DNA from: Bacteroidales bacterium
Lineage (GTDB): Bacteria > Bacteroidota > Bacteroidia > Bacteroidales > B39-G9
NCBI GenBank assembly: GCA_023133485.1
Contig: JAGLWK010000038.1
Coordinates: 25,352-89,351, forward strand
Length of the DNA stretch: 64,000 bases
Reading direction: 5' to 3'
Shown here: positions 1-64,000 of the stretch, in pieces
Position numbering within the stretch: position 1 is the first letter of the stretch
How the letters are laid out: every line of letters starts with the position of its first letter
Program-made: the position numbers and the translations under genes
Notes under the pieces: generated by a model
The model's input: the letters and a program-made list of their open reading frames with translations, nothing else
What the model was told of the DNA's origin: nothing
Database searches by the model: none

Positions 1-171
1 AAGGGGGCTCCAAAAAATTTAATTATTTTACCTGTTTTTTGTAATAAAGATATTATTGGTGTTATTGAATTGGCTTCTTTTGTTAGCCTTAATATTGACT
101 TAAAAGAATTTGTTAAATTCATGGAAAATATAGGCAAGGAACTTGCAAAAATGATAAAGAAAAAGAAATAA
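1..171 (+). CDS. 3' end of a GAF-domain sensor protein (partial, enters from upstream of window)
   Basis: Frame 1 is open from nt 1 to TAA at 169-171. The tail ...ILPVFCNKDIIGVIELASFVSLNIDLKEF... parallels the end of the GAF domain of the next ORF (ILIVPLITDEKLQGIIEFASIKDDISNL). Confidence 0.5.
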   Translation, partial: KGAPKNLIILPVFCNKDIIGVIELASFVSLNIDLKEFVKFMENIGKELAKMIKKKK

Positions 172-197
172 ATTATTTTTTAACAATTTGTGTTTTA

Positions 198-2831
198 ATG
201 GGAGACATAAATAAATATATTATTAAAATAAGAATATGGATAAAATACATATTCCATGATACATTCCTTTTTACAAAGATTGGTGTATTATTAGGATTGT
301 TATTTCCTGTTGCTTCATGGATTATTGATATTTCTTTTAAAAACCTTGGTTTTTCTATTGAAAGTATTATTAATATTCATATAGTAAATCCAATACATTA
401 TATTATAGATATATCCCCAATTATTATTGGTATAATTGGATATTTTGTTGATAAATTCATAGAAAAAAACACAAACAAATACAAAATAATAATTGATCAG
501 AAAAACGAAGAAATAAATAAAAATTCACAAATAGCAAAAAAAATAGGTGAAGGAGATTTGGCTTTTGATGAGAAAGCTATTAATAAAAACGATGTTTTGG
601 GTAATTCCCTCCTAAAAATGAGAAACAATTTATTATCAACCAAAGATAAGGAGACTGAACAAAACTGGATTGCCGAAGGCAAAGAAAAAATATCTAACAT
701 ATTAAGATTACATAACGATATTAATGAACTTTCCTACGATATACTGGTTAACCTGATTAATTATATAAATGTAATACAGGGTGCATTTTATGTATATAAT
801 GAAGAAACAAAAAAAATAGTTAACGTTGCATCATTTGGATATGGCAGAAAAAAATATATTAATCAGGAATTTGATATTGGACAAGGTTTAATAGGTCAGG
901 CTGCTTACGAAACGGATACAATATTTCGTAAAGAAATTCCGGATTATTATGTTACAATAACATCCGGAATACTTAGCGACCAAAAACCAACAAACATTTT
1001 AATAGTACCATTAATAACCGATGAAAAATTACAAGGTATTATTGAATTTGCTTCAATAAAAGACGATATTTCTAATCTTACAATAACATTCATAGAAGAA
1101 TTAAGTGATATTATTGCCAGAACAATTTTTAATATTAATGTTCATAAAAAAACAGAAAAGTTATTGAAAGATGCCCAGAAAATGACGGAAGAACTTAAAG
1201 AAAACGAAGAAGAATTGAGGCAAAATGCCGAAGAAATGAGGGCAACTCACGAAGAACTTGAAAAATCAAACGAAAACCTAGAAAAACAAATACTTGAAGT
1301 CGAAAATGCACAAAACCGATTACATTCATTACTTGAAAATGCTTCAGAAATAATTTCAATATATACCGAAGACCTTAAACTTAAATATGAAAGTCCTTCC
1401 GTAACAAAAATTTTAGGATATACTCCTGAAGAAATGGTAAAAGGAAAAGATATTGAACGATTAACTTCGAAAGGTGAAGCTGATTTAAAACAAATGTTCA
1501 GAGGACTACTTGATAATCCTGATGAAGCTATTGCTTTTCAATATACATTTATGAAAAAGGATGGTAAAAAAATATTTATTGAAACAACCGGAAGGAATCT
1601 TTTACATGACCCTGCAATTAGCGGAATAATTCTAAATTCACAAGATATTACCGAAAGAAAAAGAGCTGAAAAAGAAGAAAGAATGAAAAGTAAAATGCAA
1701 GCTCTTTCGGAAAATAGCCCTGACATGATTATAAGATTAGGCATTGACGGACGGTTTTTTTATGCAAATCCAATTGTTAAAATATTTACAGGAGTTGACA
1801 ATAATGAGGTAATAGGAAAAAATGTTGAAGATGTTAATTTTAACGAACAAATAAAATTATTTTTTAAAGAAACAATTCAACAAATTAAAAAAACGGAACA
1901 AAAATTAAATGCCGAAATAATATTCCCAACAAATTTTGGAGACAGAATTATGCAAATAAATTCTATTCCTGAAACTAATGAAGAAAAAGAATTAGAAACA
2001 ATATTGTTTGTTGCCCATGACATAACTGAAAGAAAAAGTATTGAATTAGAAATAAAAGACAAGAATAAAAAAATTACTGAAAGTATTAATTATGCCGAAA
2101 GAATTCAAGGCTCAATACTTCCCGACACAAAATATATACAAGACTATTTCCCAAAATCATTTATTTTCTATAAACCAAGAGATGTGGTAAGTGGAGATTT
2201 CCCATGGTTCTTTACAAAAGAAGATAATATATATATTGCTGCTGTAGACTGTACAGGACACGGAGTTCCGGGTGCGCTGCTTTCATTTGTTGGTTATTTT
2301 TTACTTAATAATGTAGTTGATCATGATTTAGATGCTTCTGCCGGTAAAATACTTGATGATTTTCATTATGGTGTAAGAAAAACTTTAAAACAAGACCAAG
2401 CAGATGCTAATGCCAGAGACGGAATGGATATAGCTTTTTGTAAAATTAATTTAATTAAAAAAGAAATACAATATGCAGGAGCACACAGACCGCTTTATCT
2501 TATTAGAAACGGTGAATTAAATGAATATAAGGGAAATAGAAAAGCAATCGGAGGTATTCCTCATAAAAAAAAGCCGGAAAAGAATTTTCAAAACTATGTA
2601 ATAGAAATAAAACCAAATGATAAGATTTTCTTTTTCTCTGATGGTTTACCCGACCAGGTAGGAGGACCAGATAAAAGAAAATATCAGGCAAAAAGAATAA
2701 GAGAAGGAATAATTAATAAACCTGATTCTTCTATGATACAATATTCAAATTTTTTTGCAAATGATTTTAAAAACTGGAAAGGTGAAAACAAACAAATAGA
2801 CGATGTTTTACTAATTGGAATTGAATTTTAA
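198..2831 (+). CDS. membrane-anchored GAF/PAS sensor with C-terminal PP2C (SpoIIE/RsbU-type) serine phosphatase; SiaA-like
   Basis: Hydrophobic N-terminal segments, a GAF-like block (GQAAYETDTI...ILIVPLITDEKLQGIIEFAS), a long coiled coil, and two PAS-like blocks. The C-terminal SpoIIE signature is ERIQGSILPD...RDVVSGDFPWF...AAVDCTGHGVPGALLS...DGMD...SDGLPDQ. Confidence 0.85.
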   Translation: MGDINKYIIKIRIWIKYIFHDTFLFTKIGVLLGLLFPVASWIIDISFKNLGFSIESIINIHIVNPIHYIIDISPIIIGIIGYFVDKFIEKNTNKYKIIIDQKNEEINKNSQIAKKIGEGDLAFDEKAINKNDVLGNSLLKMRNNLLSTKDKETEQNWIAEGKEKISNILRLHNDINELSYDILVNLINYINVIQGAFYVYNEETKKIVNVASFGYGRKKYINQEFDIGQGLIGQAAYETDTIFRKEIPDYYVTITSGILSDQKPTNILIVPLITDEKLQGIIEFASIKDDISNLTITFIEELSDIIARTIFNINVHKKTEKLLKDAQKMTEELKENEEELRQNAEEMRATHEELEKSNENLEKQILEVENAQNRLHSLLENASEIISIYTEDLKLKYESPSVTKILGYTPEEMVKGKDIERLTSKGEADLKQMFRGLLDNPDEAIAFQYTFMKKDGKKIFIETTGRNLLHDPAISGIILNSQDITERKRAEKEERMKSKMQALSENSPDMIIRLGIDGRFFYANPIVKIFTGVDNNEVIGKNVEDVNFNEQIKLFFKETIQQIKKTEQKLNAEIIFPTNFGDRIMQINSIPETNEEKELETILFVAHDITERKSIELEIKDKNKKITESINYAERIQGSILPDTKYIQDYFPKSFIFYKPRDVVSGDFPWFFTKEDNIYIAAVDCTGHGVPGALLSFVGYFLLNNVVDHDLDASAGKILDDFHYGVRKTLKQDQADANARDGMDIAFCKINLIKKEIQYAGAHRPLYLIRNGELNEYKGNRKAIGGIPHKKKPEKNFQNYVIEIKPNDKIFFFSDGLPDQVGGPDKRKYQAKRIREGIINKPDSSMIQYSNFFANDFKNWKGENKQIDDVLLIGIEF

Positions 2832-2879
2832 TTATATAAATAATATGACAAACTAATTAATAAAAATAATTTTATTATT

Positions 2880-3461
2880 ATGGATGAGAAAAATATAAAT
2901 GTCAAAGATTTTCTTGAGTTTGTTTATAGTTTTTATAAAACTATGAAAGATCATGAAATTAGTTTGGTTTATGAAGGTGAAATTACACATCAAATTACAA
3001 AAGCCTTTACCTCATTAACCGAACAAAACATGGAACGGCATGAAGAGTCAAGTTCAACCCAGAAAAAAGTATTTCATGTTATGGTTGAATGCCTCCAAAA
3101 TGTTAGTAAACATGCTGATTATATGGACAATGAAGAAGTGTCTAAAAATGGAAAGGGAATTTTTATGGTAAGTAAAAAAGAAGATGAATATTTAATTACA
3201 ACAGGAAATGTATTACTTAAACCTAAAATTGCACCTATTATTGAAATCATCGAACAAATAAACCAATTAGATAAAGATGGTTTAAAAACGCTATATAAAC
3301 AGCAAATCAGAGAGGGAAGACTTTCAGAAAGAGGAGGAGCGGGACTTGGCTTTATTGATATTGCCAAAAAAACAGGTAATAAATTATATTACAGTTTTCT
3401 CACAATAAATGACGATTATTCGTTTTTTGTATTAACTTCAAGAATTTCAAGAAATATATAA
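2880..3461 (+). CDS. SiaB-like / anti-sigma-factor-type (GHKL fold) serine-threonine protein kinase
   Basis: 193 aa. Has an N-box-like VECLQNVSKHA and a G-box ERGGAGLGFIDIAKKTG, typical of RsbW/SiaB-type kinases. Lies 48 nt after the PP2C gene. Confidence 0.7.
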   Translation: MDEKNINVKDFLEFVYSFYKTMKDHEISLVYEGEITHQITKAFTSLTEQNMERHEESSSTQKKVFHVMVECLQNVSKHADYMDNEEVSKNGKGIFMVSKKEDEYLITTGNVLLKPKIAPIIEIIEQINQLDKDGLKTLYKQQIREGRLSERGGAGLGFIDIAKKTGNKLYYSFLTINDDYSFFVLTSRISRNI

Positions 3462-3476
3462 CTAATTATTTAGATT

Positions 3477-3860
3477 ATGGAAGCTATAAAAATAATTGGA
3501 ACAGATGATACTCCTAATGTAATATTGGATCCTGAAAACGAGATCTTTGAAATATCAGGAAGATCATTACCAGAAGATGTAACCGCTTTTTATGAGCCTA
3601 TTTTAGATTGGCTCGATGATTATGCCGAAGAAGCTATTGCAAAAACAGTGTTTAATTTTAAACTTGTTTATTTCAATACTGCCTCTTCAAAACTATTACT
3701 TGACATTCTTCTTAAACTTGAAGAAATGTTTGAGGCAGGTAAAGACATTGTTATTAAATGGCATTATCCCGATGATGATGAAGACATGGAAGAAGCAGGT
3801 GAAGAATATGCTGATATTGTCGAAGTTCCTTTTGAACAGGTAAGTTACTCTTTAGATTAA
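3477..3860 (+). CDS. DUF1987 / SiaC-like partner-switch phosphoprotein
   Basis: 127 aa. The N-terminus IKIIGTDDTPNVILDPENEIFEISGRSLPEDVTAFYEPILDWL and the motif YFNTASSK are characteristic of DUF1987 proteins as I recall them. Lies 15 nt after the kinase gene. Confidence 0.7.
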   Translation: MEAIKIIGTDDTPNVILDPENEIFEISGRSLPEDVTAFYEPILDWLDDYAEEAIAKTVFNFKLVYFNTASSKLLLDILLKLEEMFEAGKDIVIKWHYPDDDEDMEEAGEEYADIVEVPFEQVSYSLD

Positions 3861-3930
3861 ATTCTACAATATTAATTTTATAATGTGCAGTTTTTATTGC
3901 ATATAATATTGTTTATAATTATTAAGTAGA

Positions 3931-6900
3931 ATGAGCGAAGAGATATTAAAAGCCTTAATGCGACTGTTTGCAATTATTGCAAAACAGGATGATGGTGTTG
4001 AGAAAAATGAAATTGAATTTGTAAAAAATTTCCTTAAATCTCAACTTAATGATGAAGTTGTAAAAGAGTTTATTGCTCTCTTTTACAAACATGCCGATAT
4101 TGAGGATATTAATTTATATCTTAAAGAGCTTAAAGAAGAGGAAGATAGTGATGAAAAGAAAAAAAGAAAACTTACATCAGTTAAGGATTCGGTAAGAATT
4201 CTCGGAATTTGTAAAAAAATTAACAAAAAACTTACTCAACAACAAAAAGTTGTAGTATTAGTTCGTTTGTTTGAACTTGTTAATACCGACAAAAAGTTTA
4301 CCGAACAGCGAATGGCAATTATTAATACAGTTGCCGAAGTTTTTAATATTTCTACTAAAGAATTTAAAAGTACCGAAACTTTTATTATTAAAAACGAATT
4401 TAAAGAACTTGATGTTCAAAGTATTCTTATAGTTAACCATCAGGAAAATCTTTGCGAGCATTGTAAACATATTACAACCGAAGAACTTGACGGAAGTATA
4501 TTTATCCTTCATGTTCAAAGTGTTGATTTATATTTCTTAAGATATACAGGCAATCAGGATATATTTTTAAATGGACAAGGGGTTAATAACAGAAATATTT
4601 ATCTGTTTGCAAAAGGTAGTACAATTAAACTACCTAAAGGAAAACCCATATATTACAGCGATGTTGTTTCACATTATTTGGCAGACACAACCTTATCCAA
4701 AATATCTTATAATGTAAACAATGTTGAATTTACATTCCCAAATGGGGGAATTGGCTTAAGAGATATAAATTTATCCGAAGAACATGGCAAACTAGTTGGT
4801 ATTATGGGAGCTAGCGGTGCAGGTAAAACAACCTTATTGAATGTTCTTACGGGAAATGAAGCCCCATCAAATGGCGAAGTTCTAATTAACGGAGTAAACT
4901 TACACACAGAAAAAGAGAAAATTGAAGGTGTAATTGGATATATACCTCAAGATGACCTGTTAATTGAAGAACTTACAGTTTTTCAAAATTTGTATTATAA
5001 TGCTAAACTTTGTTTCGATAAAATTACCGAAGAAGAAATAACAAATCTTGTTAACAAAACTCTTTCAAATTTAGGACTGTTAGAAAAAAAGGAGCTTAAA
5101 GTTGGTTCTCCTCTTAATAAAACAATAAGTGGTGGTCAAAGAAAACGTTTGAATATTGCGTTGGAATTAATCAGGGAACCATCTATTTTATTTGTTGACG
5201 AACCTACCTCGGGTTTATCATCAAGAGATTCGGAAAATGTAATGGACCTTTTAAGAGAATTGGCTCTTAAAGGCAAATTGATTTTTGTTGTTATCCATCA
5301 ACCATCATCAGATATTTATAAAATGTTTGACAAGATGATAATACTTGATACCGGTGGATATCTAATATATTACGGAAATCCTGTTGAAGCAGTTAGTTAT
5401 TTTAAACGAATTGATGCTCAGGTAAATAGCGAAGTTGGTGAATGCCCGACCTGTGGTAATGTAAATCCCGAATTGATATTTAATATTGTTGATGCAAAAG
5501 TAGTTGACGAATTCGGAAAATACACCAATCACCGAAAAGTATCACCACTACAATGGGAAGAACACTATGATAAAAACATTGAAAAAGATGTTCATAAAGA
5601 TGTTAACGAAGAACCACCAAAATCATTAAATATTCCAAAATGGTTCAAACAGTTTAAGATATATACAATACGAGATTTTCTTTCAAAAGCAAGTAATAAA
5701 CAATATATAGCAATTAATTTTTTAGAAGCTCCTTTATTAGCATTTATTTTAGCTTCAATCATTCGTTATATTGCCGATCCTAATTCGAGAATTTATATAT
5801 TCAGGGAAAATGAAAATATTCCGCCATATGTATTTATGGCATTGATTGTAGCACTTTTTCTCGGATTTATGGTTGCTGCCGAAGAAATATTTCGCGACCG
5901 CAAAATTCTAAAAAGAGAAGCTTTTCTAAATCTTAGCAGGTCAAGTTATTTAGTGTCAAAAATATTGATACTATTTGTTATTTCTGCAATTCAATCATAC
6001 CTTTTCGTTATAGTAGGAAGTCTGATATTGGGTATTAAAGGATTAGACCTATACTACTGGATGGCTCTGTTTACTACATCTACTTTTGCAAATATGCTAA
6101 GCTTAAATATTTCTTCTGCATTTAATTCTGCTGTTACTATTTATATTTTAATTCCATTGCTAATAATTCCCCAGATGGCACTTGGTGGTGCAATGTTTAG
6201 TTTCGATAAACTAAACAAAATGATAGGTAGTGTTGATAAAGTACCATTAGTTGCCGAATTCATTACTGCAAGGTGGACTTATGAAGCTTTACTGGTTAAG
6301 CATTTCAAAGATAATGAATTTGAAAAAGATTTTTATGAATTAGAAAAACAAATTAGTATCTCTGATTTTAAACAAGTTTATTATTTACCCGAATTAACTG
6401 AAAAAGTTGATAAAATTATTAGCAGATTAAATAGTAAAGACGAAGAAATAATTGAAACAACTAAAAATGATTTCAAATTACTTAGAAACGAATTATCAAA
6501 AGAGATAAAAAGAGTTCCTGAAATAAAATTTGAACTTATTAACCAGCTTTATATAGATTCATTTTCAAATTTTGTTCAATATAATACAAATGATTATATA
6601 GAGCAATTAACGAGTTATTATGCAAATAAGTTTTCCGAAGCTGATTATAAAAAAGAAAAAATAATTGAATATTTAGATAATACACACCCCGGATATTATA
6701 ACAGTAAAAGAGCAAAATATCATAACGAAGCTGTTACTGATATTGTAAAAAAGGTATATGAAAAAAACAAAATTGTTGAATATAAAAATAATTTAATACA
6801 ACATGTTGATCCGATTTTTCAGGATCCGGAAGCTTCAAGTTTTTTAAATTTCAGATGTCATTTTTATGCTCCAAGAAAACAAATTTTTGGAAAATATTTT

Positions 6901-7008
6901 GATACTTTTTGGTTTAACATTGTTATTGTTTGGATGCTTACAATAATTTTATACATTACTCTTTATTATAATCATTTAAAAAAAGCATTGAATTTTTTTG
7001 AAAAATAA
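3931..7008 (+). CDS. ABCG-type (ATPase-then-permease) half transporter with N-terminal TerB-like and degenerate FHA-like modules
   Basis: Walker A GASGAGKTT, signature ISGGQRKR, Walker B ILFVDEPTSGLS, H-loop VIHQPS. An ABC-2 type membrane domain follows (about 6 hydrophobic helices). The N-terminus LMRLFAIIAKQDDGVEKNEIEFVKNFL is TerB-like. Residues about 190-260 (YFLRYTGNQDIFLNGQGV...GSTIKL) resemble the C-terminal half of an FHA domain. Confidence 0.85.
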   Translation: MSEEILKALMRLFAIIAKQDDGVEKNEIEFVKNFLKSQLNDEVVKEFIALFYKHADIEDINLYLKELKEEEDSDEKKKRKLTSVKDSVRILGICKKINKKLTQQQKVVVLVRLFELVNTDKKFTEQRMAIINTVAEVFNISTKEFKSTETFIIKNEFKELDVQSILIVNHQENLCEHCKHITTEELDGSIFILHVQSVDLYFLRYTGNQDIFLNGQGVNNRNIYLFAKGSTIKLPKGKPIYYSDVVSHYLADTTLSKISYNVNNVEFTFPNGGIGLRDINLSEEHGKLVGIMGASGAGKTTLLNVLTGNEAPSNGEVLINGVNLHTEKEKIEGVIGYIPQDDLLIEELTVFQNLYYNAKLCFDKITEEEITNLVNKTLSNLGLLEKKELKVGSPLNKTISGGQRKRLNIALELIREPSILFVDEPTSGLSSRDSENVMDLLRELALKGKLIFVVIHQPSSDIYKMFDKMIILDTGGYLIYYGNPVEAVSYFKRIDAQVNSEVGECPTCGNVNPELIFNIVDAKVVDEFGKYTNHRKVSPLQWEEHYDKNIEKDVHKDVNEEPPKSLNIPKWFKQFKIYTIRDFLSKASNKQYIAINFLEAPLLAFILASIIRYIADPNSRIYIFRENENIPPYVFMALIVALFLGFMVAAEEIFRDRKILKREAFLNLSRSSYLVSKILILFVISAIQSYLFVIVGSLILGIKGLDLYYWMALFTTSTFANMLSLNISSAFNSAVTIYILIPLLIIPQMALGGAMFSFDKLNKMIGSVDKVPLVAEFITARWTYEALLVKHFKDNEFEKDFYELEKQISISDFKQVYYLPELTEKVDKIISRLNSKDEEIIETTKNDFKLLRNELSKEIKRVPEIKFELINQLYIDSFSNFVQYNTNDYIEQLTSYYANKFSEADYKKEKIIEYLDNTHPGYYNSKRAKYHNEAVTDIVKKVYEKNKIVEYKNNLIQHVDPIFQDPEASSFLNFRCHFYAPRKQIFGKYFDTFWFNIVIVWMLTIILYITLYYNHLKKALNFFEK

Positions 7009-7068
7009 GACCGTGTAATTTTAAATTATAAATATTTTTTATACTTTTATATAATAAATTTCAAAATA

Positions 7069-7974
7069 ATGGATATGAAATTTTTCTATTTTATTTTATT
7101 TGTAATGTTTTTTGCTTCATGTGTTTCTGATGGGAATAAAGATGGAGATGTTGAAATTCCTATTGATTCATTATTCAACGAAAAACCATTACTTATATCG
7201 GATGAAGCAATGGAAGATATAATTCAAAATATCTCTTCCCCTGTAGAAATGGCTGCATTGCTTAAAGCAACGGGAGTACCTTTTTCAAAAAAATATTTGT
7301 GTTCTACTGACAAATTAGATAATTTGAACACAAATTTTAAAAGAGCATTAAATCTTGGTGTTTATGGTGCTGACCTTGGATATTTGAACATGTATAACAA
7401 AACAGGCTCAGTATTAACTAATATGTCAGCAATTAAAAGACTTTCCGAAGCCCTAAGTATAGGTCAGTTTTTTGATTTTTCAACTATTAAAAGGCTTGCA
7501 ACGAATAACGAAAATTTAGATTCGTTAATGTATATTTCTGTAGCAAGTTTTAATAATATGGATGAATACTTGAGAAAAAACAACAGAAGTAATTTAAGTT
7601 CACTAATAGTTTTCGGAGTTTGGATTGAAGGTCTTTATATAGCTACACAAGTTATTAGAGAATCAACCGATAATGCCGAAGTTGTTGAAAGAATAGGTGA
7701 ACAAAAATTAATACTCAACGATATATTACTTATTCTGAAAAATTATAAATCCGATAAAAATTTTTATAATCTCATAGAGGATGTAGAAAAAATAAAAAAA
7801 GAGTTTGAAGGAGTTACAATAACATATGAAATGGGAGAACCTATTGCTGTTGAAATTGACGGAATGCTTATGATACAACAAACTTCATCCAGTAATGTTA
7901 CAGTTTCACCCGAACAATTAAATAATATTATTGATATTGTAGAAAAAGTACGAAATAAACTTATTAGTTTATAA
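7069..7974 (+). CDS. lipoprotein of unknown function
   Basis: Signal peptide ending in the lipobox-like FFASC. No recognisable catalytic motif. Same strand, 60 nt after the ABC gene. Confidence 0.55.
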   Translation: MDMKFFYFILFVMFFASCVSDGNKDGDVEIPIDSLFNEKPLLISDEAMEDIIQNISSPVEMAALLKATGVPFSKKYLCSTDKLDNLNTNFKRALNLGVYGADLGYLNMYNKTGSVLTNMSAIKRLSEALSIGQFFDFSTIKRLATNNENLDSLMYISVASFNNMDEYLRKNNRSNLSSLIVFGVWIEGLYIATQVIRESTDNAEVVERIGEQKLILNDILLILKNYKSDKNFYNLIEDVEKIKKEFEGVTITYEMGEPIAVEIDGMLMIQQTSSSNVTVSPEQLNNIIDIVEKVRNKLISL

Positions 7975-7976
7975 TT

Positions 7977-8408
7977 ATGAAAAACATTGTTTTTATTTTA
8001 ATAATAGCCTTATTTTTTGGTAATTCTGGTGTTTATGCACAGAGTGATGAACTGGTTAATGTATGCGCACTAAATATTGGTAATGCAACTTATTTAAAAG
8101 ATTTTAAAGTTAAATTACAACAAAGTAATGTAAAACCTTCACCATCTGTAAAATTTTCAGTGGTGCTGAATAAAGGCACAATATATAAGATAAATGTATG
8201 TGAAGCAGAAGGTTATGAAGGCAAAGCGGTGATAAAACTTTATGATGGTGGAAGTATGCTCGGTACAAATAAAAGAGCTGATGGTTCTTTGCTTTCAGCT
8301 ATTGGGGCACAAATAAATAAAACAGGTGTATATCAGATAGCTATTTCTTTTAAAGATGGCAAAGAAGGGGCGGCAGTAGCTATTCTTTCATTTATGAATG
8401 TTAATTGA
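7977..8408 (+). CDS. small secreted protein of unknown function
   Basis: Signal peptide MKNIVFILIIALFFGNSGVYAQ. The start is 2 nt after the upstream stop, consistent with translational coupling. Confidence 0.5.
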   Translation: MKNIVFILIIALFFGNSGVYAQSDELVNVCALNIGNATYLKDFKVKLQQSNVKPSPSVKFSVVLNKGTIYKINVCEAEGYEGKAVIKLYDGGSMLGTNKRADGSLLSAIGAQINKTGVYQIAISFKDGKEGAAVAILSFMNVN

Positions 8409-8435
8409 TATAATTATTATTATAATTTACTTCTA

Positions 8436-8465
8436 AAAACCCCTAAAATTTTAGGGGTTTTTTAT
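8436..8465. terminator. bidirectional rho-independent terminator
   Basis: aaaaa-CCCCTAAAATTTTAGGGG-ttttttt between convergent genes. The stem is cccc(8440-8443)/gggg(8454-8457) extended by A:T pairs, with A/T runs on both sides. Confidence 0.7.
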
Positions 8466-9127
8466 TTTTCTAATTTTAATATTATTTTCTTTATTTCGTT
8501 TGGCGACATATATATTTTCTTTTTATAATTTATATACTTTTCAGGTATTTCTGCCCTATTCAAAATATAATCGGAAAAATCATAAACCTGCCAGCCAAGT
8601 CCATGAGCAATTGTAGTGGAATCAGTTTGATATTCAAGTTTAATTTTGAATTTTTTAAATAAGTATCCAATACCATTTCCTAGAATTCTTATTCCGTTTT
8701 TATTTGAAAAATCAAGTATATGAGCAAATTCATGTCCAATTACTCCAACTTGTGCATTAAACGGAACTTCACTAATAATAGCTCCATTAATTTTTTTTGA
8801 TGAATTATTTATATAAATAATATATGTACGTTTATTTCTTTTTTTAAAGATAAAATCAAAACGAGGCCTTGTAGCCATAGTTGTTCTGATTTTTTTTTCT
8901 CTGAATATTATTTTAGTATTTACTAACTCGGGATAATGAGATATTGCAAAGTATGTTTGAATTTTAAAACTATCAGGTAGATTATCTATATACGAATAAA
9001 TTTCAATTATACTGTCAATTTTGTTTACAATATCTTCTTTTTTTAGGGATTTTTCAGCAGGAATTAATTGAGCAGGCGAAAAATATGAAGTGAATAAAAT
9101 CGTGATTATTAATACTGCAATTTTCAC
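8462..9127 (-). CDS. secreted putative zinc metallopeptidase (HExxH)
   Basis: Signal peptide followed by an HEFAH motif (GVIGHEFAHILD). Family not recognised. Confidence 0.45.
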   Translation of the reverse strand: MKIAVLIITILFTSYFSPAQLIPAEKSLKKEDIVNKIDSIIEIYSYIDNLPDSFKIQTYFAISHYPELVNTKIIFREKKIRTTMATRPRFDFIFKKRNKRTYIIYINNSSKKINGAIISEVPFNAQVGVIGHEFAHILDFSNKNGIRILGNGIGYLFKKFKIKLEYQTDSTTIAHGLGWQVYDFSDYILNRAEIPEKYINYKKKIYMSPNEIKKIILKLEK

Positions 9128-9141
9128 TATAAGTTAAATTA

Positions 9142-10638
9142 TTAATTGAAATTTTCTTCTAAAAAGCGTTTTGCATTTCCATACATTAGTGATTTTACTC
9201 TGTCTTTTACATTATTTATATAATAATTAGTATCAGGGTCGGTTTTAGCCATTTTTGGTAACATTTTACATAATTTTCTTTCGAGTTTTTTAAATTTTTC
9301 AGAATTTTTACAGCAATTTACAGCATCTACCATTCCATCAAAATCAGAACCAATACAAATATGTTTCCATGCTTTTTCTCCCCCAACTTTTACAATATGA
9401 AGAATATTATTACATAGATGTCTAAGACGCTTATTAAAGATAAGTTTTAAATCATCAACATCAATTTTCTCATCTTCTTCTTTTTTTATTATGTCAAGGT
9501 TTATATATTTATTAAAATTAGAAGTAACAGTTTCTCTGTATTTTTCAAATTCTTCTTTACTGAAAATTTCATGAGATTTTTCTTCATCTACTCTAAATCC
9601 AAGTACTCTTTCATCTAATATTATTCCAATAATACCATTTGAATTTATAATAACAGGAATCTCTTCATCATACAAATTAATTGACCATGGATTAAATTCG
9701 GTATCCATTAAGCCTTTTGGGTCATCATATTCGACTGTAACATATTTATCATCTTCATTATCGATTTTTTTTATTGGCATTTTTTCCATGCTTACTCCAG
9801 TTGTTGCACAATGCGAAGCAATAATCGGCACATTACTATATTCAGGTTCTTTCAATAATTTGTAGTACTGTAATCTTGATTGTAAACTCATATGTTTAAC
9901 ATCAATTAATATTCTTTTTTCGTTATTTCCATTTTTAAGGGCTTTTTTAATTACTTTAAAACCTAATTCAGAAATACCAAATCCTTCAGGATAAAAATCT
10001 TCGTCTATAATAAATTTCATACCAAAAGCATGTGTACCTAACGGACATTTTGAAAGATGTGTAAGTGTAAGATGAAGTGTGCGATGACTAAACGACTTAA
10101 TTTCTTCAAGGTTTGAAATAACTTCATCATCAGTATAATTATTAACATCGTTAAACAGTGCATGTCCGCCTTCTAATGAAAAGATAATATTCAATTTGTC
10201 TCTATCTATTTCAGATATGCTACTTATAGGCTTAAATCCGAAAGATATATCTCTTGATAAAAGTAAATGCTCCCTTACCTGTTTATATATATCGTTATAA
10301 CCATATTGTCCTGAAGCTATTTTGCTTAATAAAGTTTGATCTAATTCATCCAATACTTTTGCAATATCTATTAAACTAATATTAATGTTTTTTAAAAAAC
10401 TTCCTTTTGCCATTGCCTTTTCAAGAGCATATAAACCAACGACAGCAATTTGTACTTTTCCTTTATCCATCTGAGAAAGAGAACATTGAGAATCAAGAAT
10501 ATCTCCTACTAATTTATCAATTAGTTCAAAAATACCAGTTACATCAACATCTTCCCAGCAATTTTCCCTGTTTTGTTCGTTATCAGCACTAAGGTAAGTT
10601 TTAAATGACGGGTGTGAATGAAAATCAATGTAGTTCAT
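9142..10638 (-). CDS. amidohydrolase-fold protein resembling membrane dipeptidase (peptidase M19) with large insertions
   Basis: Metal-ligand-like landmarks in M19 order: IDFHSHP at the N-terminus, LEGGHAL, LTLTHLS, IDVKHMS, ASHCA, CIGSDFDG. Confidence 0.45.
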   Translation of the reverse strand: MNYIDFHSHPSFKTYLSADNEQNRENCWEDVDVTGIFELIDKLVGDILDSQCSLSQMDKGKVQIAVVGLYALEKAMAKGSFLKNINISLIDIAKVLDELDQTLLSKIASGQYGYNDIYKQVREHLLLSRDISFGFKPISSISEIDRDKLNIIFSLEGGHALFNDVNNYTDDEVISNLEEIKSFSHRTLHLTLTHLSKCPLGTHAFGMKFIIDEDFYPEGFGISELGFKVIKKALKNGNNEKRILIDVKHMSLQSRLQYYKLLKEPEYSNVPIIASHCATTGVSMEKMPIKKIDNEDDKYVTVEYDDPKGLMDTEFNPWSINLYDEEIPVIINSNGIIGIILDERVLGFRVDEEKSHEIFSKEEFEKYRETVTSNFNKYINLDIIKKEEDEKIDVDDLKLIFNKRLRHLCNNILHIVKVGGEKAWKHICIGSDFDGMVDAVNCCKNSEKFKKLERKLCKMLPKMAKTDPDTNYYINNVKDRVKSLMYGNAKRFLEENFN

Positions 10639-10676
10639 AATTTTTTGTGTTAATAGTTGAAGGGTTTATATATGTA

Positions 10677-11081
10677 TTATTGTTCAAAGAAATTATTAAA
10701 TCCTTTAGCTTTCAATCCCTTTATTAATAAATTATCTCCTGTCCAAAAGCTACCGTTAAATTCTAAAACTAATGCTATAAAAGGTGTGTCTTTTTCATCA
10801 ATATCTTTACATAATTCATATGCATTATTTGCAGTTTCAAAACTTATTAATTCATCATTTACAAAATGTATCCTTTGAAGCATTTTGTTTAAAAACTCAT
10901 ATACCTCTTCTTCTGTACATTTTGCGTTTTTTATAAGTTTTTCTTTATGTTTAAAAATTTCTGAAATTAAAAAGTTGGGAGTATAGAAATCAATTGCAGG
11001 ATTTAATAAAATACTTCTGAATTTAGAATTTTTTGAAAGCAATGAAGAAAATATGATATTACTGTCAATAATTACAATCAT
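10677..11081 (-). CDS. PIN-domain toxin (VapC-like)
   Basis: 134 aa. The N-terminal MIVIIDSNIIFS carries the first PIN acidic residue, with later acidic residues (DEKDTPF, TGD). Overlaps the upstream small ORF by 4 nt. Confidence 0.7.
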   Translation of the reverse strand: MIVIIDSNIIFSSLLSKNSKFRSILLNPAIDFYTPNFLISEIFKHKEKLIKNAKCTEEEVYEFLNKMLQRIHFVNDELISFETANNAYELCKDIDEKDTPFIALVLEFNGSFWTGDNLLIKGLKAKGFNNFFEQ

Positions 11082-11299
11082 TTATCTCTGCTTAAATAAT
11101 TATTTTTATTGTTTTCCCACCATTTATCTTTAATTTGCTCTCCTAATTCAATTATTGAATCATCAAAATCAGCTTTCTTTGCTAAATATTCAATTCTAAA
11201 TCTTTCTAATAAATTAAGAAGTGTTTCTTTATCGAAATAAGATTTATCTAAACTAATTAAAAATTTTTTATCAGTTTTTTCAAATCGGATTGCTTTCAT
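11078..11299 (-). CDS. putative cognate antitoxin
   Basis: 73-aa ORF whose stop overlaps the PIN start by 4 nt. Family not recognised. Confidence 0.5.
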   Translation of the reverse strand: MKAIRFEKTDKKFLISLDKSYFDKETLLNLLERFRIEYLAKKADFDDSIIELGEQIKDKWWENNKNNYLSRDK

Positions 11300-11408
11300 A
11301 AATTATATTATTTCCTTAAAGTTACAAAAATTTATTGTAAAAATTACAAATTCGTAAATTTACGGTACTTTTATCTTTTGTTTTTTGTTTTTTGTCTTTT
11401 GTCTTTAA

Positions 11409-12947
11409 TTATCCTGCCCATCCTTCTCTGTCGAGACTTCGATAATGAATTGCTTCTGCAAGATGTTCTGGTTTAATATTTTCGCTTTTATCAATATCTG
11501 CTATTGTTCTGCTGACTTTTAAAATTCTATCGTATGCTCTTGCTGATAATCCGAGTTTTTCCATAGCATTTTTTAATAATACCTGACATTCACTATCAAG
11601 GTTTGCAAATTTATTCAATAATTTTGATGACATCTGGGCATTGCAATAAACATTTTTATTGTTTTTAAATCTTTCAGCTTGAATATTTCTGGCTTCAATA
11701 ACCCTGTTTCTAATACTTTCGCTGCTTTCAATTTCTATTTTTTCTGATAATTGACTAAAAGGCACAGGTATTACTTCAAGATGTATATCAATTCTATCTA
11801 AAAGCGGACCTGAAATTTTATTTAGATATTTTTGTACAATTCCCGGAGTGCAAACACAATCTTTGTCAGGATGATTATAATAACCACAAGGGCATGGGTT
11901 CATTGATGCAACAAGCATAGTGCTTGCAGGATATTCAACAGAAAATTTTGCTCTTGAAATTGTTATTACTCTATCTTCTAATGGTTGACGCATAACTTCT
12001 AACACTGTTCGTTTAAATTCCGGCAATTCATCTAAAAACAGAACTCCATTATGAGAAAGAGAAATTTCACCGGGTTGAGGATATGTTCCTCCGCCAACCA
12101 GAGCAACATCACTAATAGTGTGATGTGGAGACCTAAAAGGACGATGCGACATTAAAGAAGTTTCTTTATTTATTTTGCCGGCAACAGAGTGTATTTTAGT
12201 GGTTTCTAATGCTTCTTCTAATGTTAGCGGTGGAAGAATTGATGGCATCCGTTTTGCTAACATGGTTTTACCGGCACCGGGTGGGCCTATCATGATTACA
12301 TTATGTCCTCCTGCTGCTGCGACTTCTAATGCTCTTTTAACATTTTCCTGACCTTTAACATCCTGAAAATCAATATCACCTTTTTTTAAATTAGAATAAA
12401 ATTCTGCACGTGTATCAATAACAGTAGGTTTTAATTTACTATCACCATTAAAAAAGCCGATTACTTCTTTTATATTATTCACCCCATAAACATCAAGCTC
12501 ATTAACAACAGCAGCTTCTTTTACATTTTGTACAGGTAAAAAAAAGCCTTTAAACTTTTCCTGCCTTGCTTGTACTGCAATCGGTAAAACTCCTTTTATT
12601 GGTTGCAATGTGCCATCTAAAGAAAGTTCTCCCATTATGATATATTTGTCAATATCCTTATTGTCAATTTGTTCTGTGGCGGCTAAAATACCAATTGCTA
12701 AAGTGAGATCATAAGACGAACCCTCTTTTCGTATATCAGCAGGAGCCATATTAATCACTAATTTTTGTTTTGGCATTTTGTATCCGTTGGTTCGTAGTGC
12801 CGAATCAATTCTTTGCTGACTTTCTTTTACTGCACTGTCGGGCAATCCTACCAAGAAGAAATTAATACCTTTAGAAACATTAACTTCTACTGTAATTGTT
12901 GTTGCATCAATGCCATGAACTGCAGCACCGTATGTTTTTACGAGCAT
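11409..12947 (-). CDS. yifB: YifB/ComM family Mg-chelatase-like AAA+ ATPase
   Basis: N-terminal Lon-protease-like domain (GIDATTITVEVNV), Walker A GPPGAGKTM, Walker B LFLDELPEF, and a Cys cluster CPCGYYNHPDKDCVC. Full length, 512 aa. Confidence 0.9.
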   Translation of the reverse strand: MLVKTYGAAVHGIDATTITVEVNVSKGINFFLVGLPDSAVKESQQRIDSALRTNGYKMPKQKLVINMAPADIRKEGSSYDLTLAIGILAATEQIDNKDIDKYIIMGELSLDGTLQPIKGVLPIAVQARQEKFKGFFLPVQNVKEAAVVNELDVYGVNNIKEVIGFFNGDSKLKPTVIDTRAEFYSNLKKGDIDFQDVKGQENVKRALEVAAAGGHNVIMIGPPGAGKTMLAKRMPSILPPLTLEEALETTKIHSVAGKINKETSLMSHRPFRSPHHTISDVALVGGGTYPQPGEISLSHNGVLFLDELPEFKRTVLEVMRQPLEDRVITISRAKFSVEYPASTMLVASMNPCPCGYYNHPDKDCVCTPGIVQKYLNKISGPLLDRIDIHLEVIPVPFSQLSEKIEIESSESIRNRVIEARNIQAERFKNNKNVYCNAQMSSKLLNKFANLDSECQVLLKNAMEKLGLSARAYDRILKVSRTIADIDKSENIKPEHLAEAIHYRSLDREGWAG

Positions 12948-13035
12948 ATTTTTATAACTAAATAAATAAAATATTAAAATTTATTTTTTGTAACTAATCA
13001 GTGTTAATAATATTAATAAAAGCATTTGTTTAAAT

Positions 13036-13160
13036 GCCACAGATTCACAGATTTTTAAAGAACAATTTAAATACTATAAAAAAGATACTTAATAAATTAA
13101 AGCTGAACAGTAATTCAAAATATTTATTTTCCAAGTTAATAAAATCTGTGAATCTGTGGC
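13036..13160. repeat. inverted-repeat element with perfect 20-nt arms (GCCACAGATTCACAGATTTT / AAAATCTGTGAATCTGTGGC)
   Basis: Arms at 13036-13055 and 13141-13160 are exact reverse complements, separated by an 85-nt AT-rich spacer. A related copy is at 40443-40585. Confidence 0.85.
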
Positions 13161-13219
13161 AAAACTATTCAATTATTTCGTTTAATAGAATTACTGGTTT
13201 TATATAAATTGAGTCGTTA

Positions 13220-14692
13220 CTATTTTTTAAAAAATATAAATTTCTTCTTTTCCTTTTCATTTTGCTTTTTTCTTTCTTCTCTTAACTCTAATTTTTGTTC
13301 CATTTCTTTTATCCAGATACAACCTGGTTTACGTGGGCATTTTTCTTTATGATCACAACCAAAGAACAGGTTAAAACCAAAACGGATGTTTAAACTTCTT
13401 GTAGATAATGGCCATATCATACCGGTAACATTATCGCTTACAATATAGAATTGAGCGATTTTTCCCCGAAATCCCAATCCTAAACCAACATTGTTATAGA
13501 TATTATTTAAAATAGAATAACTAACCGAGGTAGATAAAAACCTAAAGATATTTGTGTTTGCTGAAAGTGTAAAAGATGGTAATATCCTTTTTTGAAAAAC
13601 TTTAATTTTTGTTAAAGCACCGAAATTTATTTTCCTGTTTAAAGAATAAGTGCTTCCAAGGTATAATTGAGTGGGCATCCAATAAAAATATGCTTTCTTT
13701 ATTGCGGGGTCATATTGAAATTCTGTTAAAAAAGTATCTGCAATTTCTGTAAAATAGTTATTAATATCATTTATGGCATCTTCCCCTTCGATACCTCTAA
13801 AAGTAAATTTCCCATCCTGAGTAACATTATTCAAATTACTACGCCAGCGAATAAATCCGAGATCAATTATGCTTGCATAATAAGTAAAATAATCATCGTA
13901 TTTATAAATAGCACCAAGGTCAAAAGCAACACCCCAATTTTTTCTGTTTAAAATCAAGCCTTTTATTGATTGGCTATCATCATATGAAAAATCTGTAAGA
14001 TTTGGATTAACAATTATTGGTAATGAAGCATTTAATATTGCATCGGATTGTATAGTTAAATACATTGTATTGTCATCTGTTAAAAGAAAAAGGTCAGATT
14101 TTTTTGTATTTAGATTTAATTTACCAAACAGAAGTTTTCCTTTAACACCAATAGTTAAGTATTCATCTTTTATCATAGAAGCCCCAAGAGCAAATTCGCG
14201 ATAATGAATAAAATTTACTCCCAATCTGTCTAATCTTGCTTTTTTATTTTTTTGTAGAAAATAATCATTTCCATTCCATGCTAAACCTATTATATCTTTA
14301 GGAAAACCGATATCAATATTGTTTTTTTCTGCAATATTGAAAGTAAAATAAAATTTATCATAATTATAGCCAATTGATAACAAGTTTAAATGCAATTCAG
14401 TAGAAATATAATCAATTCTGTGTAGTTTTTTTAATAACAAATCAGGGTCCATACTTTTTTTAACAAATTGATTATAACTAAGAAAAGTATTACTTATGTT
14501 CAAATAAATGGATGAAAGAACAGGAAGTCCGATAAACAATTTACATTCATCCTGAAAGGCAGGATTAAGCCAGTTTGATTGAGGTAATCTATGCATATAA
14601 TACATAGTATTACTTTGTTGTCCCTTCAGAACGGTAAAATTAATTACCAAAACAAATATCAGGAAAAACAATTTTTGAATTTTGTTTATCAT
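13220..14692 (-). CDS. putative outer-membrane beta-barrel protein, distantly PorP/SprF-like at the N-terminus
   Basis: Signal peptide, then QQSNTMYYMHRLPQSNWLNPAF (compare the QYMFN..NPAYAG start of PorP/SprF). Alternating beta-strand-like pattern and a basic K/E-rich tail. Confidence 0.4.
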   Translation of the reverse strand: MINKIQKLFFLIFVLVINFTVLKGQQSNTMYYMHRLPQSNWLNPAFQDECKLFIGLPVLSSIYLNISNTFLSYNQFVKKSMDPDLLLKKLHRIDYISTELHLNLLSIGYNYDKFYFTFNIAEKNNIDIGFPKDIIGLAWNGNDYFLQKNKKARLDRLGVNFIHYREFALGASMIKDEYLTIGVKGKLLFGKLNLNTKKSDLFLLTDDNTMYLTIQSDAILNASLPIIVNPNLTDFSYDDSQSIKGLILNRKNWGVAFDLGAIYKYDDYFTYYASIIDLGFIRWRSNLNNVTQDGKFTFRGIEGEDAINDINNYFTEIADTFLTEFQYDPAIKKAYFYWMPTQLYLGSTYSLNRKINFGALTKIKVFQKRILPSFTLSANTNIFRFLSTSVSYSILNNIYNNVGLGLGFRGKIAQFYIVSDNVTGMIWPLSTRSLNIRFGFNLFFGCDHKEKCPRKPGCIWIKEMEQKLELREERKKQNEKEKKKFIFFKK

Positions 14693-14694
14693 AT

Positions 14695-15399
14695 TTAGAT
14701 TTCAATTTCTAATCCAACTCTCAGACCTAATTGTGTGTAAAGTGAATAATTTGACTTGAATTTTACAGTATCCTGAAGAATATCCAAAGGGTCTCTTGTA
14801 GTAGGAAGGTTTAACTTAATAACAATCCATTCAACTTGTTTAAGATTTTGAATTCTGTTTTCACTAAACGTCAAACGATAATTTTCAGTATCAGAGCTTG
14901 TTACAATTCCTTCGTCATTCAAATTTCCATGTTCAAATATTTTCCATGACTCATCAGCAAAAAGCGAATCAATAGGTATACTATATACATCATGACTATA
15001 ATTAATGTAAAAGTATATTTGTGCCGATGTAGTAGTAGGAAAACCGTTGTTTATATTCAAACTGAATTCTATGCTTTTTAATGTTTCAAATTCTGCTGCT
15101 AAACTTTCAAAAGGAAAATGAAGAGCGCCGACAAGTTCAATTTTTTCCAAAGATATATTATAATGAAACCCGTCAAAGTAAATAGGTACACTATCAGAAG
15201 CGATTTTTAAGATACTTGTATCAATGCCAAAATCTTCAATTGTGGCTTTTATGGTAGTACTACCAATTGGTACAGCAAAAGCAGGAGACCATGTTTTTGG
15301 GAAGTCGGGATCATTATCAATATTTTTTATACAGGAATAAAAAATTATTAGTAAAAAAATTATAAAAGCTTTTAAAAAGGTAGCCTTAAATATCTTCAT
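14695..15399 (-). CDS. lipoprotein of unknown function
   Basis: Signal peptide with the lipobox-like IFYSC. The stop is 2 nt upstream of the start of the downstream barrel gene. Confidence 0.5.
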   Translation of the reverse strand: MKIFKATFLKAFIIFLLIIFYSCIKNIDNDPDFPKTWSPAFAVPIGSTTIKATIEDFGIDTSILKIASDSVPIYFDGFHYNISLEKIELVGALHFPFESLAAEFETLKSIEFSLNINNGFPTTTSAQIYFYINYSHDVYSIPIDSLFADESWKIFEHGNLNDEGIVTSSDTENYRLTFSENRIQNLKQVEWIVIKLNLPTTRDPLDILQDTVKFKSNYSLYTQLGLRVGLEIEI

Positions 15400-15685
15400 T
15401 ATTGTATTAAAATAAACTTATTAACCCGAAAAATTAGCTTCGCTGAAACCACTTCGTTTAGTTCATAATTTTTTTACGCATAAGAAATACCAACAAATTT
15501 GTTGTTTTTAACAACCCCAAATTTGGGTGCTTCTAATGCGGGATTTACTTTCAGTGAGACCACTTCGTTTAGTTCCCGCTTTACTTCCCCTTATCCGTCG
15601 CACATTCATACAATTCACTCCGTTTTTGTATGAATAAAGCAGGTTAATGTAAACAAGATATTACAGAAAATCAAGTATTCAAAAT

Positions 15686-16258
15686 TTATTTTTTTAGATT
15701 TTTTTCTAAATAGTGTATTAGTGAATGTATTATTTTAATATGTATTTCCTGTACTCTGTCGGCATATTCTGAGAAAGGTGCCCTAATTTCAATATCACAT
15801 ATTTTTGCTAATTTACCACCATCTTTTCCTGTTAATGCAATTACTTTAATTCCTTTATTTTTAGCAACTTCGCAAGCGTTTATTATATTTTGTGAATTGC
15901 CGCTTGTGCTTATTGCGAGTAAAATATCGCCTTTGTTTCCAAGAGCATTTAGATATCTTGAAAATATTTGGTCATAACCATAATCATTAGCAGTGCAACT
16001 CATATGTGTAGGGTCTGAAATTGAAATTGCAGGAATTGGTTTTCTGTCGTTTCGAAATCTTCCGGTTAATTCTTCGGCAAAGTGCATTGCATCAGCCATT
16101 GAACCGCCGTTGCCACAAGAGAATATTTTTTTGCCATTATTAATAGCAAGAACTAATTCTTTGGCAGCTTTTTCAACAATTAGAAAATTATCTTGGTTTG
16201 ATATAAATTCGTCTAACAAATTTTTGGCTTCAATAAAATTGTTTTTAATTAATTGCAT
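15686..16258 (-). CDS. gmhA: D-sedoheptulose-7-phosphate isomerase (SIS domain)
   Basis: CGNGGSMADAMHFAEEL, ISTSGNSQNI and EIHIKIIH motifs at the typical 190-aa length. Confidence 0.85.
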   Translation of the reverse strand: MQLIKNNFIEAKNLLDEFISNQDNFLIVEKAAKELVLAINNGKKIFSCGNGGSMADAMHFAEELTGRFRNDRKPIPAISISDPTHMSCTANDYGYDQIFSRYLNALGNKGDILLAISTSGNSQNIINACEVAKNKGIKVIALTGKDGGKLAKICDIEIRAPFSEYADRVQEIHIKIIHSLIHYLEKNLKK

Positions 16259-16427
16259 GTTCTGTTATAATATTATAGTTGTTGTTTCGGTTTTTTTAAT
16301 ATATTTTTTCCTGGTTATAAAGCAAAAATACAAATTTTTAGAATGATATGAAAATATTGTTTTTTTAGGTTGGTAATAACGATTGGTATATATTTTGAAG
16401 CGGATTATTTACTACTTCATTTTAATT

Positions 16428-16808
16428 CTATTTAAATGTTTTTCGAATCTTTCTTTTAAAATATCTTTTTATTCTTTGATAAGACCTTGAATCAGGTATT
16501 AATAAATCAATATTTTCTGAGTTCTCCGCTATAATGAAAGCTTTTCTCCATTCGTCCTCGAAACCCTTAATAAAATAAATTTGTAAACTTAATTTTAGAT
16601 TGGTTTTTGACCATTTATTGATTTTAATACTATCCCATACCATTTTATACTTTATTCTTTCAGGTTGTCCAAAATCCTTTTTTAATTCTTGATAAAATTC
16701 TTTATAATCTGTATCAATTGTGAAAGAAATATGTGAGATTTCTCGTCCACCATCCAAGATACTTATTCCATTCTTGATAATGTAATAATTATTCTGACCA
16801 TTAATAGC
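16428..16808 (-). pseudogene. 5'-truncated or non-ATG-initiated hypothetical gene fragment
   Basis: The reading frame is open up to 16808 with no ATG. The ORF track starts it at a TTG (16757). It lies next to the GC-rich island. Confidence 0.35.
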
Positions 16809-17144
16809 TCAAATCTTTCATATTGTAAAACAGTTTAAAAGTAGTAATAATCAATCAAATAGCAATGAAGCAAGGCTTATTTTATACAATGTTATATACT
16901 GGCCGCATCTTCCTTTCAGTTTAGTATTCACCTATCCACAAAGCACAAAAATTGTTTTAGTTTTTTAAGGTGGGGAAATCCAAATTGCCCGACAACTAGC
17001 GGGCAAAAATCAATGTTGAATTGGTAACGTTTAAAGCAAATTTTCTTTTTGTTAGATGATGAGTTCTCCAATAACTACCTGAAGTATAAAGTTTTCAATA
17101 GTTATTTAGTCGAATACATATTGACTAAGTTTCCGCTAATTAGG

Positions 17145-18269
17145 TCATTCCCTTATAGATAAGGAATACATAATAGAATTGCCTTCGATATGGTATACAA
17201 AGTCGAGATCGATTCGATCAAACAATATTACGATATGCCCCCAGAGACAGCTTTCGAATTCTTCGAGTGTTACATCAAGCATTGGGTAGTTAAAATATTC
17301 TGCATAGGGTCTGTTGGATCTCATGGTTACTAAACTGTCAGTCTCGGACAGAATTTCGAAGTTACCATTCTCGTAATTTGTAATGATAAAATTAAGAAGC
17401 TGTACGGCAGGCTCGAGACCTTGTCCCCACATGCTTTCCAAAGAATGAGAGTTGCCAACAAACCATGCAAAATCATCTGCCGTTTCTCCAAGGCTTTTTG
17501 CGTAAGAAATTCCAGTACAAATGTAGTAGTCTGTTCGCCAGACTGCGTAGTCTGCTACTTCTTCAATGGTGTGAGTTGCGAGCTTGATCCTCTGATAATC
17601 CAATCCGAATGTATAAGAAGTGGATACCGACGGATTATTAACTATATATGTTATATAATCAGCGTAATATCCTGAATATTTCAATGTATCTCCTACAGTA
17701 AATAGAAAGTCTTTATTGCTCCCGGTTTTTAGCATGGTATTATGCGTTTCGGTTTGCACCTGATGTTGATACAAAATCTTTGATTTGGCATTTCCCGCCG
17801 AGAGGCTTATTGCCTTTGAGGTAAGAGTTGTTTCGTCCATTTGGATATTGAATAGATATATCCCGTTATTCTCAGGAATAAAATTACAATTGTGTGTGCC
17901 AGAAGTAAGTTGCTTACTCCAGTCTGCAACAAGTTGTCCAGCAATATTACTAACCATAATATGTACCTTCCCATAATCTTTTACATAAAAATTAATGTTG
18001 GCACTTGTGTGAAAGGGATTTGGGTACACCTGAATTATTGAATATTCTGCAATCATAGGCACAGTAACAATTTCACCAGTGGTAAGATTAAAACCAGAAT
18101 CACCAGGAATGGTAATACTGGCATCCTGTGAGAGGTTTTCAATTTTTACACTGTCGAGAGTGACTGGTGTTTCTGTTTCCAGAATTTCACCTGAAAAATT
18201 GATGATAATGTCTTGTGCATAAGTTTGAATGGCAAAAATTGGCAATACAAGAAATAATATTCGTTTCAT
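17145..18269 (-). CDS. secreted protein with an internal T9SS-type sorting (CTD) domain followed by about 215 extra residues
   Basis: Signal peptide. Residues about 78-158 (VYPNPFHTSANINFYV...GKVHIMVSNIAGQLV...SGTHNCNF...NGIYLFNIQMDETTLTSKAISL) match the Por secretion C-terminal sorting domain pattern. GC content is visibly higher than in the flanks. Confidence 0.6.
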   Translation of the reverse strand: MKRILFLVLPIFAIQTYAQDIIINFSGEILETETPVTLDSVKIENLSQDASITIPGDSGFNLTTGEIVTVPMIAEYSIIQVYPNPFHTSANINFYVKDYGKVHIMVSNIAGQLVADWSKQLTSGTHNCNFIPENNGIYLFNIQMDETTLTSKAISLSAGNAKSKILYQHQVQTETHNTMLKTGSNKDFLFTVGDTLKYSGYYADYITYIVNNPSVSTSYTFGLDYQRIKLATHTIEEVADYAVWRTDYYICTGISYAKSLGETADDFAWFVGNSHSLESMWGQGLEPAVQLLNFIITNYENGNFEILSETDSLVTMRSNRPYAEYFNYPMLDVTLEEFESCLWGHIVILFDRIDLDFVYHIEGNSIMYSLSIRE

Positions 18270-18584
18270 GGCTCTATGTTTTACTTATTATTTATCAAAG
18301 TAATTTACGACAATTAAAAGCCATTTTCAAATTTATTTAACTAACAATGAAACTTTTAACAAAGTACAATCTTGTTTAGGTAACACAGATGAAAGGGAAA
18401 AAACCTAAATTGCTTGAAAAGCAAAAGCGCGTTGGCAAAAAAGCTAAAACAATTTTCTTTCAAGTTGCACTGTTCTTTCATAAAAATAATTTATGCGGCT
18501 TGTATTATAACATTTGGATATATCGAAAGGTGAATATATTTCTCTTAAACAATAAGTCCAAATTTTTTAAGAAGTCATATCAAA

Positions 18585-19679
18585 TTAATTATTGCTGCCA
18601 ATAATTAATTCATTAAAATAATCAATATACTTTTCCTTTTGAGAATTAACGGAATATTTTTCTATTATTGTTTTTCTGCCGTTTTTCCCTAATTTTTCGC
18701 GTAATTCTTTTGATTCAATTAATAATGAAAGTTTTTCAAACCATTCTTTATCTGTTTTAGCAAGAAATCCGTTTATGCCATCTTCAATTATTTCGGTATT
18801 TATACCGATAGGTGACATAACAGTTGGAATTTCAAGAGCCATATATTGTAATCCTTTAAAGCCGCATTTTCCTTTTGACCAGTCATCGTCAGGCAAAGGC
18901 ATAATTCCAATATCAATTTCAGACAAATCGTTAATTTCAGTTGAAATATTCCATTCTGTTGAAATAAGATTTAATTCATCAACCTTGTATTGGAAATCAA
19001 CAATAATTTTAAATTTTACTTTTTCTTGATATTTACTTTTTATTTTTTTAAGAAACTGAATTGCCGATTCAAAGTGTTTTAATGTTGTTGAAGTGCCTGT
19101 CCAGCCTATACAAATAACATTATCTTTATTTTTTTTAATTATTTTTTTATGGTAGTTTATATCTATTGTTGTTGGAATGATTTTAACATTATTATTAAAT
19201 TTTTCCGCATAATTTAACAAATAATTGTTACCGGCAAAAACCATATCGGAAAGTTTAATAATTTTTGATATTTTTGATGGATTTTTAAGCCATTTCAAAT
19301 TTTCGTTTCCTTCCGAAATATCGTTTAACCAAATGGCATCATCAAAATCAAAAATAATTTTTGCTCCTGACAACTTAAATATTTTTTCAAAAAAAACAGT
19401 GCCAAGCATAAATGCCTCACGATATATGAATACAATATCGGAATTTAATGACCTGAAAAAATCAATTAACCTAATAAAAAAGCTTTTAATAACTATAAAC
19501 GATTTTAAAAAATATTTTCCTTTGCTATAAAATATTTTATCATCTTTTTCAGAAATAATATGTGAATAAATTATTTTATAATTGTTTTCTTTAAGAATAT
19601 CAAGATATTGCTCAATTCTGAACCTTTGTCCGGGTGAACGATTTTTCCTGTGTGGCACTATGAATAATATCTTTTTCAA
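18585..19679 (-). CDS. glycosyltransferase (GT1/GT4-like fold)
   Basis: C-terminal E-x7-E-like region MPLPDDDWSKGKCGFKGLQYMALEIPTVMSPIGINTEIIEDGINGFL. Confidence 0.75.
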   Translation of the reverse strand: MKKILFIVPHRKNRSPGQRFRIEQYLDILKENNYKIIYSHIISEKDDKIFYSKGKYFLKSFIVIKSFFIRLIDFFRSLNSDIVFIYREAFMLGTVFFEKIFKLSGAKIIFDFDDAIWLNDISEGNENLKWLKNPSKISKIIKLSDMVFAGNNYLLNYAEKFNNNVKIIPTTIDINYHKKIIKKNKDNVICIGWTGTSTTLKHFESAIQFLKKIKSKYQEKVKFKIIVDFQYKVDELNLISTEWNISTEINDLSEIDIGIMPLPDDDWSKGKCGFKGLQYMALEIPTVMSPIGINTEIIEDGINGFLAKTDKEWFEKLSLLIESKELREKLGKNGRKTIIEKYSVNSQKEKYIDYFNELIIGSNN

Positions 19680-19684
19680 GCTTT

Positions 19685-21010
19685 TTATTTTAGGGTGTTT
19701 TGATATACTTCAAAGTATTTTTCCATTCCATTTTTTAACGAAAAATACTGTTTTGCTAAACTAATAATTTTATTTTTATCATATTTTATAATTTCTTCAA
19801 TATTATTAATTATCCTGTCATATTCTTCAATATTAAAAGAATATATTAATTCACCTATCTTTTCTTTAGAAAATATTTCATTTATATCTCCAACATTTGC
19901 ATTACAAACTATTGGTATTCCCATTCCAAGTATTTCAGCTAATTTTGTTGGAGAAGAAGCTTTTTTTGAAAATACAGGTTTAATAAAAAACATTGATATT
20001 TTACTTAAACTAAGTAATATTGGTACTTCTTGTCGTTCAGCTTTGTAAATTAAAATATTTTCAGTTGAGATATTATTTTTTTTAGCAGATTTATATATAT
20101 ATTCATGATTTTCACCTGAAATAAATAGGAATTTGGCATTCTTTTTTGTTATTAAAAGTCTTTTAAAAAACAATAACATTTCATCAAGCATATACCATGT
20201 TCCTATTGAGCCTAAGTACGAAATAATAAAATCATCTTTTGAGATATTTAAAATGTTTTTGATTTTTTCCAATTTTCCGGATATTATATTTTCCGGATTA
20301 AATAATTTTAAATCTGCACAACAAGGAATTACATCAATTGTTGGTTTATGATTTTCAAATGTTTTCCAATTATGGATAGTTTTTTTTCCTTCTTCAGTCA
20401 GGCTAATAGTACTATTAGCAGATTTAATAAATGATATTTCCTTTTTCTTAAAAAAATTGTATGTTTTTTTGTAAATAATGTTATTTATATTCCATAGTCC
20501 GCCTTCTACTCTTTCGTCTGCCCAAAAACCACGCATATCAAAAATGAATTTTATATTAAACTTTCTTTTAAGATATTCGCCGATAAATGCAGCTATATAA
20601 CTCCTGCAATGTACTATATCAAATTTATTTCTTTTTTGTAATTTTTTAGCGAGTATTTTAATTTTATAAATATTCCATACAGTTGATATTATTGGTGGTG
20701 TTTTTGAATATTTAATATAATACCATGAAATACCTGCATTATTTAAAATATTTGAAATATTATTTTTATTATTTATAAAATTTTCTTTTTTTTCGGCACT
20801 TATAATAGAAATTAAAAAACCTTTTTTTGATAATCCTGCAAGATACGGTATCACTTGTGACTGACCAAGAAAATCGGTCATTCCATCATAAGAAATATAT
20901 AGTATTTTTTTCTTCACTAAAATAAATTTAAACAAAGATGATAAAAAAATCCAAATTTTATTTATTTTGTCATACAACAAAAGATATATAATGGAATATT
21001 TTTCATTCAT
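19685..21010 (-). CDS. glycosyltransferase family 4
   Basis: KKILYISYDGMTDFLGQSQV N-terminal GT4 pattern. The C-terminal nucleotide-sugar binding region is SSPTKLAEILGMGIPIVCNANVGD. Confidence 0.75.
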   Translation of the reverse strand: MNEKYSIIYLLLYDKINKIWIFLSSLFKFILVKKKILYISYDGMTDFLGQSQVIPYLAGLSKKGFLISIISAEKKENFINNKNNISNILNNAGISWYYIKYSKTPPIISTVWNIYKIKILAKKLQKRNKFDIVHCRSYIAAFIGEYLKRKFNIKFIFDMRGFWADERVEGGLWNINNIIYKKTYNFFKKKEISFIKSANSTISLTEEGKKTIHNWKTFENHKPTIDVIPCCADLKLFNPENIISGKLEKIKNILNISKDDFIISYLGSIGTWYMLDEMLLFFKRLLITKKNAKFLFISGENHEYIYKSAKKNNISTENILIYKAERQEVPILLSLSKISMFFIKPVFSKKASSPTKLAEILGMGIPIVCNANVGDINEIFSKEKIGELIYSFNIEEYDRIINNIEEIIKYDKNKIISLAKQYFSLKNGMEKYFEVYQNTLK

Positions 21011-22328
21011 AGATGTTTTTTTAATTCCTGTTTCTCTGATAATAATTTATTTTATTGCTGCGAACATAAAATTAAGAAAAATTGACAACAGTCCTGAATA
21101 TAGATATTATGTATGGGGACTGTTTGCTAAAATTTTCGGAGCCATAGGATTATGTATAATATATACAAAATATTATGAAGGAGGCGACACAACTGCTTAT
21201 TTTAAAAGCTCGGTTGCTTTAGGAAACCTTTTATTTAAAAGTCCGGGAACTTTTTTCTCAATATTATCAGGAAATTTATCACCTGAAAATTATTCACATT
21301 TTAACTTTTCTACAGGTTGGCCAGCTTATTATAACGACCCAACAGCATTTTCAGTGGTGCGATTTGTCAGTATTTTTACAATAATTGGGTTTAAAAGATT
21401 TTATTTAACTTCTATTATTATTGCAATAATTACTTATTCGGGAATTTGGCGTTTGTTTTTATTCTTTTGCGAAATAAAACCCAAAATAAGAACATATTTT
21501 GCTATTTCTGTTTTATTTATTCCTTCAGTTATTTTCTGGGGATCAGGTATTTTAAAAGATTCGTTTACATTAGCAGCTGCCGGCTGGTTAGTATATTGTT
21601 TTAATAATATATATACTAAAAGAAAAAAAATACCCCTAAATATATTATACTTGATATTTTCGATATATATAATATTATCTTTTAAACCTTATTTGTTTTT
21701 TTCTCTATCAATAGGAATTTTTGTCTGGATAACAATTAGCAGTTTAAATAAAATTAAAAGTACATTTTTAAAGACAATTTTTTTCCCGTTTTTGATATTT
21801 ATTATCTGGAGTTTAGGAAGTATAATTATTGGACGAGTTGGTTTTTTGATTGGTGGGGATTATTCATCAGTTCAAAATCTGATAGAAAAAGCATATATTA
21901 CACAAGATGACCTTAAAAAAGATTATTACCATGGAAATTCTTTTGACATAGGAACATTTGAGCCGACAATTCCAAGTATATCATCAAAAATACCAGCAGC
22001 AACAATTGCGGGATTATTCAGACCTTTTATATGGGAGGCAAGGAATCCTGTAATGATACTTTCAGGCATTGAAAATCTACTTTTTTTATTATTAACATTA
22101 TTTCTGTTTTTCAGATCAAACCCTATTTACTTTATTAAATCACTTTTTAAAAATCCTGTAATTACTTTTTCTTTTGTATTTTCAATATCTTTTGCTTTTG
22201 CTGTAGGTTTATCTACTTCAAATTTTGGTTCATTGGTTAGATATAAAATTCCACTTATTCCTTTTTATCTTTCAAGCCTTTTTTATATATACACAGAATA
22301 TAGGGAACGTAATAAGACTTTAATTTAA
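20967..22328 (+). CDS. polytopic membrane protein, possibly an oligosaccharide polymerase or glycosyl carrier-dependent enzyme
   Basis: At least 10 hydrophobic helices. Divergent from two glycosyltransferase genes. No motif I can name. Confidence 0.45.
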   Translation: MSYNKRYIMEYFSFIDVFLIPVSLIIIYFIAANIKLRKIDNSPEYRYYVWGLFAKIFGAIGLCIIYTKYYEGGDTTAYFKSSVALGNLLFKSPGTFFSILSGNLSPENYSHFNFSTGWPAYYNDPTAFSVVRFVSIFTIIGFKRFYLTSIIIAIITYSGIWRLFLFFCEIKPKIRTYFAISVLFIPSVIFWGSGILKDSFTLAAAGWLVYCFNNIYTKRKKIPLNILYLIFSIYIILSFKPYLFFSLSIGIFVWITISSLNKIKSTFLKTIFFPFLIFIIWSLGSIIIGRVGFLIGGDYSSVQNLIEKAYITQDDLKKDYYHGNSFDIGTFEPTIPSISSKIPAATIAGLFRPFIWEARNPVMILSGIENLLFLLLTLFLFFRSNPIYFIKSLFKNPVITFSFVFSISFAFAVGLSTSNFGSLVRYKIPLIPFYLSSLFYIYTEYRERNKTLI

Positions 22329-22399
22329 TTTTTGACATTATTGTTCAATAAATATTTATAATTTTGAAATCTTATTAATTAGTTGATACAATTTTTTTT

Positions 22400-23506
22400 A
22401 TGGGCGTTTTTCCAAATATAATTCCGATAAACGAATGGTTTTCTCAATTTAAAAGCCAGTCAATAATAATAAGTGGTCCTTGTAGTGCCGAAAGTGAAGA
22501 ACAAATACTTTCTACAGCAAAAGAAATTGATAAAATAGGAAAAGTAACTATTTTTCGTGCAGGCATTTGGAAACCAAGAACACGTCCCGAAAGCTTTGAG
22601 GGAATTGGGGAAAAAGGATTAATCTGGCTAAAAAGAGTAAAAGAAGAAACTAAACTTTTAACTATTACAGAAGTAGCAACACCTGAACATATTGAATTAT
22701 GTCTGAAGAATAATATTGATTTGCTTTGGATTGGAGCCAGAACAACTTCAAACCCTTTTTCGGTGCAGGAATTAGCTAATGCTTTAAAAGGTGTTGACAT
22801 TCCTGTTATGGTTAAAAATCCGGTTAATCCTGATATAAATTTATGGACAGGAGCTTTAGAAAGAATTTCAATGGCAGGAATAAAAAAAATAGCAGCCATT
22901 CATAGAGGTTTTTTTCCTTTTGAACAAACACCTTTACGTAATATCCCGAAATGGGAAATTCCAATTGAACTAAAAAGAAAATTTAATAATATCCCTGTAA
23001 TTTGTGATCCAAGTCACATATCAGGGACAACCGTATTCATTGAAGAAATTGCACAAAGAGCTTTAGACTTAAATATGGACGGATTAATGATAGAATCTCA
23101 TATTGATCCAAAAAATGCTTTAAGTGATACAAACCAACAGCTTACGCCGGCAGAACTGGATAATCTTTTAAACAAACTAATATTCAGGAAAGCATCTTCA
23201 AACAATAAAGAATTTGTAAATACTTTAGAACAATACCGAAACCAAATTGATTCAATTGATGCTCAAATGTTAGAGCTTTTTGCTCAAAGAATGGCTGTTA
23301 TTGAAAAAATCGGGGAATATAAAAAGAAAAATAATGTTACAATATTTCAATTAAAAAGATGGGAAAATATTTTTTCAACAAGGAATAAATTAGGAAAAAA
23401 ATTAGGTTTATCGGATGATTTTGTAAAAAAATTACTTCAAATTATTCATAAAGAATCAATTCAAAAACAAACTGAAGTTATGAAGAAAAAAACACTCAAA
23501 CACTAA
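22400..23506 (+). CDS. bifunctional 3-deoxy-7-phosphoheptulonate synthase / chorismate mutase type II
   Basis: KDO8P/DAHP synthase-like TIM barrel (ISGPCSAESEEQ, FRAGIWKPRT, DPSH). The C-terminal chorismate mutase helix bundle is RNQIDSIDAQMLELFAQRMAVIEKIGEYKK. Confidence 0.9.
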   Translation: MGVFPNIIPINEWFSQFKSQSIIISGPCSAESEEQILSTAKEIDKIGKVTIFRAGIWKPRTRPESFEGIGEKGLIWLKRVKEETKLLTITEVATPEHIELCLKNNIDLLWIGARTTSNPFSVQELANALKGVDIPVMVKNPVNPDINLWTGALERISMAGIKKIAAIHRGFFPFEQTPLRNIPKWEIPIELKRKFNNIPVICDPSHISGTTVFIEEIAQRALDLNMDGLMIESHIDPKNALSDTNQQLTPAELDNLLNKLIFRKASSNNKEFVNTLEQYRNQIDSIDAQMLELFAQRMAVIEKIGEYKKKNNVTIFQLKRWENIFSTRNKLGKKLGLSDDFVKKLLQIIHKESIQKQTEVMKKKTLKH

Positions 23507-23632
23507 TCTTTATTGTATTAATTAACAATTGAGCCATTAAGCAATGTAACAATTTGATAATAAACGCAATAGTCATCTTTATTAATAATCTGTGTTTAAC
23601 AAACAATCTTATCTCTTAATTGACATTAATTA

Positions 23633-23887
23633 TTATTCAATTTCTGTAATATTAAATTCAAAAGATTCCATAATTGGATTCGAAAGAATTTTTTCACAGG
23701 CTTCCTTTACTTTTTCTTTAGCTTTTTCTTTGTTATCAGCAAATATTTCGAGCGAAATATGTTTACCTATTCTAACATTTAAAACTGAACGGTATCCAAT
23801 ATTATGCATGCTTTGAGTAACAGCTTTACCCTGTGGGTCTAATAATGCCTTTAAAGGCATAACATCTATCTCAGCAAGATATTTCAT
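23633..23887 (-). CDS. purS: phosphoribosylformylglycinamidine synthase subunit PurS
   Basis: 84 aa with VMPLKALLDPQGKAV...GYRSVLNVRIGKHISLEI, typical of PurS. Confidence 0.85.
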   Translation of the reverse strand: MKYLAEIDVMPLKALLDPQGKAVTQSMHNIGYRSVLNVRIGKHISLEIFADNKEKAKEKVKEACEKILSNPIMESFEFNITEIE

Positions 23888-23953
23888 ATGTATATAGTTA
23901 AGTTAGTTTGTTAATAAATAGCAAATTATTCCTTTGAATAATTATACAACAAA

Positions 23954-24712
23954 TTACTTATTGTCTTTAATTATCCAATTATTAATGCCTGATAATAAAA
24001 TATATACAAAAATAATCAACGGAATAGCAATTAAATGCAATATTATTAATAAAATAACAGATATTAAAATAAAGATAAACTGAATTTTATATTTTTTAAA
24101 ATCCAAACTTTTCATTTTAAAAGAAAACATAGGAAATTCAGCAATTAAAAGTATAGAACTCAGGATTACTGAAGCAATTAAAAAATAAGGATTTAATATT
24201 ATATTATCACAAAATGAATATTCAGAATAATTTAAAATAAGAGGAAGGGAAGCAATCCATATCGCATTTGCCGGAGTTGGTAATCCAATAAATGATGTAG
24301 TTTGACGTGTATCAATGTTAAATTTTGCTAATCGAATACCTGAAAATATTGCAATAATAAAAGCCGATGATAAAAAAAGTATTTTATAAAAAGCTATTTC
24401 ATTAAAATTTAAAATTAAACTTTCAATACCCATTGACTTTTTTAATAAATGATATATTATTATTGAAGGTGCAACTCCAAAACTAATAATATCAGCTAAT
24501 GAATCAAGTTCTTTCCCTAATTCAGAATATGCATTTAATAATCTTGCACTTAGCCCGTCTAAAAAGTCAAAAATAGCAGCAATTACAATAAAATACGCAG
24601 AAAACACTAAATATCCTTCAAATGCCAATACAATTGATAAACAACCGGATAAAATATTTAATGATGTAATAAAGTTAGGTACAAAACTCAATATGTTATT
24701 TGTTTTTTTCAC
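23954..24712 (-). CDS. pssA: CDP-diacylglycerol--serine O-phosphatidyltransferase
   Basis: CDP-alcohol phosphatidyltransferase motif DFLDGLSARLLNAYSELGKELDSLADIISFGVAP in a multi-TM protein of typical length. Confidence 0.85.
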   Translation of the reverse strand: MKKTNNILSFVPNFITSLNILSGCLSIVLAFEGYLVFSAYFIVIAAIFDFLDGLSARLLNAYSELGKELDSLADIISFGVAPSIIIYHLLKKSMGIESLILNFNEIAFYKILFLSSAFIIAIFSGIRLAKFNIDTRQTTSFIGLPTPANAIWIASLPLILNYSEYSFCDNIILNPYFLIASVILSSILLIAEFPMFSFKMKSLDFKKYKIQFIFILISVILLIILHLIAIPLIIFVYILLSGINNWIIKDNK

Positions 24713-24859
24713 TTTTTTAAAATTACAACTTAATAAATTAATTCAATTTGTCCTTTAAACAATATTTGTTACAAATTTAAGTTAAAAAAGTTAGTATAAA
24801 ATAATAAAAACAAATTAGTATTTATTAAATTTAATAATTAAAAAATCATCTAATTCCTG

Positions 24860-25951
24860 ATGAAGAAAAAAATATTTATAATATTAATATATATTTTATT
24901 ATCAATACATTCGTATTCACAAGCACCAAAATACAGTAATGAATTTCTTGCAATTGGTGTTGGTGCTAGATCGCTTGCAATGGCAAATTCAACGGTTGCT
25001 TGTGTTAATGATATAACTTCAACCTACTGGAATCCTTCAGGTTTATTATTAATTTCAGATGACTGGCAAATTGGAGCTATGCACTCTGAATATTTTGCAG
25101 GTATTGCCAAATACGATTATTTTTCAGGTGCATACAGGATTAACGAAGAACGTTCATTTGGATTTTCAGTAATTCGATTTGGTGTTGATGATATTCCTAA
25201 TACTCTTGAATTAATTGATAATGACGGAAATATTCGTTACGACCGCATAAAATCATTTTCGGTTGCTGATTATGCTTTACTGTTTTCTTATGCAAGCAAA
25301 TCAAAAATTGAAGGTTTAAGATACGGAGGAAATGTAAAAATAATCAGAAGAATAGCCGGAGAGTTTGCTTCTGCATGGGGATTTGGTTTTGATGTTTCGG
25401 CACAGTACGATATGGGAAAATGGAATTTTGGTGCTATTGGGCGTGATATTACTTCAACATTCAATGCATGGAGTTTCAATACATCTGAACTTGAAGATGT
25501 TTTTATATTAACAGGAAATGAAATTCCATCTAATTCACTTGAGATTACTTTACCAAAACTAATTCTCGGTGCTGCACGTAATTTTGATATTTCAGATAAG
25601 TTCAAAGCTATTGCAGAAATTGATATTGATATTACTTCCGACAGAAAAAGAAATGTTTTAATAAAATCAAACCCTTTTAGTATTGACCCGCACATTGGTG
25701 GTGAAATTGGATATAAAAATACAGTATTTTTCAGGGCAGGAATAGGTAATATTCAAAAAGAGCCTGATTTTGATGAAAAAAATTCATTAAGTTTTCAACC
25801 AAATATAGGTATTGGAATAAAAATAGACTATCTTATTATTGATTATGCCCTTACTGACGTAGGTGATGTGTCTATTGCTTTATATTCCCATATCTTTTCA
25901 TTAAAGTATTCTATTAATAAAAAAATAGTAGCAACAAATATTGATAGGTGA
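24860..25951 (+). CDS. PorV/PorQ-family outer-membrane beta-barrel protein
   Basis: Signal peptide, then FLAIGVGARSLAMANSTVACVNDITSTYWNPSGL, the family's N-terminal signature as I recall it. Beta-strand periodicity throughout. Confidence 0.55.
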   Translation: MKKKIFIILIYILLSIHSYSQAPKYSNEFLAIGVGARSLAMANSTVACVNDITSTYWNPSGLLLISDDWQIGAMHSEYFAGIAKYDYFSGAYRINEERSFGFSVIRFGVDDIPNTLELIDNDGNIRYDRIKSFSVADYALLFSYASKSKIEGLRYGGNVKIIRRIAGEFASAWGFGFDVSAQYDMGKWNFGAIGRDITSTFNAWSFNTSELEDVFILTGNEIPSNSLEITLPKLILGAARNFDISDKFKAIAEIDIDITSDRKRNVLIKSNPFSIDPHIGGEIGYKNTVFFRAGIGNIQKEPDFDEKNSLSFQPNIGIGIKIDYLIIDYALTDVGDVSIALYSHIFSLKYSINKKIVATNIDR

Positions 25952-25987
25952 TTAATTTAATAGAATTATGCTGAAAAATTATATTTT

Positions 25988-27286
25988 CTAATGATTCTTT
26001 TTTATTAAGGATATTATTGGATTAAGTATTCTTTGTGATAATCTTAGGTTTTCAGTTATTATTTCGGCATTTCCAAACATTTCCTGGCTAAATTTCAATT
26101 GTTTTCCATAATTTGTTAATAAACCTTCAGGTAATTCTACTTCAACAAGATAAGTCTGATCATTGGGAACTAATGAAATTGAACTCACAATGCCTTTAAC
26201 CATACCATATTCCATATGCGGATAACTAATGAATTTAATATTAACAATTTGACCTGTTTTTACTTTACCCGACCCTGCTAATGGTAAATCTAACTTGCCA
26301 ATAATTTTAGTTGAATCCAAAGGTATAATTGTAAAAACATTTTCACCTGCTATAACATTTTGATTTACACTCCAATATCTGTTAAAAGTAATAATACCTT
26401 TTATAGGTGCTTTAAGCATATATTTTTGTTTCCATACAGATAATTGTGCTTTTAAATTATTGTATGACTCTGAAATAGCCATTTGCATTCTATTTTGTTC
26501 ATCGTTAAAATTTAACTCTAATTCTAATATTGATTGCTTATAATTTGCAATTTGGATTTTAGTATTAGCCAAAGTTGATTGTGAACCTTCAAAAGCATAT
26601 TGTTTTTGTAATAATACACTTTCTGAATTTTCAAATTCTACATCTGAAATTACTTTTTGTTCAAATAAATGTTTTGAGCGTTCAAAATCCTTTTTTGCTA
26701 TTTGATATTCTTTTTCAAGAATATTTCGTTGCAGGGAAAGATGATCGTAATACAAATGTGACATTGCTATCTGTTCATTAACCGATTCTATTTTTTTAGG
26801 ATAATAATTTAACTCAAACAAATTTTTATAATCAGTATAAGCTTTTAAAAATGAAGAAAAGAAAGATTGGATTTCGCCAAATTCAAAATCTTTTATCAGA
26901 AATTGTATTACTGAAGTATCGTATATGTTAATTAAAGGTTTTAACGAATCTAAAGTTTTATCAATAAAAATAATATCATTAAAATTAGCAGGATTCTCAA
27001 TAACAGCTAATAGCTGGTTGTATTGTACATTTTGAGAATCTTTAACAAAAAGATGTTCAATTCTGCCGTTTGTTTTTGCAACAAGTTCAGCAGGAGGATT
27101 TTCTGTTGTAATAATGATATTTGACTGGATTACATCAGGATATTTAAAAAACCAACTGCCAATTAGTAATACTATTATAACAACAAATATTGCACTTATC
27201 CCGGAACGAACCATCCATGAAGGAATATGCCCGAGTATTTCCTGTACTTCTTCGCTTCGTATTTCTATTTTATTTTTTTCTTCCAT
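25988..27286 (-). CDS. HlyD-family membrane fusion (adaptor) protein of the bacteriocin exporter
   Basis: N-terminal TM helix, long coiled-coil middle, C-terminal beta-barrel region. Downstream of the C39-ABC exporter on the same strand. Confidence 0.85.
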   Translation of the reverse strand: MEEKNKIEIRSEEVQEILGHIPSWMVRSGISAIFVVIIVLLIGSWFFKYPDVIQSNIIITTENPPAELVAKTNGRIEHLFVKDSQNVQYNQLLAVIENPANFNDIIFIDKTLDSLKPLINIYDTSVIQFLIKDFEFGEIQSFFSSFLKAYTDYKNLFELNYYPKKIESVNEQIAMSHLYYDHLSLQRNILEKEYQIAKKDFERSKHLFEQKVISDVEFENSESVLLQKQYAFEGSQSTLANTKIQIANYKQSILELELNFNDEQNRMQMAISESYNNLKAQLSVWKQKYMLKAPIKGIITFNRYWSVNQNVIAGENVFTIIPLDSTKIIGKLDLPLAGSGKVKTGQIVNIKFISYPHMEYGMVKGIVSSISLVPNDQTYLVEVELPEGLLTNYGKQLKFSQEMFGNAEIITENLRLSQRILNPIISLIKKNH

Positions 27287-27338
27287 AATTTGACGCAGAT
27301 ATAACTGATAAATTATGATTTGTTATAATTTTTATATT
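27285..27338. repeat. 54-nt direct repeat, copy 1 (abuts the HlyD start codon)
   Basis: ATAATTTGACGCAGATATAACTGATAAATTATGATTTGTTATAATTTTTATATT matches 27492-27545 with one mismatch. Confidence 0.85.
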
Positions 27339-27452
27339 TAGACGCAGATTAACACTGATTATTTATGATTATTTTAAAAATATCAAAATATACATTTTAA
27401 ACAAAAGCAAATCAGTGTAAATCATAAATATCATAATAAATCAGCGTCTAAT
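27337..27452. repeat. small inverted-repeat element built from GACGCAGATT/CACTGATT/TATGATT words
   Basis: Left arm is TTTAGACGCAGATTAACACTGATTATTTATGATT. Right arm is AATCAGTGTAAATCATAAATATCATAATAAATCAGCGTCTAATT. Confidence 0.7.
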
Positions 27453-27468
27453 TGACAAGTTCCAATTG
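27408..27468. repeat. 61-nt direct repeat, copy A (includes a degenerate copy of the last codons of the ABC exporter gene)
   Basis: Aligns without gaps to 28095-28155 with about 5 mismatches. CAATTGGAACTTGTCAATTAG (minus strand) mirrors the exporter terminus CAATTAGAACTTGGAAATTAG (QLELGN*). Confidence 0.8.
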
Positions 27469-27491
27469 TTTTTTTACAATCTTGATTGTTT

Positions 27492-27545
27492 ATAATTTGA
27501 CGCAGATATAACTGATAAATTATGATTTGTTATGATTTTTATATT
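27492..27545. repeat. 54-nt direct repeat, copy 2 (overlaps the GxxExxY gene stop and last codons)
   Basis: See 27285-27338. Confidence 0.85.
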
Positions 27546-27921
27546 CTTCTGTTAATACTCTTCTTTTATATTGCGGTTTTGTACCAAAATTTAATAATAA
27601 ACCTACTTCGATTTCTGTAGCTTTTAAATAATTTACTAACTGTACTTCATGTTCGGGTACAATATTTTCAACTGCTTTAAGTTCAATAATAACTTTGTTT
27701 TCAACAATAATATCAGCATAGTAATCTCCAACTAATTGTTCATTATAATAGACTCTTATTGGTTTCTGTTTTTCACAAATTAATCCAAAACTTTTCAATT
27801 CAATTAACATTGCATTTTCATAAACTTTTTCTAAAAAGCCATAACCTAATTGATTAAAAACATTAAAATAAGCTTTTAATATCTTGCTTGTTACATCTGT
27901 ATGTAAATAATTTGATTTCAT
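27520..27921 (-). CDS. GxxExxY family protein (PD-(D/E)xK nuclease-like fold)
   Basis: 133 aa. GYGFLEKVYENAM (GxxExxY), D..ADIIVENKVIIELK (D-x(n)-E-x-K), and QLVNYLKATEIEVGLLLNFG, all typical of this family. Confidence 0.85.
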   Translation of the reverse strand: MKSNYLHTDVTSKILKAYFNVFNQLGYGFLEKVYENAMLIELKSFGLICEKQKPIRVYYNEQLVGDYYADIIVENKVIIELKAVENIVPEHEVQLVNYLKATEIEVGLLLNFGTKPQYKRRVLTEEYKNHNKS

Positions 27922-27938
27922 TATTGATAATTTTTTAT

Positions 27939-28140
27939 GTTTAGACGCAAATAAACAATAATTATTTTACTTTATTTACAATAATAATCATAATTATCTT
28001 TAAAAATCAGTATATAATTTTAAGTTTGAAAAATTTTCTAAAAAGCTATAAACGAATTAATTAAAAATATTAAAAGATATCTTTAAAATAAAAACAAATC
28101 AGTGTAAATCATAAAAATCATAAAAAATCAGCGTCTAATT
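27939..28140. repeat. second inverted-repeat element of the GACGCA/AATCAGCGTC word family
   Basis: Left arm TTTAGACGCAAATAAACA begins at 27939. The right arm at 28097-28140 is almost identical to the right arm at 27409-27452. Confidence 0.65.
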
Positions 28141-28155
28141 TCCAAGTTCTAATTG
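28095..28155. repeat. 61-nt direct repeat, copy B (overlaps the true 3' end of the ABC exporter gene)
   Basis: See 27408-27468. Confidence 0.8.
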
Positions 28156-30402
28156 ATTTTTAACTAAGTTATAATATGCTCCTTTTTTGTTAGTTAATTC
28201 TTTATGAGTTCCCTGTTCAACAATTTTTCCTTTTTCTAATACTACTATTTGGTCGGCATTTTTAACAGTGCTTAACCTGTGAGCTACAATAACAACTGTT
28301 TTACCTTTAAAAAATTCGTCAAGGTTATTCATAATCACTTTTTCATTGTTTGCATCAAGTGAATTTGTAGCCTCATCAAAAAATAAATATTCAGGGTTTT
28401 TATAAATTGCACGGGCTATTAATATCCTTTGTTTTTGTCCCTGACTTAAACCATGTCCTTCCTGACCTATTTTTGTATTATACCCTAAAGGTAAACTGTC
28501 AATAAATTCTTGAATATTAGCAACTTTAACAGCATTTAACAATTTATTTTTATCTATAATTTCATCGCTAACTGCAATGTTTTTTGCAATAGTATCTGAA
28601 AAAATAAAACCATCCTGCATTACAGCACCACATTTTGCCCGCCAGCTACGATTACTGAAATTTTCAAGCCTTGTTTCACCGAGTTTTATTTCTCCTTTTA
28701 CAGGCGGATAAAAACCAAGCATAAGTTTAACAAGTGTAGTTTTTCCGCTTCCGCTTGTACCTACAATAGCAGTAATTTTACTTGCAGGAACCTCTATGTC
28801 TATGTTATCTATTACCATTTCGGAATGCGGACCTTCGTATTGAAAATGAAGATTTGATATGTTAATATTTTCATTTACAGGGATATCTGAAATTTTTGTA
28901 TCATCAATATCTTCTTCATCGTCTTTGTTGTGGATTTCGCCAAGACGTTCAAGACTTATTTTAGCATCCTGAGTTGACTGGAAAAAACCTAACATTTGGT
29001 CGATAGGACTATTTAACTGTCCGATAATATATTGTACCGCCAGCATCATACCAAGTGTCATATCACCACTTATTACTGAAGTTGCTGCTATTATTGTAAT
29101 AATTATGTTTTTTGTTTCGTTTACTAATACCGAACCTGCTTGCTGATATTGATTAAGAGATAAACTTTTAATATTTACTTTAAATAATTTTGCCTGAATA
29201 CTTTCCCATTCCCAGCGTTTCTGTTTTTCGCAGTTATTCAGCTTTATCTCCTGCATACCCGTAATTAATTGTATTATATTACTTTGGTTATCAGACATTT
29301 GTGCAAAACGTTTAAAATCTAAAGTCCTGCGTTTTTTCATGAAGATATTTATCCAAAGTATATATATTGTACTACCGATAATAAAAACAGCAAGTATTTT
29401 TAAGCTGTAAATTGCAAGCACGATACCAAAAATAACAAGGTTAACAAACGAAAATAAAATATTTAACGAGGATGAGGTAAGAAAACTTTCAATACGGCGG
29501 TGGTCTTGTATTCTTTGCATAAGGTCGCCAATCATCTTGGTATCGAAAAAACCTATGGGCAGTTTCATTAATTTTATCAGGAAATCTGAAATAAGCGATA
29601 TATTTATTCGGGTGCTTATATGCAAAAGTATCCAACTGCGAATAAAGTCAACGGTTGAACGGCTAATGGTTAATACAAGCTGGGCAATTAGTACAAGATA
29701 TATAAAATTCAGATTTTGATTATTAATACCAAAATCAACAACCGATTGTGTAAGAAAGGGGAAAATAAGTTGCAGCAAACTTCCAAGTAACATACCCAGC
29801 ATTAATTGAGTAATAAACTTACCATGTGGCTTTAGATATGAGAAAAGAAATTTAAAGCCTGACTTGTTTAATTTTTCATCGTCTGTTTTATAAAAATCGG
29901 GGGCAGGTTCTAATAAAAGACAAAGTCCTTTATCTTCTCCTTCTTTTTTTGTACTGAGCCAGCAATTGAGAAATTCTTTTTTTGTATATTTTACATGACC
30001 ATGTCCCGGGTCGGCAACATAAACATTACAATCGTCATTACGAACCGCAGGCGAAGTAATCTCTTTATTTGTATAGTATTGTTTCTGTTTTAACCCTCGC
30101 AATGACGAGCGTTTTTTTATTTTATAAACAACAACAAAATGATTTTGTTTCCAGTGAACAATACAAGGCAAAGGAGATTCGTTTTCAAGCTGCTCAAAAG
30201 TTATTCTAACTCCTTTTGTACGCATACCAATACTTTCGGCAGCATCGCTGATGCCAAGCATTGATACACCTTCGCGGGTAATAAAACTTCTGCCACGTAA
30301 AGTTTGTAAATTATATGTTTTCCCATAATACTTTGCTATCATGCGCAGGCAGGCGGGGCCGCAGTCCATGGCGTCTAATTGTTTGTAAAAGGGAAAGCTC
30401 AT
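28135..30402 (-). CDS. peptidase C39 domain-containing ABC transporter (double-glycine leader-cleaving bacteriocin/RiPP exporter)
   Basis: N-terminal C39 motif QLDAMDCGPACLRMI, with His in HWKQNHFVV and ADPGHG. Six-TM domain, Walker A GTSGSGKTT, signature LSQGQKQR, Walker B LFFDEATSALD-like (LFFDEATNSLD). Confidence 0.9.
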   Translation of the reverse strand: MSFPFYKQLDAMDCGPACLRMIAKYYGKTYNLQTLRGRSFITREGVSMLGISDAAESIGMRTKGVRITFEQLENESPLPCIVHWKQNHFVVVYKIKKRSSLRGLKQKQYYTNKEITSPAVRNDDCNVYVADPGHGHVKYTKKEFLNCWLSTKKEGEDKGLCLLLEPAPDFYKTDDEKLNKSGFKFLFSYLKPHGKFITQLMLGMLLGSLLQLIFPFLTQSVVDFGINNQNLNFIYLVLIAQLVLTISRSTVDFIRSWILLHISTRINISLISDFLIKLMKLPIGFFDTKMIGDLMQRIQDHRRIESFLTSSSLNILFSFVNLVIFGIVLAIYSLKILAVFIIGSTIYILWINIFMKKRRTLDFKRFAQMSDNQSNIIQLITGMQEIKLNNCEKQKRWEWESIQAKLFKVNIKSLSLNQYQQAGSVLVNETKNIIITIIAATSVISGDMTLGMMLAVQYIIGQLNSPIDQMLGFFQSTQDAKISLERLGEIHNKDDEEDIDDTKISDIPVNENINISNLHFQYEGPHSEMVIDNIDIEVPASKITAIVGTSGSGKTTLVKLMLGFYPPVKGEIKLGETRLENFSNRSWRAKCGAVMQDGFIFSDTIAKNIAVSDEIIDKNKLLNAVKVANIQEFIDSLPLGYNTKIGQEGHGLSQGQKQRILIARAIYKNPEYLFFDEATNSLDANNEKVIMNNLDEFFKGKTVVIVAHRLSTVKNADQIVVLEKGKIVEQGTHKELTNKKGAYYNLVKNQLELGN
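30033..30107. repeat. 75-nt palindromic element inserted in frame (25 codons) in the C39 peptidase domain
   Basis: Terminal inverted repeats CGTCATTACGA (30033-30043) and TCGCAATGACG (30097-30107). Locally GC-richer. Encodes SSLRGLKQKQYYTNKEITSPAVRND between the conserved VVVYKIKK and VYVADPGHG blocks. Confidence 0.6.
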
Positions 30403-31469
30403 TTTGTAGTAATTCCTTCTTTTATACTTTCTTCAACTGTTTTATATCCCTCTTGTCCTTTCCATTTAGCAATATATGGATTATAATTGCATTTGGCAGG
30501 TTGTGAATATATGTTTTTTGGGTCTTTAATAAAGACTCTGCAATCAGTACACATATATCTAAATTCACAGTCTTTACATACTTCAATTTTATCTTTATGA
30601 ATGTGCCATAAATCTTTAAATCCGGGTTTTTCAATTGCTTCTTTTAAAGTAATATCTTTTATATTGCCATAATCTTTTTCGATTGCTGGACAGTTTTTTA
30701 TGAAACCATTTTCATCTATACTTGCTTTGCGATTTAAACAAGTATTGTATTTTTTAGATTCTGAAAAAAATGTCAAATTAGTTGAAAAATATTCTGGTGA
30801 AACATATCCACAATGATCTTTGTCTATAATGTTTTTTAAAAAAATAATATCTGTTTTTTGATTTTTATTCATTGGTTTAATTAAAAAATCATTTGAAGAA
30901 AAAATAATTATTTTCTGTAGTCTAGGAAAACTATATGCAATTTCAACTAAATTATTCATAGAAGTTTCTTGTGAATATTTTAATACTAGTTCAATTGAGT
31001 TAATACTTGTTTTTGTAACTTCAAGTAAAATATCTTTTAATTTATGAAAGTTTATTGAAGTATAAAATCTTAGCTGAATATGCTTACAAAAAAGTTTATC
31101 TAACTGAAATAATACAGTTTTTAATATATCAATATTTGAATATTCAATTATAGCGTTTGTTATATATGAAGGAAACTGCCAATCAATTGATATATCAGGA
31201 AAATAGTCTAATTCATGTGCTTCACAAATAAATACTAATTTTTTGTCAATTAAATAATTAAAGTATTCATCAATTATTTCATTATGTTCATTACCAAAAG
31301 CTTTCTTTATTTCTTTAAGAGATTTATCTTTATATTCAGTTAAAATATCAAATAAAATATTTGGAATAAAAAAATATTCATGTTTTAAAAAATCTATAAT
31401 AAGACTGCGTCGCCATCCCTTTACATGTATGCAATCAGCATATAATTTATAAAAAATTTTCATTTTCAA
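30399..31469 (-). CDS. SPASM-domain peptide maturase lacking a canonical radical-SAM cluster motif
   Basis: C-terminal C244-x10-G-x4-C260, C298-x2-C301-x5-C307-x2-C310 and C327, seven Cys in SPASM spacing. The first 240 residues hold only 4 isolated Cys and no CxxxCxxC. Has a 4-nt stop/start overlap with the exporter gene. Confidence 0.8.
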   Translation of the reverse strand: MKMKIFYKLYADCIHVKGWRRSLIIDFLKHEYFFIPNILFDILTEYKDKSLKEIKKAFGNEHNEIIDEYFNYLIDKKLVFICEAHELDYFPDISIDWQFPSYITNAIIEYSNIDILKTVLFQLDKLFCKHIQLRFYTSINFHKLKDILLEVTKTSINSIELVLKYSQETSMNNLVEIAYSFPRLQKIIIFSSNDFLIKPMNKNQKTDIIFLKNIIDKDHCGYVSPEYFSTNLTFFSESKKYNTCLNRKASIDENGFIKNCPAIEKDYGNIKDITLKEAIEKPGFKDLWHIHKDKIEVCKDCEFRYMCTDCRVFIKDPKNIYSQPAKCNYNPYIAKWKGQEGYKTVEESIKEGITTK

Positions 31470-31641
31470 AATTAATGAATGTACATATCAGTTTATAGAA
31501 ATTTCTAATTTTGGAAACTTCACTTTGTTTTTTCTGGATTTTATCAAGCTTATTACTCAAATTATCACTACCTACACTTATTATATTATTAAATAATGGT
31601 GGCAGTATTGGATAATATGTTTTTTTATTTAATGTTTTCAT
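31447..31641 (-). CDS. small coupled ORF of unknown function (64 aa)
   Basis: The start overlaps the ATP-grasp stop by 4 nt and the end overlaps the SPASM gene start by 23 nt. It fills the otherwise empty gap exactly. No recognisable motif. Confidence 0.4.
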   Translation of the reverse strand: MKTLNKKTYYPILPPLFNNIISVGSDNLSNKLDKIQKKQSEVSKIRNFYKLICTFINFENENFL

Positions 31642-32606
31642 ATTAATTTCTCAGCAATTTTCATTTCCAGATTATAATTACATAATTCAGAAACATTTTG
31701 AAAAATACCTACAGGATTTACTTCTAAAAAAACAAACTCATTTGAAGTTGAATAAATCATATCAATACCTCCACAATCAATTTGCATTCGTTTCATTAAT
31801 ATACATAGCTTATTCCTAATATCTTCAGGCAACCTGAAAGGAACTGATCTAATATCAGTAATATCTCCTGCCCTATAATCAATAGAATTATTTTTATTTT
31901 CTTTTGAAAAAATAGCACAAGAATAGAACTCATTATCAATAAAAAATGTCCTTATTTCATGCTTTTTTTCTATTTTTTTTTGTATTAAAGTAGGGAAAAG
32001 CAAGCCTGATATTGAAGGTTCAGGAATATTTATGTACCCAGTTCGAGAAACATAATAAGCCTTTTTTTCGGTATAAGAAAATACTTCTTGTATAGGTTTT
32101 GTTATATATTTTTTATTTTTAGTATATTTTTTTAATACTTCTTTTTCAGTAACTACACTGGTATTTGGAATTGAAAGTCCGCACTCTTGTGCATATTCAA
32201 GTTGCATTAATTTATTAGGAAAACCTGTAAAAAAATTACCAACATGTTTTTTTATTTGTATTAAATGAAAAATATATTCTTTCAATATATACCACTCTCT
32301 ATTAAGAAAAGTTTCTATTTCTTTATCTATATTATCTAGGGGTATTTTAAAATATTCTCCAAATAAGTTAGGAAGAATTCCATTTCGTATCCAAACGGAA
32401 TATATATCAGATAATTTAAAATGGCTATTATTAACAATTAATTCTATATCAATGCCCACACGTTTTGAGAGAATATTTAAGTAACTAAAATTAAAATCAG
32501 TTGTAGGTGTTATTCTTATAATTTGTTTTCCTAAGAAATGAAGATGGTCAATAACACTATCAACGTCTGGGTCAAAATCTTTAGATATAATAAGAATAAT
32601 GCTCAT
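31638..32606 (-). CDS. ATP-grasp peptide maturase (RiPP macrolactone/lactam ligase-like)
   Basis: C-terminal ATP-grasp pattern HEIRTFFIDNEFYSCAIF...IDYRAGD...GGIDMIYSTSNEFVFLEVNPVGIF. The N-terminal ILIISKDFDPDVDSVIDHL pre-ATP-grasp region resembles that of RiPP ATP-grasp ligases. Confidence 0.75.
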   Translation of the reverse strand: MSIILIISKDFDPDVDSVIDHLHFLGKQIIRITPTTDFNFSYLNILSKRVGIDIELIVNNSHFKLSDIYSVWIRNGILPNLFGEYFKIPLDNIDKEIETFLNREWYILKEYIFHLIQIKKHVGNFFTGFPNKLMQLEYAQECGLSIPNTSVVTEKEVLKKYTKNKKYITKPIQEVFSYTEKKAYYVSRTGYINIPEPSISGLLFPTLIQKKIEKKHEIRTFFIDNEFYSCAIFSKENKNNSIDYRAGDITDIRSVPFRLPEDIRNKLCILMKRMQIDCGGIDMIYSTSNEFVFLEVNPVGIFQNVSELCNYNLEMKIAEKLI

Positions 32607-33823
32607 TTGACATATTTAATTATATTTATATTTTTAATATTTCTAATTTCCGTTAAACCATCAATAGTAAGCACTATATTAATGCCTTTTTCATTATATA
32701 AATTAACTTTTTCAAAATATATTTGATCAGATGTTAGGTAATATTTTTCAACACGAGCTTGTGCTGAAAATTGAAACCAAAATTTATAATCATCTCCTAA
32801 TTCTCCCTTTTTCTTTTGAATATAAACTGATTTTTTATATTCACTGTCAAAAGAATCTAATCCGATTTTTTTTCTTTCCTCATTGAATTTACTAATATTT
32901 TCCGTATTTATATTATTGTTAAACCATAATTCTTCTAATATTTCTAATGAATTTAAATCAGCTGGAGTTAATTTTTTTGGTCCATTATATCGTATGTATT
33001 TACATATTCCTATTTTTCCAAAAATATTTTTCGGATTGTTATATTCAAGACCATCACGCATAATATACGACGATAATTTACCTTTTTCAATTAAGCTGAT
33101 TAATGCAATAAATAAGCGTTCATCCTTTAATACTTTATTATAAAATTCATAATGTTTATCTTCAGTCTTTACATATATTTTTGCTCTATTCACCATGCCA
33201 AAATAGTGACGAATTAAAACCCATGGTATTATGCTTCGTGTTTTTAATTTTTCAAAATCGAATAATTCAACATCAGGCAGACTATCTGAATTTATTAATT
33301 GCAGCAATCTTAATCCATTTTTATAATATATTTTGTCAATGTAATATTGCATTGTATCATGTTCATATAGTTTTATTGTTTCTTTTTGATCAATATCAAC
33401 TAACTTTTGAAGTATTTTAAATCCTTCAGTATTTGTTTTATTTAAATATATATTTCTTAATGAATCATAAATGAGAACAAGTTTTTTCCACTTTTCTGTA
33501 TTATGAAGAGGTGAAAAAAAAGAACTTTGAAAATAATTTAAAGTATAGCCTTTTAAAACACAGCTATCAATATATTGAAAAGCCCTTTTATATTCTTTCC
33601 TTAGGGTTAGTGCTAAAGCTATATTGTAATTATCAATACCACGGGAAAATTGATGTTTTTTGAAAGAATTTTCATATAAAAATATTGCTTTATTATACTT
33701 ATTATCAATGATATATAATTCGGCATCATTGATATCTTTGAGGTATTGCCCGTGAGAGAAGGATATAAATATAAAAAATATTTTGAAAAATAAAATAATT
33801 TTAAAAACAGGAATAATTTGCAT
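32603..33823 (-). CDS. secreted or membrane-anchored TPR-like protein of unknown function
   Basis: N-terminal hydrophobic signal/anchor (VFKIILFFKIFFIFISFSHG), then helical-repeat-like sequence. Has a 4-nt overlap with the ATP-grasp start. Confidence 0.55.
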   Translation of the reverse strand: MQIIPVFKIILFFKIFFIFISFSHGQYLKDINDAELYIIDNKYNKAIFLYENSFKKHQFSRGIDNYNIALALTLRKEYKRAFQYIDSCVLKGYTLNYFQSSFFSPLHNTEKWKKLVLIYDSLRNIYLNKTNTEGFKILQKLVDIDQKETIKLYEHDTMQYYIDKIYYKNGLRLLQLINSDSLPDVELFDFEKLKTRSIIPWVLIRHYFGMVNRAKIYVKTEDKHYEFYNKVLKDERLFIALISLIEKGKLSSYIMRDGLEYNNPKNIFGKIGICKYIRYNGPKKLTPADLNSLEILEELWFNNNINTENISKFNEERKKIGLDSFDSEYKKSVYIQKKKGELGDDYKFWFQFSAQARVEKYYLTSDQIYFEKVNLYNEKGINIVLTIDGLTEIRNIKNINIIKYVK

Positions 33824-33910
33824 AATTTTATTGTATTTAAGGCATTATATAAATTTGTTTCTGTATTTTTTTCTAAATTATTTTTTTGAACTAAATTAAT
33901 GTTTTACATT

Positions 33911-33952
33911 AAAAAAAATACGGAAAACCAAAATTTATTCAATCTTCCGTAT
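33911..33952 (-). terminator. hairpin plus T-run just downstream of the precursor gene (terminator/attenuator)
   Basis: On the minus strand: ATACGGAA-19 nt loop-TTCCGTAT followed by TTTTTTTT. Lies 65 nt after the precursor stop and before the maturase genes. Confidence 0.5.
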
Positions 33953-34016
33953 ATACTTTAGTATTCTTATTTTAAGTTTCTAATATATCGATTAATTAAT
34001 TATTAACTTTAGCTTT

Positions 34017-34217
34017 TTAATGTCGCAGTCGCCAATTTGTGTATACAATTGCGTCATCACAAAGCCACTCATCAACAGTATAGCATTTCCCACCTGTACA
34101 ATAACCACCAGTCCCTGTAAAAATACATGCTCCTCCTTTTATACTTTTCAAATCAGAAAAACTTAGTTTTTCAAATTTTTTAAACGTATCACTGTTTAAA
34201 CTTTCTAATTTTTTCAT
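34017..34217 (-). CDS. RiPP precursor peptide with double-glycine leader
   Basis: The leader ...LSFSDLKSIKGG fits LSxxELxxIxGG. The 37-aa core is ACIFTGTGGYCTGGKCYTVDEWLCDDAIVYTNWRLRH, with 4 Cys, 5 Thr, 1 Lys and 4 Asp/Glu. It heads the maturase/exporter gene string. Confidence 0.8.
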   Translation of the reverse strand: MKKLESLNSDTFKKFEKLSFSDLKSIKGGACIFTGTGGYCTGGKCYTVDEWLCDDAIVYTNWRLRH

Positions 34218-34406
34218 AATAATAATAATTTAAATTAATAAATAGAAAATAATTGCTGGCAAATATAAATAATATTTTAATAAAACAACCCAATATTACA
34301 TTATAATATATTATTTGTTTATATATGTATTTATTATGACTATATGCACACTTTATATTACATATAAATAAATTAAAATGAAAAAAATAATACTCATTAT
34401 TGTAAT

Positions 34407-34775
34407 GTGGAATTACACATTGGTATAATAATAAAACAAAGAGTTGATGAATTAGGTATATCCAAAGCCGAATTTGCTCGCCGTATTAATACAACTTCTC
34501 AAAATATTTATGGAATTTTTAAAAGAAAATCAATTGACACTAATTTACTAATAAAAATATCTCAAGTATTAAATCATAATTTTTTTCAGTATTTTACTTC
34601 GTCAGTCATAAAAGTAAAGGAAGAAAAGGAGATGCTCAACTCTAATATTTCAATAGTTGATTTGTCTGATAAGATATCTAATATCGAGAATAAACTACAA
34701 ATAGCTCAAAAAGAAATTTCTTTAAAGGACAAGATTATTTTATTATTGGAAGAAAAAATTGGAAAATCTAAATAA
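34407..34775 (+). CDS. HTH-domain transcriptional regulator with C-terminal coiled coil
   Basis: IKQRVDELGISKAEFARRINTTSQNIYGIFKRKSI is an XRE/Cro-like HTH. GTG start. Divergent from the precursor gene. Confidence 0.6.
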   Translation: MELHIGIIIKQRVDELGISKAEFARRINTTSQNIYGIFKRKSIDTNLLIKISQVLNHNFFQYFTSSVIKVKEEKEMLNSNISIVDLSDKISNIENKLQIAQKEISLKDKIILLLEEKIGKSK

Positions 34776-34793
34776 ATATTCCAAATTTCATTT

Positions 34794-35042
34794 GTGAAAT
34801 ATATCAGAGATAAAATAGGGATTAAGTTATTAGGAAAAAAAATCAGACAATTGCGAAAACAACAAAAAATTTCTCAAAGTCAATTAGCATTTGAATCGGG
34901 TATTCCCAGAAACCAAGTTGTAAGTATTGAGTTAGGAAAAATAAATACTGGAGTAAGTACTATTTTTGTTATTTCAAAAGCTTTAAATATCCACCCCAAA
35001 GAATTGTTAGATTTTGATTATCCTTTGGATTTTCAGGAATGA
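34794..35042 (+). CDS. XRE-family HTH transcriptional regulator
   Basis: LGKKIRQLRKQQKISQSQLAFESGIPRNQVVSIELGK...ISKALNIHPKELL is a canonical XRE HTH. GTG start in the ORF track. Confidence 0.75.
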   Translation: MKYIRDKIGIKLLGKKIRQLRKQQKISQSQLAFESGIPRNQVVSIELGKINTGVSTIFVISKALNIHPKELLDFDYPLDFQE

Positions 35043-35475
35043 ACTGGATTTAATATGAGGGTAAAAAATAATTTCCTCGCTACAAAAATAATTGTAAACT
35101 CTAACTAACTTCAGAAACTTATGCAAGATTAAAATATAATACGCAGATAATCAGATTTTTAAGAAATTGACAGTTGACAATTAACAGTTGGCAATTTAGT
35201 TTGCAAATTTTTCAGCCTATTGTTTGCCCCTTTGGATTTGTTTTTTATCCAACTGGGGTTAATTATATACTATCAACTTTCTCTGAAATCAGTTTGAACT
35301 TACAAATAATTAACGAATTAAAATAAAAAGCATTTCTGAACAAACAATTGTATGAGGAAAGAAAAATCGCAATTGAAAGTCTAAAAAGTTAAGTCTAATC
35401 ATAAAATAATAAATTTTATATTCTTTTTTATTTTTTATATATTTGTTATACATTGGGCAATAAATAATTATAAAC

Positions 35476-35715
35476 ATGAAAAATTATTTAGATAGAATAA
35501 ACTTAAATCCTGCAATATGTAACGGAAAGCCAATAATCAGGAATATGAGGATAACTGTTAAAACAATCCTTGAATATTTAGCAGCAGGGGAGTCTATTAA
35601 AAATATTTTAAAGGCTTATCCATCATTACAAAAAGAAGACATAATTGCCTGTTTTCAGTTTGCTTCTGCAATTCTTGACACAAATATCCCTGTTTCACAT
35701 TTAATAGACTCTTGA
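35476..35715 (+). CDS. DUF433 domain protein (antitoxin-like)
   Basis: NPAICNGKPIIRNMRITVKTILEYLAAGESIKNILKAYPSLQKEDIIACFQFA is the typical DUF433 pattern. Confidence 0.8.
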   Translation: MKNYLDRINLNPAICNGKPIIRNMRITVKTILEYLAAGESIKNILKAYPSLQKEDIIACFQFASAILDTNIPVSHLIDS

Positions 35716-35766
35716 AGAATAAATTTGTTATGGAGCTTTGTTTGCAAGCTACTCAAACTCACTAAT

Positions 35767-36387
35767 TTATTTTACTTTACTTATAATTTCTAAAAATTCA
35801 CTTAATATCATTGCAGTAGCTCCCCAGATATTATGTCCATTAACTTTATAGCATGGTGCTTTAATATTATGAGCATTAAAATTAATATTAAAAAAGGATT
35901 GGTTTAAATGGTTCATCAAATCATCAAGTTTTACTTTTAAAATAGTTTCAACTTCATTTTTATTTGGAAATAATTCAGGAGTTTCGGTAGTATAACCAAC
36001 TACAGGCAAGACCATCATATTACTTACAGGAATAAAAAGATTTGATATTGTACCAATTATTTTTATTTTTTCACTATTTATACCAATTTCTTCATATGCT
36101 TCACGAAGAGCTGTATTTATAAGATTATTATCGCTTTTTTCAAATTTACCACCGGGAAAACTTATCTGTCCGCTATGATAACCTTTATATTCAGGTCTTT
36201 TAATTAATATTAAGTTTAATTTGCCATTATCCGGAAATAAAAGTATTAACACACTGCTCAATTTTGCTTTATCAAAAGACTCAGGAAATTTATCCCTGAA
36301 TAAAGGAGCCATTTTGTATTGTGCTTTTTCACCGGGTAATTCTTGCTTTAACGATTTTTCTAATTTTTTAATAAATGCTTTGTACAT
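35767..36387 (-). CDS. NUDIX hydrolase, CoA pyrophosphatase type
   Basis: LILIKRPEYKGYHSGQISFPGGKFE...ALREAYEEIGI, i.e. the CoA-binding motif upstream of a Nudix box. Confidence 0.8.
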   Translation of the reverse strand: MYKAFIKKLEKSLKQELPGEKAQYKMAPLFRDKFPESFDKAKLSSVLILLFPDNGKLNLILIKRPEYKGYHSGQISFPGGKFEKSDNNLINTALREAYEEIGINSEKIKIIGTISNLFIPVSNMMVLPVVGYTTETPELFPNKNEVETILKVKLDDLMNHLNQSFFNINFNAHNIKAPCYKVNGHNIWGATAMILSEFLEIISKVK

Positions 36388-36580
36388 ATATTATCAGCCT
36401 TAATCTTAAATTTTATCTCGGAACTTTGCGAAAAATTTTTGTAGTATTAAGTAGAGTTTGGATAAAAACACGCAAGGTTTAACTTTAAAAATAGAAATAA
36501 AAATAAATAAAACTATATTTTAGATAATTAACTAAACCTCGCGGGTTTTGTTAAATAAATTTTTGAATTTAACACAGTAT

Positions 36581-37873
36581 CTAAATAGTTTTAATTAAAA
36601 AATAGTTTTTCTTACCTTTTTGAACAAGAATATATTTGTTATTTAACAGAAACTTTTTTGATATATTAATATCCAAATCAGTAACTTTTTCTTTATTTAT
36701 GCTTAATCCTCCTCCTGAAATTGTTCTTCTGAGTTCTCCTTTTGATGGGAATATGCTTGTTTTTTCTGTAAGTAAATCAAATATATTTATATTATTATTA
36801 ATTATTGAACCATCTATTTCAAATTGAGGAACACCTTCAAAAACAGAAAGAAAAGTTTCTTCATCAATTTTACCAAGCATTTCATGAGTACCCTTGCCAA
36901 ACAATATTTGAGATGCTTCAATGGCAGCATTAAGTTCTTTTTCGGAATGTACCATTATTGTTACTTCTTTTGCCAGTCGTTTTTGTAATATTCTGGCATG
37001 AGGAGCTTTGTTATGTTCGTTTATCAAATCGTCAATATCTTTTTTTGAAAGGATAGTAAATATTTTAACATATTTTTCTGCATCTTCATCTGAAACATTA
37101 AGCCAAAACTGATAAAATTTATAAGGAGAAGTCAATTTTGGGTCAAGCCATACATTTCCTTCCTCAGTTTTTCCGAATTTACCTCCATCAGATTTTGTTA
37201 TTAACGGGCATGTTAAAGCAAATGCTTCGCCTCCGGTTTTTCGGCGAATTAATTCAGTTCCTGTAATAATATTTCCCCATTGATCGGAACCACCCATTTG
37301 AAGTTTACAGTTTTTTTCTTTATATAAATAATAAAAATCAGTGCCTTGTACTAACTGATATGTAAATTCAGTAAATGACATTCCTGATTTTGAATCAGGA
37401 CTTAACCTTTTTTTTACTGAATCTTTAGCTATCATATAATTTACTGTAATATGTTTCCCGATATCTCTTATAAAGTCGAGGAAACTATATTCTTTCATCC
37501 AGTCGTAATTATTAACCATTTCAGCCTGGTTGTTTTTGCCTGAATTAAAGTCAAGGAATTTTGACAATTGTTTTTTTAAACATTCCTGATTATGTCTCAA
37601 TGTTTTTTCATCAAGCAGATTTCTTTCCTGTGATTTTCCTGAAGGATCACCAATCATTCCTGTTGCTCCTCCGATTAAAACTATAGGTTTATGCCCTGCA
37701 AGCTGAAAATGTTTTAACATCATAACAGAAACCAAATGTCCTATATGTAACGAATCGGCAGTAGGGTCAATACCAACATATGCAGATGTTAATTCTTTTT
37801 CAAGCAGTTCTTTTGTACCCGGCATAATATCGTGGATCATTCCACGCCATTTTAACTCTTTAATAAAATTCAT
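36581..37873 (-). CDS. tyrS: tyrosine--tRNA ligase
   Basis: HIGH motif (DSLHIGHL), KMSKS-like KFGKT, and a C-terminal S4 domain. 430 aa. Confidence 0.95.
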
Positions 37874-38124
37874 AATCTATTTTTTTCGCAAATATAATAA
37901 TTGAAAGTAAATCATGTAAATTAACCTGTATTATTTGGTAAATAACATTAATTTTTGGTTTTACTGTATAATTAAATATGTAATGATTAAATGCATAAAT
38001 GCGTACATGTTATACTTCGACTACATCTCGACTTCGCTCAATATGAACGCTTAGGCTTTGTAATAAAATAAAGTGTTCAGAATTAACGAAGTTATTTTAT
38101 CATTCAATCATTTTATCATTAAAA

Positions 38125-38144
38125 CCTGTCTGCCGACAGGCAGG
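38125..38144 (-). terminator. GC-rich hairpin after cvpA (possible terminator; also a recurrent word-type palindrome)
   Basis: CCTGTCTGCCGACAGGCAGG lies 44 nt past the cvpA stop and is followed on the minus strand by TTTTA. Confidence 0.4.
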
Positions 38145-38187
38145 TATTACCCATTAAATTTGTGGTAGTAATTAATTTTTAAAACAC

Positions 38188-38718
38188 TTATACATCAATG
38201 CCGAGTTTGTTTTTATGCTCTTCATCCATTTTAATATTCTTAAAATCCAAATATGGAAATATCAACGGAGCAAAACTTGATAATGGTTTATAAAGAATTG
38301 AATTTTCTTTTGTTTCAGGTGAAATAAATTTCAGATTTTTATCAAATCCATTTAATACAACTAAAATAATGCTGATTATAAAAGCTGTTTTTATAATTCC
38401 GAATATTAAGCCTGATATTCTGTTTAAAAATCCAAGAGCTACTGCTTTTACAAGTTTATCTAACAATCGTGCAATTAGATGAACACCAATAACTATTAAA
38501 ACAAAAGTTAATGCAAACGAAATAATTGGTAAATAATCAGGATTAAAGTCAAAATTTTCAATAAGATACTGACTAGTAAAATCTGAAAATTTAATTGCCC
38601 CGAAAATTCCTAATATCAGGGCAGCTAACGATGCAACAGTAATTATAAGTCCTTTTGAAAATCCTTTATATGCACTCCATAATAATGGAATGATAATAAT
38701 AATATCAATAAAATTCAT
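38188..38718 (-). CDS. cvpA: CvpA family membrane protein
   Basis: Four TM helices. The N-terminus MNFIDIIIIIPLLWSAYKGFSKGLI is typical of CvpA. Confidence 0.8.
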   Translation of the reverse strand: MNFIDIIIIIPLLWSAYKGFSKGLIITVASLAALILGIFGAIKFSDFTSQYLIENFDFNPDYLPIISFALTFVLIVIGVHLIARLLDKLVKAVALGFLNRISGLIFGIIKTAFIISIILVVLNGFDKNLKFISPETKENSILYKPLSSFAPLIFPYLDFKNIKMDEEHKNKLGIDV

Positions 38719-38886
38719 AAAATTTCGTTATTTTGTTTTAAAATACTGATATTTTGTAAAAATATACAAATTATACTAATATTTTAAATAGTATCTATAA
38801 GTTTTAAAAATATCAAAAAACTAAATAATTTATTTATTTTTGATACAAAATAAATATTGTTTAATACAATAATAATAAATTAATTT

Positions 38887-40404
38887 ATGCCTTTATTAAA
38901 TTCAATAATATCCTGGTTAAATGTAAAACGGATATATCAAATAGATTTATTTAAGCAATATCCTTTTAATGTTCAACAAGAAAGTTTGTTTAAACTTATA
39001 AAAACATCTGAAAATACTGAATATGGTTTAAAACATGATTTTAAAAAAATCAAAACAATTAAAGATTTTCAAAAACATGTTCCTTTAAATGATTATGAAT
39101 CTGTTAAACCATATATAATACGTTTAAAACAAGGAGAACAAAATCTTTTATGGCCAACTGAAATAAAATGGTTTGCAAAATCGTCAGGAACAACCAGTGA
39201 TAAAAGCAAATTTATTCCTGTAAGTAAAGAAGCCCTTGAAGATTGTCATTTCAGGGGTGGAAGAGACGTTCTTGCTTTATATAATGATATGTATCCAAAT
39301 ACAACAATATTTAAAGGTAAAGGATTGACATTAGGGGGAAGCCATCAAATCAATAAATTTAGTAATCAATCGTATTATGGCGATCTTTCAGCAATACTTA
39401 TTGAAAATCTTCCGTTTTGGACAAATTTTATTAAAACACCGAAACCAGAAATTGCATTAATAGAAGAATTTGAAGAAAAAATTGACAAAATCATTAAACA
39501 AACTGTTAATGAGAATGTTACAAACATTGCTGGTGTTCCTTCATGGACACTCGTTTTAATAAAAAGTATTCTTGAACACACAGGGAAAAATAATCTTTTG
39601 GAAATTTGGCCCAATCTTGAACTTTTTACACACGGCGGGGTTAGTTTTGATCCATACAGGGAACAATTCAAAAAACTTATTCCATCAGAACAAATGAATT
39701 ATGTTGAAACATATAATGCTTCTGAAGGTTTTTTTGCAATACAAGATGATCCAAATTCTTCTGACATGTTGTTAATGTTAGATTACGGAATATTTTATGA
39801 ATTTATTCCTGTTGAAAATATTAATGAAAAAAATCCCAAAGCCCTTGCAATTGACGAAGTAGAACTAAATGAAAATTATGCTATAGTTATTTCAACAAAC
39901 GGAGGATTGTGGCGATACATTATTGGTGATACGGTTATTTTTACTTCAAAATTTCCTTATAAAATTAAAATATCAGGTAGAACAAAACATTTTATAAATG
40001 CTTTTGGTGAAGAATTAATCATTGATAATGCAGAAAAAGCACTAAAAACGGCTTGTCAAAAAACAAATGCTGAAATAACTGATTATACAGCAGGTCCTGT
40101 ATTTATGAGTAAAGATACTTCGGGGGCACACCAATGGCTGATTGAATTTTCAAAACCACCCAAAAATATGGATTATTTTATTGATTTATTAGATAATGCA
40201 TTGAAATCATTAAATTCTGATTATGAGGCTAAAAGATATCAGGATAAAGTGTTGGGACATCCACAGATAATTTGTTTAAAAAGTGGTATATTTTATAACT
40301 GGTTGAAACAAAAAGGTAAACTCGGTGGGCAAAATAAGGTGCCACGACTGGCAAATAACAGGAAATATATTGAAGAATTATTGTTAATAGCAGAAAAATT
40401 TTAA
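38887..40404 (+). CDS. GH3 auxin-responsive-promoter family (acyl-adenylate-forming) protein
   Basis: FQKHVPLNDYESVKPYIIRLKQGEQNLLWP...FAKSSGTTSDKSKFIPVS is a hallmark of the bacterial GH3 family. 505 aa. Confidence 0.85.
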   Translation: MPLLNSIISWLNVKRIYQIDLFKQYPFNVQQESLFKLIKTSENTEYGLKHDFKKIKTIKDFQKHVPLNDYESVKPYIIRLKQGEQNLLWPTEIKWFAKSSGTTSDKSKFIPVSKEALEDCHFRGGRDVLALYNDMYPNTTIFKGKGLTLGGSHQINKFSNQSYYGDLSAILIENLPFWTNFIKTPKPEIALIEEFEEKIDKIIKQTVNENVTNIAGVPSWTLVLIKSILEHTGKNNLLEIWPNLELFTHGGVSFDPYREQFKKLIPSEQMNYVETYNASEGFFAIQDDPNSSDMLLMLDYGIFYEFIPVENINEKNPKALAIDEVELNENYAIVISTNGGLWRYIIGDTVIFTSKFPYKIKISGRTKHFINAFGEELIIDNAEKALKTACQKTNAEITDYTAGPVFMSKDTSGAHQWLIEFSKPPKNMDYFIDLLDNALKSLNSDYEAKRYQDKVLGHPQIICLKSGIFYNWLKQKGKLGGQNKVPRLANNRKYIEELLLIAEKF

Positions 40405-40442
40405 GGCTCTACATTTAATTAAGCGGGTAAAGAAATATAAAA

Positions 40443-40585
40443 GCTACAGATTCACAGATTAAATATTTTTTTATATGTTTTCATTAAAATTACGATATTA
40501 AAAGCAATTAATAATTTTACTTATTTCAAAATATATTAATATTTGTAACTAATATTTTTATAAATAAAATCTGTGAATCAGTGGC
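40443..40585. repeat. second copy of the CACAGATTCACAGAT inverted-repeat element
   Basis: Left arm GCTACAGATTCACAGATT (40443-40460) and right arm AATCTGTGAATCAGTGGC (40568-40585), imperfect, with a 107-nt AT-rich spacer. Confidence 0.75.
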
Positions 40586-40657
40586 AAATTTAATTTACTT
40601 TAAAATAGAATATTTGTAAAAATATTTTAAATTTGCACAAACTAAAAAATAGAAATT

Positions 40658-41242
40658 ATGGATTTTAATTTTATTATTGAAAGGGCAAAAAAGATAATTA
40701 TTAACCCAGAACAAGAATGGCAAGTAATAAAAAGTGAAGAAACTGATAAGAATGAAATAATTAAGAATTATTTTCTTCCGTTTTTAATTGCTATTGTTGT
40801 TGCATCCTTTATAGGAAAATTATTATTTGGCACATATGGATTTTCAAGTGGTATTGTATATAGTTTAGTTAGTGCAATATTTGTTTTAATTATTCAATTT
40901 GCAGGTATGTATATTTCGGCTTTAGTTATTAATGAATTAGCTCCCAGTTTTGATTCTAAGAAGAATATTAATGCAGCCTTTAAACTTGTAATTTATTCAT
41001 CTACAGCGTCATATATTGCATCAATATTGTCAGGATTGCTTTCTCCATTATCTGTTCTTTTTATGCTATTAGGTTTATATTCTATTTATTTATTTTGGTT
41101 AGGAATTACCCCTATGATGGAGACTCCTGAAAACAAAAAAGTAGGATATGTAATTGTTTCTGTGTTGATTATGATAGCAATATCCTTTGTGTTAGGCTTA
41201 ATTACAATCCCAATACTTGCTATTGTTGGTTTTGCCGGTTAG
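40658..41242 (+). CDS. Yip1-family membrane protein
   Basis: Soluble N-terminus (IINPEQEWQVIKSEE) followed by 5 TM helices, as in Yip1/DUF1282 proteins. Confidence 0.6.
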   Translation: MDFNFIIERAKKIIINPEQEWQVIKSEETDKNEIIKNYFLPFLIAIVVASFIGKLLFGTYGFSSGIVYSLVSAIFVLIIQFAGMYISALVINELAPSFDSKKNINAAFKLVIYSSTASYIASILSGLLSPLSVLFMLLGLYSIYLFWLGITPMMETPENKKVGYVIVSVLIMIAISFVLGLITIPILAIVGFAG

Positions 41243-41502
41243 TATTTTTATAATTAATTTTAATAAAAACTCACCAAAAATTATTTCTGGTTTTAGATTA
41301 CAATTCAAGATTACGAATTGTTATAATTAAGCAAACAGACAGACAGTTATCTTTTATTAGATTAAAGGAAAGATTATATATAGTTTATCTTTTTAATAAT
41401 AAAAAGGATATTGATAAAATATACAAAACACAATATCAAATATAGCAAATTTCCATTCTCTACGGTTTGAATAGCAAGTAATAAGAGTTAACTTTATAAT
41501 AA

Positions 41503-41955
41503 ATGACCAAATCTTCAATTAATATAAAAAACAAAAAAGCTTATTATGAATATGAATTAATTGAAGAATATACAAGTGGAATTGTTCTTATGGGTACAGA
41601 AATAAAATCAATAAAGGCAGGTAAAGCAAATCTTTCAGATTCGTATTGTGTTTTCATTAATAACGAGTTATGGGTAAAAGGAATGCATATATCGGAATAT
41701 TCATTTGGAAGTTATAATAATCATGAAACAAAAAGGGACCGTAAACTATTATTAACACGCAGGGAATTAAACAAACTACATAAAAAGACAAAGGAAAAAG
41801 GGTTTGCAATAGTACCGGTACTTTTATATATTGACGAAAGAGGGTTTGCTAAACTCAATATTGCACTTGGAAAAGGTAAAAGAACTTATGATAAAAGACA
41901 GGATTTAAAGAAAAAGGATGATAAAAGAGAAATTGAAAGATTTAATAAAAATTAA
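41503..41955 (+). CDS. smpB: SsrA-binding protein
   Basis: [40 protein letters not shown]...[15 protein letters not shown] is canonical SmpB. Confidence 0.95.
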
Positions 41956-42286
41956 GTAACCGTTCACATTTTATTTTTATAAGTTCTAAGTCCCAAGTCC
42001 CAAGTCCCAAGTCCCAAAAGCGTAAATCACTTTGTTTGTTATTTTTGGAATTTCCATTGTTTATTAATAATGGACGCAAGAATTCTTTTTAGTTATGATG
42101 ATTCTTGCACCAAATATGAACATTTTTTACAGTACGAAGATATAAAATTACATCAATTACAAATTTCAGTAATCTTTCGCAAAGATCATTTTTTTTTAAA
42201 TTTTTGTTCTTTTTTCCTTGGAATTTGGGACTTGGGACTTGGAATTTGGGACTTCAAATTTCATATTTTTAACTGTGAACGCTTAC
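41956..42286. mobile_element. MITE-like element of about 330 bp with terminal inverted repeats and (AAGTCCC)n sub-terminal arms
   Basis: Outer inverted repeat is GTAACCGTTCACA (41956-41968) / TGTGAACGCTTAC (42274-42286), 12 of 13 matching. Inner arms are CTAAGTCCCAAGTCCCAAGTCCCAAGTCCCAAAAG (41987-42020) and TTGGAATTTGGGACTTGGGACTTGGAATTTGGGACTT (42218-42254). It fills the whole gap between two convergent stop codons. Confidence 0.65.
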
Positions 42287-42295
42287 AAAATTAGT

Positions 42296-43660
42296 TTACT
42301 GGTCAAAGAAAAATTCCCGTAATTCATTAACTTCCTGAAGTGTCAGGTTGGAATTGAAATCGAAAAAGTTGTCAACTGCTTTTTGTAATTCATCAGCAGA
42401 AATATAACCGTCATTATCTACATCAACTGATTTGAATTTTGCAGGGATTCCGCTGTAACCCTTTTTTGATATATCTTTTTTACCCATGCTTTCATAATAA
42501 CTGTATATTTCTTTTCTGGTAATAGCATCCGGTTCATATAACATAGCAATAAGATAAGTGTTTATTATTCTAATACCGTTTTCTCCAACAGCAATTGCAT
42601 CTATTGGTGTGCCTTCCTGAGTGTCAAGATAATTTGGAATACCGTCTTTGTCATCATCTAAAGGACAACCAGTAAAGCTAACCAATACTTTTTCAGGAGT
42701 GTAGGGACATTCGTCATTAAAATCATCAACACCATCATTATCTTCATCCATTTTGTCAGTTATAGCAAATTTAAGATTTTTAAACTGTTCAACTACCATA
42801 ATTTCTTCGACAGGTGAAAAGAGGTCAAGTTCAAAAGAAATGTATGAATGTAAAAATGCATCATTTTTAAGAAAACCGTTTTTTTTATCAATATTATCAA
42901 TAAAATCTGAGCTTGTAAAATGAAAAGTATTTCCCAATCTCATTGTTAGTCTATTTGTTACGGTTATATCAAGACCAATATCTACAGGAATACTAAATAC
43001 AAATTGTGAATAATCCTTTTCATAATACTCTCTAATGTCGGTTTCATATTTATAATCACGTTGAATAATAATACTATTAGATATATTATTTGAAGATTCT
43101 GCCATATTTCTGATTGTTCCATCATTCCAATAATAATACTCATTTCCATATTTATCAAATAAATCGGCTTTTGATGAAAATTCAAAAGTTTCTACGCCTA
43201 TAGAAATGAAAGGAGCAACAGGACGATCTCTTAATGTAAGATGTTTAAAATTATACGAAAGATTTACACCACCGATAAAGATATCAGTTTCAAAGTTAAG
43301 GTTATTATTAAAATTAGTAGTAGCAATATCTAATCCTGATAAATCTCTTTGATTACCTGTAAGTTTTCCGAATATTATAAAAAGATTAAAATCAATATAT
43401 TGGCTTAAATTTCTTGATACTGATAATTTGGTTGCAAATCTTCCTGAATATGGGTGAGAATAATAATCATTAACATCTCCGAAATAAGTAAAAAGTCCTT
43501 GACCAAATCCTAATACAGGTTTAAAAGATGAATATATTAGCTCTTCTTCTTCGTCATCTTCAAGTAATAAATTCATATAATCATCTTCTGTTTGTGAATA
43601 TCCCAAGTAAAAGACATGGAAAAACAAAAGAAATAAAAAATATTTTATTATACTCTTCAT
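42296..43660 (-). CDS. outer-membrane protein with thrombospondin type-3-like Ca-binding repeats and a C-terminal EF-hand
   Basis: Signal peptide, beta-barrel-like N-terminal half, DEDNDGVDDFNDECP and DDDKDGIPNYLD repeats, and DVDNDGYISADELQKA (EF-hand loop). Confidence 0.65.
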   Translation of the reverse strand: MKSIIKYFLFLLFFHVFYLGYSQTEDDYMNLLLEDDEEEELIYSSFKPVLGFGQGLFTYFGDVNDYYSHPYSGRFATKLSVSRNLSQYIDFNLFIIFGKLTGNQRDLSGLDIATTNFNNNLNFETDIFIGGVNLSYNFKHLTLRDRPVAPFISIGVETFEFSSKADLFDKYGNEYYYWNDGTIRNMAESSNNISNSIIIQRDYKYETDIREYYEKDYSQFVFSIPVDIGLDITVTNRLTMRLGNTFHFTSSDFIDNIDKKNGFLKNDAFLHSYISFELDLFSPVEEIMVVEQFKNLKFAITDKMDEDNDGVDDFNDECPYTPEKVLVSFTGCPLDDDKDGIPNYLDTQEGTPIDAIAVGENGIRIINTYLIAMLYEPDAITRKEIYSYYESMGKKDISKKGYSGIPAKFKSVDVDNDGYISADELQKAVDNFFDFNSNLTLQEVNELREFFFDQ

Positions 43661-43697
43661 AATTAATTTGATGTTTCAAATATATAAAATATTCTTA

Positions 43698-45149
43698 TTA
43701 TTTGTACCATTCCTGATTTGCAATCATTAATGCTTCCTGAACCGTTATTCGTTGTCCGTTATTGTAGGCTGAAACAAAGGCATCTTTAATTGGGGTAGAA
43801 TCCCAAATATAAATTCTGTAATTTCTTGCTTGTTTATAAACAGGGAAAGAGCCAACAGTATATTTATGCCATCCCTGATGTATTTCAATTTGGATATGAT
43901 CTTTAATATTTAATTTTTTAAAGTATTTTTCATTAACAAGTTTGTGACCTGCTGCTAATTGAACTCTGTATGTAACACCAGCGTCAGGTTCGGGAACGTT
44001 TGTTATTCTTGGTTTAACAACTGTTTTTATTTCTTCAATTATTTTTGTTTCTTCGTAAGCTAAATCTTCAGTTACAACATCAATAACTTTATCTTCAATT
44101 TTTTCTTCGGTTTCTTCAATTGTTTTTGTATCATCAGTAATTACTTCCTGTGTTTTTGTGATATCTTCGGTTTGTTCTTGTTGGGTAACGTCTGCAAGGT
44201 CTTGCTGTGTTTCTGTTTCTGTAACAACAACATCTGTTATAGTTTTATCTTCTGTGGTATGAATATCTTTAACTTCGGCAACAAGTTTATCTGTATCGAA
44301 TGATGATATATCAATGTTACGTTCGAGAATATCAATAACTTTTGTACGTTCGTTTTCGGCATATGAAAATGTTCCGTTAATAATAAATGCCTGGTCGGGT
44401 ATTTCATTTATTGGCACAAGTTTATATGAAACAACAAATTGAGGTTCAGGAGGAAGTGTCATCCATAAAAATTTAACAATACTGCTTTTAAAAGTAAATA
44501 TTGAATTTTTACTTATAACACTACTTGCAGTATAACCTCTAGGAACTTGTTCTTGGATTTTTCCGAATTGTTCTTTATCACCTTTATTGACTAAAAGGTT
44601 TACAACAATTTCGTTATTTTCATTTAAGCTTGGTTTTTGACGAATACAGTCGATTTCTCTTAAATAAATATCTCCATATTTGAAACTTGTTGTAGTCCCA
44701 AAATCAGTACCTGTAGCCGAAAGGTCTCCTGCTTTTATTGTCAGGGTAATTGGTTCAAGTTCAGTTGTTGCTCTTTGGTTATTGTCAATATATGAAAATT
44801 TTCCCCCTATTTTAAAGGTACCGCTAATAGCAGGAGCTACCTGAAGGTTGTATCTAATAACAATTTCGTCATCATATGGTAATTGCATCCATTGTAATGT
44901 AACTTTTTGATCAGCAAACCTGAATTCGCCATTTGCTGAAACTTTTTCAACAACAGTAAAACCTACTGGCCATTCTTGCTGAAAACGTGCAAATCCGCTA
45001 ATACTTCCTTTTTTAATTCGGACTTCTATAGTAATCTCGTCTCCTGCATTTAGTTCGGAAGGCAAATTTGAAGTAATTAGAACTCCGTTAAAAAAGAAAC
45101 TAATAAATGCAAAAATACTGATAATTGATGTAAAAATAATTTTTCCCAC
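43698..45149 (-). CDS. SPOR domain-containing protein with duplicated N-terminal domains and acidic T/E-rich linker
   Basis: The C-terminus YRVQLAAGHKL...IHQGWHKYTVGSFPVYKQARNY is SPOR-like. Two homologous segments of about 110 aa (..FARFQQEWPVGF.. and ..FGKIQEQVPRGY..). Confidence 0.75.
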   Translation of the reverse strand: MGKIIFTSIISIFAFISFFFNGVLITSNLPSELNAGDEITIEVRIKKGSISGFARFQQEWPVGFTVVEKVSANGEFRFADQKVTLQWMQLPYDDEIVIRYNLQVAPAISGTFKIGGKFSYIDNNQRATTELEPITLTIKAGDLSATGTDFGTTTSFKYGDIYLREIDCIRQKPSLNENNEIVVNLLVNKGDKEQFGKIQEQVPRGYTASSVISKNSIFTFKSSIVKFLWMTLPPEPQFVVSYKLVPINEIPDQAFIINGTFSYAENERTKVIDILERNIDISSFDTDKLVAEVKDIHTTEDKTITDVVVTETETQQDLADVTQQEQTEDITKTQEVITDDTKTIEETEEKIEDKVIDVVTEDLAYEETKIIEEIKTVVKPRITNVPEPDAGVTYRVQLAAGHKLVNEKYFKKLNIKDHIQIEIHQGWHKYTVGSFPVYKQARNYRIYIWDSTPIKDAFVSAYNNGQRITVQEALMIANQEWYK

Positions 45150-45396
45150 TTGAAGTTTAATTTTGTAATTAAATAATAACTATCTCAAAATTAAAAATAT
45201 AAAGTTAAATAAATTATATAAAAATACAAATAACTAACAATTGTTAATAAGTCTTGTTAATAACTTTTTAATAACTTTCAGTGAAAAACATAAAATGTCC
45301 TTAATTACAACTGGCTGCCAGTTGTTGAGTAATTGCTTATGTTTAGTGCCTTTTATTTCATTCATAATAAGACTATTGCAAACAAATTTATTATTA

Positions 45397-48300
45397 TTAA
45401 ATTAATGGTAGTTCCACGAAAAATTTTGTTCCTTTTCCTATTTCTGTTTCAAACCATATTGTCCCATTAATATTTTCAATAATTCTTTTAACCATTGCTA
45501 ATCCTAATCCCATCCCACTTGATTTAGTAGTAAAATTTGGCTGGAATAATTTTTCTTTCATTAAATCAGGAATTCCAACTCCATTATCAGAAATTTTAAT
45601 AATAGCATTATGATTCTTTTTAAATAATTCAATTACAATTTTACCTTCTTTATTTTTTGGAATAGCCTGAATAGCATTTTGTATCAGATTATTAAAAACT
45701 CTTAATAATTGCTCCCTGTCTGCTAAAACAAACAATTCTTTATGATTATTATAATCAACTAAGAATTGAATATTTTGAGTATCTTCAAATAAAGTAACAA
45801 CATTTTTTATTTTATTTACAACATTTACTTCTTCATGAATTTCTTTTGGCATTTTTGCAAATGCTGAGAATTCTGCTGCTATAGCAGATAAGGAATCAAT
45901 TTGTTCAATTAAAGTTTCAGTAACTTTAATTATACGTTTCTCAAAATCAGGGTCTTTGTCATCCCAAGTACGTTTTAAAAGTTGCACACTCAATTTCATT
46001 GGAGTAAGAGGGTTTTTTATTTCATGTGCAATTTGTTTTGCCATTTCTCTCCATGCAGATTCTCTTTCAGACTTCGCCAGTAATTCAACACTTAATGATA
46101 ATTCTTTAACCATGCGGTTATATTCTTTTACTAAACTTCCTATTTCGTCTTTGCTTTCATATTCAATTGGTTCATTCAATTTCCCGAGTTTTATTTTTTT
46201 AAATTTTTCACTTATTAATTTTAATGGACGTGTTAATTTATTTGAAATAAAAACAGCAATAAACAGGGTAAGAAGTATTAATAAAACATAAATGTTGATT
46301 ATAGCTATAACAATTGTTGACACTTCTTTTTTCAACAAACTGTGTTTTGAAAAATATGGTAAATTTAAGTAAGCTAATAATTTATTTTCATTATTTACAA
46401 ACGGAACATAAGCAGATAAATATTTTAAATTACCGATTGATTCATTGTGAATATACTTGGCTTTTTGTTTGTTGGCAAGTTGAAAATAAGCTTCGGAATT
46501 CATTTTTTTGCCAATTAGCCCCTTGTTAAAAATTTCATCCCGTGAAGTAGTAATAAGATTTCCGTTGATATCATATAAATTAATATCAGTATAAAAAACA
46601 TTTGAGAATTTTATTAATAAGGAAGTTAAATAGTCATCAGGCACCTTATAAAGGTCATCTTCGTATGCTAATTTATGTTCCAACTCTACTAATACTGATT
46701 GTATTCTTTCACTAATATTTTGATAATGATTGTTCTTATATTGTTTTATTATATAATAAACAGTTCCAAAACCTATTAATAATAATGATAAAAACAACAC
46801 GGTAATAATAGCTGTTTGAATTTTGTTTTTAAAATTAAGTTCAAAATCCATGATTTTAGTTACAGAATTTGTAAATAAAAGAACTATTGAAGCCAGAATA
46901 AAAAAGAAAACAAAAACATATGAAAATGATATCAAATAATCTAAAAATCTAATTGATGGTTTACTAAGAATAATTGTTGTTTTTTCATCTAAGTTATAAA
47001 TCAAATGCTCGTAATTATCAAATGTTAGAAAAGCAAATTTTATAGTTTGGCAACCATATACCTTTCTGTTTAAACTATACAGATATTGCCCTGACTGTGT
47101 TATTAATTCGTTGTTTTTATATTTTGCATAAGAGTATTTTCCAATGTTTGAGGCTTTATATAAATTTTTATCAAGTAATAATTCAGGATATCCCAATTCT
47201 TCTGAAATTAATTTGGAATCAAGCTGAATAAATAGTGTTATTTCAGGATGTTTATTTGAAATTTTATATTTAAACTCACCAAAATATGTAATTCTGCCAT
47301 TTTGATTATCAAAAAAGTAAAAGTCAGAATTTGGAAGTTTATATCCATTTTTATTAATAAGTCCATCAAAAAAACCATAACAATATTGCCAAGTATTATC
47401 AGGTTCTAATAATACACTATCGTATGGATTACAAATAGTTAATTGAAATTCATATTTCCCCCAAAAACCAATAAAAATATTTTTTTGTAAATATTTATAT
47501 ATTTCTTCAAAATTAAAATCCTGCTTAGAAAGAAATTTGATCAGAGATTCATTGTCTTCTAATTTATTGTCTATTTTTTCTAATAATAATTCAGCTATAG
47601 GGTCATGTTCTGAAGCAAGATTAATAGCAAGAACTTTACGTGTGTCTTTTTCTTTTTTATTAGTAGTAACTGAAGTAAAATATGCCAGATAAAGAGAAAT
47701 TAAAAGAATAAATAATGTAATTACTGAATATTGAAGTTCTTTTTTATATCGGATATAACCAAGAAATAGAATAAACAAAAACAGAAACAGGGCTGAAAAA
47801 AAATCAAATTTATAACTAATAATATTTACAAGAACAAATACTAAAATTATACTTATAGTTAGATATAAAAAATAATTTTGTAGTGAAATAATCCTGCGAA
47901 TAATATTTATAATAACATCAGATAAAAATACAAATGAAAAAATAAGCAAAGCAATTATTAGAAAACCAATAAAACTATATGTGGTAAGTTCCAGTACATT
48001 ATAAACTTCAAATGATATGCTTGAATTGTAAATCAGGCTTTTAACCAAATAATGAACAATAAGGAAAATACAAATGATAAGAACAAATCCCAAAAATGAA
48101 ATAATCGAACGTTTAATCCCTGAGATTTTCAAATAATTGTCAGGTATAACAAAATTTATCTTTATAAGAATTATTAAAAATAATAACAAAATTGTATTAA
48201 TAAAGAAATCCCCTAAAGATGGAAATATTGCAGAAGCAGCAAAATATCGGGGGTCAAAAACAGATAGTGAATAAAATGAAGATGGAAATCCACATCTTAT

Positions 48301-49071
48301 CATAAAAAATCTAAGCACAAAAAACAGGAATGTTAATATTGCTATTATTACATATTTCTTTTTAGAATTATTTTCATATTTTAGAAAATAATAAACTGAT
48401 AATAAGAATGATAACAGGCTGATACAAAATAATAAAAAAGTAAAATAAAGTGAGCCGGAAATATCTTTAGTTATATCATTTGAAACTATTGAAAACAAAA
48501 ATTCCTTATCTAAACTATAGATTGAAAAATTTTCATTTTCATTTTTTGTAGAAATATCAAATTTATCAGGAATATTAAAATCATTTTGGAATTCATTTTT
48601 TAAAAACTCATTTTCATAAAAATATGATTTCTTAATTAATATCAAACCAACGATAATCCTGTTTTTAACAGTTGTTGATTTAACAACATACCATCCGTTT
48701 TTTAGCTTAACGATTTTTTTATCCAAATCTGAGTCAGAGAAATAATTGTTAACAGGTATTGAATTGTTTGACCAGAATTTTAAATAATTATTTTCGTAAA
48801 TTAAAAAGCATAACCCCTTTTTTTGAAATAATTTCTCAAAGTCATCAATTTCAGATAGTTTGAACGAAATAGTATCTTGTAATTCGATTTTTTTACTTAA
48901 TAAATCAATAATTTTATTTACCCTGTATTCTTTCTTATGAAGGACTTTTGAAAAGCTATAGGTATCAACCGAATATAGCTCAGAATGTAAGCGTTTGTTT
49001 TCAATAATAGTTGCTGCCACAAAAAGAATAACAGCAAATAATAAATAATACTTTGCCTGAAAAAATCTCAT
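45397..49071 (-). CDS. large multi-pass sensor histidine kinase
   Basis: Many TM helices, then HAMP (LTRPLKLISEKF...DEIGSLVKEYNRM), HisKA H-box (IAHEIKNPLTPM), and HATPase N/G boxes (NLIQNAIQA, DNGVGIP, GMGLGLAMV). No response regulator gene is adjacent. Confidence 0.85.
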   Translation of the reverse strand: MRFFQAKYYLLFAVILFVAATIIENKRLHSELYSVDTYSFSKVLHKKEYRVNKIIDLLSKKIELQDTISFKLSEIDDFEKLFQKKGLCFLIYENNYLKFWSNNSIPVNNYFSDSDLDKKIVKLKNGWYVVKSTTVKNRIIVGLILIKKSYFYENEFLKNEFQNDFNIPDKFDISTKNENENFSIYSLDKEFLFSIVSNDITKDISGSLYFTFLLFCISLLSFLLSVYYFLKYENNSKKKYVIIAILTFLFFVLRFFMIRCGFPSSFYSLSVFDPRYFAASAIFPSLGDFFINTILLLFLIILIKINFVIPDNYLKISGIKRSIISFLGFVLIICIFLIVHYLVKSLIYNSSISFEVYNVLELTTYSFIGFLIIALLIFSFVFLSDVIINIIRRIISLQNYFLYLTISIILVFVLVNIISYKFDFFSALFLFLFILFLGYIRYKKELQYSVITLFILLISLYLAYFTSVTTNKKEKDTRKVLAINLASEHDPIAELLLEKIDNKLEDNESLIKFLSKQDFNFEEIYKYLQKNIFIGFWGKYEFQLTICNPYDSVLLEPDNTWQYCYGFFDGLINKNGYKLPNSDFYFFDNQNGRITYFGEFKYKISNKHPEITLFIQLDSKLISEELGYPELLLDKNLYKASNIGKYSYAKYKNNELITQSGQYLYSLNRKVYGCQTIKFAFLTFDNYEHLIYNLDEKTTIILSKPSIRFLDYLISFSYVFVFFFILASIVLLFTNSVTKIMDFELNFKNKIQTAIITVLFLSLLLIGFGTVYYIIKQYKNNHYQNISERIQSVLVELEHKLAYEDDLYKVPDDYLTSLLIKFSNVFYTDINLYDINGNLITTSRDEIFNKGLIGKKMNSEAYFQLANKQKAKYIHNESIGNLKYLSAYVPFVNNENKLLAYLNLPYFSKHSLLKKEVSTIVIAIINIYVLLILLTLFIAVFISNKLTRPLKLISEKFKKIKLGKLNEPIEYESKDEIGSLVKEYNRMVKELSLSVELLAKSERESAWREMAKQIAHEIKNPLTPMKLSVQLLKRTWDDKDPDFEKRIIKVTETLIEQIDSLSAIAAEFSAFAKMPKEIHEEVNVVNKIKNVVTLFEDTQNIQFLVDYNNHKELFVLADREQLLRVFNNLIQNAIQAIPKNKEGKIVIELFKKNHNAIIKISDNGVGIPDLMKEKLFQPNFTTKSSGMGLGLAMVKRIIENINGTIWFETEIGKGTKFFVELPLI

Positions 49072-49150
49072 AGGTTTATTTTTATTTCAAAGATAGTTAA
49101 AATTTTGTTTTAATTGCAAAGCAGTTGATTATCAAGTGTTTTTATAAAGC

Positions 49151-49184
49151 AATTAAAAAATGGAGCATGCTCCATTTTTTAATT
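49151..49184. repeat. perfect 34-nt palindrome
   Basis: AATTAAAAAATGGAGCA|TGCTCCATTTTTTAATT is exactly self-complementary. Lies in the divergent region between the kinase and dnaE starts. Confidence 0.9.
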
Positions 49185-49297
49185 TTTAATAGTTATTAAC
49201 ATCCCGAAAATTTATAAGGTATTTATGTAACTTTACAAAACAATATACTTTAGTTAGATTATTTTTTATCAATCTTATAATCAATATTTTATAAAAT

Positions 49298-52200
49298 ATG
49301 GATGGTTTTGTTCATTTACATGTTCATACTCAGTTTTCAATTTTAGATGGTGCTTCAAATATTCAGGGACTAATAAATAAAATTAAAGAAAACGGAATGA
49401 ATGCTATTGCTATTACCGATCATGGGAATATGTATGGTGTTAAAAGATTTCACGATATTGCGATTAAGGAAGGAATAAAACCCATTATTGGCTGTGAAAT
49501 TTACGTTGCTTCCAAAAGCAGATTCGATAAAAAAGAAAAAGAAGACCGTAGCGGAAATCATTTAATTGTACTTGCAAAAAATAAAACAGGATACAAAAAT
49601 CTTGTTAAACTTGTTTCATATGCATGGACAGAAGGTCATTACTACAAACCCCGTGTAGATAAAGAACTTTTACAAAAATATCATGAAGGATTAATAGTAT
49701 CATCAGCATGTTTGGCTGGTGCAATACCCCGTGCAATAATTAATAATAATATTGAAAAAGCTGAAGAAATAATTTTAGAATTTAAAAATCTTTTTGGTGA
49801 TGATTTTTACCTCGAGTTAATGAATCATGGAATAGAAGAACAAACTATTGTTAATAAAGCTTTAATTGAGTTGTCAAAAAAGCTTGAAGTAAAACTAATA
49901 GCTACAAATGATGTACATTTTGTTAATTTTGAGGATGCTGATGCTCATGATATACTAATTTGTTTAAATACAGGTAAAGATATTGATGATCCAAACAGAT
50001 TAAGATATACACAAAATGAATTCCTGAGAACAAAAGAAGAGATGTACGAATTGTTTTCAAATATTCCCGAAGCTTTAAGTAATACTGTTGAATTAGCAGA
50101 AAAAATTGAAGTTTATGAACTTAATCATGCACCAATAATGCCTGATTTTCCACTTCCTGATGGATTTGAAAATGAAGATGATTATTTAAAATATATTACA
50201 TATAAAGGAGCCGAAAAAAGATATTCTGAAATAACACAAGAAATTAAAGACAGAATTGATTTTGAATTGAGTGTTGTAAAAAAAATGGGTTTCCCCGGAT
50301 ATTTTTTAATTGTACAGGATTTTCTGAATGCTGCAAGAGAAATGAATGTTTCGGTTGGTCCCGGAAGAGGTTCGGCTGCCGGTTCAGTAGTAGCTTATTG
50401 TATAAAAATTACTGATATAGACCCATTAAAATACAATCTCCTTTTTGAAAGGTTTTTAAATCCCGATAGAATCTCAATGCCCGATATTGATATTGATTTT
50501 GATGAGGACGGAAGAGAAGATGTATTAAAATGGGTGGTAGATAAATACGGTAAAAATCGTGTGGCTCAAGTAATTACTTTTGGAACAATGGCAGCAAAAA
50601 TGGCTATCAGAGATGTTGCAAGAGTTCAAAAATTACCTTTGCCTGATGCTGATAAATTGGCGAAACTTGTACCCGAAAGACCTGGTATTACATTAAGTAA
50701 GGCTTATAAAGAAGTTAAAGAATTAAAAGATGCCAAATCTTCTGATAATGAATTAATTGTTAAAACCTTAAAATTTGCAGAAACCCTTGAAGGTTCTGTA
50801 AGACACACAGGATTACACGCATGTGGTGTAATCATTTGCAAGGATGATCTTATTGAACATATTCCATTATGTATAAAAGAAAAAGAAACTAATCTTTTAG
50901 TTACACAATTCGATGGCAAATATATTGAAGATGTCGGAATGTTGAAAATGGATTTTCTTGGCTTAAAAACTTTATCAATAATAAAAGATGCAGTTGAAAA
51001 TGTAAAAATGTCTAAGGGTGTTGATATAGACATAAATAATTTATCGCTAGAGGATGAAAAAACATACCAGCTATATAGTAATGGAGAAACAACAGGTTTA
51101 TTCCAGTTTGAATCACCGGGTATGAAAAAATTCCTTCGCGAATTAAAACCTAACAAATTTGATGACCTTGTTGCCATGAATGCCCTTTACCGTCCTGGCC
51201 CTATGGAATATATCCCAAGTTATATAAAAAGAAAAAACGGTAAAGAAAAAATAAATTATGATATTCCTGAAATGGAGGAATATTTAAAAGAAACATACGG
51301 AATAACAGTTTATCAGGAACAAGTTATGCTTCTTGCTCAAAAGTTAGCGGGATTTACAAGAGGTGAAGCCGATTCGTTGCGAAAAGCCATGGGGAAAAAG
51401 AAAAAGGATATGATGGATAAATTAAAAGAAAAATTCCTTGAAGGCTGTCAGAAAAATAATTATAATAATAAAATTGTAGAAAACATATGGCGCGATTGGG
51501 AAGCATTTGCAGAATATGCTTTTAATAAATCACATTCTACATGTTATGCTTATATATCTTATCAAACGGCTTATTTAAAGGCGAATTTCCCAGCCGAATA
51601 TATGGCTGCTGTATTAAGCAGAAACGTAAGAGATATTAAGAAAATAACAATATTCATGGACGAATGTAAAAGAATGGGATTAGCTGTTTTAGGACCAGAT
51701 GTAAACGAAAGTTATTTGAAATTTACAGTAAATGATAAAGGACAAATACGTTTCGGACTTGCAGCAATTAAAGGTGTTGGTGAAGCACCAGGAGAAAAAA
51801 TAATTAAAGAAAGAACCAATAAAAGTCAGTATAAAGATATTTTTGATTTTATTTCACGTGTAAATTTGCAAAGTGTAAACAAAAGAAATCTTGAAGCATT
51901 AGTAAAATCGGGTGCATTTGATAGTTTTAATAAATTGAAAAGACATCAATATTTTTGTACAGATAAAAAAAATGAATCATTTATTGAAACATTAATAAAA
52001 TTTGGCAATAATATTCAAAAAGAAAAAGACACTGCCCAAATATCACTTTTTGGAGATTCGGGAAATATAGAAATAAAAAAACCTGAAATACCTATTTGTC
52101 AAGAATGGTCAAATATTTATAGGCTGAATCAGGAAAAAGAATTGATAGGAATTTATTTATCAGCACACCCATTGGATGATTATAAATATATTATTAATGA

Positions 52201-52759
52201 TTTGTGCAATTCAACATTATCAGAATTTACTGATTTTAAAAAATTAAATGGTAAAGAAATAACTGTAGCCGGAATAATTACATTAGTAAAACACGCAACA
52301 ACAAAAAATGGCAACCCGTATGGTTCAATTACTATTGAAGATTATACCGATTCATATAAATTGATGATTTTTGGGAAAGATTATCTGAGTTTTAAAAATT
52401 TTTTCACAGTAGGATATTCAATATTAATAAAGGGAAAAGTAAGAAAAAGAAACTATGGTGAGGATGAACTTGAATTCAAAATAAATACTATTAACATGCT
52501 TGCAGATGCAAGAGAAAATCTGGTAAAACATATTTTAATAAAATTACCTTTATCATATCTTAGTGAAGATAAAATTGATGAAATTTTTAAAGAAATTGAA
52601 AAAAACAAAGGTAAATCCGAATTAAATTTTTTAATTTATGATAATATAGGAAAAATATGGATACAAATGTTTTCAAGAACACATCGTGTTGGTGTTTCAA
52701 ATGAGTTTATAGATTATCTTAAAAAATATTCTGAAATTGAATTCAAATTGTCAGAATAG
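49298..52759 (+). CDS. dnaE: DNA polymerase III subunit alpha
   Basis: PHP domain (FVHLHVHTQFSILDG), polymerase core (PDIDIDF, GLLKMDFLGLKTL), and an OB-fold C-terminus. 1153 aa. Confidence 0.97.
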   Translation: MDGFVHLHVHTQFSILDGASNIQGLINKIKENGMNAIAITDHGNMYGVKRFHDIAIKEGIKPIIGCEIYVASKSRFDKKEKEDRSGNHLIVLAKNKTGYKNLVKLVSYAWTEGHYYKPRVDKELLQKYHEGLIVSSACLAGAIPRAIINNNIEKAEEIILEFKNLFGDDFYLELMNHGIEEQTIVNKALIELSKKLEVKLIATNDVHFVNFEDADAHDILICLNTGKDIDDPNRLRYTQNEFLRTKEEMYELFSNIPEALSNTVELAEKIEVYELNHAPIMPDFPLPDGFENEDDYLKYITYKGAEKRYSEITQEIKDRIDFELSVVKKMGFPGYFLIVQDFLNAAREMNVSVGPGRGSAAGSVVAYCIKITDIDPLKYNLLFERFLNPDRISMPDIDIDFDEDGREDVLKWVVDKYGKNRVAQVITFGTMAAKMAIRDVARVQKLPLPDADKLAKLVPERPGITLSKAYKEVKELKDAKSSDNELIVKTLKFAETLEGSVRHTGLHACGVIICKDDLIEHIPLCIKEKETNLLVTQFDGKYIEDVGMLKMDFLGLKTLSIIKDAVENVKMSKGVDIDINNLSLEDEKTYQLYSNGETTGLFQFESPGMKKFLRELKPNKFDDLVAMNALYRPGPMEYIPSYIKRKNGKEKINYDIPEMEEYLKETYGITVYQEQVMLLAQKLAGFTRGEADSLRKAMGKKKKDMMDKLKEKFLEGCQKNNYNNKIVENIWRDWEAFAEYAFNKSHSTCYAYISYQTAYLKANFPAEYMAAVLSRNVRDIKKITIFMDECKRMGLAVLGPDVNESYLKFTVNDKGQIRFGLAAIKGVGEAPGEKIIKERTNKSQYKDIFDFISRVNLQSVNKRNLEALVKSGAFDSFNKLKRHQYFCTDKKNESFIETLIKFGNNIQKEKDTAQISLFGDSGNIEIKKPEIPICQEWSNIYRLNQEKELIGIYLSAHPLDDYKYIINDLCNSTLSEFTDFKKLNGKEITVAGIITLVKHATTKNGNPYGSITIEDYTDSYKLMIFGKDYLSFKNFFTVGYSILIKGKVRKRNYGEDELEFKINTINMLADARENLVKHILIKLPLSYLSEDKIDEIFKEIEKNKGKSELNFLIYDNIGKIWIQMFSRTHRVGVSNEFIDYLKKYSEIEFKLSE

Positions 52760-53080
52760 TTTTATATTTTTAGCTTGAATTATTCGGGTTAAATAATATA
52801 AGGCATGTTCCTTGAATAAAGTTTAGGAACCACGAAGTGCTCAGTAAAGCTAATTAGTGTCTGTCTCTAAAGTCAGAAAAGTTAAGAAATGTCCCGTAGG
52901 GACAAACTATTTATAGCCCCCGATTTTAATCGGGGGTATTGATAATCAACAAAATAGCCGCAGAAAGCACAGCCCAAATTTGAAACTCAAAATTGACATC
53001 CTGCGGAATAACGAAACATTATGGACAAATACTAATTATTCTGATTAAAATTATTTTAATAAATATTAAAATCAAAAGTT

Positions 53081-53398
53081 ATGACAATAGAAGTAAATGA
53101 TTCAAATTTTGAAGAAATTGTTTTAAAAGCCGATAAGCCTGTAATTATAGATTTTTGGGCAGAATGGTGTGGTCCATGCAGAATGGTTGGTCCAATAGTA
53201 AATGAACTTTCTGATGAATATGAGGGAAAAGCAATTATGACAAAAATGGATGTGGATAGTAATCCTGTTACACCTTCAAAATATGGTATAAGAAATATTC
53301 CTACTTTATTATTTTTTAATAATGGAGAAATTGTTGACAAACAAGTAGGAGCTGTTCCTAAAGGTACATTAGCTGCCAAACTTGATGCTATATTATAA
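53081..53398 (+). CDS. trxA: thioredoxin
   Basis: WAEWCGPCR active site. 105 aa. Confidence 0.95.
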   Translation: MTIEVNDSNFEEIVLKADKPVIIDFWAEWCGPCRMVGPIVNELSDEYEGKAIMTKMDVDSNPVTPSKYGIRNIPTLLFFNNGEIVDKQVGAVPKGTLAAKLDAIL

Positions 53399-53420
53399 TT
53401 AAGAAAAATTTTATTTAAAG

Positions 53421-53458
53421 GCATATTGTATTGTAATTTGATGCAATATGCTTTTTTA
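53421..53458 (+). terminator. rho-independent terminator of trxA
   Basis: GCATATTG-15 nt-CAATATGC followed by TTTTTT, starting 23 nt after the trxA stop. Confidence 0.65.
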
Positions 53459-53682
53459 TTTAGAGTTTGTCTATAAAATTAGAATAACACACGATTATAC
53501 AGAACCGTGTAAAAACACAAAATCAAATGACTAACTACGGCATTTCCCGATGTGTCGGGACAAGTTATGCCGTAGAACAAAAATGAAAAAAGCACTGGGC
53601 TTTTAGCCCTTAAAACGCTATATATCAATGGCTAAAGTCCAGTTTGGAGATTGTTTATTTATAATATATAAAATACCTGTAA

Positions 53683-54606
53683 TTGAAAACCATTGTCGAT
53701 ATTGAACAATTCCAGCAATTTGATAATCTTGAATTGATTGCTAAACAAGTAGTTGAGGGTTTTATTACCGGACTTCACAGAAGTCCGTTTCATGGATTTT
53801 CAGTTGAATTTGCTGAGCACCGTTTATATAATAAAGGTGAATCAACTAAACATATTGATTGGAAATTATATGCAAGAACTGAAAAACTTTTTATTAAACG
53901 ATACGAGGAAGAAACAAATTTACGAAGCCAAATAGTTATTGATATTTCATCATCAATGTTATTTCCGCATGATTATAAAGGAATTCAAAATAAATTGTTT
54001 TTTTCAATATATTCTGCTGCTGCCTTAATATATCTACTCAGAAAACAAAGAGATGCTGTTGGACTTACATTTTTTTCAGATAATATTGAACTTCATACCG
54101 GAGCAAAATTATCATTAAGCCATTCCAAATTGCTTTATAGTGAATTGAATAAGCTATTAACTTCTGAAAATATAAAAAGCAGAAAAAAAACTTCTGCATC
54201 TAAAGTATTACATGAATTAGCTGAAAATATTCATAAAAGATCTTTGTTGATAATATTCAGTGATATGATGGATAGTGATAATATTGAAGACCTTTTTTCA
54301 GCATTACAACATTTAAGGTTTAATAAACATGAAGTAATATTATTTCATGTAATAGATAAAAAAAGGGAAACTAATTTTGAATATGATAACAGACCGTACA
54401 AATTTATAGATTTAGAGACCGGTGAAACTGTAAAATTTAATCCAAATGAAATAAAATATAATTACAAAAAATTAACAGGTGAATTTTATAATAAAATAAA
54501 ACTAAAATGCGGACAATATAAAATTGACCTTATTGAAGCAGATATTAATTCCGACTTTAAGAATATTTTAATTCCTTATTTGATTAAAAGAAAAAAATTG
54601 TTTTAA
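53683..54606 (+). CDS. DUF58 domain protein (vWA-like, MoxR-associated family)
   Basis: GLHRSPFHGFSVEFAEHRLYNKGESTKHIDWKLYARTEKLFIKRYEEE is the DUF58 signature. TTG start in the ORF track. Confidence 0.8.
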   Translation: MKTIVDIEQFQQFDNLELIAKQVVEGFITGLHRSPFHGFSVEFAEHRLYNKGESTKHIDWKLYARTEKLFIKRYEEETNLRSQIVIDISSSMLFPHDYKGIQNKLFFSIYSAAALIYLLRKQRDAVGLTFFSDNIELHTGAKLSLSHSKLLYSELNKLLTSENIKSRKKTSASKVLHELAENIHKRSLLIIFSDMMDSDNIEDLFSALQHLRFNKHEVILFHVIDKKRETNFEYDNRPYKFIDLETGETVKFNPNEIKYNYKKLTGEFYNKIKLKCGQYKIDLIEADINSDFKNILIPYLIKRKKLF

Positions 54607-54639
54607 TCCCAAAATTCAATAATCTAATTAATAAAAAAA

Positions 54640-55767
54640 ATGAACCCAAAAATTGTAGTACTTGGTGCCGGATTAGTAGGAAATGCAATCGCGATTGATT
54701 TAAGTAAAAACTATAATGTTACTTCTGTTGATATTCATGAAGATGCTTTACAAAAACTTAGTAAAACCCATAATATACAAACTTTAAATGCCGACCTGTC
54801 AATGGGTGGTATTGTTCAGACAATAGTGAAAAACTTTGACCTTGTAATTGGTGCTCTTCCGGGTTTTATGGGATTTGAAACTGCAAAACAGGTTATCGAA
54901 GCAGGTAAAAATATGGTAGATATTTCATTTTTTCCTGAAAACCCGTTTAAACTTGACAAACTCGCAAAGGAAAAAAATGTTACCATAGTTACTGATTGTG
55001 GGGTTGCTCCGGGAATGGGAAATATTATTCTTGGTTATCACAATGAAAAAATGGAAGTTAAAAATTATAAATGTTTTGTTGGGGGATTGCCTTTTAAAAG
55101 AGAATGGCCATACGAATATAAAGCGGTTTTTTCACCTATTGATGTTATTGAAGAATATACAAGACCTGCAAGATATGTTGAAGGTGAACGTTTAATAATC
55201 AAAGAAGCTCTTTCGGATACTGAACATATTGACTTTGAAGAAATAGGAACACTCGAAGCATGGAATTCGGATGGTTTAAGAACTTTAATCGAAACCATGA
55301 ATATTCCAAATATGATAGAAAAAACTTTAAGATACCCGGGTACTATTGAATACATTAAGGTATTAAGAGAAAGTGGATTTTTTTCTTATGATGAAATAAA
55401 TGTTAATGGTAAAAAAATCAGACCTATTGACTTAACTGCCAAATTGTTGACAGATAAATGGAAATTAAAACCAAGAGAGAGAGATTTTACGGTGATGAGA
55501 ATTTTTATACATGGTTTGGAAAATAGTATTGAAAAAACTTATAGCTATAACTTGTTCGATAAATATGACAAAAAAACCAATACTATTTCAATGGCAAGAA
55601 CAACGGGTTATACATGTACTGCTGTTGCAAATCTTATACTGAATGGCAATTTTAATAAAAAAGGAATATGTCCGCCCGAATATCTCGGTGTAAATGAAGA
55701 AAATTTTAACTTCATTATAAATTATTTAAAAGACAGAGGGGTTATTTATAGAGTAAAATCAGAATGA
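54640..55767 (+). CDS. saccharopine dehydrogenase family NAD(P)-binding oxidoreductase
   Basis: Rossmann motif VVLGAGLVGNAIAIDL. The central CGVAPGMGN and overall length match the saccharopine/lysine dehydrogenase-like family. Confidence 0.75.
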   Translation: MNPKIVVLGAGLVGNAIAIDLSKNYNVTSVDIHEDALQKLSKTHNIQTLNADLSMGGIVQTIVKNFDLVIGALPGFMGFETAKQVIEAGKNMVDISFFPENPFKLDKLAKEKNVTIVTDCGVAPGMGNIILGYHNEKMEVKNYKCFVGGLPFKREWPYEYKAVFSPIDVIEEYTRPARYVEGERLIIKEALSDTEHIDFEEIGTLEAWNSDGLRTLIETMNIPNMIEKTLRYPGTIEYIKVLRESGFFSYDEINVNGKKIRPIDLTAKLLTDKWKLKPRERDFTVMRIFIHGLENSIEKTYSYNLFDKYDKKTNTISMARTTGYTCTAVANLILNGNFNKKGICPPEYLGVNEENFNFIINYLKDRGVIYRVKSE

Positions 55768-55804
55768 TAATAAAAAAATATAGTTTTTTATTTATAATTT
55801 ATTA

Positions 55805-55820
55805 TTCGTATCATTACGAA
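55805..55820. promoter_or_regulatory. TTCGTA-N4-TACGAA palindrome, site 0
   Basis: TTCGTATCATTACGAA, with perfect 6+6 half-sites. Lies upstream of the arsR-like operon and is separated from it by an inverted-repeat element. Confidence 0.35.
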
Positions 55821-56006
55821 CACAAAAACTAAACTGATAAAATATCCATAATTAATTTTTAAACATCTACTTGTCAGTAGATAAGCACAGGGGAACTTAG
55901 TGTAACGATCTCATGAATAAAGTGAATAATGATTATTTTTGCAACAAAACCCTAAATAACAGAATATCAGTTAAATAGCAAAATACAAACAAATAAAAAA
56001 AGTAAA

Positions 56007-56236
56007 TTGAATATCGAACACCGATTAACGAATAATGATATTAGAAGTTAATTAAGTATGAATAAATATGATTTACCTGCTTACACGTAGCTGTTTCGGC
56101 AAAGGCAGGGAAGAACGATTGATTTAATTTTCTGTTTTTGTAAAGAGTATTAAAACTGCACAAAAGAATCTGAATCAATGAAAAAATCATTATTCCTAAA
56201 TAAATCAAAAATCGGTGTTCGGTGTTCGATATTCAA
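56007..56236. repeat. inverted-repeat element of about 230 bp (ATATCGAACACCGAT word arms)
   Basis: The left arm TTGAATATCGAACACCGATTAACGAATAATGAT (56007-56039) pairs with AATCATTATTC...AATCGGTGTTC[GGTGTTC]GATATTCAA (56186-56236). The centre holds the hairpin CCTGC...GCAGG (56076-56109). Confidence 0.7.
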
Positions 56237-56350
56237 GGAAAGCAGATTAAACATTCATAACCAAAGACACATTGTAGATTTAATTTGGACACACAAAGAA
56301 TAAGCTAAATAAAAAATATAAATAGCTAAATATCAGATTAATATAAATAT

Positions 56351-56653
56351 ATGGAAAAAGAAAAATACACCTATACAGAAAAACAAAAACTTGCTGCCCG
56401 ATTTGCAAAAGCTATGGGACATCCTGTAAGAATATATATATTAGAATTATTATCAAAACAGTCTTGTTGTTACAGCGGTGATTTATCAGAAGTATTACCT
56501 ATTGCTAAATCAACACTTTCGCAACATCTGAAAGAATTAAAAAATGCAGGTTTAATTCAAGGTGAAATTGAGCCGCCTAAAATTAGATACTGTCTTAATA
56601 AAGAAAATTGGAAATTTGCTCAAAATCTTTTTAAAAAACTTTTAGATATATAA
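56351..56653 (+). CDS. ArsR/SmtB family transcriptional regulator
   Basis: FAKAMGHPVRIYILELL...CCYSGDLSEVLPIAKSTLSQHLKELKNAGLI is a winged HTH carrying a CC pair in the metal/metalloid-sensing position. Confidence 0.85.
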   Translation: MEKEKYTYTEKQKLAARFAKAMGHPVRIYILELLSKQSCCYSGDLSEVLPIAKSTLSQHLKELKNAGLIQGEIEPPKIRYCLNKENWKFAQNLFKKLLDI

Positions 56654-56670
56654 AATTTTTTATACTTTAG

Positions 56671-56686
56671 TTCGTAGTTTTACGAA
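56671..56686. promoter_or_regulatory. TTCGTA-N4-TACGAA palindrome, site 1
   Basis: TTCGTAGTTTTACGAA, between arsR and the thioredoxin-like gene. Shares the flanks TTTAGTTCGTA...TTTACGAAAT with site 2. Confidence 0.4.
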
Positions 56687-56708
56687 ATACGAATAATAAT
56701 TAAAATTT

Positions 56709-56948
56709 ATGAAAATGGAAATAAAAATTCTCGGGACAGGTTGCCCAAAGTGTAAAGTACTTGAAAAGCTCACAAGAGAAGTAGTTGCTGAAATAGGCAT
56801 AGAAGCAAATATCTCAAAAGTTGAAGATATCATACAAATAATGAATTACAGTGTGGTTTCTACCCCGGCACTTGTAATTGACGAAAAAGTGGTGTTAAAA
56901 GGATATGTTCCATCTGCAAAAGAAATTAAAAAATTATTAACCAACTAA
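56709..56948 (+). CDS. small thioredoxin-fold protein (redox-active disulfide protein 2 type)
   Basis: 79 aa. GTGCPKCK near the N-terminus and VVSTPALVIDEKVVLKG, typical of this family, which is usually found next to ArsP-like permeases. Confidence 0.8.
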   Translation: MKMEIKILGTGCPKCKVLEKLTREVVAEIGIEANISKVEDIIQIMNYSVVSTPALVIDEKVVLKGYVPSAKEIKKLLTN

Positions 56949-56960
56949 ATTTTATTAATA

Positions 56961-57383
56961 ATGAAAAAAATACCAAATATTTTATTCGTACTAATTTTCA
57001 CTTTGAATGCAGCAGCGTGTAATAGCTTACAAAGCAATGAAAATTTATCCAACGATGATGATACATCGAAAGTTAAAAATATTGAAGTTTATTATTTTCA
57101 CGGAACACGAAGATGTGCTACTTGTATTGCTGTTGGAGAAGTGTCAGGTGAATTAGTTAAAAGCAAATATGAAAATAATCCAAATGTGAAATTTATTGAA
57201 ATCAATATTGATGAAAAAGGAAATGAAGAATTAGCAGAAAAATTTCAGGTTTCAGGCTCAGGATTATATGTATATAATGGAAAAGATATTGAAAATGTTA
57301 CAGCATTTGCTTTTCAATATGCTCGAACAAATCCCGATAAATTAGAAAACAAGTTAATTGAGCTTATAAATAAGAATTTGTAA
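56961..57383 (+). CDS. secreted or lipoprotein thioredoxin-like CxxC protein (resembles what annotation pipelines label ArsF-family, by recollection)
   Basis: Signal peptide with NAAAC, then YYFHGTRRCATCIAVG (CxxC). Confidence 0.55.
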   Translation: MKKIPNILFVLIFTLNAAACNSLQSNENLSNDDDTSKVKNIEVYYFHGTRRCATCIAVGEVSGELVKSKYENNPNVKFIEINIDEKGNEELAEKFQVSGSGLYVYNGKDIENVTAFAFQYARTNPDKLENKLIELINKNL

Positions 57384-57387
57384 ATAA

Positions 57388-58086
57388 ATGGAATTTCTTC
57401 AAAATTGGTTCGGAAGTTCTCAATTGCCGTTTTTGTCAGCACTAATATTAGGATTAATGACTGCAATCAGTCCATGTCCATTGGCAACAAACATAACAGC
57501 AATTGCATTTATAGGGAAAGACATAAATAACAAACAAAAAGTTTTTACTAATGGCTTGATTTATACACTCGGACGAGCTATAACTTATACAGGATTAGGT
57601 CTGATTTTTTATTTCGGTGCAAGTCAGTTTCATATTTCCGGTTTTGTTCAAAAATGGGGAGAGAAACTTTTAGGTCCAATATTAATAATAATCGGATTGT
57701 TTATGATTGATATTATAAAAATTAATTTTCCCGGATTTAAAAAACTCACTAAGAAAATGGAACAAAAAAGTCAATCTGGCTTTTTGGGAGTATTGTTGTT
57801 AGGTATTGTCTTTGCTCTTGCTTTTTGTCCTTATAGCGGAGTATTATATTTCGGAATGTTAATACCAATAACAATTACAAGTGCATCAGGACTTTATTTG
57901 CCTTTGATTTTTGCTTTGGGAACGGGTTTACCTGTGATTATTTTTGCATGGTTTATTGCTTACACAGTTGGTGGAGTGGGTGGTGTTTATAATAAAGTCA
58001 AAATATTTGAGATATGGTTTCGCAGGCTTGTTTCCATAATTTTTATTGTAGTAGGATTATATTATTCAATAATCTATTTTTTATAA
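57388..58086 (+). CDS. CcdA/DsbD-type transmembrane thiol-disulfide electron transfer or efflux protein (ArsG-family-like, by recollection)
   Basis: Six TM helices, with conserved Cys-Pro in TM1 (AISPCPLATN) and a second one (AFCPYSG). Confidence 0.7.
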   Translation: MEFLQNWFGSSQLPFLSALILGLMTAISPCPLATNITAIAFIGKDINNKQKVFTNGLIYTLGRAITYTGLGLIFYFGASQFHISGFVQKWGEKLLGPILIIIGLFMIDIIKINFPGFKKLTKKMEQKSQSGFLGVLLLGIVFALAFCPYSGVLYFGMLIPITITSASGLYLPLIFALGTGLPVIIFAWFIAYTVGGVGGVYNKVKIFEIWFRRLVSIIFIVVGLYYSIIYFL

Positions 58087-58104
58087 AAATTTTTAACTTT
58101 TTAG

Positions 58105-58120
58105 TTCGTAAATTTACGAA
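58105..58120. promoter_or_regulatory. TTCGTA-N4-TACGAA palindrome, site 2 (perfect 16-nt palindrome)
   Basis: TTCGTAAATTTACGAA, between the CcdA-like gene and the CMD-family gene. Confidence 0.4.
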
Positions 58121-58161
58121 ATGATAAAAAAAACAATAAATAAATTTAAAATTAAATAATT

Positions 58162-58482
58162 ATGAGATTTCTATCAGAAAACTTTCCTGAATTTACAGAA
58201 ATGTTCGATAATCTTGATAAGATATACGAACAAAAAAGAATGATTGATGAAAAAACTTATCAGTTTATTTGTCTTGCTCTTGCAATAAAAGCTCGTTCGG
58301 CTCCTTGTGTAAAAAAACATTTTCACGGAGCAATTCAAGCAGGTGCAATACCAAAAGAAATTGCTTATATCATTGCCCTAACTATCAGAGAAAGTGCAGG
58401 TAATGATGATTGCTGGGTGCATGATATATTAGGAGATGTCAGGGAACTTCTAAAACCAAATGTGAAATGTTGTGAAAAATAA
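58162..58482 (+). CDS. carboxymuconolactone decarboxylase (AhpD-like) family protein
   Basis: 106 aa. The helical IALAIKARSAPCVKKHFHGAIQAGA (Cys/His in the AhpD-like position). C-terminal CC pair. Confidence 0.65.
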   Translation: MRFLSENFPEFTEMFDNLDKIYEQKRMIDEKTYQFICLALAIKARSAPCVKKHFHGAIQAGAIPKEIAYIIALTIRESAGNDDCWVHDILGDVRELLKPNVKCCEK

Positions 58483-58503
58483 ACAATTATAATTATCTGT
58501 AAA

Positions 58504-59799
58504 ATGGAATGGAAAAAAGAACTTAAAATTTTTGTTTGGCTCTTGGGCTTTTTCTTATTTGCTTATTTCATGCCAATCGGTACAGAAAGATTTAACAATG
58601 CCCTTTTAGAAGCATTTGAACTTTCAAAATGGTATGCACGGGAACATGTATTATTTTGTCTTGTTCCTGCATTTTTTATTGCCGGTGTAATAGCTGTTTT
58701 TGTAAGTCAGGGGGCAGTTATTAAATATTTTGGTGCAAAAGCAAAAAAATGGAAAGCATATCTTATTGCTTCACTATCAGGGACAATACTTGCAGTTTGC
58801 AGTTGCACAATTTTACCATTATTTTCAAGTATTCACAAACGTGGAGCAGGATTAGGTCCCGCTATAACGTTTTTATATTCAGGTCCTGCAATTAATATTC
58901 TGGCAATAATTCTCACTGCACGAATATTAGGATTTGAACTTGGTATAGCCCGAATTATTGGAGCGGTAATTTTTAGCGTTGTAATCGGTATAATTATGTC
59001 CTTAATATATCGTAAAGAAGAAAAAGAACGTGCTGACAAAATGGATTTTCCTGATGTTAAGGAAGAACGTCCGTTGTGGCAAACTTCATATCATTTTTTT
59101 GTATTGATATTTATTCTTGTATTTGCAAATTGGGGCAAACCCAATACTAACGAGGGATTTATGTTTTGGCTTTGGTCGTACAAATGGCAGATTACTGCAT
59201 TTTTCGGATTAATGTTTATTTATTCCCTGATAAAAATCCTGAAAATGAAACCTTTGTATGTTATATTTGCTGCAATTCCGGTTATAGCAATAGCCTTTAT
59301 TATTCCTACACAGCCTTTAATCCCATTTGTGATTGCAGTTATTGGATTAACAATTCTTACAATAATTACACCCGGCGAACCGCAAGATTGGTTAAGAGAA
59401 AGTTGGGGCTTTACAAAACAAATAATGCCTTTGCTTGCTGCCGGAGTTTTAATTGCCGGACTATTGCTCGGCACAGTTGACGGCGAAGGTATTATACCAA
59501 GTGAATGGGTTTCATCTCTAGTGGGTGGAAATTCAGTCTTTTCAAACTTTTTCGCATCCATTTTCGGGGCGTTTATGTATTTTGCTACTCTTACTGAAAT
59601 ACCAATAATTCAAGGCTTGCTAAACAACGGAATGGGACAAGGTCCGGCACTTGCATTGCTTTTGGCAGGTCCTGCACTATCATTACCTAACATGCTGGTT
59701 ATCCGTAGTGTAATCGGAACACAAAAAACTATTGTTTATGTAATATTGGTTTCAATTATGGCAACAATCAGCGGGTTGATTTATGGAGCAATTGTTTAA
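58504..59799 (+). CDS. UPF0718/ArsP-like permease
   Basis: About 10 TM helices with the vicinal cysteine motif AVCSCTILPLF, characteristic of this permease family. Confidence 0.8.
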   Translation: MEWKKELKIFVWLLGFFLFAYFMPIGTERFNNALLEAFELSKWYAREHVLFCLVPAFFIAGVIAVFVSQGAVIKYFGAKAKKWKAYLIASLSGTILAVCSCTILPLFSSIHKRGAGLGPAITFLYSGPAINILAIILTARILGFELGIARIIGAVIFSVVIGIIMSLIYRKEEKERADKMDFPDVKEERPLWQTSYHFFVLIFILVFANWGKPNTNEGFMFWLWSYKWQITAFFGLMFIYSLIKILKMKPLYVIFAAIPVIAIAFIIPTQPLIPFVIAVIGLTILTIITPGEPQDWLRESWGFTKQIMPLLAAGVLIAGLLLGTVDGEGIIPSEWVSSLVGGNSVFSNFFASIFGAFMYFATLTEIPIIQGLLNNGMGQGPALALLLAGPALSLPNMLVIRSVIGTQKTIVYVILVSIMATISGLIYGAIV

Positions 59800-59861
59800 A
59801 AAATAGGAAAAGTTAAATCGTGGATTTTGGCATTTTAGTATATCTTTACATTATCAACTAA

Positions 59862-60024
59862 AGGGAATCTCTAAAAATGTAAAGTTTAAGGCATAAGAAA
59901 TTTTACGCAGTCCCGATTGTGTTTTTTGTTGGTTTTTAAAATAAAAACCTTACAAAAACTACTTCGGGATGAGGATTTTAAAATTTTGCAATAACGCCGA
60001 AGTTTGCATTTTTAGAGGTTCCCT
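59862..60024. repeat. long nested inverted repeat upstream of dapD
   Basis: Outer arms are AGGGAATCTCTAAAAATGTAAAGTTT (59862-59887) and AAGTTTGCATTTTTAGAGGTTCCCT (60000-60024). The inner hairpin is GGTTTTTAAAATAAAAACC (59931-59949). Confidence 0.65.
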
Positions 60025-60039
60025 AAATTCATAAAAACA

Positions 60040-60858
60040 ATGAATAATAAGTATAAAGAGATTATAAATCAGGCATGGGATGAGCGTGGTTTGTTAAAAA
60101 ATACAAAAACACAGGAAACTATCAGGGAAATAATTGAACTTCTTGATAAAGGTAAAATAAGAATAGCTGAACCATTGTCAAACGGTTGGAAAGTAAACGA
60201 ATGGATAAAAAAAGCAGTTATTTTATATTTCCCTATACAAAAAATGGAAACTTCAGAAATTGGTCCCTTTGAATTTTTTGATAAAATACCTTTAAAAAAG
60301 GGATATAAAAAGCTTGGGATTAGGGTTGTTCCACATGCGATAGCCCGTTATGGCTCATATATCTCAAAAGGAGTTATTATGATGCCGTCATATATAAATA
60401 TTGGTGCTTATGTTGACGAAGGAACAATGATAGACACTTGGGCAACTGTTGGTTCATGTGCACAGATAGGAAAAAATGTACATATAAGCGGTGGTGTTGG
60501 AATTGGAGGAGTGCTCGAACCTGTTCAGGCTTCTCCTGTTATTATTGAAGATAATTGTTTTATAGGGTCAAGATGTATAATTGTTGAAGGTGTACATATT
60601 GAAAAGGAGGCTGTTCTCGGTGCAAATGTTGTGATAACAAAATCAACAAAAATTATTGATGTAACACAAAACAAATCAATTGAATACAAAGGAGTTGTTC
60701 CTGCACGGTCTGTAGTAATACCAGGTTCATATACAAAAAAATTTCCCGGGGGTAATTTTCAGGTTCCATGTGCTTTGATTATAGGACAACGCAAACAGTC
60801 AACCGATATAAAAACATCATTAAACAATGCATTAAGAGAATATGATGTTGCGGTATAA
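60040..60858 (+). CDS. dapD: 2,3,4,5-tetrahydropyridine-2,6-dicarboxylate N-succinyltransferase
   Basis: Left-handed beta-helix hexapeptide repeats (IGAYVDEGTMIDTWATVGSCAQIGKNVHISGGVGIGGVLEP) and the typical DapD N-terminal domain. Confidence 0.9.
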   Translation: MNNKYKEIINQAWDERGLLKNTKTQETIREIIELLDKGKIRIAEPLSNGWKVNEWIKKAVILYFPIQKMETSEIGPFEFFDKIPLKKGYKKLGIRVVPHAIARYGSYISKGVIMMPSYINIGAYVDEGTMIDTWATVGSCAQIGKNVHISGGVGIGGVLEPVQASPVIIEDNCFIGSRCIIVEGVHIEKEAVLGANVVITKSTKIIDVTQNKSIEYKGVVPARSVVIPGSYTKKFPGGNFQVPCALIIGQRKQSTDIKTSLNNALREYDVAV

Positions 60859-60900
60859 AATTAATTGTTTTTATGAATGAGTTGTACAGCATTTTGAGAA

Positions 60901-61494
60901 ATGACTACCATTGAAGAAAAATATAAAGAATTTCATAATATACCATTCCCAAAAGGATTGAGTGGAGAAGAAATATTGGGAATTGATTTGGTTATGCTTG
61001 ATGCTGACTCATCTGGACTTTTACAGAAATATATTGAATACAAAGGAAAGCTTACAAAATCTGACTTTGAATTACTTGAAAGACTTAATCTTGAATTAAA
61101 ATCTGTAACAAAAGAATTAAAAGGAATTGGACGAACTTACTTTTCGATTTTATGGAATTTATCGAACCAAGTCGTTTCAGAGTTAAATCATTCAAATAGA
61201 TTTTTGAAAAACAAGAAAGGCGAAAAACTTCATAAAAAGTGGAAAAAGGACTTCAAAATAATTAGAGAAATTTTAAATGATTGGGACCCACTTGGTATTG
61301 AAGATATGGTGGACGATGAATATGATGCTATAAACTTTTTAGCATATTCAGCATTGATTAACAAAGGTGAAATTGAAGAAATAAAAAAGACGATTAATGA
61401 CTACTTGACCAAATCAATGGAAATTTATGAGACTGATGAAAAGTTGGAAGAAATATCAATGAGAATAATAAACGCTGTACAACAACAAATATAG
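60901..61494 (+). CDS. hypothetical protein; the C-terminal half resembles small immunity/DUF1871-like domains
   Basis: ILNDWDPLGIEDMVDDEYDAINF matches the WDP.G...DEYD pattern seen in such proteins. No signal peptide. Confidence 0.4.
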   Translation: MTTIEEKYKEFHNIPFPKGLSGEEILGIDLVMLDADSSGLLQKYIEYKGKLTKSDFELLERLNLELKSVTKELKGIGRTYFSILWNLSNQVVSELNHSNRFLKNKKGEKLHKKWKKDFKIIREILNDWDPLGIEDMVDDEYDAINFLAYSALINKGEIEEIKKTINDYLTKSMEIYETDEKLEEISMRIINAVQQQI

Positions 61495-61582
61495 GGCATT
61501 TGGCGGATTTTACTATATTTGAAAATGAAGTGTAATTTAATCCCGTACTGCTTATAGCCTAATTCGCCAATAATATTTTTCA

Positions 61583-61649
61583 CCGCAAAAATTGCGGATA
61601 TAATTTGAATTGCGGTGAATAATATGTATATTTACCGCAAAAAATGCGG
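61583..61649. promoter_or_regulatory. repeated CCGCA-N5/6-TGCGG palindromes upstream of and overlapping the fic start
   Basis: CCGCAAAAATTGCGG (61583-61597), half-site TTGCGGTG (61610-61617), and CCGCAAAAAATGCGG (61635-61649). Confidence 0.4.
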
Positions 61650-62762
61650 AAAATGAAAATATATGTATATCAACAAGATAATTGGCCTGATTTTACCTGG
61701 AATAATGAGACTTTGCTGGTTCTGCTCGGTAAAGTAAGAAATTTGCAGGGAAAATTGATAGGTAAGATGGAATCGCTTGGATTTGAATTAAGAAGTGAGG
61801 CTACATTGGAAACCTTAACATTGGATGTATTAAAATCAACTGAAATTGAAGGTGAAATATTAAATCCTGAACAAGTACGCTCTTCAATAGCAAGACGTTT
61901 GGGAATGGATATTTCCGGTTTGGTATTTTCAGATAGAAATGTTGATGGTGTTGTAGATATGACGATAGATGCAACTCAGCATTATAAAAATCCTTTAACT
62001 GTCGAAAGATTGTTTGACTGGCATTCTGCTTTATTTCCAACCGGGAGAAGTGGTATGTATAAGATTATTGTAGGCAACTGGAGAGATGATTCTACTGGTC
62101 AGATGCAAGTTGTTTCAGGAGCAATGGGAAAGGAAAAGATTCATTATCAGGCACCATATGCTACCGATATAGAAAAGGAAATGAATGTATTTATTGACTG
62201 GTTTAATATTGAAGATAAACTTGACCCGGTAATAAAAGCAGGAGTGACTCATTTTTGGTTTGTAACAATACACCCGTTTGAAGATGGTAATGGACGGATT
62301 GCTCGTGCAATTACAGATATGTTACTCACAAGGGCAGATGGTATTTCTCAAAGATTTTACAGTATGTCTGCTCAAATTAGATTGGAGCGAAAGGAATATT
62401 ATAGTATTTTGGAAAAGTCTCAAAAAGGAACACTTGATATAACAGTTTGGTTGCAATGGTTTCTAAACTGTTTGATGAATTCATTAAAAACATCAGACCA
62501 AACACTTTCAAAAGTGCTTAATAAACACAAATTTTGGAATAAGTATGCAACAATAACTCTAAATAACAGGCAAATATTATTACTTAACAAATTATTAGAT
62601 GATTTCAATGGGAAATTAACTTCTTCAAAGTGGGCAAAAATTGCTAAATGTTCAGCAGATACAGCACTTCGCGATATTCAGGATTTAATAAATAAACAAA
62701 TATTACGAAAAGAACCAGCAGGAGGAAGAAGTACTAATTATGAGTTAAATGAAATAACTTAG
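61644..62762 (+). CDS. Fic family protein (class II, N-terminal inhibitory helix; DUF4172-type N-terminus, C-terminal wHTH)
   Basis: Fic motif HPFEDGNGRIAR. Upstream STEIEG fits the inhibitory (S/T)xxxE(G/N) motif. The N-terminus is YQQDNWPDFTW. The true start may be the ATG at 61653. Confidence 0.9.
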   Translation: MRKMKIYVYQQDNWPDFTWNNETLLVLLGKVRNLQGKLIGKMESLGFELRSEATLETLTLDVLKSTEIEGEILNPEQVRSSIARRLGMDISGLVFSDRNVDGVVDMTIDATQHYKNPLTVERLFDWHSALFPTGRSGMYKIIVGNWRDDSTGQMQVVSGAMGKEKIHYQAPYATDIEKEMNVFIDWFNIEDKLDPVIKAGVTHFWFVTIHPFEDGNGRIARAITDMLLTRADGISQRFYSMSAQIRLERKEYYSILEKSQKGTLDITVWLQWFLNCLMNSLKTSDQTLSKVLNKHKFWNKYATITLNNRQILLLNKLLDDFNGKLTSSKWAKIAKCSADTALRDIQDLINKQILRKEPAGGRSTNYELNEIT

Positions 62763-62922
62763 CAGATTTGAAAACAAAAAGCTTAGCAGGTAACACGCAA
62801 TTTGTTTCATGCCATATTCCAAACCTTGTATTCTCTGAAAAAACATTAAAAAATAAAAATTTATTATTATCAAAGTAAAATAAAATTTCGAATTTTATGT
62901 TTATTCTTTAAAACAACTATTA

Positions 62923-63978
62923 ATGCATATTAATTCGATTATAAGTATTATCCTTTGTTTAATAAGTCTTGAATTATTTTCTCAAACGGGAGGTGATAAT
63001 ATATATGATTTTTTGAACCTTACAAACTCTGCTCGTGTTGCTTCTCTCGGTGGCAATAATGTTTCAATTAAAGATAACGACCTTGATTTAACATTTCATA
63101 ATCCTTCATTGCTGAACAGTTCAATGGATAATCAATTAGCTTTGAACTATGTAAATTATTTTGCAGATATTAATTATGGTTATATTTCTTATGCAAGAGA
63201 TTCCAAAGAACACGGAACATTTGCAATTGGTTTACATCACATAAATTATGGCGAATTTACCGAGACTAATAATATAGGTGAAATTACAGGACAATTCAAT
63301 GCTGCCGAATATGCTTTAAATTTAATCTGGTCGAAACCTATTAACAGTTTATTTTCATTTGGAATTAATATCAAACCTATTTATTCTGAACTGGAAAAAT
63401 ACAAATCATATGGCATTGCCGCTGATGCAGGGGTAACATATTTTAACCCTGATTTACAACTATCCGCAGCATTAGTTCTTAAAAATTTTGGAAGGCAATT
63501 AACAACATATTATGAAAATAATTCAGAGCCTTTACCATTTGAAGTACAATTAGGAATATCAAAAAAGCTCCTTCATGCACCGTTTCGATTTTCAATGCTT
63601 GTTCATCATCTTGAAACATACGATTTGTCTTTCGAGGAAATTAATGACCCTGAACCTACTAACTCATCAGAATACTCTGATACATTAATAGTTAAACATG
63701 GTGATAAGTTTTTTGATAACATATTACGACATATGATTTTCGGTGTAGAATTATTACCAACAAAAAACTTTTCAGTAAGATTCGGATATAATTTTAAACG
63801 CCGTAGAGAATTATTAATAACTTCAAAACCGGGAGGAGCAGGATTATCATGGGGCGTTGGATTTCGAATTTCAAAATTTCATTTTAATTACGGAAGAGCA
63901 ACATATCATTTAGCCGGTCCTTCAAATCATTTTTCTATTAATACCAACCTGTCCGACTTTTATAAAAAGACTAAATAA
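62923..63978 (+). CDS. porQ: type IX secretion system protein PorQ-like outer-membrane barrel
   Basis: Signal peptide, then SQTGGDNIYDFLNLTNSARVASLGGNNVSIKDNDLDLTFHNPSLL, and beta-barrel periodicity. 351 aa. Confidence 0.7.
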   Translation: MHINSIISIILCLISLELFSQTGGDNIYDFLNLTNSARVASLGGNNVSIKDNDLDLTFHNPSLLNSSMDNQLALNYVNYFADINYGYISYARDSKEHGTFAIGLHHINYGEFTETNNIGEITGQFNAAEYALNLIWSKPINSLFSFGINIKPIYSELEKYKSYGIAADAGVTYFNPDLQLSAALVLKNFGRQLTTYYENNSEPLPFEVQLGISKKLLHAPFRFSMLVHHLETYDLSFEEINDPEPTNSSEYSDTLIVKHGDKFFDNILRHMIFGVELLPTKNFSVRFGYNFKRRRELLITSKPGGAGLSWGVGFRISKFHFNYGRATYHLAGPSNHFSINTNLSDFYKKTK

Positions 63979-64000
63979 AAGTCCGCAAGAAAACTTCTAT

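Follow-up and report, generated by a model that had tools for sequence, protein, structure and literature searches.

The grasp-with-spasm (gws) system, defined computationally by the two marker families TIGR04192 (GwsG) and TIGR04193 (GwsS), has been described as graspetide group 14 in RODEO (PMC13097080) and, by Makarova et al. 2022 (PMC8939145), as ATP-grasp branch 5. The description of branch 5 includes the LPL family of small proteins, the first motif of which resembles a leader motif that activates the ligase and that gws precursors lack, and proposes thioethers for the Cys-containing precursors (PMC8939145). Graspetide ligases that depend on a partner protein exist in other groups, such as rosaritide MirC (PMC13097080). 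A total of 190 gws loci were counted in 2022, and mobile elements in Porphyromonas gingivalis, an oral pathogen, also carry the system. The family is large, with GwsS relatives encoded in the genomes of at least 584 species, and, as an earlier note on the DNA analyzed here had supposed, no characterized product of the gws system turned up in the literature searched. To our knowledge, no function has been assigned to a SPASM protein lacking the radical-SAM site.

Locus organization

The window analyzed here, a 64-kb stretch of DNA from a Bacteroidales MAG, carries a string of minus-strand genes that the earlier note had described as running from precursor to exporter, and all of its listed ORFs were found in place in the ORF list of the window (Table 1). 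The order given for the named genes held from the precursor to the HlyD adaptor, though the note had missed a GxxExxY gene that separates the exporter from HlyD. In NCBIfam profile searches, a check that the note had suggested, the ATP-grasp protein scored 246.6 bits against TIGR04192 (curated cut-off, 230) and the SPASM protein 324.3 bits against TIGR04193 (curated cut-off, 175), which places both maturases in the gws marker families and bears out the name 'grasp-with-spasm system' given in the note. The locus is probably a gws graspetide biosynthetic operon, with a predicted mechanism, and is well-formed but ordinary among such gene clusters. The novelty implied earlier did not survive; the architecture has been published, its 64-aa and 406-aa genes among the parts described (PMC8939145, PMC13097080), and GenBank already names the window genes likewise (ATP-grasp and 100%-identical SPASM protein). 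The family, its accessory genes, and the window locus itself are thus already catalogued and the genome-scan find is not new; what is new here is the survey of GwsS motifs and profiles, the Cys conservation, the likeness of the GwsS model to CteB and SuiB, and the share of Cys-free cores.

The genes for GwsG and GwsS lie on one strand with the 64-aa ORF alone between them, stops and starts overlapping. The chain of overlaps from the 406-aa gene to the exporter was reproduced, with 4 nt shared at the 406-aa/ATP-grasp, ATP-grasp/64-aa, and SPASM/ABC junctions and 23 nt at the 64-aa/SPASM junction, counted from a TTG start (17 nt if the ATG in GenBank is the true start), and from this arrangement the five genes are predicted to be translationally coupled. 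Compact, coupled, and with a single precursor, the locus is a candidate for heterologous expression. The two XRE-type genes are oriented divergently from the operon and are possible regulators, adjacency being their sole link to it.

Table 1. Features of the gws locus, in positions of the window
Feature	Position	Strand	Size and basis
Precursor peptide	34017..34217	-	66 aa; ORF call
Terminator-like hairpin and T-run	33908..33952	-	between precursor and maturase genes; folding
406-aa protein, cluster 23 family (putative)	32603..33823	-	iterative HMM, family description
GwsG, ATP-grasp peptide maturase	31638..32606	-	322 aa; TIGR04192
LPL family small protein	31447..31641	-	64 aa; position and motifs
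GwsS, SPASM-domain protein	30399..31469	-	TIGR04193
C39-ABC exporter (PCAT type)	28135..30402	-	755 aa; Pfam, PDB matches
C39-domain in-frame insert	30032..30108	-	~27 aa
GxxExxY / PD-(D/E)XK_3 gene	27520..27921	-	133 aa; TIGR04256, PF13366
HlyD-family periplasmic adaptor	25988..27286	-	432 aa; TIGR01843, PF13437
Two XRE-type helix-turn-helix genes	34407-34775, 34794-35042	+	Pfam HTH_3

Precursor and candidate cores

The precursor (GenBank MCK4661866.1, 'hypothetical') consists of a 29-aa leader, MKKLESLNSDTFKKFEKLSFSDLKSIKGG, and a 37-aa core, ACIFTGTGGYCTGGKCYTVDEWLCDDAIVYTNWRLRH, the latter with five Thr, three Asp, one Glu, one Lys, and four Cys. The leader is of the double-glycine (GG) type, with Gly at positions -1 and -2 and Ile, Leu, Leu, and Phe at -4, -7, -12, and -15, and is similar in sequence to TIGR04149 (GG_sam_targ_CFB), yet the peptide is not a member of that family, reaching 21.6 bits (E = 1.5e-4; cut-off, 25) over the leader region only. 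The peptide forms a singleton cluster, and its resemblance to the peptides of other gws loci is confined to the leader. Across 73 loci, 58 leader-like ORFs were found on the operon strand (in 42 of the loci) versus four on the opposite strand, a ~14-fold enrichment that upholds the linkage to GG leaders across genomes for which a co-occurrence check had been proposed.

The candidate cores encoded by these ORFs are hypervariable, the common pattern being richness in Thr/Ser and Asp/Glu only. Cys is absent from 23 of the 58 cores (40%) and from every candidate core in 16 of the 42 loci, and the SPASM Cys ligands are kept in loci with Cys-free cores. Among the candidate cores, Cys counts had no even/odd bias. 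The hairpin and T-run noticed earlier behind the window precursor was confirmed by folding, with a 15-bp stem (33952-33918) followed by eight Ts and an energy of -16.6 kcal/mol (z = -4.9; 0/200 shuffles folded as well), and probably acts as an attenuator that yields more precursor than enzyme.

Ligase and small proteins

The best solved relatives of GwsG are the graspetide ligases CdnC, AMdnB, MdnC, and MdnB. An ATP-grasp homologue is present in 77 of the 79 related loci and, wherever both genes are complete, lies directly upstream of the SPASM gene, with the order ATP-grasp, small ORF, SPASM gene constant. By analogy with MdnC and CdnC, GwsG would install omega-ester macrocycles between Thr/Ser and Asp/Glu side chains in the 37-aa core, and possibly also omega-amide macrocycles between Lys and Asp/Glu; ligase homology together with the Thr, Asp, Glu, and Lys content of the core would likewise assign the window product to the graspetide class.

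In most of the related loci, an ORF of ~50–90 aa occupies the LPL position, and two motifs, (L/F/V)P-h-x-(F/Y) and FYKPIS(K/R), recur in 54 aligned ORFs. The 64-aa ORF of the window, with its closest relative in locus L006, carries YPILPPLF and, toward its C-terminal end, FYKLICTF, for which the consensus of the family is FYKPISK. The 406-aa protein, placed by published description, appears to belong to the cluster 23 family of secreted proteins or lipoproteins (PMC8939145). Relatives identified with an iterative HMM occur in 38 of the 79 gws loci, most often right upstream of the gene that encodes the ATP-grasp protein, and the family has 491 representatives in a library of 1.8 billion proteins, with a conserved core that includes the invariant H206 and R317. 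Of the earlier label 'secreted TPR-like', the first part agrees with an N-terminal hydrophobic signal or anchor helix, while TPR assignment comes down to weak sub-threshold matches; the N-terminal region is helical-repeat, and the AF2 model (pLDDT 87) has a best PDB fold match at E = 0.2. Its closest relatives carry a lipobox Cys that is absent from the window protein. From family knowledge, this signal-peptide protein may have an extracytoplasmic role in processing, immunity, or binding.

Predicted structure and role of GwsS

GwsS (356 aa when translation begins at TTG, 354 aa when at ATG) is predicted to comprise an RRE-like beta3-4/alpha3 module (residues ~1–90), a short alpha/beta domain (~100–215), and the SPASM domain (~220–340), the latter being more conserved than the rest of the protein and having numerous polar positions that do not vary. 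Eight Cys are invariant (C220, C244, C260, C298, C301, C307, C310, and C327). The CX3CX2C motif was absent from the first 215 residues of all homologues (0/84), no homologue matched Pfam Radical_SAM at E ≤ 1 (0/48), the consensus lacks a GGE-type motif, and GwsS has no match to the PqqD profile. The earlier description 'radical-SAM-less' is therefore accurate, and by these sequence criteria GwsS cannot be a normal radical-SAM enzyme, against the usual assumption. In the AF2 model (pLDDT 92), the N-terminal topology is beta1-4 followed by alpha1-3 and the central domain spans ~115 residues; the top Foldseek matches were CteB (5wgg), SuiB (5v1q), anSME (4k37), and EpeE, with low whole-chain TM-scores (0.36). 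The RRE assignment is accordingly a model-based one, drawn from predicted topology and low-TM matches.

We tentatively favor a reading in which GwsS is not a radical-SAM cross-linker and acts, with LPL, as a partner protein of GwsG. GwsS would descend from RRE-radical SAM-SPASM maturases, with loss of the SAM cluster and retention of two auxiliary Fe-S sites, and together with LPL would recognize the leader and activate GwsG on hypervariable cores. This reading is favored because the radical-SAM motif and profile are missing, because the best matches of GwsS are the RRE-containing CteB and SuiB and the model has an N-terminal beta/alpha module, because GwsS is conserved while the cores are hypervariable and often Cys-free, and because LPL has two conserved motifs, the first like the missing leader motif. 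A more specific version, offered with greater reserve, is that GwsS is a pseudo-enzyme or a SAM-independent Fe-S protein that is tethered by LPL, reads GG leaders, and licenses ATP-grasp macrocyclization; the N-terminal motif of LPL would contact the ligase and the FYKPISK motif the SPASM domain. The eight invariant Cys and the many invariant polar residues of the SPASM domain suggest more than a pure scaffold.

It is unlikely that GwsS is instead a catalytic cross-linker that adds a Cys link (thioether or similar) atop the ATP-grasp esters, the double cross-link predicted by the earlier note. The four Cys of the window core, the invariant SPASM Cys ligands, and the nearest folds, thioether-forming CteB and cross-linking SuiB, speak for such an activity, as does the thioether proposal of Makarova et al. 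for branch 5 (PMC8939145). Set against these are the family-wide absence of the radical-SAM motif and profile, the lack of even/odd bias in Cys counts, and the loci in which Cys-free cores are the sole kind and GwsS is unchanged. Without the radical-SAM cluster, hydrogen abstraction, and with it the known thioether chemistry, is therefore unavailable to GwsS. All SPASM cross-linkers known to us use hydrogen abstraction. Because the SAM motif is missing and 40% of the cores are Cys-free, a Cys-based second cross-link is unlikely as a universal feature, and the predicted doubly cross-linked product of Cys and Thr/Asp/Glu is not supported; a leader-binding partner or adaptor role for GwsS is at least as likely as Cys-based cross-linking.

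Similarly doubtful is a role for GwsS as a SAM-independent Fe-S enzyme that modifies residues other than Cys in a way shared by all cores, whether by oxidation, dehydrogenation, epimerization-like chemistry, or redox editing of the ester rings. Such a role would fit the conservation and invariant polar residues of the SPASM domain and the strict co-occurrence of GwsS and GwsG across phyla, but the cores share no residue pattern beyond Thr/Ser and Asp/Glu richness, and no precedent for a SPASM domain that is catalytic by itself was found in the literature searched or is known to us.

The comparative data speak against thioethers as the default assumption, in that the SAM motif is missing family-wide, the Fe-S ligands are always retained, and cores without Cys are common; any requirement of the ligase for GwsS and LPL is now directly testable. 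If true, LPL-tethered licensing would give the 'pseudo-rSAM/SPASM' class its first defined function and would overturn the published thioether assumption for gws loci.

Export genes and insertions

The exporter has Peptidase_C39, ABC_membrane, and ABC_tran Pfam domains, retains Q8, C14, H88, and D131 as well as the Walker A, signature, and Walker B motifs, and matches PCAT1 (4ry2) and ComA (8hf7) in the PDB by sequence. Its predicted make-up is that by which PCATs are defined, with a C39 domain at the N-terminus that bears the catalytic Cys and His, and with transmembrane and nucleotide-binding domains. From family knowledge, the C39 domain would cut behind Gly28-Gly29, and the exporter and HlyD would carry the product out. 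The HlyD adaptor matches TIGR01843 (E = 9.5e-30, below the cut-off) and PF13437 (HlyD_3), and an ABC-HlyD pair lies directly behind the SPASM gene in many related loci. In the window, the two genes are 848 nt apart, with the GxxExxY gene (TIGR04256, 136.7 bits; PF13366) between them, flanked by local direct repeats and probably a passenger; loci L006, L013, L077, and L079 have a member of this family at the corresponding place. The C39 domain contains an in-frame, palindromic insert of ~27 aa, located in a hairpin loop between the catalytic H88 and D131 and with 12-nt inverted repeats in its DNA (TCGTCATTGCGA and TCGTAATGACGA). The insert is missing from most homologous exporters, and unrelated inserts occur at the same loop in several lineages.

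Both insertions could impair export, though they appear tolerated because both kinds recur in other lineages or loci. It is highly improbable that the locus is in decay or non-functional, its exporter hurt by the insert and its ABC-HlyD pair split by the GxxExxY gene: the insert does fall between the catalytic residues and the spacer is repeat-rich with a passenger gene, but the reading frames are all intact and coupled, different inserts occupy the same loop elsewhere, and the ABC-GxxExxY-HlyD order is found in four other loci.

Comparison with described systems

The microviridin and chryseoviridin pathways (MdnB/MdnC, CdnC) share with the window locus a homologous ATP-grasp ligase (E = 1e-16 to 1e-18), a Thr- and Asp/Glu-rich core, and a ribosomal precursor with a leader. 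In contrast, the window ligase scores 114 and 101 bits against MvdC and MvdD (cut-offs, 425 and 475), the window precursor lacks the ligase-binding leader motif (PMC8939145), and gws has an obligate SPASM protein and an LPL protein and no acetyltransferase. Rosaritide MirC-type systems (PMC13097080) likewise have a strictly co-occurring non-ligase protein, required for the activity of the MirC-type ligase, by analogy to which the role of GwsS and LPL is proposed, whereas the partners share no relationship and the systems fall into different graspetide groups.

The RRE-radical SAM-SPASM maturases CteB (5wgg) and SuiB (5v1q) are the best structural matches of the GwsS model and share the SPASM pattern CX15C...CX2CX5CX2C...C and the N-terminal beta/alpha module. 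Unlike them, GwsS is without CX3CX2C, a GGE-type consensus motif, or a Radical_SAM profile match, and its central domain is about half as long (TM-scores, 0.36). The families TIGR04150 (pseudo-rSAM protein), TIGR04347 (pseudo-SAM/SPASM protein), and TIGR04304 (GeoRSP SPASM protein) also bear SPASM domains and are named as lacking a working radical-SAM site, but GwsS homologues match them weakly and in the SPASM region only, and they are separate families with other partners; no characterized member of the three was found.

With the gws system, the window locus shares both marker proteins above cut-off, a Bacteroidota host, a GG-leader precursor upstream, and the order putative cluster-23 protein, ATP-grasp, LPL, SPASM protein, C39-ABC, and HlyD. 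It differs in a unique core, with likeness to others in the leader only, in a GwsS whose nearest relative is only ~50% identical, and in the GxxExxY gene between ABC and HlyD and the C39 insert.

Identity of the locus

The locus in the window belongs to the grasp-with-spasm (gws) system, a known, named, and bioinformatically well-described system. The ATP-grasp protein (GwsG) scores 246.6 bits against TIGR04192, ‘grasp-with-spasm system ATP-grasp peptide maturase’ (cut-off, 230), and the SPASM protein (GwsS) 324.3 bits against TIGR04193, ‘grasp-with-spasm system SPASM domain peptide maturase’ (cut-off, 175), in agreement with the earlier note, which had read an ATP-grasp and SPASM RiPP cluster from the sequence alone. 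The closest solved relatives of GwsG are the graspetide ligases CdnC, AMdnB, MdnC, and MdnB. GenBank already holds all of the genes that were looked up, as part of a Bacteroidales MAG (six of them under MCK4661859-66), with gws names on the two maturases and the label ‘hypothetical’ on the precursor, the 64-aa protein, and the 406-aa protein.

As described by Makarova et al. 2022 (PMC8939145), ‘branch 5’ comprises 190 Bacteroidetes loci encoding an ATP-grasp, a TIGR04193 protein, a C39-ABC exporter, HlyD, and hypervariable precursors with GG leaders, along with a small protein of the ‘LPL family’, always immediately 5′ of the SPASM gene, and ‘cluster 23’, a predicted secreted protein or lipoprotein. 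The names gwsG and gwsS come from a 2026 preprint, where the genes are on P. gingivalis conjugative elements. The literature searched consists of bioinformatic descriptions only, with no characterised gws product or biochemistry of a stand-alone SPASM protein.

Operon organization and genomic setting

Consecutive genes from the 406-aa protein to the exporter are joined by stop/start overlaps, of 4 nt at three junctions and 23 nt at the junction between the 64-aa ORF and the SPASM gene (17 nt if the ATG chosen by GenBank is taken as the start). Past the precursor stop codon, at a distance of 65 nt, is a 15-bp hairpin with a run of eight Ts after it; its folding energy of −16.6 kcal/mol (z = −4.9) was equalled by none of 200 shuffled sequences. 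The earlier note had described this minus-strand gene string, its overlaps, the double-glycine precursor, and the hairpin with T-run, all of which hold, and the genes from precursor to exporter stand as it listed them, but it overlooked a GxxExxY gene and an insert in the C39 domain.

Features of the gws locus and adjacent genes in the window
Feature	Coordinates	Strand	Length or remark
HlyD adaptor	25988-27286	minus	432 aa
GxxExxY/PD-(D/E)XK_3 gene	27520-27921	minus	separates ABC exporter from HlyD
C39-ABC exporter	28135-30402	minus	755 aa
In-frame C39 insert (RSSLRGLKQKQYYTNKEITSPAVRNDD)	30032-30108	minus	~27 aa; hairpin loop between catalytic His88 and Asp131
SPASM protein GwsS	30399-31469	minus	356 aa
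Small ORF (LPL)	31447-31641	minus	64 aa
ATP-grasp GwsG	31638-32606	minus	322 aa
406-aa protein	32603-33823	minus	406 aa
Precursor	34017-34217	minus	66 aa
Two XRE-type HTH genes	34407-35042	plus	divergent from precursor promoter region
DUF433 gene	35476-35715	plus	beyond the two XRE-type HTH genes

A sigma-70 promoter scan of this AT-rich Bacteroidota sequence gave no useful information (82 hits, 71 expected). In base composition the gws region does not stand apart from its flanks, where the genes are housekeeping in nature (PorV2, pssA, a Nudix CoA pyrophosphatase, and an apparent tyrosyl-tRNA synthetase, the last read from its translation). The XRE-type HTH and DUF433 genes may be regulators or toxin-antitoxin-like genes.

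The gene linkage is conserved across genomes. In the protein collection, at least 720 entries belong to the GwsS family, and relatives occur in at least 584 species genomes, chiefly Bacteroidota and also Thermoanaerobaculia and Longimicrobiaceae. An ATP-grasp homologue is present in 77 of the 79 fetched loci, directly upstream of GwsS in every locus with complete copies of the two genes. Among these related loci from other genomes (L0xx), six carry two or three tandem ATP-grasp/SPASM modules, each with its own small ORF (L026, L037, L045, L047, L064, and L072). L007, a typical Bacteroidota-type locus, occurs on a contig labelled as a Hyphomicrobiales MAG (a binned alphaproteobacterium), a placement that may reflect a binning error or horizontal transfer.

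Precursors and core peptides

The window precursor has a textbook double-glycine leader, with GG at −2/−1 and I, L, L, and F at −4, −7, −12, and −15, and a core containing 4 Cys, 5 Thr, 3 Asp, 1 Glu, and 1 Lys; a search for additional precursors in the window found none. Across 73 loci, 58 leader-like GG peptides were found in 42 on the operon strand (4 on the opposite strand), mostly at 2.5 kb or less upstream of the gene for the ATP-grasp. Thr/Ser and Asp/Glu each account for ~15% of core residues in the related loci. A disulfide-only peptide was considered for the Cys-rich core and dropped, as Cys counts per core have no even bias family-wide (19 even, 16 odd); the window core may still form disulfides or something else, which would be a trait of the peptide and not of the gws system. 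In six Thermoanaerobaculia/Acidobacteriota loci (L039, L046, L048, L058, L063, and L070), a conserved Cys-free core of TQTAVT.YETANPNPDF.RDGD.E type is encoded downstream of GwsS instead of upstream of the ATP-grasp, in contrast to the hypervariable cores of the Bacteroidota.

The small protein and the 406-aa protein

Between the ATP-grasp and SPASM genes, most loci have a small ORF of ~50-90 aa in which two motifs are conserved, (L/F/V)P-h-x-(F/Y) and, towards the C-terminus, FYKPIS(K/R). The window 64-aa ORF carries both, as YPILPPLF and FYKLICTF, and is therefore a real LPL-family gene. A role for the 64-aa protein as a second substrate, a precursor with a conserved core, is the less likely reading, as the protein lacks a GG site and conserved Asp/Glu and is found in single copy per gws module, beside GwsS.

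Relatives of the 406-aa protein occur in 38 of 79 loci (iterative HMM), usually just upstream of the ATP-grasp; a k-mer homologue search returned 3 relatives and an exhaustive HMMER search of a 1.8-billion-protein library 491 representatives, with H206 and R317 invariant in the family. The AlphaFold2 (AF2) model is confident (pLDDT 87) and looks TPR-like only in its N-terminal helices; Pfam gave weak TPR matches only, and in a PDB fold search with the model the best match had E = 0.2.

Exporter and spacer

The exporter matches PCAT1 and ComA in the PDB and retains Q8, C14, H88, and D131 along with the nucleotide-binding motifs. The DNA of its C39 insert bears 12-nt inverted repeats and in this resembles a small palindromic mobile element; no further copies of the repeat were found in the window. 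Because the exporters of L006/L013, L037/L049, L055, L057, L075, and L079 have unrelated inserts in the same loop, the loop looks like a tolerated insertion hot-spot.

The GxxExxY gene lies within a repeat-rich spacer (27287-28134), where 27374-27477 resembles 28061-28164 (87%), taking in the 3′ end of the ABC gene, and 27285-27338 is repeated at 27492-27545 (98%); 28029-28089 looks like what is left of a second GxxExxY N-terminus. In L006, L013, L077, and L079, the same ABC-HlyD position is held by a gene of this family (38-74% identity), a recurrence that points to a site preferred for insertion or, alternatively, to a gene long resident there.

The SPASM protein and the predicted chemistry

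Eight Cys are invariant in GwsS (C220, C244, C260, C298, C301, C307, C310, and C327); their arrangement is of the SPASM type and could hold two [4Fe-4S] clusters. Pfam SPASM is matched by 36 of 48 family members, and Radical_SAM or PqqD by none of the 48 at E ≤ 1; CX3CX2C is absent from the first 215 residues of all 84 homologues, and the consensus shows no GGE-type motif. The AF2 model (pLDDT 92) is tripartite: four strands and three helices build an N-terminal module (~1-90), followed by a short alpha/beta domain (~100-215) and lastly the SPASM domain. Residues 1-95 gave no PqqD/RRE match against Pfam, and the assignment of the N-terminus as a RiPP recognition element (RRE) is therefore structural only.

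By analogy with the MdnC/CdnC family, GwsG would form omega-ester and possibly omega-amide rings, and, as in the PCAT/ComA family, the leader would be cut after Gly-Gly and the product exported with HlyD. For GwsS, we tentatively propose, as possible rather than probable, that its N-terminal module binds the generic leader while LPL bridges GwsS and GwsG. The N-terminal motif of LPL resembles the ligase-activating leader motif that is missing from gws precursors (PMC8939145). Partner-dependent ligases have recent precedent in other graspetide groups.

That GwsS is instead a SAM-independent Fe-S enzyme working on non-Cys residues is improbable. It is likewise unlikely to be a catalytic Cys cross-linker, a role in keeping with the doubly cross-linked Cys and Thr/Asp/Glu product predicted by the earlier note. 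Among the related loci, 23 of 58 candidate cores are Cys-free, as are all candidates in 16 of 42 loci, while the eight SPASM Cys are kept in 18 of 18 GwsS sequences from Cys-free loci, making a universal Cys-based cross-link by GwsS unlikely; radical chemistry, moreover, lacks its cofactor site. A decaying locus is highly improbable. The interest that remains centres on the chemistry of the family at large and on the SPASM-only protein, two questions that this analysis narrows.

Comparison with known SPASM maturases

The GwsS family profile gave nothing meaningful against PDB sequences (E > 0.1). Weak matches link GwsS to other ‘pseudo-rSAM’ NCBIfam families, and the category is thus one recognised computationally. 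The best structural matches of the model are CteB (E = 1e-6) and SuiB, then anSME and EpeE, with low TM-scores (0.3-0.4). CteB and SuiB, which GwsS resembles in predicted fold at this level, are RRE-radical SAM-SPASM maturases, whereas GwsS has neither the CX3CX2C motif nor a Radical_SAM match. We read this as probable descent of GwsS from maturases of the CteB/SuiB kind, in the course of which the barrel was presumably shortened and the SAM site lost.

Follow-up and report, generated by a model that had tools for sequence, protein, structure and literature searches.

A SPASM protein without a radical-SAM site encoded next to an ATP-grasp ligase: a member of the GwsS family and its possible role as a non-radical partner

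Introduction

The prototype of the SPASM proteins is anSME (PDB 4k37), in which the seven-Cys SPASM motif and one upstream Cys together give two fully ligated auxiliary clusters. CteB and SuiB (PDB 5wgg and 5v1q) are RiPP maturases that consist of a RiPP recognition element (RRE), a radical-SAM domain, and a SPASM domain. RREs are also found in non-catalytic partners that dock the peptide for a separate enzyme, such as the lasso B1 proteins (TbiB1 and 6jx3) and the Ocin-ThiF-like protein PbtF (8t19). Partner-dependent ligases have a precedent among the graspetides in MirC (PMC13097080), which is likewise separate from the catalytic enzyme but is a PpiC-type chaperone rather than an RRE or SPASM protein.

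In the grasp-with-SPASM systems, a SPASM protein (GwsS, TIGR04193) accompanies an ATP-grasp ligase (GwsG, TIGR04192), and the strict co-occurrence of the two has been reported in surveys (PMC8939145; PMC13097080). A 2022 survey treats the SPASM family as a radical SAM enzyme that forms thioethers. The product name of TIGR04193 omits "radical SAM", which is the sole direct sign that the family was described without a radical-SAM part; the original TIGRFAMs description presumably already noted that this domain is absent. A second curated SPASM family, TIGR04347 ("pseudo-SAM/SPASM protein", NCBIfam), would by its name likewise have a degenerate radical-SAM part. In the literature searched, we found no experimental characterisation of TIGR04193 and nothing relevant on SPASM proteins without radical SAM or on pseudo-SPASM proteins.

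Results

The SPASM Gene Is an Ordinary Member of TIGR04193

The window (the whole 64-kb stretch of DNA that was analysed) carries the SPASM protein gene on the minus strand at 30399..31469, which encodes 356 aa if translated from a TTG codon and 354 aa if translated from the ATG at 31463. The NCBI protein (P0001) is 100% identical, uses this ATG two codons later (354 aa), and is named "grasp-with-spasm system SPASM domain peptide maturase". The window protein matched TIGR04193 at 324.3 bits (cutoff 175; E=1e-96), with residues 7-337 aligned to positions 2-333 of the 342-position profile, and showed no match to the separate family TIGR04347 at E<=0.01. TIGR04193 is large, with ~2,236 clusters at 50% identity and members in at least 562 species genomes. 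Its association with TIGR04192, its eight-Cys pattern, and its lack of CxxxCxxC are all as in the window protein, and there was no material difference between the two. Both elements of the TIGR04193 context, an adjoining TIGR04192 ATP-grasp gene and a candidate GG-leader precursor, were present in the window. The gene is an ordinary member of a family that had already been named; what was seen in the window is real, but it belongs to a known family and is not new.

Organization of the Operon

The SPASM gene is part of a tightly packed minus-strand operon with 4-bp gene overlaps, in the order precursor, secreted protein, ATP-grasp, small protein, SPASM, C39-ABC exporter, and HlyD. The precursor (34017..34217, minus strand, 66 aa) has a double-glycine leader (MKKLESL...SIKGG) followed by the core ACIFTGTGGYCTGGKCYTVDEWLCDDAIVYTNWRLRH; it matched TIGR04149 only weakly (21.6 bits, below the cutoff of 25) and was linked by jackhmmer to precursors in 25 loci. 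Downstream of it, a 406-aa protein with a hydrophobic N-terminus (32603..33823, minus strand) matched no NCBIfam or Pfam family, and its homologs were located upstream of the ATP-grasp gene in ~24 loci; from its position and features, it is probably the predicted secreted/lipoprotein auxiliary protein that Makarova et al. called "cluster 23" (PMC8939145). The GwsG-type RiPP ligase (31638..32606, minus strand) matched TIGR04192 at 246.6 bits (cutoff 230) and MvdC/MvdD more weakly, and the ATP-grasp gene was directly upstream of the SPASM gene in 80/83 cases.

Between these two genes lies a gene for a 64-aa small protein (31447..31641, minus strand; the "LPL family" of Makarova 2022) that overlaps both the stop codon of the ATP-grasp gene and the start codon of the SPASM gene and encodes the motifs YYPILPPLF and NFYKLICTF. 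A small ORF occupied this gap in 70/80 loci, and 54 of these 70 carried the motif F[YH]KPIS[KR]. In members from two phyla (L027, L053, P0140, P0145, P0189, and P0204), the small protein was fused in frame to the N-terminus of the SPASM protein. On the other side, a C39-peptidase-domain ABC exporter (28135..30402, minus strand; Peptidase_C39, ABC_membrane, and ABC_tran) overlaps the SPASM stop codon by 4 bp, an exporter that was directly downstream of the SPASM gene in ~28 loci and is predicted to cleave the leader at GG and to export the peptide. A HlyD-family membrane fusion protein of the export system, assigned by family matches, is encoded at 25988..27286 (minus strand).

Absence of the Radical-SAM Site

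The sequence-only reading had listed eleven Cys residues (13, 82, 128, 220, 244, 260, 298, 301, 307, 310, and 327) and no CxxxCxxC motif, and exactly this was observed in the 356-aa translation. Its further claim that a site for the SAM-cleaving cluster is missing holds throughout the family: CxxxCxxC was present in 0/265 database proteins (0/120 and 0/145) and in 0/84 homologs encoded at the loci (gene copies in 81 genomic loci). The Pfam models Radical_SAM, Fer4_12, and Fer4_14 matched 0/66 members even at E<=1, and no radical-SAM NCBIfam model matched the window protein at E<=0.01. Where that reading had regarded the architecture as unusual for SPASM proteins, we found instead that the lack of a radical-SAM site is the defining trait of the curated family TIGR04193. 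Five CxxxCxxC ORFs near relatives were checked; two were housekeeping genes (HemN and MtaB), and three encoded radical-SAM/SPASM maturases that are complete in themselves.

A Conserved SPASM Domain with Two Sets of Cysteines

The SPASM domain (residues 220-337; 30459..30812, minus strand) contains eight Cys residues that are 99-100% conserved. As had been read from the window, the last seven follow SPASM spacing: C244-x10-G255-x4-C260, C298-x2-C301-x5-C307-x2-C310, and C327, which corresponds to the motif CX9-15GX4C ... CX2CX5CX3C ... C except that the last interval is CX2C instead of the canonical CX3C. This match is far beyond chance, and the full Cys pattern recurred with almost invariant spacing in 200/204 family members. 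The first four Cys residues had been described as isolated, which fits C82, a variable position (39%), but not C13 (96% conserved), C128 (90%), or C220 (100%). In particular, C220 is a predicted eighth ligand, an auxiliary-cluster Cys located 23 residues before the motif. The family thus resembles anSME in having a seven-Cys SPASM motif and one upstream Cys, but differs from it in the last spacing and in lacking the radical-SAM cluster. C13 and C128 were also considered as a third metal site, which was rejected because one of the two is missing in 17/120 members.

We proposed that C220, C244, C260, and C310 would ligate Aux I and that C298, C301, C307, and C327 would ligate Aux II. Two divergent paralogs, probably of one subclade, have lost all four residues of the first set and kept all four of the second, which was never lost in the members compared; this co-loss supports the division into four and four. 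Because of the eight conserved Cys residues and the co-loss pattern, we infer that the family would bind two auxiliary [4Fe-4S] clusters. No other part of the protein came close to the SPASM module in conservation: 47/118 of its columns were >=90% conserved, and E237, K248, K292, E302, R304, and D309 were invariant polar residues. With the general SPASM models, the window protein scored 24.8 bits for TIGR04085, just below the cutoff of 27, and did not match PF13186 at E<=1, whereas 49/66 relatives did (best E 1.2e-7). When the family was compared by hhalign with three genuine radical-SAM/SPASM maturases, the SPASM region only was aligned, weakly (E 0.037) and with the Cys residues in register with a genuine maturase.

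An RRE Followed by a Proposed Barrel Remnant

One suggestion was that the N-terminal 240 residues form a single degenerate TIM barrel. The AF2 and Foldseek results pointed instead to two units, an RRE and, after it, a barrel remnant of ~110 residues. The RRE was located at residues ~5-90 (31200..31457, minus strand) as a winged helix of four strands and three helices, and the AF2 model of residues 1-98 alone had a pLDDT of 93.2. The top ~20 Foldseek matches of this model in the PDB were all RREs (TM 0.55-0.73, rmsd 2.2-2.6 A), among them TbiB1 (5v1u), PbtF (8t19), the N-terminal domain of CteB, TigE, LynD, McbB, and ThcOx, as well as the lasso B1 protein 6jx3 (TM 0.65/0.73, rmsd 2.2 A). The fold match to the non-catalytic B1 and PbtF partners was at TM 0.60-0.73; these proteins and MirC have no Fe-S domain, unlike GwsS. 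The PqqD model of Pfam (PF05402) matched 0/66 members at E<=1, and many genuine RREs are also missed by this model. Residues 1-90 are thus modelled as an RRE and not as part of the barrel.

The AF2 model of the whole protein (pLDDT 93.3, pTM 0.86) matched CteB (1.9e-6) and SuiB (1.7e-5) best in Foldseek, followed by anSME and EpeE. CteB, SuiB, and the window protein have in common the order RRE, (beta-alpha) unit, and SPASM; however, the window protein lacks the CxxxCxxC loop and GGE, and its sequence likeness to them is confined to the SPASM domain. Foldseek matches of ~100 columns to pieces of TIM barrels were attributed to residues ~105-215 (30825..31157, minus strand) by their length and fold type. 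In the AF2 secondary structure, this segment comprises about three beta-alpha units and then three strands, and we read it as a half-size, degenerate remnant of the radical-SAM barrel, a (beta-alpha)3-4 unit from which the cluster-binding loop would have been deleted. The segment is 112-126 aa long across the family, the loop after beta-1 has 3-5 residues in 120/120 members, and a GGE-like motif was found in only 1/120; at ~110 residues in the window protein, it compares with ~225 residues between the cluster motif and SPASM in the genuine maturase encoded at locus L006. Neither the profile search of the PDB nor hhalign showed any remaining sequence similarity to radical-SAM enzymes in the N-terminal 240 residues, and the family profile found only noise among all PDB sequences (best E 0.06). 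Because hhalign aligned the SPASM region only, the proposed radical-SAM descent of the N-terminal part is an argument from fold and not from sequence, with a modest TM-score of 0.43.

Discussion

An artefactual loss of the motif, whether by a wrongly chosen start codon, a frameshift, or an error in sequencing, may be regarded as refuted: we found no point in its favour, in-frame stops immediately upstream of the ORF make a longer start impossible, and the same architecture, without the motif, recurs in 2,236 protein clusters and in the genomes of at least 562 species, so that no CxxxCxxC came to light of the kind that a corrected start might have revealed. A non-canonical SAM cluster built from dispersed Cys residues, as in Dph2-type enzymes, would draw on C13, C128, and another ligand, and the conservation of these two residues speaks for it; however, only two such Cys residues exist, which belong to different modules (the RRE and the barrel remnant), and those members that lack C13 or C128 have T, V, L, Y, A, or I in its place, which makes such a cluster highly improbable. 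It is also improbable that the protein is the SPASM half of a split enzyme whose radical-SAM protein is encoded elsewhere in the genome. A separate radical-SAM/SPASM maturase is indeed a neighbour in 3/82 loci, but these three proteins already have SPASM domains of their own, and no other part of the family protein is as poorly conserved as the barrel remnant (only 2/111 columns at >=90%). Moreover, the borrowed partner envisaged by the sequence-only reading is disfavoured at least as a product of a nearby gene, in that no CxxxCxxC ORF was present in the 64-kb window and 79/82 loci had no radical-SAM/SPASM gene within ~9 kb. Thioether or disulfide links on precursor Cys residues, the role suggested by published surveys, would accord with the four Cys residues in the core of the window precursor and with the conserved Cys in many branch-5 precursors (Makarova et al., PMC8939145). 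The absence of a SAM-cleaving site contradicts the survey's thioether-forming radical SAM role, and 17/48 candidate cores (35%, an approximate value from a heuristic precursor finder) were free of Cys, as was every detected precursor of loci L047 (three precursors) and L032 (two); we therefore consider this role very unlikely.

Two readings carry more weight. We give about an even chance to the proposal that the SPASM protein serves the ATP-grasp ligase as a non-radical Fe-S partner and descends from an RRE-radical SAM-SPASM ancestor. Among the three alternatives offered by the sequence-only reading, the RRE, the adjacency to the ATP-grasp gene, and the small-protein fusions agree best with a peptide-binding partner of the ATP-grasp enzyme. 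What stands against it is the SPASM conservation, since the highly conserved columns and invariant polar residues would suit an active site or a very specific interface better than a scaffold with a passive role. The protein could instead be a genuine tailoring enzyme, in which two auxiliary [4Fe-4S] clusters would carry out non-radical-SAM chemistry (redox or Lewis-acid) on the graspetide and the RRE would only recruit the substrate; the extreme conservation of the SPASM region with its charged residues, the retention of all eight Cys residues in nearly all members, and the direct peptide handling implied by an RRE are in its favour. Nevertheless, the two divergent copies without the Aux I set still adjoin an ATP-grasp gene and a small ORF, no conserved redox partner was found in the gene neighbourhoods examined, and the precursor cores, over a third of them Cys-free, have no common residue beyond the Ser/Thr/Asp/Glu needed by the ligase. 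To our knowledge, there is also no precedent for a SPASM domain that catalyses a reaction on its own. We hold a tailoring enzyme to be less likely than the partner role.

These distinctions matter because the family is large and occurs strictly with one branch of graspetide gene clusters, for which the predicted products change to ester/amide macrocycles with no radical cross-links. If the pseudoenzyme reading is true, a radical-SAM/SPASM scaffold would here for the first time have taken on a non-radical partner role in RiPP biosynthesis, perhaps with a new step that depends on Fe-S, and the surveys' "radical SAM" tailoring label would be wrong for >2,000 protein clusters.

In its most specific form, the partner proposal states that GwsS is a radical-SAM-derived pseudoenzyme that has kept the RRE and both predicted Fe-S clusters and acts in an obligate three-part complex with an F-Y-K-P-I-S-K adaptor and the ATP-grasp ligase; we advance this version tentatively, as somewhat short of an even chance. 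An RRE-radical SAM-SPASM peptide maturase would have lost its SAM-cleaving cluster and half of its barrel, and with the loss of that cluster the family would be unable to start radical chemistry itself. The ligase would then have come to require the protein as a non-radical partner or docking subunit, whose Fe-S clusters may be purely structural or may also serve a redox step. The C-terminal F-Y-K-P-I-S-K of the small protein probably fills the RRE like a tethered leader peptide, and in the natural fusions this motif lies one flexible linker from the RRE; the ligand of the RRE could, instead, be the precursor leader. The N-terminal hPhx[YF] motif of the small protein probably links it to the ATP-grasp enzyme. 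The complex would present the double-glycine-leader precursor for side-chain ester/amide macrocyclisation, after which the C39-ABC/HlyD system would remove the leader and export the peptide.

The SPASM Protein Belongs to a Named Family without the Radical-SAM Motif

The gene at 30399-31469 on the minus strand was confirmed as an open reading frame (ORF) of 356 codons from a TTG start, with cysteines at positions 13, 82, 128, 220, 244, 260, 298, 301, 307, 310 and 327, as the sequence-only reading had listed. A longer N-terminus hidden by a wrong start was ruled out, because stop codons close the frame upstream of the ORF. CxxxCxxC occurred nowhere in the translated protein, and the SPASM spacing proposed earlier was borne out (C244-x10-G255-x4-C260, C298-x2-C301-x5-C307-x2-C310 and then C327), with the last spacing being CX2C rather than the canonical CX3C.

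The protein scored 324.3 bits (E=1e-96) against NCBIfam TIGR04193, 'grasp-with-spasm system SPASM domain peptide maturase' (curated cutoff 175), and the gene directly upstream scored 246.6 bits against TIGR04192, the matching ATP-grasp maturase (cutoff 230). Against the generic SPASM model TIGR04085 the protein reached 24.8 bits, just below the cutoff of 27. NCBI already gives the TIGR04193 product name to a 100% identical protein from a Bacteroidales MAG (database representative P0001, 354 aa, with an ATG start two codons further in). With each species represented by a single genome, relatives were present in at least 562 genomes, mostly Bacteroidota and also Acidobacteriota and Gemmatimonadota, and an exhaustive profile search yielded 2,236 clusters at 50% identity (E<=1e-30). 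Thus, the SPASM protein is a typical representative of a large, already named family; by every testable criterion it belongs to TIGR04193, and by every testable criterion it falls outside the radical-SAM (rSAM) superfamily.

Whether orthologs also lack CxxxCxxC had been set beforehand as a check, and they do. Neither this motif nor even a loose three-cysteine cluster in the first 200 residues was present in any of the 120 closest database homologs, and CxxxCxxC was absent from all 84 full-length copies from 81 genomic loci and from all 145 further cluster representatives. Pfam SPASM matched 49 of 66 aligned members, and none of the 66 matched Radical_SAM, Fer4_12 or Fer4_14 at E<=1. The absent motif is a family trait and not an artefact. 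It is implicit in the curated TIGR04193 product name, and NCBIfam holds another family, TIGR04347 'pseudo-SAM/SPASM', which was compared by name alone; the finding is thus already known at the family level. The literature still labels this very large family a radical SAM enzyme, and its function is of moderate interest.

Predicted Structure

An AlphaFold2 model based on 66 homologs (pLDDT 93.3, pTM 0.86) was matched by Foldseek to CteB (5wgg, E 1.9e-6) as the best hit among solved structures, and also to SuiB (5v1q, 1.7e-5), anSME (4k37, 3.7e-3) and EpeE (8ai3, 2.4e-2). Each of these is a peptide maturase of the radical-SAM/SPASM type, and two of them, CteB and SuiB, have a RiPP recognition element (RRE) at the N-terminus. 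A search of PDB sequences with the family profile found nothing. When residues 1-98 were modelled alone (pLDDT 93.2), the top ~20 structural matches were all RREs, among them TbiB1, 6jx3, the PbtF RRE, the CteB N-terminal domain, TigE, LynD, McbB and ThcOx; the E-values of 0.02-0.05 were modest, in line with a domain of only 80 residues, but the match list was uniform. Lasso B1 6jx3 aligned to this segment with TM 0.65/0.73 and an rmsd of 2.2 Å.

In the model, residues ~105-215 form about three beta-alpha units and then three strands, and we attribute to this segment, by length and fold type, the ~100-column matches to TIM-barrel pieces and flavodoxin-like folds returned by the whole-model search. 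The earlier suggestion that the N-terminal 240 residues form one degenerate TIM barrel is therefore only partly right, since the model places an RRE first and a half-size remnant behind it. At the position expected for the rSAM cluster loop, after the first strand, all 120 members had a loop of just 3-5 residues, and a GGE-like motif was found in one of them. Across the family the remnant spanned 112-126 residues, compared with ~225 residues from the cluster motif to the SPASM domain in a genuine rSAM/SPASM maturase from another genomic locus (L006). In sequence comparison, likeness to such a maturase remained only in the SPASM region, with the cysteines aligned in register.

Eight Conserved Cysteines in Two Sets

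Columns conserved at 90% or more numbered 47 of 118 in the SPASM module, 11 of 86 in the RRE and 2 of 111 in the barrel remnant. C220 was invariant, and C13, C128 and C82 were conserved in 96%, 90% and 39% of members, respectively. The full eight-cysteine pattern, at nearly fixed spacing, was retained by 200 of 204 family members; two of the four exceptions had each lost one cysteine, C244 or C260. In two divergent paralogs (L061:13895-14965 and L077:2620-3654), C220, C244, C260 and C310 were lost together, and C298, C301, C307 and C327 were kept. This joint loss indicated that the eight cysteines divide into two four-ligand sets, the proposed Aux I and Aux II, which is the arrangement of the two auxiliary clusters of anSME. 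As C220 lies in the first set, it is not an isolated cysteine as had been claimed for the first four, and the accompanying claim that there is no site for an rSAM cluster stands. C13 or C128 was replaced by T, V, L, Y, A or I in 17 of 120 members, so neither can be an obligatory ligand.

The L077 copy without Aux I is a second SPASM copy within its locus, and both such copies have their own ATP-grasp gene upstream and a small ORF. Judged by sequence, they have the appearance of a single-cluster, 'twitch-like' subclade.

Gene Order and the Small Protein

On the minus strand of the window, the operon comprises a precursor (34217-34017), a 406-aa protein (33823-32603), the TIGR04192 ATP-grasp ligase (32606-31638), a 64-aa protein (31641-31447), the SPASM protein (31469-30399), a C39-ABC exporter (30402-28135) and HlyD (27286-25988), with 4-bp overlaps between several adjacent genes. 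The 406-aa protein has a hydrophobic N-terminus and matched no Pfam or NCBIfam family; its gene overlaps the ATP-grasp gene from directly upstream, and homologs hold the same position in ~24 loci. The protein probably corresponds to 'cluster 23' of Makarova 2022, a predicted secreted/lipoprotein enzyme.

Across 82 loci, the immediate upstream neighbour of the SPASM gene was the ATP-grasp gene in 80 of 83 cases, usually at a distance of 150-200 bp, and a small ORF occupied this gap in 70 of the 80. The C-terminal motif F-[YH]-K-P-I-S-[KR]-[IC]-[IF] was found in 54 of these 70 small proteins and the N-terminal motif hP[LVI]x[YF] in 49. They correspond to the 'LPL family' of Makarova et al. (PMC8939145), who found it invariably upstream of the SPASM gene, suggested that it is a PqqD-like chaperone and noted that its N-terminal motif resembles the leader motif missing from branch-5 precursors. 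The small protein was fused in frame to the SPASM N-terminus in Thermoanaerobaculum (L027:8710-10017) and Chitinophaga (L053:8698-10062), through a low-complexity linker with no stop codon or ambiguous base, and the same fusion was observed in four cluster representatives (P0140, P0145, P0189 and P0204), giving at least six cases in two phyla. No mention of these fusions was found in the literature consulted. Their recurrence argues that the small protein and the RRE end of the SPASM protein function in physical association.

Proposed Role of the SPASM Protein

No CxxxCxxC was found among ORFs of at least 150 aa in the 64-kb window. Within ~9 kb, only five rSAM-like ORFs were present across the 82 loci; two were HemN and MtaB, and the other three encode complete RiPP maturases of the rSAM/SPASM type, each already equipped with a SPASM domain. 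A borrowed rSAM partner encoded elsewhere in the genome is improbable, as nothing points to one. In 37 loci, a heuristic search picked out 48 candidate precursors with a double-glycine leader. The core was Cys-free in 17 of them, and in L047 (three) and L032 (two) all detected precursors were Cys-free. Since all these loci encode the SPASM protein, its conserved role cannot be the thioether or disulfide formation on cysteine that has been suggested (PMC8939145).

The protein retains an RRE and eight conserved cysteines in two sets and lacks the SAM-cleaving site; strict pairing ties it to the ATP-grasp ligase, and natural fusions tie it to the small protein. We proposed that it descended from an RRE-rSAM-SPASM maturase, became a non-radical Fe-S protein and would now be an obligatory partner of the ligase. 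The small protein would act as an adaptor: its K-P-I-S motif would sit in the RRE in the manner of a tethered leader peptide, and the motif at its N-terminus would touch the ligase. The chances of this partner role appear to us evenly balanced. Partner-dependent graspetide ligases were demonstrated experimentally in 2026 for other groups of these systems; in that work 'group 14' is listed as always co-occurring with a SPASM protein, and its characterisation is not reported there (PMC13097080). The closest systems in their working are the RRE-bearing partner proteins, from which the SPASM protein differs by its predicted attached Fe-S domain. The main rival, in which the SPASM module itself catalyses a new non-radical tailoring step, gains from the extreme conservation of that module; however, paralogs without Aux I exist and no residue is common to all precursor cores, and we consider catalysis by the module rather unlikely and the remaining readings improbable.

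Other Features of the Gene Clusters

The genes for the ABC exporter and HlyD are separated by one for a 133-aa GxxExxY protein (27520-27921, minus strand; TIGR04256, 136.7 bits), which looks like an unrelated small insertion in the export module. Right after HlyD, on the opposite strand, is a PorV2-type outer-membrane protein of the type IX sorting system (24860-25951, plus strand; NF052325, 499 bits), which may or may not be the outer-membrane part of the export route. In the ABC exporter (28135-30402, minus strand), the Pfam Peptidase_C39 match ends at residue 99 (profile position 99 of 133) and is followed at residues ~100-125 by a ~25-residue stretch, SSLRGLKQKQYYTNKEITSPAVRNDDCN, which looks like an insertion ahead of the remaining peptidase domain. 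Two small HTH/XRE-type genes (34407-35042, plus strand), divergent from the precursor gene, are possible local regulators of the cluster.

In 3 of 82 loci a complete rSAM/SPASM RiPP maturase lies within a few kb (L006:9021-10367, L027:2054-3496 and L064:3399-4730). Those of L006 and L027 are TIGR04463-like, and L064 encodes additional GG-leader peptides that are rich in Cys. The three loci may represent RiPP clusters that are hybrid or lie side by side. In Aquimarina sp. MAR_2010_214 (L001, 1-13400), the precursor, a 582-aa protein, ATP-grasp, small protein and SPASM genes sit inside the suf Fe-S assembly operon, with SufB, SufC and SufD upstream and a SufS-like aminotransferase, SufE and an FeS_assembly_P gene downstream, a placement that may be coincidence or may be connected with the supply of Fe-S clusters.

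Follow-up and report, generated by a model that had tools for sequence, protein, structure and literature searches.

By its sequence and setting, the 66-codon open reading frame analysed here is a genuine precursor gene, encoding a leader and a core peptide, that belongs to a grasp-with-SPASM graspetide cluster in an uncultured Bacteroidales genome. It adds a new precursor with a singleton, Cys-rich core to a RiPP family that is already known, hypervariable and, it seems, uncharacterised; the existing catalogue stays as it was, cluster type and enzymes being already known. We consider it likely that this frame is the single precursor of its cluster, and that its product would undergo leader-docked macrocyclisation by an ATP-grasp ligase, a further step on a SPASM protein and export through a C39 transporter.

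The precursor gene and its leader

The gene lies on the minus strand of the window, by which we mean the whole 64 kb stretch of DNA analysed (Table 1). The earlier note left the strand unstated and otherwise described the frame correctly, including the numbering of core residues Thr5/7/12/18/31, Lys15, Asp20/Glu21/Asp25/Asp26 and Cys2/11/16/24. Divided into leader and core, the translation reads MKKLESLNSDTFKKFEKLSFSDLKSIKGG / ACIFTGTGGYCTGGKCYTVDEWLCDDAIVYTNWRLRH. The start codon is unambiguous, since upstream of the ATG the frame stays open for only 4 codons. The gene is annotated as hypothetical protein KAT68_03290 in the MAG Bacteroidales bacterium GCA_030631205.1, where NCBI's pipeline has already named the grasp-with-spasm enzymes of the locus.

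Table 1 Features of the locus, in window coordinates
Feature	Position	Strand	Remarks
HlyD-family periplasmic adaptor	25988..27286	-	TIGR01843 9.5e-30 (under its cutoff), Pfam HlyD_3
GxxExxY / PD-(D/E)XK_3 gene	27520..27921	-	Between exporter and HlyD genes; family matches
C39-peptidase-domain ABC exporter (PCAT type)	28135..30402	-	Pfam Peptidase_C39 1.3e-32, ABC_membrane, ABC_tran
SPASM-domain peptide maturase	30399..31469	-	TIGR04193 324.3 bits, cutoff 175
LPL-type small protein, 64 aa	31447..31641	-	Y..LPPLF ... FYKLICTFINFENENFL; directly upstream of SPASM gene, overlapping
ATP-grasp peptide maturase	31638..32606	-	TIGR04192 246.6 bits, cutoff 230
DUF6624-like accessory protein, 406 aa	32603..33823	-	N-terminal hydrophobic signal/anchor, TPR-like repeats, C-terminal domain
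Intrinsic-terminator-like hairpin	33908..33952	-	15-pair stem, 5-nt loop, then U8 tract
Precursor peptide gene	34017..34217	-	66 aa + stop
Precursor stop codon	34019..34017	-	TAA
Precursor core codons	34130..34020	-	37 aa
Precursor leader codons	34217..34131	-	29 aa, ending KGG
Precursor start codon	34217-34215	-	ATG
Promoter-like motif TATATTTG	34260..34267	-	Matches TAnnTTTG, 43 nt upstream of precursor ATG
Two XRE-type HTH genes	34407..34775 and 34794..35042	+	Pfam HTH_3, HTH_19; divergent from precursor operon

Could the frame be a product of chance, or a decayed and unexpressed remnant? It is short, and length alone is weak evidence since other spurious ORFs of 60-70 aa occur in this 28% GC genome; there is, moreover, no close homolog for measuring purifying selection, and the promoter-like motif upstream is no commoner in the window than by chance. 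Against such an origin, a leader profile made from small ORFs adjoining homologous ATP-grasp genes, run over all open frames of the window, gives this one E = 4.6e-13, the runner-up reaching 0.53. The gene also sits where a precursor is canonically found, first in an intact operon and on the expected strand; a terminator-like hairpin follows right after it, and two independent assemblies agree on its sequence letter for letter. A chance or dead frame is therefore highly improbable. The same scan bears out, for the entire 64 kb, the earlier impression that only one precursor is present. Nor does the 64-aa ORF lying between the genes for the grasp and SPASM proteins supply a second precursor: it lacks a GG leader and encodes an LPL-type protein.

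The leader follows the pattern L(-12) S F S D L(-7) K S I(-4) K G G, with Gly-Gly at -2/-1 and hydrophobic residues at -4, -7 and -12. In small ORFs drawn from as many as 171 related loci, phmmer and jackhmmer found related leaders in 43 distinct precursors, every one on the strand of the ATP-grasp gene; GG ends the leader in 34 of 35 related precursors. Their consensus is MKKLESLKSSKFKKLEKEEISDLNSIKGG, to which the present leader is almost identical. The alignment with homologous small ORFs that had been suggested as a check thus upholds the leader and its GG site. Curated precursor models match below their cutoffs: TIGR04149 scores 21.6 bits (cutoff 25; match over residues 1-44, nearly all leader), PF14406 14.5 bits (cutoff 25; essentially leader-only), TIGR01847 13.2 bits, slightly under its cutoff of 15.7, and TIGR04139 15.7 bits (cutoff 40; residues 1-62).

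The motif TATATTTG conforms to TAnnTTTG, the consensus of the Bacteroidetes -7 promoter element. It occurs 109 times in the window, with 131 expected by chance, and because of this lack of enrichment we dropped it as promoter evidence: it is compatible with a promoter and no evidence for one. The hairpin lies between the precursor and the following gene, 65 nt from the stop codon of the former and about 95 nt from the latter, with a minimum free energy of -20.9 kcal/mol (z = -2.75); it is the single terminator-like hairpin in the region, 0.2 being expected. It probably attenuates read-through, which would make the precursor transcript more abundant than that of the enzymes. The divergent XRE-type HTH genes are candidate local regulators. 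A mobile-element origin of the locus was set aside: no tRNA and no GC anomaly were seen, and housekeeping genes occupy the flanks.

The core peptide

The core contains four Cys, the patch DEWLCDD, five Thr, one Lys, three Asp and one Glu. Searches with the precursor returned only itself, both among 5.8 billion clusters (word-indexed search) and among 1.84 billion representatives (full HMMER), and the core alone found no match in the small ORFs of 80 related loci (phmmer). Judged by these comparisons, the core is a singleton whose resemblance to others is at the level of motifs only. In the published record of the grasp-with-SPASM family, hypervariable singleton cores are the rule.

A composite motif, [ST]G ... 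E[WYF]x2-5DD, is common to the precursors of seven other related loci. In a MAFFT alignment with six other precursors, Thr5-Gly6, Glu21-Trp22 and Asp25-Asp26 fall into the [ST]G, E[WYF] and DD columns; counted by eye, two residues separate W from DD here, and three to five in the six reference cores. This pattern, relaxed after the present sequence was known, appears in 4.4e-4 of shuffled cores, and in a set of 7,199 small ORFs almost all of its occurrences are in GG-leader peptides, including one (L054) that had no part in defining it. A leave-one-out profile from the six motif-sharing precursors failed to retrieve the core (E > 50), and therefore only the motif is claimed, not homology of the core. 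For the core, the comparison across homologous loci that the earlier note proposed is favourable with reservations: Thr5-Gly6 and E-W...D-D match columns in a subset of precursors, although the profile misses the core. Similar cores with ...YNDDG or ...YDDG are contained in the branch-5 catalogue (PMC8939145).

Pairwise, Smith-Waterman alignment with shuffles (14 comparisons) singled out only the cores of L003 (p ~0.004) and L036 (p ~0.008); that of L083, the nearest relative by its enzymes, does not stand out (z = 0.8). The cysteines, also expected to be conserved, are not: among 42 related cores, 17 are free of Cys, 13 have one, seven have two, three have three and two have four, and in L036, the nearest core, all four are replaced and no Cys is left. 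Ser/Thr together with Asp/Glu, on the other hand, are found in 41 of these 42.

These data also bear on the idea that the peptide is an essentially unmodified, disulfide-stabilised bacteriocin of class-II type, using only the C39-ABC/HlyD exporter, with the ATP-grasp and SPASM proteins acting elsewhere or on nothing. The leader does fit the double-glycine bacteriocin signal (the near-cutoff TIGR01847 score), four Cys could make two disulfides, and no other substrate-defining core motif is statistically established. Yet this leader type is specific to the region upstream of TIGR04192-type ATP-grasp genes, as the 43 same-strand precursors attest, and in 64 kb the maturases have no other candidate substrate. 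The one-strand, contiguous operon with its overlapping genes, and the near-universal pairing of Ser/Thr with Asp/Glu in related cores, likewise argue against a bystander role for the enzymes. We judge an unmodified product distinctly unlikely.

Maturation and export proteins

The operon is contiguous on one strand, its genes overlapping, and the order precursor, DUF6624-like, grasp, LPL, SPASM recurs in the nearest relatives, L083 and L086. Both maturases score above their curated cutoffs, in agreement with the proposal that this double-glycine-leader RiPP precursor serves the adjacent ATP-grasp/SPASM pair. The TIGR04192 match spans the full length of the ATP-grasp protein (4-321), which retains all invariant columns of the family, including E295/N297 of the FLEVNPVG block. 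The analysis recovered 168 homologs of the grasp enzyme. Its nearest relative is 46% identical; with no relative above this value, its substrate rules may differ.

The 64-aa protein between the two maturases is a putative partner or chaperone. It is placed in the LPL family by its LPPLF motif and position only, no curated model of the family existing and none of the curated models matching it; homologs hold the same position in L083-87, L170 and L171 (five distinct relatives). The LPL small-protein family and its place before the SPASM gene have been described (PMC8939145).

Sequence comparison links the 406-aa protein, as a divergent relative, to Pfam DUF6624: eight of 36 family members match that model (best E 2e-20). 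Related loci hold some 70 homologs, detected with tblastn and jackhmmer. His206 and Arg317, in the C-terminal domain, are invariant, and the lipobox Cys of the nearest relatives is missing here. A family profile matched TPR repeats only among PDB sequences, and an AF2 model from a four-sequence alignment (pLDDT 53.6) was too poor for a fold search. From the published description, it probably corresponds to the 'cluster 23' family of Makarova 2022 (PMC8939145).

The N-terminal domain of the exporter aligns with LahT150 (6mpz; 5.5e-19) and PCAT1 and retains the Cys (DCGPAC) and His (NHFVV) motifs, with an insertion of about 28 residues between the His and Asp regions. It is predicted to cut after Gly28-Gly29 during export, in keeping with the earlier suggestion of a C39-cleaved leader. 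Homologs of the HlyD adaptor occur in 47 related loci. The GxxExxY gene probably lies outside the pathway, though a copy 61% identical to it recurs at the same place, after the ABC gene, in L036.

What the SPASM protein does to the peptide bears on the cysteines, for which thioether or disulfide formation had been suggested. Eight conserved Cys in its SPASM region make up two auxiliary Fe-S cluster motifs, and two further Cys, C13 and C128, are conserved. The radical-SAM motif CxxxCxxC is absent from the first 200 residues of all 139 SPASM homologs, and Pfam Radical_SAM does not match the protein at E<=0.01; the canonical route to the 5'-deoxyadenosyl radical is therefore closed to it. The family profile found no relative among PDB sequences, and a single-sequence structure prediction (pLDDT 42.8) was too poor for a fold search.

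It could nonetheless be that the SPASM protein installs Cys-to-carbon thioethers, in the style of sactipeptides or ranthipeptides, on Cys2/11/16/24, with the ATP-grasp ligase secondary. SPASM domains are, as is well established, common companions of radical-SAM thioether-forming enzymes (PMC8939145); the core reaches a Cys count shared by only two of 42 relatives, and the precursor weakly resembles TIGR04149, a model of 'rSAM-modified RiPP' precursors, and TIGR04139. Both of these matches fall under cutoff, however, and the former is almost wholly confined to the leader. The SPASM gene is kept in 16 of the 17 related loci whose cores have no Cys, the nearest core has other residues at all four positions, and none of the 139 SPASM homologs carries CxxxCxxC. 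With Cys variable and the radical-SAM motif missing, canonical radical-SAM thioether formation is thus unsupported as a family trait, and the thioether half of the suggestion finds no backing as chemistry of that kind; for this particular peptide we hold such cross-links to be unlikely.

Proposed pathway and comparison with known systems

We propose the following route for the precursor as a graspetide. It would be transcribed in excess over the enzymes, the hairpin attenuating read-through. In the cytoplasm, docking on the ATP-grasp ligase would go through the leader, possibly with the LPL-type partner taking part, and the ligase would make side-chain omega-ester (or amide) macrocycles from core Thr/Ser(/Lys) to Asp/Glu. 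The best candidate link joins Thr5 with Asp25 or Asp26; at these positions the alignment with related precursors has its [ST]G and DD columns. The SPASM Fe-S protein may then add a second modification, not of the canonical radical-SAM kind and needing no substrate Cys. During export with HlyD, the C39 domain of the ABC exporter would cleave after Gly28-Gly29; outside the cytoplasm, the four lineage-specific Cys would most likely form disulfides, and the exported DUF6624-like protein may bind or act on the peptide, in processing or immunity. Like other graspetides, the product would probably serve in antagonism between bacteria or as a protease inhibitor.

In a bolder version, which we hold to be rather improbable, the SPASM protein, with its auxiliary Fe-S cluster motifs and extra Cys, would carry out a novel redox step that needs no SAM, on a peptide already cyclised by the ATP-grasp ligase. 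The unusually Cys-rich core would then end as a compact hybrid of ester macrocycle and Cys-derived cross-links of an undescribed kind, and the trans-acting LPL-type partner would replace the recognition role of the leader motif of microviridins.

Grasp-with-SPASM clusters (group 14 / branch 5) are widespread in Bacteroidota: our scan found 382 relatives among species-representative genomes. With one precursor, an intact exporter and the full set of accessory genes, the present locus is a compact and complete example, and thus a reasonable candidate for heterologous reconstitution. The four core Cys offer a built-in test of SPASM action on Cys.

The closest known system is NCBIfam 'grasp-with-spasm', that is, ATP-grasp 'branch 5' of Makarova et al. 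2022 (PMC8939145), whose published descriptions fit this locus; in the RODEO classification it is probably the Mitchell-lab 'group 14' graspetide (PMC13097080), placed there by the defining SPASM co-occurrence only. Shared with this system are both marker enzymes above cutoff, an upstream, same-strand GG precursor starting MKKL, an LPL gene immediately preceding that for the SPASM protein, an accessory protein of cluster-23/DUF6624-like type, a C39-ABC exporter with HlyD, a Bacteroidota host and a hypervariable core, often with Cys. What sets the locus apart is an ATP-grasp protein at most 46% identical to others, a core without detectable homolog, four Cys (the upper end of what the family shows), a shorter aromatic-to-DD gap (two residues) and a DUF6624-like protein without its lipobox Cys. 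The searchable literature yielded no characterised product of, or experimental evidence for, any grasp-with-SPASM member, so that 'same chemistry' cannot be asserted.

Microviridins are made by homologous ATP-grasp ligases, MvdC and MvdD, and carry a PFFARFL-type motif in the leader and TxKxPSD in the core. The ligase of this locus matches TIGR04185 (5.5e-33) and TIGR04184 (6.3e-29), and the same chemistry would be expected: ester or amide macrocycles closed between side chains of a ribosomal core in which Thr/Ser and Asp/Glu abound. However, its scores are far under the MvdC/MvdD cutoffs (114 vs 425 and 101 vs 475 bits), both motifs are absent here on inspection, leader removal is predicted to fall to the C39-ABC exporter, and there is an extra SPASM Fe-S protein.

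In leader type (MKKL...GG), the precursor resembles TIGR04149 (GG_sam_targ_CFB), TIGR04139 and PF14406 (Bacteroid_pep), but it scores under all of their curated cutoffs and its core fits none of these models. Sactipeptides and ranthipeptides also pair a Cys-containing core with a neighbouring SPASM-domain protein; here this protein lacks CxxxCxxC, and Cys is dispensable across the precursors of the family. Finally, the double-glycine bacteriocins and lanthipeptides processed by PCAT/AMS proteins (LahT150, PCAT1, ComA) share the LSxxELxxIxGG-type leader, here LSFSDLKSIKGG, and a C39 domain that aligns with LahT150 and PCAT1, catalytic motifs present. The locus differs from them in its cargo, which is predicted to be ATP-grasp-modified, and in the insertion within its C39 domain.

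The precursor gene and its leader family

The ORF translates into a 29-aa leader, MKKLESLNSDTFKKFEKLSFSDLKSIKGG, and a 37-aa core, ACIFTGTGGYCTGGKCYTVDEWLCDDAIVYTNWRLRH, and every residue number in the earlier note matches this translation. Its start is unambiguous, since the frame is open for just four codons 5' of the ATG. The gene is already annotated, as hypothetical protein KAT68_03290 of the MAG Bacteroidales bacterium GCA_030631205.1, and an independent Logan assembly contains an identical copy of the precursor.

Related loci were gathered by alignment of ATP-grasp homologues: 80 from species-representative genomes (382 relatives detected), 80 metagenomic ones and the contigs of the closest relatives. 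Searching all their small ORFs with the precursor leader returned 43 distinct precursors with a homologous leader, each on the same strand as the ATP-grasp gene and most of them directly 5' of it. Their consensus is MKKLESLKSSKFKKLEKEEISDLNSIKGG, to which the leader from the window is close. The proposed check on the cleavage site gave a clear answer: the double glycine ends 34 of the 35 related leaders whose alignment reaches that point. Against all open frames of the window, the leader profile retrieves the precursor at E = 4.6e-13 and its runner-up at 0.53; the gene is therefore real and, as had been claimed, the sole precursor in the 64 kb. Curated leader models all score below threshold on it: TIGR04149 (21.6 of 25 bits), PF14406 (14.5 of 25), TIGR04139 (15.7 of 40) and TIGR01847 (13.2 of 15.7).

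The operon and its flanks

The precursor gene leads a run of minus-strand genes, some of which overlap. TIGR04192 is named "grasp-with-spasm system ATP-grasp peptide maturase". The N-terminal domain of the transporter aligns to the solved double-glycine protease LahT150 (6mpz, 5.5e-19) and to PCAT1, and it keeps the catalytic Cys (DCGPAC) and His (NHFVV) motifs. Together with the TIGR04192 and TIGR04193 scores and the leader family, these motifs support the main interpretation of the earlier note, a GG-leader precursor serving an ATP-grasp/SPASM pair with a C39 exporter.

Features of the operon and its surroundings
Feature	Coordinates	Strand	Remarks
Precursor gene	34217..34017	-	66 codons
Terminator-like hairpin	33952..33918	-	15-pair stem, U8 tail; between precursor and next gene
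406-aa DUF6624-like protein	33823..32603	-
ATP-grasp ligase	32606..31638	-	TIGR04192, 246.6 bits (cutoff 230)
64-aa ORF, probable LPL type	31641..31447	-
SPASM-domain protein	31469..30399	-	TIGR04193, 324.3 bits (cutoff 175)
C39-peptidase ABC transporter	30402..28135	-	Peptidase_C39 (1.3e-32), ABC_membrane, ABC_tran
GxxExxY/PD-(D/E)XK_3 gene	27921..27520	-	between C39-ABC and HlyD genes
HlyD adaptor	27286..25988	-
PorV-like outer-membrane protein gene	24860-25951	+	just past HlyD
Two small XRE-type HTH genes	34407-35042	+	divergent from precursor gene
Tyrosyl-tRNA synthetase gene	36581-37873	-	intact, 430 aa

The hairpin is the only terminator-like site found, with 0.2 expected (fold z-score -2.75), and is in keeping with the common layout that yields more mRNA for the precursor than for the enzymes. 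At 43 nt 5' of the precursor ATG there is a TAnnTTTG motif; we give it no weight, as the window (GC 28%) contains 109 copies where 131 are expected and hence shows no enrichment. The XRE-type HTH genes may be local regulators; in other related loci the place 5' of the precursor is taken by a different HTH gene, about 95-115 aa long.

No dedicated outer-membrane exit duct was recognised within the operon; the PorV-like gene lies on the opposite strand. In the related locus L036, a 61%-identical copy of the GxxExxY/PD-(D/E)XK_3 gene (8000-8446) directly follows the ABC gene; the L036 precursor ranks first by phmmer, and in any case within the top two or three, in similarity to the one in the window. 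The gene may accompany such loci recurrently or have arrived as a small mobile insertion. A mobile-island origin of the whole region was rejected: it shows neither a tRNA gene nor a GC anomaly, and housekeeping genes (TyrRS, NUDIX, SmpB) flank it. The tyrosyl-tRNA synthetase gene is also intact in the Logan contig; in the NCBI MAG copy (L001 6344-7637) it is split into two ORFs of 159 and 266 aa, probably by an assembly frameshift.

Core motif, cysteines and candidate chemistry

The precursor retrieved only itself, both from 5.8 billion protein clusters (word-indexed search) and from 1.84 billion representatives (full HMMER scan), and a search with the core alone had no match among small ORFs from the first 80 related loci. 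By eye and with MAFFT, some precursors, chiefly those with a gene for a 406-aa homologue immediately downstream, share a pattern: [ST]-G near core positions 5-6, E-[WYF], a short spacer and D-D. It reads IFTGTGGY...DEWLCDDA in the window, IYSGCGPS...DEWMYIYDDD in L003, CYSGQGPT...TEWCLVYDDG in L090 and HYTGTRS...EEYAYVNDDG in L094; the cores of L112, L005 and L014 resemble it, and the published branch-5 catalogue includes similar ...YNDDG and ...YDDG cores. The composite pattern, relaxed after inspection of the window's core, occurs in a 4.4e-4 fraction of shuffles of that core and, among 7,199 small ORFs, is almost confined to GG-leader peptides. It recurs outside the set that defined it, in an L054 peptide (5980-6186; GG leader, SAEFDCVDDD) encoded 3' of the ATP-grasp gene, where the LPL-type protein normally sits. 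A leave-one-out profile from six other cores fails to recover the window's core (E > 50), only two of 14 pairwise comparisons stand out, with L003 at p about 0.004 and with L036 at about 0.008, and the spacer before D-D has two residues against three to five in the six reference cores, counted by eye. Because of these results and the relaxed pattern, we regard Thr5-Gly6 and Glu21-Trp22...Asp25-Asp26 as positions that probably belong to a family motif, not as proven homology; the expected conservation of Thr and acidic residues holds to that extent, as fit to a pattern and not at profile level.

The cysteines are not conserved among homologous precursors. Of 42 distinct related cores, 17 have none, 13 have one, seven two, three three and two four; 16 of the 17 Cys-free cores still have a SPASM gene in their locus. 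The L036 core (GSWTNQGSDYISGGYYYTAKENY...), closest by score, gives a gap-free alignment in which none of the four Cys of the window's core is retained. Elsewhere, L121 (3066-4069) has four tandem precursor genes with two Cys each, preceding the DUF6624-like and ATP-grasp genes; their cleavage sites vary as G-S, G-A or G-G, then R.

Makarova et al. 2022 (PMC8939145) place the partner among the radical SAM enzymes, in the SPASM family; NCBIfam labels it just "SPASM domain peptide maturase". CxxxCxxC is absent from the first 200 residues of all 139 non-redundant SPASM homologues (TIGR04193; window and loci L003-L171), Pfam gives no Radical_SAM match, and the family profile has no relative among PDB sequences. 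Conserved are eight SPASM-region cysteines (C220, C244, C260, C298, C301, C307, C310 and C327) as well as C13 and C128. Judging by these sequences, canonical radical-SAM thioether chemistry is unavailable to the protein, and the earlier thioether suggestion finds no support in that form. A single-sequence AlphaFold model (pLDDT 42.8) is too poor for use.

The 406-aa protein combines a hydrophobic N-terminus with TPR-like repeats and has about 70 homologues in related loci. His206 and Arg317 are invariant across 36 aligned homologues, eight of which match Pfam DUF6624 (best E 2e-20). Compared by description, it is compatible with "cluster 23" of Makarova et al. (signal peptide, conserved His and Arg, possible extracellular enzyme), and its features agree with the remark of Carter et al. 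2026 that a so far unrecognised biosynthetic enzyme may lie behind DUF6624. Its model is poor (pLDDT 53.6). Its N-terminal segment ends ...ISFSHGQY where the nearest relatives have a lipobox, ...LSACHANY, so the lipidation Cys seems lost. In L170 (1891-6141) two DUF6624-like paralogues flank the grasp, LPL and SPASM genes, and no leader-type precursor is recognisable upstream. The 64-aa ORF (Y..LPPLF and a C-terminal FYK.I..LINFENE.F block) has homologues in the nearest subclade only, eight of nine directly before a SPASM gene; by description it appears to match the "LPL family", which Makarova et al. propose to act as a chaperone or to mimic the leader motif.

From the observed gene content, leader family, GG site and motif positions we infer the following chemistry. 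The leader would dock on the ATP-grasp ligase, perhaps together with the LPL-type partner, and the ligase would form ester or amide macrocycles from Thr/Ser(/Lys) to Asp/Glu side chains, the best-supported candidate link being Thr5 to Asp25 or Asp26. The SPASM Fe-S protein would add a second modification without need for Cys. The C39 domain would cleave after Gly28-Gly29 while the ABC/HlyD system exports the peptide; outside the cytoplasm, the four lineage-specific cysteines would most likely form disulfides, and the exported DUF6624-like protein may bind or act on the peptide.

Relation to known systems

The locus belongs to the grasp-with-spasm system of NCBIfam, branch 5 of Makarova et al. 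2022 (190 loci, Bacteroidetes-specific, hypervariable precursors). According to a 2026 preprint, Porphyromonas gingivalis ICEs carry this operon too, and gene calling often misses the precursor. No characterised product was found in the literature searched, which covered few subscription journals and whose silence is no proof. The locus is of moderate interest, mainly because its single precursor makes it a clean test case for a RiPP family that appears to be uncharacterised. It differs from microviridin-type clusters, ruled out by ATP-grasp scores far below the MvdC and MvdD model cutoffs, and from radical-SAM thioether RiPPs, whose defining tests it fails. Within its known family it is a new and divergent member, with an ATP-grasp at most 46% identical to any relative and a unique core unusually rich in cysteine.
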